A DNA stretch of 13,086 nucleotides from a virus. Its lineage: Duplodnaviria > Heunggongvirae > Uroviricota > Caudoviricetes. The stretch covers positions 1-13,086 of the IMG/VR virus record IMGVR_UViG_2713896897_000017. One strand, written 5' to 3'. This document shows, one piece after another, positions 1-13,086 of this stretch. The stretch's first letter is position 1, and the number at the start of each line of letters is the position of its first letter. Position numbers and translations under genes: made by a program. Under the pieces are notes generated by a model. It worked only from the letters and a program-made list of their open reading frames with translations. It was not told the DNA's origin and searched no databases.

Positions 1-228
1 CGGCCTGATATTGCTGTACGGTGGGTTATTCCAGATTGCACCGTGGCTTATCCACTCAGAATTGAGCGCGTCGTCGGCCTCTGTTAGCCAGTGAGCACAC
101 AGAGCGTTTTTGTCGCTCGCTGCTGAATCCAGCCAGAATCCAAACTCAATATCCAGTGCATCAAAAAGCCAGAGCGGCGTTTGCCAGCAGTCCTTGTCGT
201 GTGCTGGCGTATTTGATTTGATAGTCAT
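1..228 (-). CDS. Phage N6-adenine DNA methyltransferase (phage Dam family), N-terminal 76 codons only; C-terminus lies beyond the window start
   Basis: Manual reverse-complement translation from ATG at 228: MTIKSNTPAHDKDCWQTPLWLFDALDIEFGFWLDSAASDKNALCAHWLTEADDALNSEWISHGAIWNNPPYSNIRP. Contains the NPPY catalytic motif and the WQTP...LF...EFGF...LD leader typical of phage Dam-type methyltransferases. Its ATG overlaps the ninB stop (ATGA). Open to the window edge. Confidence 0.7.
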   Translation of the reverse strand, partial: MTIKSNTPAHDKDCWQTPLWLFDALDIEFGFWLDSAASDKNALCAHWLTEADDALNSEWISHGAIWNNPPYSNIRP

Positions 229-671
229 GCAGCCTTCCCTTTTCGTTGTGACCATTCATACTCTCGCCGGGAGTCATCACTCCACCGCACGTTGCGCTCT
301 GAGCCGAACCAGAACATGATTTCGATAAGCTCAGTCATGCTGGCCTTTCGCATTTTGCTGGTACGCACACCAAGCATGACAACGCCACCGTCGATACCAG
401 GCGCACTTCTTTGCTCCATTTTTTTGGTCTTAAGCCACAGGGCAGTGAACAGATCTTTCCAGTCTTCCGGCGCAAGTCTCTCTCCATGCCAAAGCACCTG
501 ACGTGATACGTCCTGCAATAACGCCCACATAAGGCGGTTTTGAGGATTACTCCGCTTTGGTTCTTTAATGTGGACTTCGTGAGGTGACTTGTCGTCGATG
601 GGAAGTGAGAGTATTGCGTCCATGGCATTGTTTCTGATTGCTTCGTTGCGAAGCATGTATATTTGCTTCAT
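225..671 (-). CDS. ninB: NinB (Orf-family recombination mediator)
   Basis: 148-aa ORF; recalled similarity to lambda NinB (conserved ...DQNR..W....DVSRQV.WHG... and C-terminal WSD....EW.....AA), in the expected nin-region position downstream of the replication genes. Confidence 0.8.
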   Translation of the reverse strand: MKQIYMLRNEAIRNNAMDAILSLPIDDKSPHEVHIKEPKRSNPQNRLMWALLQDVSRQVLWHGERLAPEDWKDLFTALWLKTKKMEQRSAPGIDGGVVMLGVRTSKMRKASMTELIEIMFWFGSERNVRWSDDSRREYEWSQRKGKAA

Positions 672-693
672 CGTTACCTCGACTTAATTCTGC

Positions 694-1020
694 TCATTGA
701 TACCCTCTCTCACTTAATCGCGCCCACGCTTCGTTAAACTCTTCTCGGGTTGCGCCGGATTTTCTTTCTTCAAACATCAGGCATTCGCTGATGTCTCCCC
801 ATGACTTTGGTCGCTTGTCAGCGAACAGGTCATCCCATTCGAATACCCAGCGGCCTGATTTTCGGTAGTGGTAAATGGTCAGCCATGTTGTGCTGTTCGC
901 CGGATACCCATAGAGAACTTCGACTTTTTGATCACGGTCTTTATGCTTTTTCAGCAGGATAAAGCCAGCAACCAGCGAAGCTCCGGCAAGAATGACGATT
1001 GGTATTTGCCAGTCAGCCAC
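694..1020 (-). CDS. Hypothetical small membrane protein (single N-terminal transmembrane helix) in the ren position
   Basis: 108-aa ORF; N-terminus IPIVILAGASLVAGFILL is a predicted TM helix followed by a KKHKDR positive patch; GGAGAG Shine-Dalgarno just upstream. Sits between the helicase and ninB. Confidence 0.5.
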   Translation of the reverse strand: MADWQIPIVILAGASLVAGFILLKKHKDRDQKVEVLYGYPANSTTWLTIYHYRKSGRWVFEWDDLFADKRPKSWGDISECLMFEERKSGATREEFNEAWARLSERGYQ

Positions 1021-1036
1021 GATTTACTCTCCCCCA

Positions 1037-1067
1037 AATAAAAAGGCCTGCGATTACCAGCAGGCCT
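1037..1067 (-). terminator. Rho-independent terminator (tR2-like) between the helicase gene and the nin-region genes
   Basis: Perfect 8-bp inverted repeat AGGCCTGC (1044-1051) / GCAGGCCT (1060-1067) with an 8-nt loop; on the minus strand the hairpin is followed by TTTTATTT (complement of 1037-1044). Confidence 0.6.
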
Positions 1068-1092
1068 GTTATTAACTCAGTGATGTAGATGG

Positions 1093-2469
1093 TCATACGT
1101 CAGCCCCTTGTGCATATCGTCTGCCACGCGCAGCAGGTGCATTTGATGTTGTGCAAATCTGTCTGGCTTCATCCTGGTCACATGCAACAAAGTGTCCGTT
1201 GCAGAACCGCTGGTAAACCGTACCAAGCGAGCCAAAACGGTTTTTCGTCACGATGATTTCAGCAAATGGCGCGGCGCTACTGTTCTCGTCATATACCGCT
1301 TCCCGATAGAGCATGATGATTGAGTCTGCGTCCTGCTCAATGCTTCCTGAATCACGCAAATCTGCGTTTGTCGGGCGTTTGTTTGGTCGCTTCTCAACAT
1401 CGCGCGAAAGCTGACTCAGGGAGATAACAGGCGTTTTCAGGTCTTTCGCCATCGCCTTAAGGCTTCCTGAGATGTGAGCAATTGCGAGGTCGTTGCGGTC
1501 TGCTTTCGGCTTCTCAATAAGGCCAAGATAATCCGCCATGATGAGTGACAGGTTTGGATTTTCCTGTTTGTGCCGCTCTGCGATTGAGCGAATTTCTTCT
1601 ACCGATAACCGCGAGGCATCGACTACCCATACATCCAAATCTGCAAGCTGACTCATGCCGTTAGCAACACGCGCCCAGCCTTCGTCATCCATCGATGCAG
1701 GATTTCGCAGTACGCTAACCGACATCCTCCCGGCGTTGGCAATACTTCGCTCTGCAATCTGCAATGCGCTCATTTCCATTGAGAAAATCAATACTCCGCG
1801 CCGGACGTCAGAACCAGGAATAACACGACTTGCAACGCCTTCGGCAATCTTCAGCGCCAGTTCGGTTTTTCCCATACCAGGACGAGCGGCGATAATCACC
1901 AAGTCTTCTGCGTTCATCCCTCCGGTGATGGCGTCAAGTTCTTCGATTCCGGTCTTCAGGGTATCTGACTCTTCTCCGTTCCTCAGACGCCTGTCAAGCG
2001 TGTCAGTGTAGTCAGTAATGATTTCCCCTAACCGTACAGGTTTAACCTCGTCACGGGGCTTTCTGATGGCTGAAAGACGCTTTACAAGCTCGTCCATCGC
2101 CTGACTCGATGCGTCGATGGTTCCGCTCTGAATTGGTTCACGCATTTCATCCATGATTTCCAGCACCAGGCGGCGGTGATAGTTATCCGCGACCATTCCG
2201 GCATATCCCTTCAGGTTTGCGGCACTCGGGCAGTTTTTGCTGGTCATCAGGATTGAGGTGAAATGCTCCTCTCCGCACGCCTCGGCAACCATCAGAGCGT
2301 CGATTAGGTTCCTGTTTCTCGCCTGCTTACGGATAACTTCGAAGGCTTTCCGGTAGAGCGGAATTGAAAACGCTTCCGGCTCCAGCGTTGCAAGAACGTC
2401 ACTGGCGGTTGGAGTTAATCCACCAATCAGCAGGCCACCGATAACGCTCGCTTCGATATCCTGTCTCAT
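1093..2469 (-). CDS. Replicative DNA helicase, DnaB family (P22 gene-12-like)
   Basis: 458-aa ORF with Walker [18 protein letters not shown] and overall DnaB-like C-terminal RecA-fold region; start overlaps the stop of the O-like gene (coupled). Confidence 0.85.
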
Positions 2470-3287
2470 GCAATCCCCCTGTCTGCAAACTTCCCTTCCC
2501 GAACTCCCGTTAACGAGTCTTCTCTCAGCAGGTAATCAAAATCAGCCGTCCAGCCCGTGTCGTTGTCTCCGAAGTAAAACGGCTTGGCCTGATGCACAAA
2601 CGCCCTGACATACGCTCTGAAACCGTCCACGTTTGGCGTTTTCAGTTGCGGGATGATTTTCTTCAGGCGGCGTTTGCGTTTCTCGTTGACCGCAACAGCG
2701 TGTGGCAGTCTGTCACCGACTTCGGTGTTGTAGGCGTTCAGGAAGGATTCGTAGTCGATTCGTTCTGCCTTTCGACGTGCAGGTTTAACCCGCCCATCGC
2801 CTCCCCCATTGGGGGGTAGGGGGGTATTTGTATTTATTGTCTTTTGTATATTGTCTTTTGTGTTTAGCTGACTTGGCTTATACCCATTAGCCGACTCGGC
2901 TAATGTTTTATTAGCTGTTTTAGCTAATGTTAAGCTGTCCTGGCTAATCCACTGCGAAACCACCTTGTTCACTCCGATTTTCACGCCATCAGCAATGAGG
3001 AATTTACGCTCAATAAGCTGGCGCTTGGCTGCGCAAACATGAGTGTGATGAATACCTGTCATGGCTGCTATCTGCGTGTTTGTGAGTCGATCCATCGGCT
3101 TATTGAATCCGTATGTCTTGCGCATGATAGCGAGCATCACCTTCAACTGCCGGACAGTTAAATCAGCCATCAGCAGACTGTCGGTAATCTCGTTAGCAAC
3201 GCGCATGAAACCATCTTCGGTATCTGCCACGCGATGCTCCACGACCTCCAGTTGAGGCCTGTAATCAGCTAACTTAACGACGCCCAT
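2466..3287 (-). CDS. Replication initiator, lambda O-like (P22 gene-18-like)
   Basis: 273-aa ORF; the N-terminal domain aligns by eye with lambda O ([34 protein letters not shown] versus lambda ADLTKRQFKVLLAILRKTYGWNKPMDRITDSQLS); a low-complexity linker ([10 protein letters not shown]) is encoded over the repeat region. Confidence 0.85.
2836..2950. repeat. Candidate replication origin inside the O-like gene: tandem AT-rich direct repeats plus TTAGC/GCTAAT iteron-like repeats
   Basis: ATTGTCTTTTGT occurs twice (2836-2847 and 2850-2861); TTAGCTG or GCTAAT motifs recur at about 2864, 2887, 2899, 2911, 2921, 2943; preceded by a G tract (2811-2824). In lambda the ori iterons lie inside O. Confidence 0.5.
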
Positions 3288-3435
3288 GTTTCACTCCTGC
3301 TTTGGCTAGTCTGTAAACACCAACAAGGCTCTCTGCGAACGCCTTGTTATTTGCTGCGGCTACCACTAATCCCTCAGGTGAATCAGGGTGTCGAATCTCT
3401 TCTTTTTCCTGGTATTTCTTACGACGTTTTGTCAT
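3274..3435 (-). CDS. Hypothetical 53-aa protein between cII and the O-like gene
   Basis: Manual translation: [58 protein letters not shown] Shine-Dalgarno 6 nt upstream of the ATG; the stop overlaps the first codons of the O-like gene. Below the size cut-off of the supplied ORF track. Confidence 0.4.
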   Translation of the reverse strand: MTKRRKKYQEKEEIRHPDSPEGLVVAAANNKAFAESLVGVYRLAKAGVKHGRR

Positions 3436-3469
3436 AATTACTCCTGTGGATTGATCCAGTCTTTCTACA

Positions 3470-3751
3470 TCAGGCCTCGAAGAATTCGCCGTTCTTCGGG
3501 GCTTTTTCTTTTGTCAGGTAATCGGCAAGCCGCTTAGTCAGTTCAGCCATTTCATCGTCTTCGATTCCGTATTCCAGAACAGCCAGCATCATGCTTACCT
3601 GCGAGAAGAAACCATTCTTCCATCGGCTTACCTGGTATTCCGGAACTCCCATCGCGCGAGCGAATGTCTTCTGCCCCATCAGTGCCAGTTTGTTCAGCAA
3701 GGCTGACTCGATGCGAGCCGCTTTCTTGCTTTTAGTTGCAATAGTACCCAT
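3470..3751 (-). CDS. cII: CII-like transcriptional activator
   Basis: 93-aa ORF; recalled similarity to lambda CII (RIESALLNKLA...SRWK...FSQVSMMLAVLEYGIEDDEMAEL versus lambda RIESALLNKIA...SRWK...PKFSMLLAVLEWGVVDDDMARL); AAGGA RBS. Confidence 0.85.
   Translation of the reverse strand: MGTIATKSKKAARIESALLNKLALMGQKTFARAMGVPEYQVSRWKNGFFSQVSMMLAVLEYGIEDDEMAELTKRLADYLTKEKAPKNGEFFEA
3474..3510 (+). terminator. Rho-independent terminator antisense to the cII 3' end (oop-RNA-like)
   Basis: 11-bp stem GCCTCGAAGAA (3474-3484) / TTCTTCGGGGC (3492-3502) with one G-U pair and a 7-nt loop, followed by TTTTTCTTTTG. The T tract exists only on the plus strand. Same position as the lambda oop terminator. Confidence 0.6.
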
Positions 3752-3758
3752 ACATAAT
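3726..3758 (+). promoter_or_regulatory. PRE-like CII-dependent promoter (TTGC-N6-TTGC plus -10)
   Basis: TTGCTTTTAGTTGC at 3726-3739 is the CII-binding repeat, 13 nt before CATAAT (3753-3758); same architecture as lambda PRE, within the first codons of cII and pointing towards cI. Confidence 0.55.
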
Positions 3759-3828
3759 TTCCTTAATGATTAGATAGAGTTGGCTTCGCAAAGAAACGCA
3801 AAACCATAGAGATTTTTTTTCTGGTAAT

Positions 3829-3860
3829 GCCCTTTTTCAGGGCGGGGATGTATAAGAGCG
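3829..3860 (-). promoter_or_regulatory. nutR (boxA and boxB)
   Basis: The minus strand reads CGCTCTTAT (boxA, complement of 3852-3860) then GCCCTGAAAAAGGGC (boxB, complement of 3829-3843), which I recall as identical to lambda nutR boxB; located between cro and cII. Confidence 0.8.
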
Positions 3861-3868
3861 GGAATGTC

Positions 3869-5221
<1,353 letters not shown>

Positions 5222-5247
5222 TCCTCACCTCGATTTCGATAACCAAA

Positions 5248-5290
5248 AAACAAACTATTTTCCGTTTAAAAACAATGGAGTTTGTTTTTC
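5248..5290 (+). terminator. Weak candidate terminator downstream of the cI operon
   Basis: 9-bp stem AAACAAACT (5248-5256) / AGTTTGTTT (5279-5287) followed by TT; the loop is long (22 nt, AT-rich), so this is weak. Confidence 0.25.
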
Positions 5291-5302
5291 ACGCCCCTTT
5301 TT

Positions 5303-5339
5303 ACAATATTTCTTGTTTACAACATACAATCTTTCTTGT
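5303..5339 (+). promoter_or_regulatory. Left operator region (434-type operators) with PL
   Basis: ACAA-N6-TTGT sites at 5303-5316 (ACAATATTTCTTGT) and 5326-5339 (ACAATCTTTCTTGT), upstream of nutL and N; exact -35/-10 assignment uncertain. Confidence 0.65.
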
Positions 5340-5385
5340 AATTTTAAGCCATCAGCAGGACGCACTAACCACCATTGAAGGTGAG

Positions 5386-5415
5386 GCTCTTAAAAATTTA
5401 GCCCTGAAGAAGGGC
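5386..5415 (+). promoter_or_regulatory. nutL (boxA and boxB)
   Basis: GGCTCTTAA (5386-5394) followed by GCCCTGAAGAAGGGC (5401-5415), recalled as identical to lambda nutL boxB; lies in the N leader. Confidence 0.8.
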
Positions 5416-5525
5416 AGCATTCAAAGCAGAAAGCTTTGAGTAGCGCGAAATGCAGCTGCAAGACAGCAACCGTGGAGATAAGCATCACGGCGCGTTACTC
5501 AAAGCTAACTGACAGGAGAATCCAG

Positions 5526-5852
5526 ATGGATGCACAAACACGCCGCCGCGAACGTCGCGCAGAGAAACAGGCTCAATGGAAAGCAGCAAATCCCCTGTTG
5601 GTTGGGGTAAGCGCAAAGCCAGTTAACCGCCCTATTCTCTCGCTGAATCGCAAACCGAAATCACGAGTAGAAAGCGCACTGAATCCGATAGACCTTACAG
5701 TGCTGGCTGAATACCACGAACAGATTGAAAGCAACCTGCAACGTATTGAGCGCAAGAATCAGCGCACATGGTACAGCAAGCCACGCAGTGAAATGGGTGT
5801 GACTTGTATTGGTCGCCAGAAAATGAAATTAGGCAGCAAACCACTTATTTGA
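5526..5852 (+). CDS. N: Antitermination protein N (lambda type)
   Basis: 108 aa from the internal ATG at 5526 (MDAQTRRRERRAEKQAQWKAANPLLVGVSAKPVNRPILSLNRKPKSRVESALNPIDLTVLAEY...), close to lambda N including the arginine-rich boxB-binding motif; AGGAG RBS. Confidence 0.9.
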   Translation: MDAQTRRRERRAEKQAQWKAANPLLVGVSAKPVNRPILSLNRKPKSRVESALNPIDLTVLAEYHEQIESNLQRIERKNQRTWYSKPRSEMGVTCIGRQKMKLGSKPLI

Positions 5853-5860
5853 GGTGATAT

Positions 5861-5947
5861 ATGGAAGAAGAATTTGAAGAGTTCGAAGAGCATCCGCAGG
5901 ATGTGATGGAACAATACCAGGACTATCCGTATGACTACGACTATTGA
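5861..5947 (+). CDS. Hypothetical 28-aa highly acidic micro-protein
   Basis: Manual translation MEEEFEEFEEHPQDVMEQYQDYPYDYDY; GAGGTG RBS 4 nt upstream; its 3' end overlaps the ral start. Below the ORF-track size cut-off. Confidence 0.3.
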   Translation: MEEEFEEFEEHPQDVMEQYQDYPYDYDY

Positions 5948-6131
5948 TAAGAATCAATGGTGTGGACAATTCAAACGATGCAATGGATGCAAGCTGCAAT
6001 CGGAATGCATGGTTAAGCCTGAAGAAATGTTTCCTGTAATAGAAGATGGGAAAAATGTCGATAAATGGGCAATACGAACTACGGCAATGATTGCCAGAGA
6101 ACTTGACAAACAGAAAAACAAGGCTGCCTGA
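5931..6131 (+). CDS. ral: Ral (restriction alleviation protein)
   Basis: 66-aa ORF MTTTIDKNQWCGQFKRCNGCKLQSECMVKPEEMFPV..., nearly identical to lambda Ral as I recall it. Confidence 0.85.
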   Translation: MTTTIDKNQWCGQFKRCNGCKLQSECMVKPEEMFPVIEDGKNVDKWAIRTTAMIARELDKQKNKAA

Positions 6132-6265
6132 TGGTGGCCTTTATTTTTGGCATAAACAACAGAATAAACACTGCACTGTGTATTCATTCCAACGAGTGAA
6201 TACACGGAGCAATGTCGCTCGTAACTAAACAGGAGCCGACTTGTTCTTATTATTGGAAATCATCT

Positions 6266-6296
6266 TTGCCCTCCAATGTGAGGGCGATTTTTTATC
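6266..6296 (+). terminator. Rho-independent terminator between ral and the next gene
   Basis: Stem TTGCCCTC (6266-6273) / GAGGGCGA (6280-6287, one G-U pair) with loop CAATGT, followed by TTTTTTAT. Confidence 0.6.
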
Positions 6297-6313
6297 TATG
6301 AGGATATGAATAG

Positions 6314-6682
6314 ATGTCAAACATCAAAAAATACATCATTGATTACGACTGGAAAGCATCAATAGAAATTGAAATCGACCATGACGTAATGACAGAGGAA
6401 AAACTTCACCAGATTAATAATTTCTGGTCAGACTCTGAATACCGACTCAATAAACACGGCGCTGTATTAAATGCTGTATTAATCATGCTGGCGCAACATG
6501 CTCTGCTTATAGCAATTTCGAAAGACTTAAATGCATATGGTGTTGTTTGTGAGTTCGACTGGGATGATGGAAATGGTCAGGAAGGATGGCCTCCAATGGA
6601 TGGTAGCGAAGGAATAAGAATTACCGATATTGATACATCAGGAATATTTGATTCAGATGATATGACTATCAAAGCCGCCTGA
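6314..6682 (+). CDS. Hypothetical acidic 122-aa protein
   Basis: ORF with strongly acidic composition (D/E-rich C-terminal third, DWDDGNGQEGWPPMDGSEG...DSDDMTIKAA) and a central hydrophobic stretch AVLNAVLIMLAQHALLIAIS; no family recognised. Confidence 0.5.
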   Translation: MSNIKKYIIDYDWKASIEIEIDHDVMTEEKLHQINNFWSDSEYRLNKHGAVLNAVLIMLAQHALLIAISKDLNAYGVVCEFDWDDGNGQEGWPPMDGSEGIRITDIDTSGIFDSDDMTIKAA

Positions 6683-6757
6683 GCGCGGCTTTACCGCATA
6701 CCAATAATGCTTCACGAGAGGCATTTTCGTTATGAAATCAAATATAAGGAGTTACCC

Positions 6758-6892
6758 ATGATGCACTTTCAGCTCGCGGGTAGCGGCGTCATGTCCGCTT
6801 TCTACCCGCACGAATCTGAATTATCACGCCGAGTTAAACAATTAATCAGAGCAGCAAAGAAACAACTGGAGGCGTTATGCGCAATGAAATAG
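6758..6892 (+). CDS. cIII: CIII-like protein (FtsH inhibitor protecting CII)
   Basis: 44 aa from the ATG at 6758 (MMHFQLAGSGVMSAFYPHESELSRRVKQLIRAAKKQLEALCAMK); resembles the lambda CIII core (AG...ESLLERITRKL); AAGGA RBS 7 nt upstream. Confidence 0.6.
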   Translation: MMHFQLAGSGVMSAFYPHESELSRRVKQLIRAAKKQLEALCAMK

Positions 6893-7029
6893 CCATCAAT
6901 CACCAGATGCTTCGTGCTGCACAGAACAAAGCAGTAATAGCCAGATTTATTGGTGATTCAAAAATGTGGCTTGAAGCAAATAAAACGATGAAATCAGCTA
7001 TCAACCTTCCGTGGTATCGCAGGAAATGA
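6877..7029 (+). CDS. kil: Kil-like small protein
   Basis: Manual translation MRNEIAINHQMLRAAQNKAVIARFIGDSKMWLEANKTMKSAINLPWYRRK (50 aa); the ATG overlaps the end of cIII, as kil does in lambda; the FIGD.KM motif is reminiscent of lambda Kil. Confidence 0.45.
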   Translation: MRNEIAINHQMLRAAQNKAVIARFIGDSKMWLEANKTMKSAINLPWYRRK

Positions 7030-7133
7030 GTTTTACAGATAACTGGTCAGACGAAGAATTTATTCGTCAGATGAACAAAATTCTCAATCAGCACAAAGAA
7101 CAGGAGAAAGATGATGATTCTGACTCTGAATGA
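7026..7133 (+). CDS. Hypothetical 35-aa acidic micro-protein
   Basis: Manual translation MSFTDNWSDEEFIRQMNKILNQHKEQEKDDDSDSE; ATG overlaps the kil stop (ATGA); overlaps the next gene by 23 nt. Confidence 0.3.
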   Translation: MSFTDNWSDEEFIRQMNKILNQHKEQEKDDDSDSE

Positions 7134-7422
7134 TAAGCGTGAAATATCGCAAATAATCGCAAGTTTTACTGATGAAGATTACGAACGAATTAACAGTGAA
7201 GTTGATCGCCTCTGCAAACGTTGCGACCCAATAAGCGAAATGCTTCGCTCATATAAACCAGATGAACACACTAAGGATGCTATCGACTGGCTGGAAGATG
7301 ATGACTGTAACTATCAGGAAAAAGCCGCTGAATGGTTCTGGGATGCAATAACCGAAAGAGTTAAGGCTGAATATGCCTTCGCAATATTCAAACGCAGACA
7401 CATTTTTGGAGAAGCTGCATGA
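7111..7422 (+). CDS. Hypothetical 103-aa protein immediately upstream of recT
   Basis: ORF with AGGAG RBS 4 nt upstream; its stop overlaps the recT start (ATGA); no family recognised, and it is not lambda Gam by recalled sequence. Confidence 0.55.
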   Translation: MMILTLNDKREISQIIASFTDEDYERINSEVDRLCKRCDPISEMLRSYKPDEHTKDAIDWLEDDDCNYQEKAAEWFWDAITERVKAEYAFAIFKRRHIFGEAA

Positions 7423-8201
7423 GCAATATCGTTGAATTCGTTAAACAGCAAGAGCAGTTATTCTGCGGAGCATTGACTGAACAGACGGTGATATGGGCTA
7501 AGGAAAGCCAGTTTGCAATTCAGTATTTCCAGAAAAACGATTACCTGGCTAAAACAGCACTGGCAAATCCAACCAGCGCACAGAACGCCATCATCAATGT
7601 TGCGGCGATCGGCATTACCTTAAACCCGGCTAGCAAACTGGCTTATCTGGTTCCGCGCGACGGCATGGTGTGCCTTGATATCAGTTACATGGGATTACTT
7701 CATCTTGCGCAATCGACAGGCTCAATTAAGTGGGGACAATGCAAACTGGTGTACTCAAACGACACCTATGAATCAAACGGCCTTGATTCAGCACCAACCC
7801 ACAAATACAACGCATTTGGTGAGCGAGGCTCTATTGTTGGTGGTTATTGCACGGTTAAAACAGCAGATGGTGACTACCTCACTGAAGAAATGAGTCTGGC
7901 AGAAATTAAAGCTGTGGAAGCAACGAGCAAGGCAAAGAATGGACCGTGGAAGACATTCTGGGAAGAGATGGCGCGTAAAACCATAGTTAAACGCGCCAGC
8001 AAATACTGGCCTAAAGCCCAGCGACTGGATAATGCCATTCACCTGCTTAACGAAGATGAAGGTATGCATCAGGAACCAGTTATGCCGCACAAATCAGAGG
8101 AAGATATCCGCGAAGATGAACGGAAACGCCAGCAGGAAATATGGATAAAGCACAACTTCTTTGTGATGAAATGGCCTAGGCTGAAACCATGGATGATTTG
8201 A
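7419..8201 (+). CDS. recT: RecT-family single-strand annealing recombinase
   Basis: 260-aa ORF with the conserved RecT/Red-beta C-terminal signature GPWKTFWEEMARKTIVKRASKYWP (compare Rac RecT GPWVTHWEEMAKKTAIRRLFKYLP). Confidence 0.8.
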   Translation: MSNIVEFVKQQEQLFCGALTEQTVIWAKESQFAIQYFQKNDYLAKTALANPTSAQNAIINVAAIGITLNPASKLAYLVPRDGMVCLDISYMGLLHLAQSTGSIKWGQCKLVYSNDTYESNGLDSAPTHKYNAFGERGSIVGGYCTVKTADGDYLTEEMSLAEIKAVEATSKAKNGPWKTFWEEMARKTIVKRASKYWPKAQRLDNAIHLLNEDEGMHQEPVMPHKSEEDIREDERKRQQEIWIKHNFFVMKWPRLKPWMI

Positions 8202-8303
8202 AGCGATATTTTGCAGAAGCATATCGCCTGACATCTGGAATGAAATTGCGGCAGAACGTACAAGCCATTTACATAGAATGCAAAGCGAAACTGGAGGTTG
8301 CCA

Positions 8304-8786
8304 GTGAGCAAACTGTATGAAATTGCCAATGAATACGCAAAGCTGATGGATTTAGATTTAGAGCCAGAGATGATTGCTGACACAATAGAAGGCATGGAAG
8401 GAGAATTTACCGATAAAATAGAGCAACTTCTTGCCATTATTAAAAATGAGTCTGGTTATGCTGAACGCCTCAAGGAAGAGGCAAAGTCACTGAATGAAAG
8501 AGCAGCAGTAATTCAAAATAAGATTGATAGCATTATGACGTATATAGCGTCATCGCTTGAAATGGTTGGAAAGAAAAAGATTCGAGCAGGTATTCACCAG
8601 GTAACAATCCGCAAACCGTCAGAAACTGTAGAAATCATCGACTCAAGCGCCCTTCCTCCTGAATACGTTGAGTTCGAAACGACAATTAAAGCCGACAAAC
8701 TGGCAATCAAACACCAACTAAAAGCAGGAATAAATATCCCCGGTGCTCAACTCAAAGTTGGGAAACCTTCACTTCTTATCAAATAA
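8304..8786 (+). CDS. Sipho_Gp157-like protein (commonly found next to phage recombinases)
   Basis: 160 aa from GTG at 8304 with GGAGG 6 nt upstream (track ORF starts at TTG 8298); coiled-coil-rich N-terminus and overall resemblance to the Gp157 family. Confidence 0.55.
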   Translation: MSKLYEIANEYAKLMDLDLEPEMIADTIEGMEGEFTDKIEQLLAIIKNESGYAERLKEEAKSLNERAAVIQNKIDSIMTYIASSLEMVGKKKIRAGIHQVTIRKPSETVEIIDSSALPPEYVEFETTIKADKLAIKHQLKAGINIPGAQLKVGKPSLLIK

Positions 8787-8797
8787 CGGTATCGCCT

Positions 8798-9112
8798 ATG
8801 AAAAAGACTCCTTGGGAGAAATGGGAAGTCGATTTCTTACGCGAAGTAGCGGCGACAATGCCAGTTGAAGTTATCGCTGAAAAACTGGAAAGGACTGAAA
8901 AAGCAGTAATGGCGAAAGCAACAAGGATTGGCGCTGACATTGTTAGCCGACTTCGTGGAAGACGCTGGACAAGAGCCGAAGTATCACTTTTCGGTAAGTT
9001 CTCCGCAGAAGAAATAGCAATTGCAACCTGCCGCTCAATTTATTCAGTAAGAGCTATGCGATACAAGCTAAAAAAACTCGATGAAGAAAGAGCAGGCATA
9101 CGAATAAATTAA
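8798..9112 (+). CDS. Hypothetical 104-aa protein with an internal tandem repeat (possible DNA-binding)
   Basis: ORF; two roughly 40-aa units starting W..(W)EV.F and W.RAEV.LF, each followed by E(E)IA...R......A...K, suggest a duplicated helical module. Confidence 0.5.
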
Positions 9113-9128
9113 CAAAGAGGAATTTACC

Positions 9129-9296
9129 ATGAGAGGACTTGCATACAACCCCGGCATTCTTCCTGCAGAAATGATTATTCGCCAACGCGTAAAGCCAATG
9201 CCATCGAGAGAGGAATTGCTTAAGAGAAAGAGTTTCGGTTCTGTTAATGACAACAAATATCTGAATGCGATGTTGCGCAAAGGAGGCAACCAATGA
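9129..9296 (+). CDS. Hypothetical 55-aa protein
   Basis: Manual translation [55 protein letters not shown]; AAAGAGG RBS about 8 nt upstream; its stop overlaps the next gene start (ATGA). Confidence 0.4.
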
Positions 9297-9646
9297 GCAA
9301 GATTGACTATCAGGCACTGCGTGAAAAGGCAGAGAAAGCAACGTGTGGTGTGTGGTCGCTCGAATATGGAGAGAGCCGATTTGATTGTGATGATGCGCTA
9401 ATTCATCGTGACGTTGTTGGATATCTTCCCATTTGCAGAATTGAAGGAGCGCATCCTGAAAGCGGTTTCGATGAAGATTTCCAAATGGAACAGCAGGCCA
9501 ATGCTGAATTCATCGCCGCAGCCAATCCGGCTACTGTGCTGGCACTACTGGATGAAAACGAAAGACTGTGTCGCGAGCTGATAGCTCGTAATGGTGAGAT
9601 TGAAGGGCTTCGGAAGTGGGCAGAAGAACGGGAGATGCAACCATGA
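9293..9646 (+). CDS. Ead/Ea22-like protein (paralogue 1)
   Basis: 117-aa ORF with the conserved block [24 protein letters not shown] characteristic of the Ead/Ea22 family. Confidence 0.65.
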
Positions 9647-10089
9647 TGACTTTTACCAGCGAACAATTAGCTACCTTACGTAAGATAGCGCAACAGGCAA
9701 CACAGGGCGAATGGCGTGCATTCATCTCGCCGGACACTGGTACATATGCGGTGCATACGCCGGGGGATGAACGTTGCGGAGACATTATCAAATGGCCTGG
9801 CTTTGACGACCAGAAAAATGCAGAGAACAACGCAGAATTTATCGCAGCTTTCAACCCTAAATTAGTGCAGACACTGCTGGATGAACGGGAAAGAAACCAG
9901 CAATACATCAAATCACGCGACCAGGAGAACGAGGATATTGCGCTAACGGTAGGGAAGCTGCGCGTTGAGCTTGAGGAGGCAAAATCAAAACTCAACGAGC
10001 AGCGTGAGTATTACGAAGGTGTTATCTCGGATGGGAGTAAGCGTATTGCTGAACTGGAGAAGTTACGAAACATGCTGTCCAGAATGTAA
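9643..10089 (+). CDS. Ead/Ea22-like protein (paralogue 2)
   Basis: 148 aa from the ATG at 9643 (overlaps the previous stop); shares NNAEFIAAFNPKLVQTLLDERER with the upstream paralogue; C-terminal coiled-coil. Confidence 0.65.
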   Translation: MMTFTSEQLATLRKIAQQATQGEWRAFISPDTGTYAVHTPGDERCGDIIKWPGFDDQKNAENNAEFIAAFNPKLVQTLLDERERNQQYIKSRDQENEDIALTVGKLRVELEEAKSKLNEQREYYEGVISDGSKRIAELEKLRNMLSRM

Positions 10090-10130
10090 CCATGAATTTA
10101 AAACAGATTTCGTGTATTGAGGTATAACAA

Positions 10131-11051
10131 ATGACCACTATTACCAGAGAACAAGCTCTGAAAATTATTGAGGCAGCCGATGAGGTTATTAGTGCGTTTG
10201 CCGGAACTAACGAGGATGTTCACCCTGGTAGCGAAAACATGCTACGCCTGTGGGATGACCTGAATGACCGTTACGCGCCGCCGGAAGTTGTGCGTGAGCT
10301 GGCACGGATTGCACTGGCATCGCTGGAAGCAGAGCCGGTGGTTTACATGTGGGATAGCGAAAGAAAAGATATTGATGCCCCCGGGTATTATCGGACTGAG
10401 CATTTAGTGTTCGCTGAGAGTAGTGTTAAGCAATGGGGAGGGCGAGTTGTTCCACTTTACACCGCACCGCCAGCGACGGTAATACAGGCTGATGTCGCGC
10501 AAGCAATTGAAAATCTCAAGCAGAAGTTAGTGGAATGCAATTGCTATAGCTACTGCGCAGATGCAGTTAAAGGCATAGAGGGGGCTTGCCGTGCTGTTAT
10601 CTATAGCCAAGTCGATAATCCACCAGCATCTGGTAGCCAGGCTGCTGAATCCAATCGCAGTAATGAGTGGACTGGCAATCCTGATATTGATAACGCCATC
10701 ATCATGCTCGACCGCATAGATACGGCGGAAAGTTACGATGATGACCGTATTGAGGCTGTTAAGGTTGTTTTGCGTAGACTGGCTGGCAACTCTCCGGTAA
10801 CTCCGGATGGTTGGATAAGCTGTAGTGAGCGAATGCCAGAAATGGGAGAGCGACAATGCTATGTGTTAGCAGCAGACTTTATAAACAACTACCCACCAAA
10901 CATCCCCAACACTCAGGTCGGCGTATATGGCGACTGGTTTAATGATGGCAATCCCACTTGGGATGACGGTGATGGCGAAGACCTGTATCTCAAAGAGGTA
11001 ACCCACTGGATGCCCCTACCAGAGCCACCGCAGGAGGTTAACCGTGGCTAA
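10131..11051 (+). CDS. DUF551-domain protein
   Basis: 306-aa ORF; the C-terminal region W.SCSERMPE...VL...........VGVY.DW......W.DG......EVTHWMPLPEPP matches the DUF551 pattern common in enterobacterial prophages; the N-terminal two-thirds are unassigned. Confidence 0.6.
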   Translation: MTTITREQALKIIEAADEVISAFAGTNEDVHPGSENMLRLWDDLNDRYAPPEVVRELARIALASLEAEPVVYMWDSERKDIDAPGYYRTEHLVFAESSVKQWGGRVVPLYTAPPATVIQADVAQAIENLKQKLVECNCYSYCADAVKGIEGACRAVIYSQVDNPPASGSQAAESNRSNEWTGNPDIDNAIIMLDRIDTAESYDDDRIEAVKVVLRRLAGNSPVTPDGWISCSERMPEMGERQCYVLAADFINNYPPNIPNTQVGVYGDWFNDGNPTWDDGDGEDLYLKEVTHWMPLPEPPQEVNRG

Positions 11052-11328
11052 CCTGCAACTTGCCGTTAACGGTGAATACTTCGATGCCATGATTCGCGGA
11101 GAGAAAACAGAAGAATATCGCCTGTGTAATGACTACTGGAATAAGCGAATTATGTTCCGCGAGTATGACCGCCTGATTATCACAAAGGGATATCCGAAGC
11201 GCGATGATTCCAGCCGCAGAATAGACGTCCCGTATGACGGATATGAAATCAAGACAATCACACATCCGCACTTCGATGATAAACCGGTAAAGGTATACGC
11301 GATAAAGGTAAATATCGGCACTGAATAA
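11044..11328 (+). CDS. ASCH-like (PUA-fold) small protein
   Basis: 94-aa ORF from GTG; the N-terminus YFDAMIRGEKTEEYRL fits the ASCH GxKxxExR signature (compare E. coli YqfB FQDDILAGRKTITIR). Confidence 0.45.
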   Translation: MANLQLAVNGEYFDAMIRGEKTEEYRLCNDYWNKRIMFREYDRLIITKGYPKRDDSSRRIDVPYDGYEIKTITHPHFDDKPVKVYAIKVNIGTE

Positions 11329-11353
11329 CAATCCGCACAACACAAGGTCAAGA

Positions 11354-11632
11354 ATGTTCAGAGTGATTTACCCTAACACCTGGTACGTCGACCACCACGG
11401 CACTCCCTGCAAAATCCTGCGTTCCACTCACAACAAAGTTCACTACATCCGAAAAGGCAGAACATGTATCGCCAGCATGTTCCGCTTTAATCATGACTTT
11501 GAACCTGTGAATAAAGCTGACGCAGATCGGATAGCTGAAGAGATCGAAACAGCAGAACACATTAAGAAGTTACGTTCCATGCGCTCAAAAAACAGAGGTA
11601 ACCATGGAATCACACAGCCTCACACTCGATGA
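11354..11632 (+). CDS. Hypothetical 92-aa protein
   Basis: ORF with a basic C-terminus; no family recognised. Confidence 0.4.
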   Translation: MFRVIYPNTWYVDHHGTPCKILRSTHNKVHYIRKGRTCIASMFRFNHDFEPVNKADADRIAEEIETAEHIKKLRSMRSKNRGNHGITQPHTR

Positions 11633-11701
11633 GGACTGTTCATTTCTCAATGGTATCCAAACCTACTGCAATAATACCAATTCAATCAATGGAGATTCCA
11701 A

Positions 11702-12049
11702 GTGGAAGAAGAAATCTTCACTCGTGAAGAGGCAGCATCGTATCTGAAGGTAGACAAAGGCACTATCACGCAGTGGATACGAAGTGGACGACTTCAGGCC
11801 GCAAAGATAAATCCAGATAAACCTAAAAGCCCATATCGCATTTGCAAGTCAGACTGCATTGCGGCGCTTAAGTCTGTGAGACACAATAGCGCGGTGAATG
11901 CGGTTGATGTGCAGGAGGTTAAAGCATGTCAATCAAACTACGCGGTGGCACATGGCACTGCGATTTCGTCGCGCCAGATGTTTCAAGAGTTAGACGCTCT
12001 CTTGAAACATCGGACAAAATGCAAGCGCAAGAACTTCACGATCGTCTGA
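11702..12049 (+). CDS. xis: Excisionase (P22 Xis-like, HTH_17/AlpA-type)
   Basis: 115-aa ORF from GTG with a GGAG RBS; FTREEAASYLKVDKGTITQWIRSGRL is a typical excisionase HTH; overlaps the int start; length close to P22 Xis. Confidence 0.65.
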   Translation: MEEEIFTREEAASYLKVDKGTITQWIRSGRLQAAKINPDKPKSPYRICKSDCIAALKSVRHNSAVNAVDVQEVKACQSNYAVAHGTAISSRQMFQELDALLKHRTKCKRKNFTIV

Positions 12050-13086
12050 AAGCAGAGGCGTGGAGAGTAAAAAATCTCGGGGAATCTCCGAAAAAGCTAT
12101 TCAAGGAAGCCTGCATACGGTGGCTGCGTGAGAAATCGGATAAGAAGTCCATTGATGATGACAAGAGCATTATATCGTTCTGGATGTTGCACTTCAGAGA
12201 AACCATTCTCTCTGACATAACAACAGAAAAAATAATGGAGGCGGTAGACGGGATGGAAAACCGCCGCCATCGCCTGAACTGGGAGATGAGCCGGGACAGG
12301 TGTTTGCGGCTTGGCAAGCCAGTGCCGGAGTATAAACCAAAGCTGGCAAGCAAAGGAACGAAGACGCGGCATCTGGCAATACTTCGCGCTATTCTCAATA
12401 TGGCTGTTGAATGGGGATGGCTTGACAGGGCGCCAAAAATATCAACACCACGCGTTAAGAATGGACGAATCAGATGGCTTACAGAGGAGGAATCGAAGCG
12501 CCTGTTTGCAGAAATTGCTCCTCATTTCTTCCCTGTGGTCATGTTTGCAATCACGACAGGCCTTCGCCGTTCCAACGTTACAGACCTTGAGTGGTCACAG
12601 ATCGATCTGGATAAGAAAATGGCATGGATGCACCCTGATGAAACAAAAGCTGGCAATGCGATCGGAGTTCCTCTTAACGAAACCGCATGCCAGATATTAA
12701 GAAAACAGCAGGGGCTCCATAAGAGATGGGTATTTGTCCACACCAAACCTGCCTACCGAAGCAACGGAACAAAAACAGCAGCGGTAAGGAAGATGAGAAC
12801 CGACAGCAACAAGGCATGGAAGGGAGCGTTAAAGCGGGCAGGCATTAGCAACTTCCGCTTCCATGACCTGAGGCATACCTGGGCAAGCTGGCTGGTTCAG
12901 TCCGGTGTCTCTCTTCTTGCACTTAAAGAGATGGGAGGATGGGAAACTCTCGAAATGGTTCAAAGATATGCCCATCTTTCAGCCGGGCATCTCACCGAGC
13001 ACGCGAGCAAAATCGATGCGATTATAAGTCGCAATGGCACAAATACGGCACAAGAGGAGAACGTGGTTTACTTAAATGCGAGGTAA
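11926..13086 (+). CDS. int: Tyrosine integrase, P22 Int type
   Basis: 386-aa ORF; the N-terminus ...SLETSDKMQAQELHDRLKAEAWRV and the C-terminal catalytic region FRFHDLRHTWASWLVQSGVSLLALKEMGGWETLEMVQRYAHL align by eye with P22 Int as I recall it; the stop codon is the last triplet of the window. Confidence 0.9.
   Translation: MSIKLRGGTWHCDFVAPDVSRVRRSLETSDKMQAQELHDRLKAEAWRVKNLGESPKKLFKEACIRWLREKSDKKSIDDDKSIISFWMLHFRETILSDITTEKIMEAVDGMENRRHRLNWEMSRDRCLRLGKPVPEYKPKLASKGTKTRHLAILRAILNMAVEWGWLDRAPKISTPRVKNGRIRWLTEEESKRLFAEIAPHFFPVVMFAITTGLRRSNVTDLEWSQIDLDKKMAWMHPDETKAGNAIGVPLNETACQILRKQQGLHKRWVFVHTKPAYRSNGTKTAAVRKMRTDSNKAWKGALKRAGISNFRFHDLRHTWASWLVQSGVSLLALKEMGGWETLEMVQRYAHLSAGHLTEHASKIDAIISRNGTNTAQEENVVYLNAR

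Follow-up and report, generated by a model that had tools for sequence, protein, structure and literature searches.

A predicted oop RNA gene and an HK97 gp53-family gene on opposite strands between cII and the replication initiator of a lambdoid prophage

The stretch of DNA analysed here (13,086 nucleotides, hereafter the window) is from a lambdoid E. coli prophage, and around the interval between its cII gene and its O-like replication gene it holds a short open reading frame (ORF) on the minus strand and a hairpin followed by a T tract on the plus strand. The question raised by this locus is whether these are a protein gene and an antisense RNA gene, respectively, and, if so, whether the arrangement is a new one. 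The best phage relative over the whole window is HK446, and the 601-nt region from 3200 to 3800 shares 99.3% identity with a region of strain A3. The early-right operon is on the minus strand and is read in the order cro (3869–4087), cII (3470–3751), the 53-aa ORF, the O-like gene (2466–3287), a gene for a DnaB-type replicative helicase (1093–2469), further genes, and NinB (225–671), while the repressor gene cI (4188–4820) is on the plus strand, as is an N-like leftward operon. The cII homologue encodes 93 aa (Pfam Phage_CII, E = 4e-30; PHROG 191) and the O-like replication initiator 273 aa (Pfam Phage_rep_O, E = 6e-33; PHROG 345), with ori-like iterons inside its gene at 2863–2948 according to a repeat search; the helicase gene, with matches to Pfam DnaB_C (E = 1e-77) and DnaB, is the third of the replication cassette. 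Direct reading of the sequence also gives a CII-box motif of a PRE-type promoter, TTGC-N6-TTGC, on the plus strand at 3726–3739, i.e., within the 5' end of cII and directed at cro and cI, and the same motif is annotated in mEp213 and Sf6 at the corresponding position.

The interval between cII and the O-like gene runs from 3288 to 3469 and is 182 bp long, the length given in the earlier, sequence-only reading of this DNA. At a probability of roughly 85%, it is a copy of a conserved lambdoid junction in which an oop RNA gene and a gene of the HK97 gp53 family lie on opposite strands; this estimate covers the identity of the features only. Such a junction would join the immunity/cII module to the replication module.

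The 53-codon reading frame

The sequence-only reading described a 53-aa ORF on the minus strand with an AGGAG ribosome-binding site and a stop codon overlapping the first codons of the O-like gene, and both observations hold. The ORF occupies 3274–3435, its Shine-Dalgarno sequence AGGAG (3441–3445) lies 5 nt before the ATG, and its TAA (3276–3274) is found 11 nt past the ATG of the O-like gene (3287–3285), which gives a stop/start overlap of 14 nt (ATGGGCGTCGTTAA, 3274–3287, minus strand). The initiation region of the small ORF, AGGAGTnATTATGACAAA, is common to the start of lambda O in the alignment, and the small ORF would thus use the initiation region that serves O in lambda. The O-like gene has a Shine-Dalgarno sequence of its own, AGGAG at 3294–3298 on the minus strand, which is embedded in codons 46–48 of the small ORF 6 nt before the initiator ATG and is conserved as GGAG or GGGG in relatives. 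The same 14-nt geometry was found in 260 of 266 locus records, and in the related loci the initiator always starts with an MGVVKL-like sequence. A second class of initiator starts, at +34 to +46, was rejected as an artefact of the Shine-Dalgarno filter, the ATG at -14 being used in these loci too. From the overlap of stop and start it follows that the small ORF and the initiator gene are probably translationally coupled. The earlier proposal of an extra small basic protein coupled to the initiator therefore stands as far as a selected protein and the 14-nt overlap are concerned; the protein is "extra" relative to lambda only, and its coupling is deduced from geometry.

For the question of whether the frame encodes a protein, 263 related loci were taken from IMG/VR and the integrity of the ORF was scored over 266 locus records. 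In locus L162 an additional, rearranged copy of the ORF is present. Disruption of the 53-aa frame was looked for in these relatives, but no interrupted copy was seen and all 266 records contain an uninterrupted copy of 51–55 codons. The comparison of synonymous with nonsynonymous change that had been suggested as a check on the ORF was run across the relatives and indicates purifying selection, with a pooled pN/pS of 0.25 and a median pairwise dN/dS of 0.13 in the ORF frame (107 unique sequences), as opposed to dN/dS values of 1.6 and 2.7 in the two shifted frames. The predicted protein matches PHROG 1331 over its full length (E = 4.2e-36, residues 1–53 on profile positions 1–53 of 53), a family annotated as "unknown function."

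It is conceivable that the 53-codon frame does not specify a functional protein at all, and that it is kept open by overlapping DNA signals and is at most translated as a coupling leader. Part of the ORF is indeed constrained at the DNA level: the per-codon table shows zero synonymous variation in codons Y8–K11 (3403–3414 in plus-strand coordinates, TTTTTCCTGGTA), which fits a -35 region of the promoter pO embedded in the ORF, and the last five codons (49–53) are frozen where they lie over the initiator start. The product is also without a domain or a structural relative, its structural model is of low confidence, and the family has few members (30 representatives among 1.84 billion proteins). 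However, the same per-codon table allows protein-level constraint to be distinguished from DNA-level constraint. None of the known signals overlaps the central 30 codons, yet the invariant S, P, G, L, V, F, and A residues in this central part are each encoded by two to five different codons, the length of the ORF is held at 51–55 aa in all loci, and only in the ORF frame is dN/dS low, the values for the other frames being above 1.5. That the frame is an empty one is therefore very unlikely. The 53-aa ORF is under purifying selection at the protein level, and, as judged from the profile match, the annotated homologues, and the dN/dS values, it is a real coding gene that belongs to the HK97 gp53 family, with a product that is predicted.

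The small protein and its neighbours

Annotated homologues of the small protein are HK97 gp53, ST104 ORF27, the product of Sf6 gene 42 (gp42), and mEp213 gp55, along with E. coli entries in RefSeq that are named "hypothetical protein." Compared with the commonest allele, the window protein carries two substitutions, R31K and R36S, the second of which puts a serine in place of an arginine with 99% conservation across the family. The protein is basic and restricted to phages of Enterobacteriaceae. It matched no Pfam family at E ≤ 0.1 and no NCBIfam family, and a sequence-profile search of the PDB revealed no informative relative. Neither did a HMMER profile scan of 1.84 billion representative proteins, the 30 matches of which are tiny phage ORFs except for short alanine-rich coincidences in long proteins. 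The AlphaFold2 model has a pLDDT of 65, i.e., low confidence, and would place two helices (residues 20–29 and 31–49) behind a disordered basic N-terminus. Homology of the 53-aa protein to P22 orf48 was considered and rejected (hhalign probability 0.1%). Literature searches on what HK97 gp53, orf48, or a small ORF located between cII and O might do turned up descriptions of the layout only, and no ribosome-profiling or proteomic data for the gp53 family.

The small gene forms a mosaic unit separate from its neighbours: in 82 loci with an identical small protein, 10 terminator variants are found upstream and at least 3 different initiator N-domains downstream, an identical small protein occurs behind at least 5 oop/cII types, and in 52 of 238 loci the small protein is found behind a gene that is not CII. 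This variety of initiator N-domains and of oop/cII types argues against a partner-specific role. It also bears on the suggestion that the small protein takes part in the lysis-lysogeny switch, as a stabiliser or antagonist of CII in the manner of lambda CIII. Lambda CIII is an FtsH inhibitor of 54 aa, the small ORF is of similar size and located directly downstream of cII, and an amphipathic helix is predicted in its product. Against this, the identical protein is found next to different cII/oop types and to non-CII genes, it has zero Pfam matches at E ≤ 0.1, and its ORF is joined by overlap to the initiator. A part in the switch is accordingly quite improbable. As a candidate identity, a CIII-type FtsH inhibitor was rejected, no CIII profile match being obtained in Pfam (E ≤ 0.1) or NCBIfam.

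A somewhat better case, though still an unlikely one, can be made for an accessory protein aimed at the host or at its defences that is simply carried along in the early-right operon. A small, basic orphan protein which is confined to Enterobacteriaceae phages and is freely combined with different neighbours would suit such a role, and in P22 and L the same slot is filled by the unrelated orf48, as is often the case for slots that hold accessory genes. Accessory genes are, however, usually fast-evolving and often lost, whereas the small gene is present, intact, and strongly constrained in every locus, and is tied to the initiator by the 14-nt overlap. A role in replication has more in its favour than either of these alternatives. 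The 53-aa ORF is the first cistron of a three-gene cassette that encodes the small protein, the initiator, and a DnaB-type helicase, and such a helicase follows the initiator in 246 of 253 related loci. The best guess, to which less than even odds are given, is that the small protein is an accessory or regulatory factor that acts on the function or the dosage of the initiator and helicase.

The value of the locus that remains is a practical one, as it holds a strongly constrained small protein. Parts of the 601-nt region from cII to the start of O match 957 of 5426 complete E. coli genomes, and the small protein is found joined to the initiator in phages with a DnaB-type helicase of their own, Stx-converting phages included. 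This link to the initiator makes the small protein a cheap target for a knockout.

The plus-strand promoter, RNA, and terminator

On the plus strand there is a conserved 33-nt lambdoid box at 3428–3460 (TTTGTCATAATTACTCCTGTGGATTGATCCAGT), which is annotated in Sf6 as bsq5 and is 30/33 identical to lambda in the alignment, the -10 hexamer TTTGTCATAAT included. The box contains the -10 of the promoter pO, the complement of the ATG and Shine-Dalgarno sequence of the small ORF, and the 5' end of the predicted oop RNA. Identity to lambda extends to the TG upstream of the -10, so that the extended -10 (TGT-CATAAT, TGTCATAAT, 3430–3438) is identical to that of lambda pO; the CAT in it reads, on the other strand, as the ATG that starts the small ORF. 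The putative -35 region with a T-rich stretch upstream of it spans 3403–3415, embedded in codons 7–11 of the small ORF, and is proposed from constraint and spacing; the -35 proper would lie at about 3409–3415, in codons 7–9, with TGGTAT at 3410–3415 placed 17 nt from the -10. This hexamer agrees with the consensus at two of six positions, and a simple sigma-70 promoter scan did not call pO. The case for the promoter is a mixed one: the -35 is weak and uncalled by the consensus scan, but the -10 is that of lambda pO, which has been mapped experimentally (PMC3985674), and both the spacing and the constraint on synonymous sites are conserved. Of 93 unique segments, 82 have CCTGGT 19 nt upstream of the best -10 hexamer, and this N19 spacing is kept even in variants that have lost one codon of the ORF and have their -10 (TAAAAT) 3 nt more distant from the ATG. 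The nine segments without CCTGGT have TTGATA, TTGAAT, or TTGAAA at 16–17 nt instead. As a general observation, a -10-like hexamer opposite a ribosome-binding site comes cheaply, and antisense to the cII start the hexamer CATAAT is also present (3753–3758).

The sequence-only reading had further noted an 11-bp hairpin and T tract on the plus strand at 3474–3510, inside the 3' end of cII. This was borne out, with the hairpin core at 3474–3502, and the element can be extended to a tO-like intrinsic terminator at 3472–3512. A terminator scan gave a stem of 14 pairs, 6 of them G-C, with a loop of 5 (3472–3504), followed by TTTCTTTTGT in the T tract (3503–3512), all inside the last 13 codons of cII. 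For the 69-nt RNA from 3446 to 3514 the folding energy is -27.2 kcal/mol (z = -5.1), a value that was not equalled by any of 200 shuffles. A hairpin with a T-rich tail was present in each of the 260 related loci with enough flanking sequence, with energies from -12.5 to -24.2 kcal/mol and an end located 60–98 nt away from the position opposite the ORF start codon. As many as 78 distinct hairpins occur among these 260 loci. When base pairs were counted separately for each architecture, with dinucleotide shuffles as a control, 38 of 128 base pairs had two-sided compensatory changes within sets of hairpins that share one architecture, and a hairpin of -12.5 kcal/mol or better preceded a T tract in 166 of 166 unique segments versus 3.4% of the shuffles. 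Alignment of 57 terminator variants with MAFFT followed by RNAalifold gave no consensus structure, as stems of differing length were misaligned. The Rho-independent terminator is thus conserved as a structure.

A hairpin of this kind can form in the sense RNA too, and it might then act on the minus-strand transcript from pR, by stabilising the mRNA, by providing a site for RNase III, or by terminating transcription between cII and the replication genes. Lambdoid early-right operons do have terminators, and tR1 is annotated in Sf6. Such a use of the hairpin is nevertheless extremely unlikely here, because the U tract follows the stem on the plus strand only. CUGAUGUAG follows the stem on the minus strand, and with no U residues at this place the terminator works in one direction only. 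In addition, promoter box and 5' end share homology with lambda pO/oop, and sequencing has recovered a matching RNA from P22. Taken together, the plus strand from 3428 to 3512 has sequence homology both to lambda pO-oop-tO and to the oop RNA sequenced from P22.

The predicted oop-like antisense RNA extends from 3446 to 3512 and is about 63–67 nt long, as judged from the lambda alignment, the P22 oop RNA, and the fold. Its 5' end would be G3446 in the register of lambda or G3449 according to the 5' end of the P22 RNA found by RNA-seq. About 42 nt of it are, by construction, perfectly complementary to the 3' end of cII with the stop codon, and 24 nt to the spacer between cII and the small ORF. 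Searches of Rfam, both at the gathering threshold and at E ≤ 10, gave matches at chance level only; this database is without an oop family, and there is consequently no covariance-model score and no independent family score for the RNA.

How the locus works can be proposed by analogy with lambda, where the oop RNA lowers CII through RNase III-dependent cleavage of the duplex (Krinke and Wulff, 1987, as cited in passages of PMC7067206 and PMC13397905), and where transcription from pO opposes transcription from pR into the replication genes (PMC3985674). In the window, pO would drive an oop RNA of about 65 nt on the plus strand, which would start around 3446–3449 and stop at the tO hairpin and T tract within the last codons of cII. 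[quoted passage not shown] Convergent transcription from pO may at the same time dampen transcription from pR into the replication genes. The proposal that an oop-like antisense element lies over cII is thus borne out at the level of homology to lambda pO-oop-tO and to the P22 oop RNA. In related loci with a CII-like upstream ORF, the 3' end of the predicted RNA lies inside that ORF in 185 of 186. In the 52 related loci with an upstream gene other than cII, the promoter-terminator unit persists, and in 47 of these 52 the RNA would end before the upstream ORF and overlap no ORF any longer. From this persistence one may conjecture a job for pO-oop that is independent of cII. It is tempting to speculate that this job is to meter transcription from pR into the replication genes and that the gp53-family protein is itself a working part of the replication cassette, such as a helper or dosage regulator of the initiator or of the phage DnaB-type helicase, but the two propositions together are doubtful.

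Comparison with known systems

The locus has the placement and orientation with respect to cII and the next gene that are known from lambda pO-oop-tO, which gives a 77-nt OOP RNA antisense to cII. In lambda, too, the intrinsic terminator lies within the 3' end of cII and the CAT of the -10 pairs with the ATG that starts the next gene, and the lambda +1, G38675, corresponds to G3446 of the window. There are differences as well. The predicted oop RNA of the window is about 12 nt shorter than lambda OOP because stem-loop I is reduced, it overlaps cII by about 42 nt whereas lambda OOP overlaps it by 55 nt, and its terminator stem has a different sequence. The -35 is TGGTAT within the small ORF in the window and TTGAGT within O in lambda. 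The locus is a clean example of a promoter embedded in coding sequence, with the -35 region visible as a block of codons free of synonymous change.

The oop RNA of P22 has been recovered by small-RNA sequencing and is 63 nt long (GAUUGAUCCAGUCUUUCUACAUCAGGCCUC..., PMC13397905), and its nucleotides 1–30 are identical to window positions 3449–3478 (30/30), while its terminator stem has another sequence, through compensatory changes, but the same shape. An OOP RNA has also been detected by RNA-seq in the Salmonella prophage BTP1 (PMC7067206). The layout of P22 and L is that of the window, i.e., c1(cII), oop, a small ORF, the initiator, and a DnaB-type helicase, and their small ORF, orf48, likewise overlaps the initiator start, although its protein is unrelated to that of the window. 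In P22 and L the geometry CCTGGT-N19-CATAAT is shared with the window despite the unrelated small ORF, and in phage L terminators are annotated on the plus-equivalent strand at the same place.

For the protein, the closest known systems are HK97 gp53, Sf6 gene 42, ST104 ORF27, and mEp213 gp55, which agree with the window in the family over its full length, in the slot, and in the 14-nt overlap, and whose proteins show no difference of substance from that of the window. In Sf6 the 33-nt box that corresponds to 3428–3460 is annotated as "bsq5; boundary sequence," with no difference noted, and this box behaves as a recombination joint, since one allele of the small ORF is found with 10 terminator variants. 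Hayes et al. (2012; PMC3349717) described the layout cII-oop-orf-O-P and considered the 33-bp homology, and they also reported that the ORF between oop and the initiator is present in P22 (orf48) and HK97 (gp53 homologues, 162 nt) and absent in lambda. The locus was hence read correctly but was already known: the layout is standard and has been annotated in HK97-, Sf6-, P22-, and ST104-type phages. As a discovery it has slight value, since all three elements (small ORF, conserved box, and oop RNA) already carry annotations in relatives and the layout is in print, and what the window adds to these systems is one further member of the gp53 family, carrying R31K and R36S.

A probable promoter block within the small ORF

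In the 53-aa ORF between cII and the O-like initiator gene (window 3274-3435, minus strand), codons Y8-K11 show no synonymous variation in 77-100 sequences, whereas other two-fold codons vary 9-50%. On the plus strand this block (3403-3414) reads as the -35 region, placed within coding sequence, of the promoter predicted to give the oop-like antisense RNA. In relatives where the -10 (CATAAT in the window) has shifted by 3 nt and the ORF has lost one codon, the spacing CCTGGT-N19-(-10) is nevertheless retained, and orf48 of phages P22 and L, which is unrelated to the 53-aa ORF, carries the CCTGGT motif at identical spacing. CATAAT also occurs at 3753-3758 (plus strand), antisense to the cII ribosome-binding region, so a -10-like hexamer facing a start codon is weak evidence alone.

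In 52 of 238 related loci fetched from IMG/VR (L188-L223, L229-L266 and others), the small ORF is preceded by a gene whose product is not CII-like, being a protein of 180 aa that ends in MVTSMLGVM or one of 84 aa that begins MNHIEFIEKH. These loci retain the antisense promoter-terminator unit, but it ends short of the upstream ORF in 47 of the 52; in the cII-type loci it ends within that ORF in all but one of 186. This hints at a role for the unit that is independent of cII.

Variation and mosaic joints around the small ORF

The window protein differs from the commonest allele by two non-synonymous changes, Ser (AGC) at codon 36 (3328-3330, minus strand), where 99% of the family has Arg, and Lys at residue 31, which is Arg in most members. 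One locus (L162) has an additional small-ORF copy of 64 aa at 1270-1465, immediately upstream of the normal copy, with its 3' end swapped for a segment of the cII 3' end and oop terminator in another reading frame; it looks like a recombination scar at a boundary sequence.

The ten-residue N-terminus of the initiator (3258-3287, minus strand; about 1646-1680 in related loci) is common to at least three different initiator N-domains, namely an HK97 O-type, a lambda O-type and a 296-aa type in which HNPVQHQEASS follows directly, and there is thus a second mosaic joint just within the initiator gene. The GVVKL of this N-terminus may resemble the ClpX recognition motif at the lambda O N-terminus.

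Presumed origin, possible accessory gene and CII-binding motif

Within the O-like gene, four iteron-like repeats of about 20 nt follow the pattern TTAGCyG...GGCTAAT at 20-24 nt spacing and adjoin a T-rich repeated stretch, the whole (2833-2948) presumably being the replication origin. A 158-aa ORF (4745-5221, plus strand) sits where lambda has rex and overlaps the end of cI. Its match is PHROG 2651 (unknown function), an internal ATG starts a 16-residue hydrophobic stretch, and the ORF is possibly an accessory gene expressed in the lysogen. The 5' end of cII contains the motif that CII binds in a PRE-type promoter, TTGC-N6-TTGC (3726-3739, plus strand), oriented towards cro and cI, and the relatives mEp213 and Sf6 are annotated with a matching motif in the same part of cII.

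Follow-up and report, generated by a model that had tools for sequence, protein, structure and literature searches.

Does a recT gene that stands without a phage exonuclease belong to an unusual recombination module whose partner lies elsewhere, or to one that was assembled without a nuclease? The question is raised by a 13,086-nt stretch of tailed-phage DNA (IMG/VR record IMGVR_UViG_2713896897_000017, positions 1 to 13,086; hereafter the window), in which an earlier note, made from the letters alone, had found recT but no nuclease, and had judged the arrangement either unusual or completed by a gene outside the window. The reading we favor, with a probability of about 0.8, is that the locus is a Rec module of the HK140/mEpX1 type that is exonuclease-free by design, in which recT has been damaged and the preceding 103-aa gene (p103) may encode a Gam-fold protein.

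The recT block and its relatives

Every reading frame described in the earlier note was recovered at the same position in the ORF list, and the features of the block are collected in Table 1. The window, whose single Chi site is uninformative, contains a complete early-left lambdoid operon bounded by cI (4188) and int (11926-13086), and on the source contig host proA/proB follow directly after the int end of the prophage. An exonuclease immediately outside the window on that side, a possibility raised in the earlier note, is therefore excluded. No nuclease domain emerged when the ORFs from 5931 to 11051 were scanned against Pfam and PHROG, and the precomputed Pfam matches, which cover all genes called on the source contig, include none either, bearing out that recT here lacks a phage exonuclease. 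Its immediate neighbors are, as previously described, a small uncharacterised protein (p103) and a Gp157-family protein.

Table 1. Positions in the window of the features of the recT block
Feature	Position	Strand	Description
kil-orf35 junction			orf35 ATG overlaps kil stop
orf35	7026-7133	+	35-aa micro-ORF between kil and p103
p103	7111-7422	+	acidic, all-helical, 102/103 aa; first gene of the Rec module
p103-recT junction			p103 TGA overlaps recT ATG 7419 as ATGA
recT, ancestral extent, disrupted	7419-8320	+	aligned with the intact recT genes of mEpX1, Gally, Kapi1 and S87
recT ORF as now read	7419-8201	+	260 aa = 241 native + 19 out-of-frame residues
Lesion 1, one A missing	8141/8142	+	window GGAAATATGG; relatives GGAAATAATGG or GGAAATAACGG
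Lesion 2, TAG in restored recT frame	8177-8179	+	relatives have CAG; nearest variant L081
43-aa ORF	8189-8320	+	remnant of native RecT C-terminal domain, in original frame
gp157 ribosome-binding site GGAGG	8293-8297	+	inside recT 3' end, 6 nt upstream of GTG 8304
gp157	8304-8786	+	160 aa; overlaps ancestral recT end by 17 nt
104-aa tandem helix-turn-helix protein	8798-9112	+	last conserved gene of block; phrog_11492, phrog_323

The genes of the block, in the order kil, orf35, p103, recT, gp157 and the gene for the 104-aa helix-turn-helix (HTH) protein, are tightly packed, and the block is 92-98% identical to that of phages HK140, mEpX1, Gally and Kapi1, which have the same gene order; nucleotide identity to these four across the block is 92-93%. 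No nuclease was found in the annotated left operons of these four phages, and no gene of the lambda Exo/YqaJ or RecE/DUF3799 type adjoins recT in either the complete left operon of the window or the annotated relatives; exonuclease genes of such types do adjoin p103 in other phages. Since the complete genomes of HK140, mEpX1, Gally and Kapi1 share the exonuclease-free block, the absence of an exonuclease is neither unusual nor the sign of a partner lying outside the window. By sequence, we identify the region as a lambdoid prophage's homologous-recombination (Rec) module, of the HK140/mEpX1 type. At least 265 of the 5426 complete Escherichia coli genomes carry it, and its composition is nearly constant: p103 followed by recT is present in all 81 related loci compared, gp157 also in 80, and the 104-aa HTH gene after gp157 in 79. 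A scan of species-representative genomes returned one locus only, in an Enterobacter prophage, which carries the same block with 53% identity in p103.

In the description of HK140 by Zheng, Casjens, Davidson, Amundsen and Smith (Genome Res 2025, PMC12315714), the module pairs a RecT-type annealase (SAP-4) with an anti-RecBCD protein of the MuGam type and includes neither a nuclease nor an SSB; of 246 lambdoid Rec modules, they report 84 as nuclease-free. Among lambdoid phages, annealases that lack a dedicated exonuclease are common, and the design has already been published.

The window resembles HK140 and mEpX1 in possessing p103, recT, gp157, the 104-aa HTH gene and orf35 (a CDS in the Kapi1 and Louie annotations), with neither nuclease nor SSB, and differs from HK140 in its recT, where a frameshift and a nonsense codon leave a SAP of 260 aa. 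The P22 block (arf, erf, abc1, abc2) likewise combines an annealase with anti-RecBCD function, without a phage exonuclease, between kil and the ea genes; however, its proteins are unrelated, and Erf occupies the place that RecT has here. Lambda Red (gam, bet, exo) and phi80 (gamL, rec, exo) share with the window a small acidic first gene (about 100 aa), followed by an annealase, whose RecT core in phi80 is 49% identical to that of the window; they differ in that exo is absent here and the RecT C-terminus is unlike the Exo-linked type. The Rac RecE/RecT pair also has a RecT-family annealase (PF03837, TIGR00616), but its RecE/DUF3799 nuclease is absent here, and the window protein scores 89 bits against the Rac RecT equivalog cutoff of 296. 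Mu provides a further parallel, as its Gam/Ku-like end-binding protein is adjoined by a small tandem-HTH protein (phrog_323), although the gene order is reversed and Mu has no annealase. The 104-aa protein is homologous to this neighbor, Mu gp9 (BLASTP E 5e-5), which is encoded directly upstream of Mu gam.

The 104-aa protein gave no BLASTP alignment to P22 Abc1 and a tblastn search with it did not find P22, leaving the "Abc1" label on its Gally homologue unsupported. Located where P22 has arf, orf35 matches phrog_17766 (E 2e-15) and, with its first 20 residues, phrog_2123 "recombinase" (E 4e-10). We do not equate it with P22 Arf, to which it has a weak similarity (E 0.006, 6/12 identities over 12 residues), or with the ECP1 "recombinase", for which there was no support beyond, at most, the same 12-residue level. 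NCBIfam contains no match for orf35, p103 or the 104-aa protein.

Gp157 and p103 as putative anti-RecBCD proteins

The gene following recT was recognized in the earlier note as Gp157-like, and its identity and its end at 8786 stand; its start is revised from TTG 8298 to, most likely, GTG 8304, because a GGAGG lies 6 nt upstream and the relatives are 160 aa long. Gp157 matches Pfam Sipho_Gp157 (PF05565) over the whole profile (1-162 of 162) with 127.7 bits against a cutoff of 28.6 (E 6e-37), shows 98% identity to a 1450-sequence cluster, and matches phrog_253, "Mu Gam-like end protection" (E 7e-54). Pfam Phage_Mu_Gam (PF07352) aligned in register (29-147 of 149) with 17.2 bits, below its threshold of 28.3 (E 0.005). 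Comparison of narrow Gp157 and Mu Gam family alignments by hhalign remained at the null level, single-sequence hhalign was weak and not above null, Foldseek of the Gp157 AF2 model against the PDB yielded nothing significant, and the Gp157 profile gave chance matches only to PDB sequences. The protein would then be a distant relative of Mu Gam at best, and both the PHROG name "Mu Gam-like" and the "MuGam" label of Zheng et al. rest on remote-homology or fold methods. By homology, Gp157 probably corresponds to the "MuGam-type" anti-RecBCD protein of HK140, and rather than the mere neighbor of recT that it was first taken for, it belongs to the class recognized in PMC12315714 and in phrog_253, as the module's putative MuGam-type DNA-end-protection or anti-RecBCD component.

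The gene preceding recT, p103, belongs to phrog_3486 ("unknown function"; E 4e-59) and to no Pfam or NCBIfam family. The protein is 100% identical in 42 IMG/VR loci, and its family comprises about 54 representatives at 50% identity. In the loci compared, p103 invariably lies directly upstream of recT or exo: it heads RecT-Exo in ENT47670 and Midgardsormr38, Exo-RecT in phiEt88, and Exo in SEN22. Phage Dewey has a true lambda Gam in the p103 slot, ahead of the same recT-gp157 pair. Furthermore, p103 resembles GamS in size and acidity and may resemble it in predicted fold, although its AF2 model rests on 5 sequences and was confident in 1 of 5 models. Alignment of p103 with Gam by hhalign identified a 23-residue motif at equivalent positions (E 0.0017), with a score reached by none of 400 column shuffles and with negative controls at the null level. 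Beyond this motif and the predicted fold, the two proteins are not alike at the HMM level: among 35 members of the p103 family, the Pfam Gam HMM (PF06064) had no match at E <= 10 and no Pfam family recurred. A search of the p103 profile against PDB sequences returned chance matches only, without Gam, and Foldseek of the AF2 model against the PDB gave nothing significant. Neither phi80 GamL (null level by hhalign against the p103 family) nor P22 Abc2 (BLASTP E 3.1 against p103) proved to be a relative.

These observations suggest that p103 may be a divergent lambda-Gam-like inhibitor of the RecBCD nuclease. We tentatively propose, at odds that we place slightly below even, that RecBCD inhibitors of the lambda-Gam fold include a third sequence type, hitherto unrecognised, which p103 represents and which heads the Rec modules of enterobacterial lambdoid phages. 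The earlier note had named a Gam-like family as one that p103 might prove to belong to; the predicted fold, the shared motif and the slot interchangeable with Gam agree with that idea, and the Pfam Gam HMM does not.

A substantial rival, which we rate as quite possible though doubtful, is that p103 is no nuclease inhibitor at all, and instead an accessory to the annealase or nuclease (Arf-like as in P22, a loader or a chaperone) or an unrelated gene at a mosaic junction. Such a role is favored by the absence of any significant match to Gam, GamL or Abc2 at the HMM level, and by the translational coupling of p103 to whichever gene comes next, recT or exo; an inhibitory p103 would also be redundant in a module that already encodes a second putative anti-RecBCD protein, Gp157. 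Redundancy of this kind does occur, however, as Gam-type and MuGam-type proteins are found together in HK639 (PMC12315714), and the bona fide Gam standing in for p103 in Dewey, together with the GamS fold match and motif, speaks for the inhibitor. In the published scheme, HK140 itself is listed with MuGam and is not named among the two-inhibitor phages; p103 is proposed here as its second inhibitor.

Lesions in recT and the 43-aa reading frame

The RecT family assignment is secure at the level of profiles: Pfam RecT (PF03837) matches residues 31-214 with 115.3 bits against a cutoff of 24 (E 3e-33), and TIGR00616 gives 76.9 bits against a cutoff of 52.65. The annealing core of the truncated protein is, as judged from these residues, intact. 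The 3' portion of the gene is disrupted; the full ancestral 300-aa gene occupies 902 nt here and 903 nt in E. coli S87. The first lesion is a 1-base deletion that shifts the reading frame past codon 241, and none of the 81 related loci or of 296 E. coli genomes carries it; the second is a nonsense codon in the restored frame, near which lies a private A>C change at 8187. In 80 of the 81 related loci recT is one ORF of 299-303 aa, whereas in the window the full-length frame is interrupted. The adjoining genes show no damage and match widespread alleles at 98-100% identity. Programmed frameshifting was rejected as an explanation, because the shift is absent from all relatives.

Together, the deletion and the TAG cost the protein its last 59 residues, and recT is probably inactivated or crippled in vivo. 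Comparison of Gp157-linked with Exo-linked RecT proteins indicates what this part of the protein may do: their cores are 41-49% identical, and their C-termini are unrelated from about residue 215 onward. The lost residues thus appear to belong to a C-terminal part that varies together with the downstream partner gene, which points to a swappable domain that would dock RecT onto that partner, Gp157 or Exo.

The same lesions could be thought to be sequencing or assembly errors (deletion, TAG and A>C, all within 8141-8187), in which case recT would truly be intact and the module a fully functional one of the HK140 type. The differences are private to this sequence and found in no other genome, three of them fall within 47 bp while the remainder of the module is the common allele, and the exact 260-aa product is recorded on one contig only, from the single draft assembly GCA_001514595.1. 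We nonetheless regard error as unlikely, given that the lesions are of three different kinds, that the deletion falls outside any long homopolymer (AA to A), and that the substitutions are clean. Moreover, copies of the module have been disrupted elsewhere in other ways, for example by IS3 insertions in the prophages of E. coli HS and M15, and decay of the module is thus not unusual.

The damaged recT also accounts for the 43-aa ORF, for which the earlier note had offered two explanations, a short gene or the C-terminus of a frameshifted RecT. Over the final 43 codons of intact RecT the ORF is co-linear and nearly identical, and it matches the RecT family phrog_148 at profile positions 305-347; these alignments uphold the second explanation and not the first, and identify the ORF, at the level of sequence, as the cut-off end of RecT and not an independent gene. 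That it nevertheless acts as a functional small gene, for instance as the 43-aa partner-binding part of a split recT, made separately by translational re-initiation and still cooperating with the 260-aa core, we consider very improbable: ATG 8189 precedes the new recT stop (8199-8201) by 10 nt, a position that would permit re-initiation, and the peptide is nearly native in sequence, but the split arrangement occurs in no relative, the ATG has no clear upstream ribosome-binding site, some 16 native residues are lost between the frameshift and 8189 with the TAG among them in the native frame, and the ORF falls into no separate family, RecT being its sole profile match.

A model for the module and its implications

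In the mechanism that we propose, the genes of the module are transcribed from pL, RecT anneals single-stranded DNA, and the MuGam-type Gp157 would sit on double-strand ends and so deny host RecBCD access to them. The single-stranded substrate would be expected to come from host nucleases and helicases or from replication gaps. Nuclease-free modules such as Erf/Abc of P22 are thought to obtain single-stranded DNA likewise. For p103, the most likely role would be to block RecBCD directly, as a divergent protein of the lambda-Gam fold. Were p103 Gam-like, the module would possess two anti-RecBCD devices, as do Dewey (Gam and Gp157) and HK639 (GamL and MuGam).

Several corrections of annotation follow from the analysis: the 43-aa ORF and the 260-aa RecT are best annotated as one pseudogene, gp157 as starting at 8304, and the Gally homologue without the "Abc1" label. 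The exonuclease-free RecT module is in itself of little import, being a published design present here in a damaged copy. Of wider interest, a RecT C-terminus that serves as a swappable docking domain would be relevant to porting RecT recombineering between hosts, and p103 provides a concrete candidate for a new Gam-type RecBCD inhibitor, a class of protein that is useful both for recombineering and for studying defence systems that sense RecBCD inhibition.

If p103 is such an inhibitor, the consequences would extend across the phages that carry it. SEN22, classed by Zheng et al. (PMC12315714) as lacking an anti-RecBCD gene, would have one after all, and the modules of ENT47670, Midgardsormr38 and phiEt88, whose annotation offers no other candidate, would have an inhibitor as well. 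Modules of the HK140 type would then be equipped with two anti-RecBCD devices, a DNA mimic that binds RecBCD and a protein that binds DNA ends.

Gene content of the prophage and its host

The window comprises the immunity, replication and early-left regions of a lambdoid prophage (see table), and every open reading frame (ORF) described in an earlier note on this DNA was recovered in its ORF list. The sequence derives exactly from a draft assembly (GCA_001514595.1, contig BBVG01000031.1), in which the host genes proA and proB lie directly after int (positions 13292-15660). Identity of these flanking proBA genes to all E. coli genomes is only ~91%; the host is therefore probably a non-coli Escherichia relative, which would explain why no exact E. 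coli match to the window was found.

Coding features of the window
Feature	Position	Strand	Basis or context
ninB	225-671	minus	ORF list, Pfam and PHROG scans
DnaB-like helicase gene		minus	same scans
O-like replication gene		minus	same scans
cII		minus	same scans
cro (Cro-like protein)	3870-4085	minus	same scans
cI	4188-4820	plus	complete pL operon comes after
N-like gene		plus	pL operon
ral	5931-6131	plus	pL operon
DUF2528 gene	6314-6682	plus	pL operon
cIII	6707-6892	plus	pL operon
kil	6877-7029	plus	pL operon
orf35	7026-7133	plus	pL operon
p103 (103-aa protein)	7111-7422	plus	pL operon
recT as now read	7419-8201	plus	Pfam RecT, TIGR00616
gp157	8304-8786	plus	Sipho_Gp157, GTG start
104-aa gene	8798-9112	plus	phrog_323, phrog_11492
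DUF2737 gene		plus	pL operon
Two Ead/Ea22-like ORFs	9293-9646 and 9616-10089	plus	pL operon
DUF551 gene, ASCH gene, xis		plus	pL operon
int	11926-13086	plus	last gene, pL operon

Assignment of recT is certain (Pfam, 115 bits, E 3e-33; TIGR00616 above cutoff), and the stop of p103 does overlap its start, as previously described, in the sequence ATGA. The expected Gp157-like gene downstream was confirmed by a full-length Sipho_Gp157 match of its product (Pfam, 128 bits). Its start needs correcting and is most likely GTG 8304 rather than TTG 8298, since a GGAGG (8293-8297) lies 6 nt upstream and homologues are 160 aa long.

The two Ead/Ea22-like ORFs adjoin and overlap, the second starting at 9644 in the source-contig gene call; their homologue in an E. 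coli S87 prophage is flagged partial, and the pair may represent a duplicated or split gene. Five of the ~30 plausible window genes encode Ala-Ala C-termini (NinB ...GKAA, Cro-like ...GKAA, Ral ...NKAA, DUF2528 protein ...IKAA, p103 ...GEAA). A C-terminal E-[AV]-A is also the best conserved feature of the p103 family, and -AA ends recur in several RecTs (phi80, ENT47670, Enterobacter and phiEt88). Stop/start overlap (GCATGA) accounts for only some of these ends, which could constitute an ssrA-like degradation signal.

A common exonuclease-free module

The earlier note described a RecT without a cognate exonuclease, with partners either unusual or outside the window. Searches with Pfam, PHROG and source-contig Pfam bear out the first statement, identifying no nuclease domain in any operon gene, and the N-to-int operons of the annotated complete phages mEpX1, Gally, Kapi1 and HK140 likewise contain no exonuclease. 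A partner exonuclease beyond the window is contradicted by the completeness of the operon, with proA/proB following int, and by complete relatives that also lack one. Nor is the reading of unusual partners supported, as the same block is common in prophages and matches the published HK140 type. Over the stretch between kil and the 104-aa gene, both included, Kapi1, mEpX1, HK140 and Gally share 92-93% identity with the window, and at least 265 of 5426 complete E. coli genomes contain prophages matching it at up to 98%. In all 81 loci fetched via p103 this gene is followed by recT, with gp157 also present in 80 and the 104-aa gene next in 79; an Enterobacter prophage has the same four genes despite 53% p103 identity.

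In a survey of 325 lambdoid phages by Zheng, Casjens, Davidson, Amundsen and Smith (Genome Res 2025, PMC12315714), the nuclease gene is missing from 84 of 246 Rec modules, and a 'P22' functional class possessing only anti-RecBCD and SAP comprises 46 phages. SAP sequence type 4 is accompanied by neither a phage-encoded nuclease nor an SSB in HK140, and pairs with Exo in phi80 and RecE in Edno5; the anti-RecBCD protein that accompanies it is MuGam for HK140 and GamL for phi80 (PMC12315714). The exonuclease-free module is a known and common design, and the central claim of the earlier note is true but ordinary.

The recT-gp157 junction was also found to be an insertion target: phage Louie carries an HNH endonuclease gene between the two (L008 2940-3407). 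In E. coli HS and M15, IS3-family transposases break up the block. Upstream of the Rec module, an Enterobacter adelaidei prophage possesses a 408-aa ORF (L011 2561-3787), consisting mostly of ~30 tandem 9-residue units (SAATNTG plus two variable residues).

Lesions and divergence in the recT C-terminus

Intact recT is a single 300-303-codon gene in mEpX1, Gally, Kapi1 and the E. coli S87 prophage, and in alignment ends exactly where a 43-aa ORF of the window (8189-8320) ends, at 8318-8320. Relative to these sequences, the window lacks one A at 8141/8142 (GGAAATATGG versus GGAAATAATGG in relatives), carries TAG rather than CAG at 8177-8179 in the restored recT frame, and has a private A>C change at 8187. 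The present recT ORF therefore comprises 241 native and 19 out-of-frame residues. The 43-aa ORF had been read as either a short gene or the sign of a frameshifted RecT C-terminus; the shared stop and the deletion support the latter. Its only match is to the end of the RecT profile in PHROG (positions 305-347), which argues against a separate gene: on this alignment evidence, the ORF is the C-terminus that RecT has lost.

Across 8090-8250, none of the 296 complete E. coli genomes carrying the segment was identical (best 98.1%), and neither of the diagnostic 24-25-mers of the lesions was found in the 81 related loci. RecT is 299-303 aa long in 80 of these, while in the remaining locus the gene stops past codon 208, with 14 nt to the end of its contig; a single contig is the only recorded source of the exact 260-aa product. 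By these comparisons the lesions are private to the window sequence. The flanking genes are intact and of common allelic types: 42 IMG/VR loci share p103 at 100% identity, Gp157 matches a large cluster at 98% identity, and Gally and mEpX1 encode the same 104-aa protein (100% identical). The three changes may be errors of this draft assembly, but they differ in kind and long homopolymers are absent from all three sites, so that genuine, recent decay of the gene is favoured.

The N-terminal core is 41-49% identical between Gp157-linked RecTs (window type, mEpX1, Dewey, Enterobacter) and Exo-linked RecTs (phi80, ENT47670, Midgardsormr38), and from ~residue 215 to the end (last ~90 residues; window 8062-8320) the sequences of the two groups are unrelated. 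Codon 241, where the frame shifts, belongs to this divergent segment, whose last 59 residues are lost. The pattern suggests that the RecT C-terminus is a swappable partner-docking domain, or it may reflect a recurrent mosaic junction inside recT. The pattern fits findings on lambda Beta, whose C-terminal domain reportedly binds Exo and SSB (Caldwell et al. 2019). The divergence also fits the shuffling of partner-interaction domains suggested by Zheng et al. (PMC12315714).

Candidate functions of the RecT partners

In Pfam and NCBIfam p103 falls into no family, and in PHROG into no named one; an exhaustive HMM search yielded only ~54 clusters (50% identity), with a length of ~100 aa in nearly all of them. 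Its gene is always first in the Rec module and abuts or overlaps the start of the next, whether this begins recT-gp157 (window type), recT-exo (Cronobacter phage ENT47670, Erwinia phage Midgardsormr38), exoVIII-recT (Erwinia phage phiEt88) or a DUF3799 exonuclease gene (Salmonella phage SEN22). This slot corresponds to that of gam in lambda (gam-bet-exo) and gamL in phi80, and in Dewey it is a true Gam of the lambda type (phrog_259, E 1e-50), not p103, that precedes the same recT, gp157 and helix-turn-helix (HTH) genes. One short BLASTP match links p103 to Dewey Gam (TKDAIDWLEDDDCNYQEKAAEWF versus SKNAISKAFDDDVEFQERAAEFI, E 1e-4). Profile-profile comparison of 35 family sequences with a Gam alignment scored 21.9 (E 0.0017) at equivalent positions (57-79 versus 58-80), a score reached by 0 of 400 column-shuffled controls (null mean 11, maximum 20); comparisons with Gp157, run as negative controls, did not rise above the null. 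Motif and slot speak for a Gam-like family; a Pfam scan and PDB sequence-profile search for HMM-level Gam matches, Foldseek with the p103 model, and profile-profile comparison with phi80 GamL, all of which were empty, speak against it. We give roughly even odds to p103 being a divergent RecBCD inhibitor with the Gam fold, and this candidate family is the sole lead of some interest here. Given that HK140 is listed with MuGam and not named among phages carrying two anti-RecBCD proteins, and that SEN22 is classed as without an anti-RecBCD gene (SSB and nuclease, no annealase), p103 appears unrecognised in the available portion of the Zheng et al. scheme (PMC12315714).

SEN22 (L005 2586-4598) retains p103 and the 104-aa HTH gene, with recT-gp157 swapped out for the DUF3799 (RecE-like) exonuclease and a 189-aa protein (phrog_11517). 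Lambda-type Gam and phi80 GamL (L096 5555-5836) are almost identical over their first 15 residues (MNAYLTYDRIE..W; hhalign E 1e-6) and have nothing in common thereafter; this N-terminal helix may serve a function common to both or mark a recombination junction. Lying after kil and ahead of the annealase module, orf35 occupies the position of arf in P22. Residues 1-20 of its product match phrog_2123, which is labelled 'recombinase', and similarity to P22 Arf spans only 12 residues (E 0.006); orf35 could have arisen as a mosaic remnant or encode an Arf-like cofactor.

Gp157, a full PF05565 member, is linked to Mu Gam by a sub-threshold, in-register Pfam match (E 0.005, profile positions 29-147 of 149), the name of its PHROG family ('Mu Gam-like end protection', E 7e-54), its predicted architecture of one long helix and then a small beta domain, and the published MuGam label of the anti-RecBCD protein in the HK140 Rec module, a protein that we take to be the Gp157 homologue of HK140. 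Narrow alignments (single-sequence and profile comparison) did not reproduce the link and Foldseek with the Gp157 model found no match; therefore, we treat as likely only that Gp157 works like Mu Gam. The 104-aa tandem HTH protein (phrog_323, phrog_11492) is homologous to Mu gp9 (BLASTP E 5e-5), whose gene lies directly upstream of Mu gam (L009 1483-2326), whereas here the homologue lies directly downstream of the MuGam-like gp157. An HTH gene thus adjoins a Gam-type gene in Mu and in lambdoids, which are very different phages. The label Abc1 on the Gally homologue is not supported, no similarity to P22 Abc1 being found.

During lytic growth, transcription from pL would yield p103, RecT, Gp157 and the HTH protein, of which p103 would block RecBCD, RecT, from its family membership, would anneal ssDNA, and Gp157 would cap DNA ends. 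By analogy with other nuclease-free modules such as that of P22, ssDNA for RecT would be supplied by host nucleases or helicases, or by replication gaps. In the window prophage the genes flanking recT remain intact, and RecT without its C-terminal segment is probably defective in vivo.

Follow-up and report, generated by a model that had tools for sequence, protein, structure and literature searches.

The window, the whole 13,086-nt stretch of DNA that we analysed, carries on its plus strand the gene order cI, N, ral, cIII, kil, RecT, Gp157, seven genes termed here g1 to g7, xis and int, followed on the source contig by tRNA-Thr. The xis and int genes are 97% and 99% identical, respectively, to those of HK446, and the nearest phages (HK446, HK140, Gally, and Stx phages) are all lambdoid. 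A tRNA-Thr(CGT) attachment site lies 3' of int on the source contig, and on L002 the tRNA-Thr lies 15 nt 3' of int. The window belongs to a prophage integrated at thrW of a non-coli Escherichia. The features of the interval and its flanks are as follows.

7419-8201, plus strand, RecT-family single-strand annealing protein (Pfam RecT, E=3.4e-33; phrog_148)
8298-8786, plus strand, Siphovirus Gp157 / Mu Gam-like protein (Pfam Sipho_Gp157, E=5.6e-37; phrog_253, 'Mu Gam-like end protection')
8798-9112, plus strand, g1, ORF of 104 aa
9129-9296, plus strand, g2, ORF of 55 aa
9293-9646, plus strand, g3, ORF of 117 aa
9643-10089, plus strand, g4, 148 aa when read from ATG 9643 (the program-listed ORF begins at GTG 9616)
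10131-11051, plus strand, g5, ORF of 306 aa
11044-11328, plus strand, g6, 94 aa, with a GTG start within the last codons of g5
11354-11632, plus strand, g7, ORF of 92 aa
11702-12049, plus strand, xis, excisionase (phrog_2907, E=3.9e-51; Pfam HTH_17), the downstream limit of the interval
11926-13086, plus strand, int, tyrosine integrase (Pfam Phage_integrase, on the source contig)

All seven plus-strand genes named by an earlier, sequence-only reading of this DNA are present in the ORF list, and the public gene calls of the source contig are identical to them. They fill about 97% of the interval on one strand only. The ATGA stop/start overlaps claimed at 9293-9296 and 9643-9646, and the 8-nt overlap of g5 and g6 at 11044-11051, are seen in the sequence; the non-overlapping gaps around the block genes measure 11, 16, 41, 25, and 69 nt. 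Shine-Dalgarno-like motifs lie 5' of g2, g3, g4, g5, g6, and g7, and homologue comparison gives pN/pS below 1 for every one of the seven genes, these values being sums over non-independent sequences. A 47-aa ORF at 11604-11747 was set aside as a gene because it lacks a family match and overlaps both g7 and xis.

A consensus-match scan of the plus strand inside the block found no promoter-like sites and a single weak terminator-like hairpin (11618-11634); further terminator-like hairpins stand upstream of the block at 6120-6141 and 6266-6287. An Rfam search of the window returned no RNA family, and the direct and inverted repeats in the block are only short, probably chance matches, except for a conserved Ead motif. 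[quoted passage not shown] The earlier proposal of one operon fits the packing, the lack of internal promoter-like sites, and the exo-xis literature (PMC8614690), and the block is most likely carried on one polycistronic early message from pL with N antitermination, on which its closely spaced or overlapping genes would be translationally coupled.

The gene order also agrees with the description of a tightly packed, same-strand accessory interval between a recombination module and xis-int. We consider it likely that this interval is the accessory region termed exo-xis in lambda, ea in P22, and hka in HK620, made of independently assorting parts and carried by a lambdoid prophage at thrW. The block lies where it is expected, 3' of the recombination genes and 5' of xis-int on the early-left (pL) strand, and two of its genes, g3 and g4, belong to the ea22/ead family. 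[quoted passage not shown] It differs from lambda in that the orf60a/63/61 cassette and ea8.5/orf55 are not in the present block, in having RecT-Gp157 where lambda has Exo-Bet-Gam, and in that the C-terminal domain of Ea22 is missing from g4. A tblastn search of the window with lambda orf60a, orf61, and orf63 found no match; because this cassette is absent, what lambda and phi24B show as phenotypes may not apply here.

The resemblance to the P22 ea and HK620 hka regions (abc1, abc2, orf56/hkaI, hkaH, ead/hkaG, eaA) lies in a shared order of families: an Abc1-type HTH gene beside recombination/anti-RecBCD genes, then DUF2737, Ead, EaA/DUF551, ASCH-like, and xis. P22 and HK620 differ in carrying Erf-Abc2 rather than RecT-Gp157; moreover, a DUF4222 gene is extra here, and what is a single P22-type Ead, with N-terminal domain, coiled coil, and DUF551, is here spread over three genes. 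In type it is a P22/HK620 region. All seven are genuine genes but ordinary ones, a fresh instance of an already described nonessential and highly mosaic region; the member families in Pfam and PHROG are already known from thousands of enterobacterial prophages, and by itself the region adds little.

Comparison of the interval across related prophages, which the sequence-only reading had suggested, reveals a variable gene content of 3 to 12 genes: HK446 has 3, HK140 has 9, and an E. coli prophage has 12, while the ST104 interval holds 5 genes after abc2. All seven genes co-occur on the source contig only (160-171 related viral loci), and coverage of the block stays below 80% in every record, yet 4258 of 5426 E. 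coli genomes have pieces of it. The close packing on one strand, with three gene overlaps and no internal promoter-like sites, would also be expected of one co-adapted system whose products act together. Against that reading, the source contig is the only one of 171 loci with the full set, g1 is joined by g6 in 21 of 80 loci, and g6 by g7 in 17 of 80. For g4 and g5, no relative in the related loci reaches 70% identity over 80% coverage, and recombination at the g6 cassette takes place no more than about 40 nt from either end. The co-occurrence data already run counter to a co-adapted system, which we regard as highly improbable. The block comprises three independently assorting parts rather than one seven-gene system, contrary to the earlier treatment of it as a unit. 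Given this independent assortment, screens by deletion or expression should not handle the block as a whole. Each biochemical role offered below for these parts is one that we infer.

The first part is g1, usually followed by g2. The g1 gene is tied to RecT-Gp157: it accompanies both genes in 94 of 94 loci, and in 80 of 80 g1-seeded loci Gp157 precedes the g1 match at a distance of 15 nt. Its coding sequence shows 11 nonsynonymous against 209 synonymous differences (pN/pS 0.016) and is under very strong purifying selection. The internal repeat claimed for g1 is borne out by profile comparison, which aligns repeat 1 with repeat 2 (E=0.002) and repeat 2 with the third repeat of longer relatives (E=7e-10), whereas BLASTP, blind to the repeat, gives no alignment of one half with the other. 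An AF2 model places two three-helix bundles in the protein, and PDB searches with g1 yield nothing significant apart from a weak NarL HTH match to the g1 profile. The model argues for g1 as a tandem GcrA/Myb-like HTH protein. The g2 product matches Pfam DUF2737 over its whole length (104.9 bits against a cutoff of 25, E=1.9e-30) and is of the HK97 gp38 / HK620 HkaI / P22 orf56 type, with a pN/pS of 0.26. It follows g1 in 79 of 80 loci; in Erf-type phages, a DUF2737 gene follows abc2.

Both g1 and P22 Abc1 fall in phrog_323 (2.8e-20 and 9.2e-25), and annotators of phage Gally call a protein identical to that of g1 Abc1-like. The homology of g1 to Abc1 is indirect: hhalign gives E=1.9e-4 and 47% probability, and BLASTP finds no similarity between the two. 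A deeper Abc1 profile gained nothing, since the family is limited to near-identical Salmonella sequences and the profile stays shallow. The two proteins are alike in size (about 100 aa), in two HTH repeats, in a position directly 3' of a strand-annealing module, and in PHROG; they differ in neighbour, the partner gene in P22 being Abc2 and that beside g1 Gp157/Gam-like. P22 Abc1 aids recombination by a mechanism that is unknown in the literature (PMC12315714), and its phenotypes have been reported (PMC12315714, bioRxiv 10.1101/2023.04.06.535777). On the strength of this linkage, g1 appears to belong functionally with the recombination genes, the RecT-Gp157 module having g1 as its conserved distal end, and its product may be of the P22 Abc1 kind. 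This product most probably attaches to DNA, or to a partner that is itself bound to DNA, and may thereby assist phage recombination or RecBCD evasion.

The second part, g3-g4-g5, is a hypervariable centre, probably produced by domain shuffling among Ead/Ea22 and EaA(DUF551) genes. Of the two Ead/Ea22 paralogues proposed earlier, both pass the Pfam Ead_Ea22 cutoff of 27 (g3 at 74 bits, g4 at 129 bits), but neither has the lambda Ea22 architecture of N-terminal segment, central coiled coil, and dimeric C-terminal domain. The g3 match is limited to positions 1-91 of the 139-position profile, and its homologous N-termini open ORFs of 143-328 aa in 43 of 45 loci, so g3 is probably a truncated Ead/Ea22 N-terminal fragment. 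The g4 product covers the full profile (E=3.1e-37); its residues 66-139 are 84% identical to residues 28-101 of lambda Ea22, and it stops there. This alignment points to an N-terminal domain and a lambda-Ea22-type coiled coil without the C-terminal domain, and g4 may act as a coiled-coil oligomeriser that lacks this domain. The DUF551 label given earlier to g5 holds for residues 227-301 (73.3 bits against a Pfam cutoff of 22, E=3e-20); the domain also occurs in EaA, in YfdS, and at the C-terminus of Ea22_V2. Its relatives carry the EaA annotation, and g5 belongs to phrog_60 and phrog_924; it is probably a P22 EaA-like protein with DUF551 at its C-terminus. The top full-length g5 relative is 64% identical (170 loci). 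A third Ead paralogue at the g5 N-terminus was rejected (E=2.7). The Ead of ST104 maps to g3, g4, and that end of g5 which carries DUF551, and PDB sequence searches with g4 and g5 returned nothing significant.

Such truncated genes could instead be recombinational debris, that is, non-functional remnants of longer ead/ea22 genes in the case of g3 and perhaps g4. With 117 aa, g3 is the shortest among 45 homologous ORFs (117-328 aa overall), the sole other 117-aa copy is flagged in RefSeq as a pseudogene fragment, and the nearest g4 relative has 207 aa against 148 aa here. The pN/pS values of 0.51 for g3 and 0.66 for g4 also speak for decay, yet both are still below 1 and come from few or saturated comparisons. 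Both frames are intact, with ATG starts, Shine-Dalgarno motifs, and exact ATGA coupling, and g4 keeps the full Pfam profile. Ea22 forms tetramers, favours lysogeny, and varies in its C-terminal domain (PMC10834534, PMC7093339); the candidates for tetramerisation are its N-terminal region and/or coiled coil, and the C-terminal domain has no activity by itself (PMC10834534), which speaks against debris in genes that retain the former. We view debris as possible but doubtful. As functional genes, g3-g5 would bias the lysis-lysogeny decision, by analogy with Ea22, and as natural truncations g3 and g4 are useful for locating the pro-lysogenic activity within the parts of Ea22.

The third part, g6 and g7, is proximal to xis. 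The g6 gene is a sharply bounded cassette with edges at about -40 and +285, identity to the window dropping to random within about 40 nt on both sides, and it has a pN/pS of 0.13. Its product belongs to phrog_625 (933W L0064 type, E=7.8e-50). The ASCH label that it had received falls below threshold in Pfam (PF04266, PUA-like clan; 13.7 bits against 21.2, E=0.11), while a GxKxxExR motif is conserved: its residues G19, K21, E24, and R26 are kept across 48 diverse relatives and are invariant or nearly so in two alignments of the family. GxKxxExR after the first helix is the ASCH signature. Within the family, ASCH is matched by 10 of 20 close relatives at E<=10 and by 4 of 48 distant relatives at E<=0.01, and DUF3850 by 2 of the 48. 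ASCH proteins such as E. coli YqfB, an N4-acetylcytidine amidohydrolase (PDB 1TE7/9KYF), resemble g6 in small size, in an N-terminal beta-alpha-beta unit with GxKxxExR, in the weak Pfam ASCH and DUF3850 matches, and in RefSeq name. They differ in that g6 is sub-threshold in Pfam and the comparison of its family with YqfB by hhalign, using a query confirmed to be PDB 1TE7, is not significant. Remote-homology and structure prediction, proposed earlier for each ORF, yielded the two-HTH model of g1; for g6, an AF2 model from a shallow alignment is unusable (pLDDT 45), and PDB searches with g6 and its profiles returned nothing significant. The sub-threshold match and conserved motif weakly suggest an ASCH identity, and this xis-proximal cassette may encode a putative RNA- or nucleotide-binding protein.

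The g7 product matches Pfam DUF4222 with 67.2 bits (E=9.1e-19), compared with 82 bits for RgdR and a cutoff of 27. It is 92 aa long here and 79 aa in 19 other loci, and a PDB sequence search with it returned nothing significant. RgdR, a DUF4222 protein of EHEC, regulates the LEE and motility, and its RGD motif is important for activity (PMC3378721). The two are prophage-encoded, basic, and similar in size, and align with 24% identity over 75 aa (g7 against RgdR/ECs1581, E=4e-6). The RGD motif, at residues 20-22 of RgdR, is absent from g7, and the alignment begins after it; in addition, RgdR is encoded beside a primase in a P4-like element and g7 beside xis. The alignment suggests that g7 is a distant DUF4222 relative of RgdR and, by analogy, this second xis-proximal cassette may encode an RgdR-like, low-specificity DNA-binding co-regulator.

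The earlier statement that the role of all seven genes is unknown goes too far: phenotypes have been published for the family members Ea22, RgdR, Abc1, and YfdS, the last a DUF551 protein (PMC4776307). The suggestion that this is an anti-defence interval is partly sustained, as the same interval of relatives holds anti-restriction genes (Ral and Lar-family) and the anti-RecBCD gene Abc2. On this reading, the genes would individually be anti-defence or host-takeover cargo directed at host immunity or competing phages, with the ASCH-like protein acting on modified nucleic acids. P22 abc1, from the PHROG of g1, made several phages fitter in wild E. coli hosts and also set off P4-dependent cell death (bioRxiv 10.1101/2023.04.06.535777; PMC12373910), and genes in an arms race typically show turnover as high as that of g3-g5. 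However, none of the seven proteins matches a characterised anti-defence protein, NCBIfam and PADLOC return zero matches for all of them, and g1 and g6 are strongly conserved rather than fast-evolving. Published Ea22 and exo-xis phenotypes, moreover, concern lysis-lysogeny timing rather than immunity (PMC3824215, PMC7093339). We judge individual anti-defence cargo to be unlikely as an account of the seven genes.

Within a mosaic accessory region of independently assorting parts, only one lead merits testing, the linkage of g1 to RecT-Gp157. The g1 gene is best analysed together with RecT-Gp157, and it opens a second, far more widespread way into the unsolved question of what Abc1-type proteins do. 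We tentatively raise the possibility, at low confidence, that g1 has been overlooked as an obligatory third member of the enterobacterial lambdoid RecT-Gp157 module and is the functional equivalent of Abc1, and that it directs or licenses recombination or counters RecBCD-linked immunity. If so, the near-invariance of g1 would reflect a conserved host or DNA target.

The seven plus-strand genes between the Gp157 gene and xis (g1–g7, the block) form three independently assorting parts of an ordinary region whose class is already described: exo-xis in lambda and Stx phages, ea in P22, and hka in HK620. All seven genes claimed by the sequence-only reading are present where it placed them, with identical calls on the public source contig. 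Its three overlapping junctions are seen in the sequence as two ATGA overlaps (9293-9296 and 9643-9646) and an 8-nt overlap of g5 and g6 (11044-11051); other gaps around and inside the block are 11, 16, 41, 25, and 69 nt. Its family labels stand for both Ead/Ea22 genes and the DUF551 gene, which pass curated Pfam cutoffs (Ead_Ea22 twice, DUF551) as do DUF2737 and DUF4222, whereas ASCH in g6 is sub-threshold (E=0.11, 13.7 bits against a cutoff of 21.2).

The block and the upstream recombination module, with pN/pS from summed Nei-Gojobori counts against the window; the sequences are non-independent, so these values are indications only
7419-8201, plus strand: RecT gene; pN/pS 0.16
8298-8786, plus strand: Gp157 gene; pN/pS 0.10
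8798-9112, plus strand: g1, 104 aa; pN/pS 0.016 (209 synonymous, 11 nonsynonymous differences)
9129-9296, plus strand: g2, 55 aa; pN/pS 0.26
9293-9646, plus strand: g3, 117 aa; pN/pS 0.51 (few comparisons)
9643-10089, plus strand: g4, 148 aa counted from ATG; pN/pS 0.66 (synonymous sites saturated)
10131-11051, plus strand: g5, 306 aa; pN/pS 0.21
11044-11328, plus strand: g6, 94 aa, GTG start; pN/pS 0.13
11354-11632, plus strand: g7, 92 aa; pN/pS 0.37

These ratios argue for translation of the small ORFs g1, g2, g6, and g7. Most block starts are preceded by a GGAGG-type ribosome-binding motif. A consensus scan found no plus-strand promoter-like site inside the block, and the sole terminator-like candidate on that strand is a weak, non-T-rich hairpin (11618-11634); an Rfam search of the window returned no RNA family. 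In the best-supported account, the block would be expressed from pL, in an N-dependent manner, as one polycistronic message whose genes are translationally coupled. Between ral and DUF2528-cIII-kil, close behind ral, the plus strand has two good terminator-like hairpins, each with a T tract (6120-6141 and 6266-6287). As candidate tL-type terminators, they would stop transcription short of the block unless N antitermination carries it through. A 47-aa plus-strand ORF called on the public contig (11604-11747) overlaps the g7 end and xis start and lacks a PHROG match; it is unlikely to be a gene. In the HK446 annotation, xis begins at a GTG and encodes 115 aa, and this ORF overlaps the int start by 124 nt in a different frame (11926-12049).

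The setting is a lambdoid early region, with ninB, a DnaB-type helicase, an O-like initiator, and cII- and cro-like genes on the minus strand and LexA-type cI, N, ral, DUF2528, cIII, kil, RecT, Gp157, the block, xis, and int in order on the plus strand. Immediately behind the cI-like repressor (Sf6 gene 38 type), with which it overlaps, comes a 134-aa gene (4817-5221, plus strand) whose product has a hydrophobic N-terminus resembling a signal peptide or lipobox and could be a repressor-cotranscribed exclusion protein. The exact source contig (NCBI GCA_001514595.1 BBVG01000031.1) carries tRNA-Thr(CGT) 15 nt past int, then proA-proB-phoE. To each of the 5404 matching E. coli genomes, this flank (positions 9100-12900 of L002, the source contig) has an identity of only 90.5%. 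The host is therefore a non-coli Escherichia, our guess being E. albertii, which accounts for the lack of any E. coli genome carrying most of the block. By megablast, pieces of the block occur in 614 phage records and 4258 of 5426 complete E. coli genomes, and no record in either set covers 80% of it. HK446 is the closest phage overall (97% identity over 51% of the window).

According to the literature, regions of the exo-xis type are transcribed from pL and dispensable for growth, and they keep their position while their content varies (PMC8614690, PMC3824215, PMC10834534). Gene number in this slot is 3 in HK446, 9 in HK140, 12 in an E. coli NRZ14408 prophage, and, in P22-like ST104, 5 after abc2. 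Lambda has its own orf60a, orf63, orf61, ea8.5, and orf55 cassette, whereas the window contains no copy of these genes, making its region P22/HK620 type.

Comparison across related prophages, as the sequence-only reading had proposed, covered 80 IMG/VR loci seeded on g6 and 80 seeded on g1, with all proteins scored by tblastn, and revealed mosaic gene content. The co-occurrence data contradict a single co-adapted seven-gene system, as among related IMG/VR loci all seven genes are jointly present on the source contig only. g2 lies downstream of g1 in 79 of 80 loci (43 directly, 35 with one gene inserted), g6 occurs in 21 of the 80 g1-seeded loci, and g7 accompanies g6 in 17 of 80; g4 and g5 have no relative at 70% identity over 80% coverage in the fetched loci. 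A DUF5405 gene often sits between g1 (or abc2) and DUF2737 (related loci L001 8355-8645, L004 2332-2613, and L003 2832-3113). RefSeq and PHROGs (phrog_154) label it 'replication initiation protein', for which no support was seen in this analysis.

The central genes agree with the published picture of Ea22, in which a conserved N-terminus and coiled coil carry swappable C-terminal domains, DUF551 among them (PMC10834534). g3 and g4 share only 47% identity over 49 residues, around a conserved NAEFIAA.NP...LLDE.ER motif. Residues 66-139 of g4 are 84% identical to the coiled coil of lambda Ea22 (residues 28-101), and g4 ends right past it, thus lacking a C-terminal domain. Among the fetched loci, the closest full-length relative of g5, an EaA-type protein, is 64% identical. 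ST104 has one Ead gene (263 aa), whereas its counterparts in the window are split over three: residues 45-155 correspond to g3 (84% identity), 107-175 to g4 (71%), and 187-263 to the DUF551 end of g5 (40%). Recombination may have left g3, and perhaps g4, as a remnant: g3 covers only the first 91 of 139 positions of Ead_Ea22, in 43 of 45 loci g3-homologous N-termini open longer ORFs (143-328 aa), and the one further copy of 117 aa, which RefSeq flags as a pseudogene fragment, lies in E. coli 755, where a g4-like gene again follows. Ea22 is pro-lysogenic (PMC7093339), and phenotypes in oxidative stress and replication initiation are known for the DUF551 protein YfdS (PMC4776307). If functional, g3-g5 would influence the lysis-lysogeny decision.

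g6 matches phrog_625 (7.8e-50) and belongs to a family of >1200 representatives at 50% identity, with relatives named "ASCH domain-containing" in RefSeq. ASCH is matched by 10 of 20 close relatives (E<=10) and 4 of 48 distant ones (E<=0.01), and the related DUF3850 by 2 of those 48; G19-K21-E24-R26 is invariant or almost so. Searches against PDB and YqfB gave no match and AF2 no usable model; an ASCH fold is no more than plausible. Across 77 distinct loci the g6 ORF has 0.9-0.99 identity to the window, and beyond about -40 and +285 identity is random in most. Every variant keeps GGAGG (5-6 nt before the start), (A/G)TG, and GCTAA, so any upstream gene stops inside g6 codons 2-3. That gene varies (DUF551, DUF550, DUF4752, or hypothetical) and has a common TAA (window 11004-11051, 77 loci); with the kept GGAGG, this places the recombination boundary inside its last ~10 codons. 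g6 is a mosaic cassette with predicted built-in translational coupling. g7 (79 aa in 19 other loci) is 24% identical over 75 residues (E=4e-6) to the DUF4222 protein RgdR/ECs1581, an LEE1 activator, motility repressor, and non-specific DNA binder (PMC3378721), but lacks its RGD motif. Both g6 and g7 could be small nucleic-acid-binding modulators.

We conclude that g1 is part of the recombination module rather than variable accessory cargo. In every locus with g1 (80/80 and 14/14), RecT and Gp157 are present too and g1 immediately follows Gp157. The g1 protein is 99-100% identical in 80 viral loci whose RecT spans ~83% to 100% identity; its synonymous divergence (0.059) is below that of Gp157 (0.134) and g2 (0.199). 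In the family alignment, g1 has two HTH repeats and longer relatives a third (hhalign E=7e-10 for repeat 2 against the third, E=0.002 for repeat 1 against 2). Its AF2 model (pLDDT 86) forms two three-helix bundles and matches 16 phage proteins in BFVD at E<=1e-3, many ~100 aa; a few lower matches (E 1e-3 to 8e-3) are named Myb-like, GcrA, or transcriptional regulator. g1 is the positional counterpart of Abc1, and profile comparisons suggest that it is probably a homologue: phrog_323 is matched by g1 (2.8e-20) and the P22-type Abc1 of ST104 (9.2e-25), and hhalign of the g1 family against Abc1 gives E=1.9e-4 (probability 47%), with no BLASTP match between the two proteins. In phage Gally, the identical protein is annotated as "Anti-RecBCD protein 1, similar to P22 Abc1".

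Abc1 helps P22 recombination, is not essential, and has an unknown mechanism (PMC12315714). The Abc1 encoded by phage S149 (7155-7439), identical to the sequence that we compared with g1, led in wild E. coli to P4-dependent cell death and to phenotypes resembling counter-defence (bioRxiv 10.1101/2023.04.06.535777; PMC12373910). These phenotypes leave some probability to an anti-defence role for the block genes, and the claim of an anti-defence slot holds in that relatives carry Ral, Lar, and Abc2 there. However, PADLOC and NCBIfam gave no matches for the seven genes and the present analysis yielded no supporting evidence for any of them, and we consider such a role unlikely. As part of the recombination module, g1 would act together with RecT-Gp157, and the invariant RecT-Gp157-g1 linkage with its Abc1 connection is the one lead worth pursuing.
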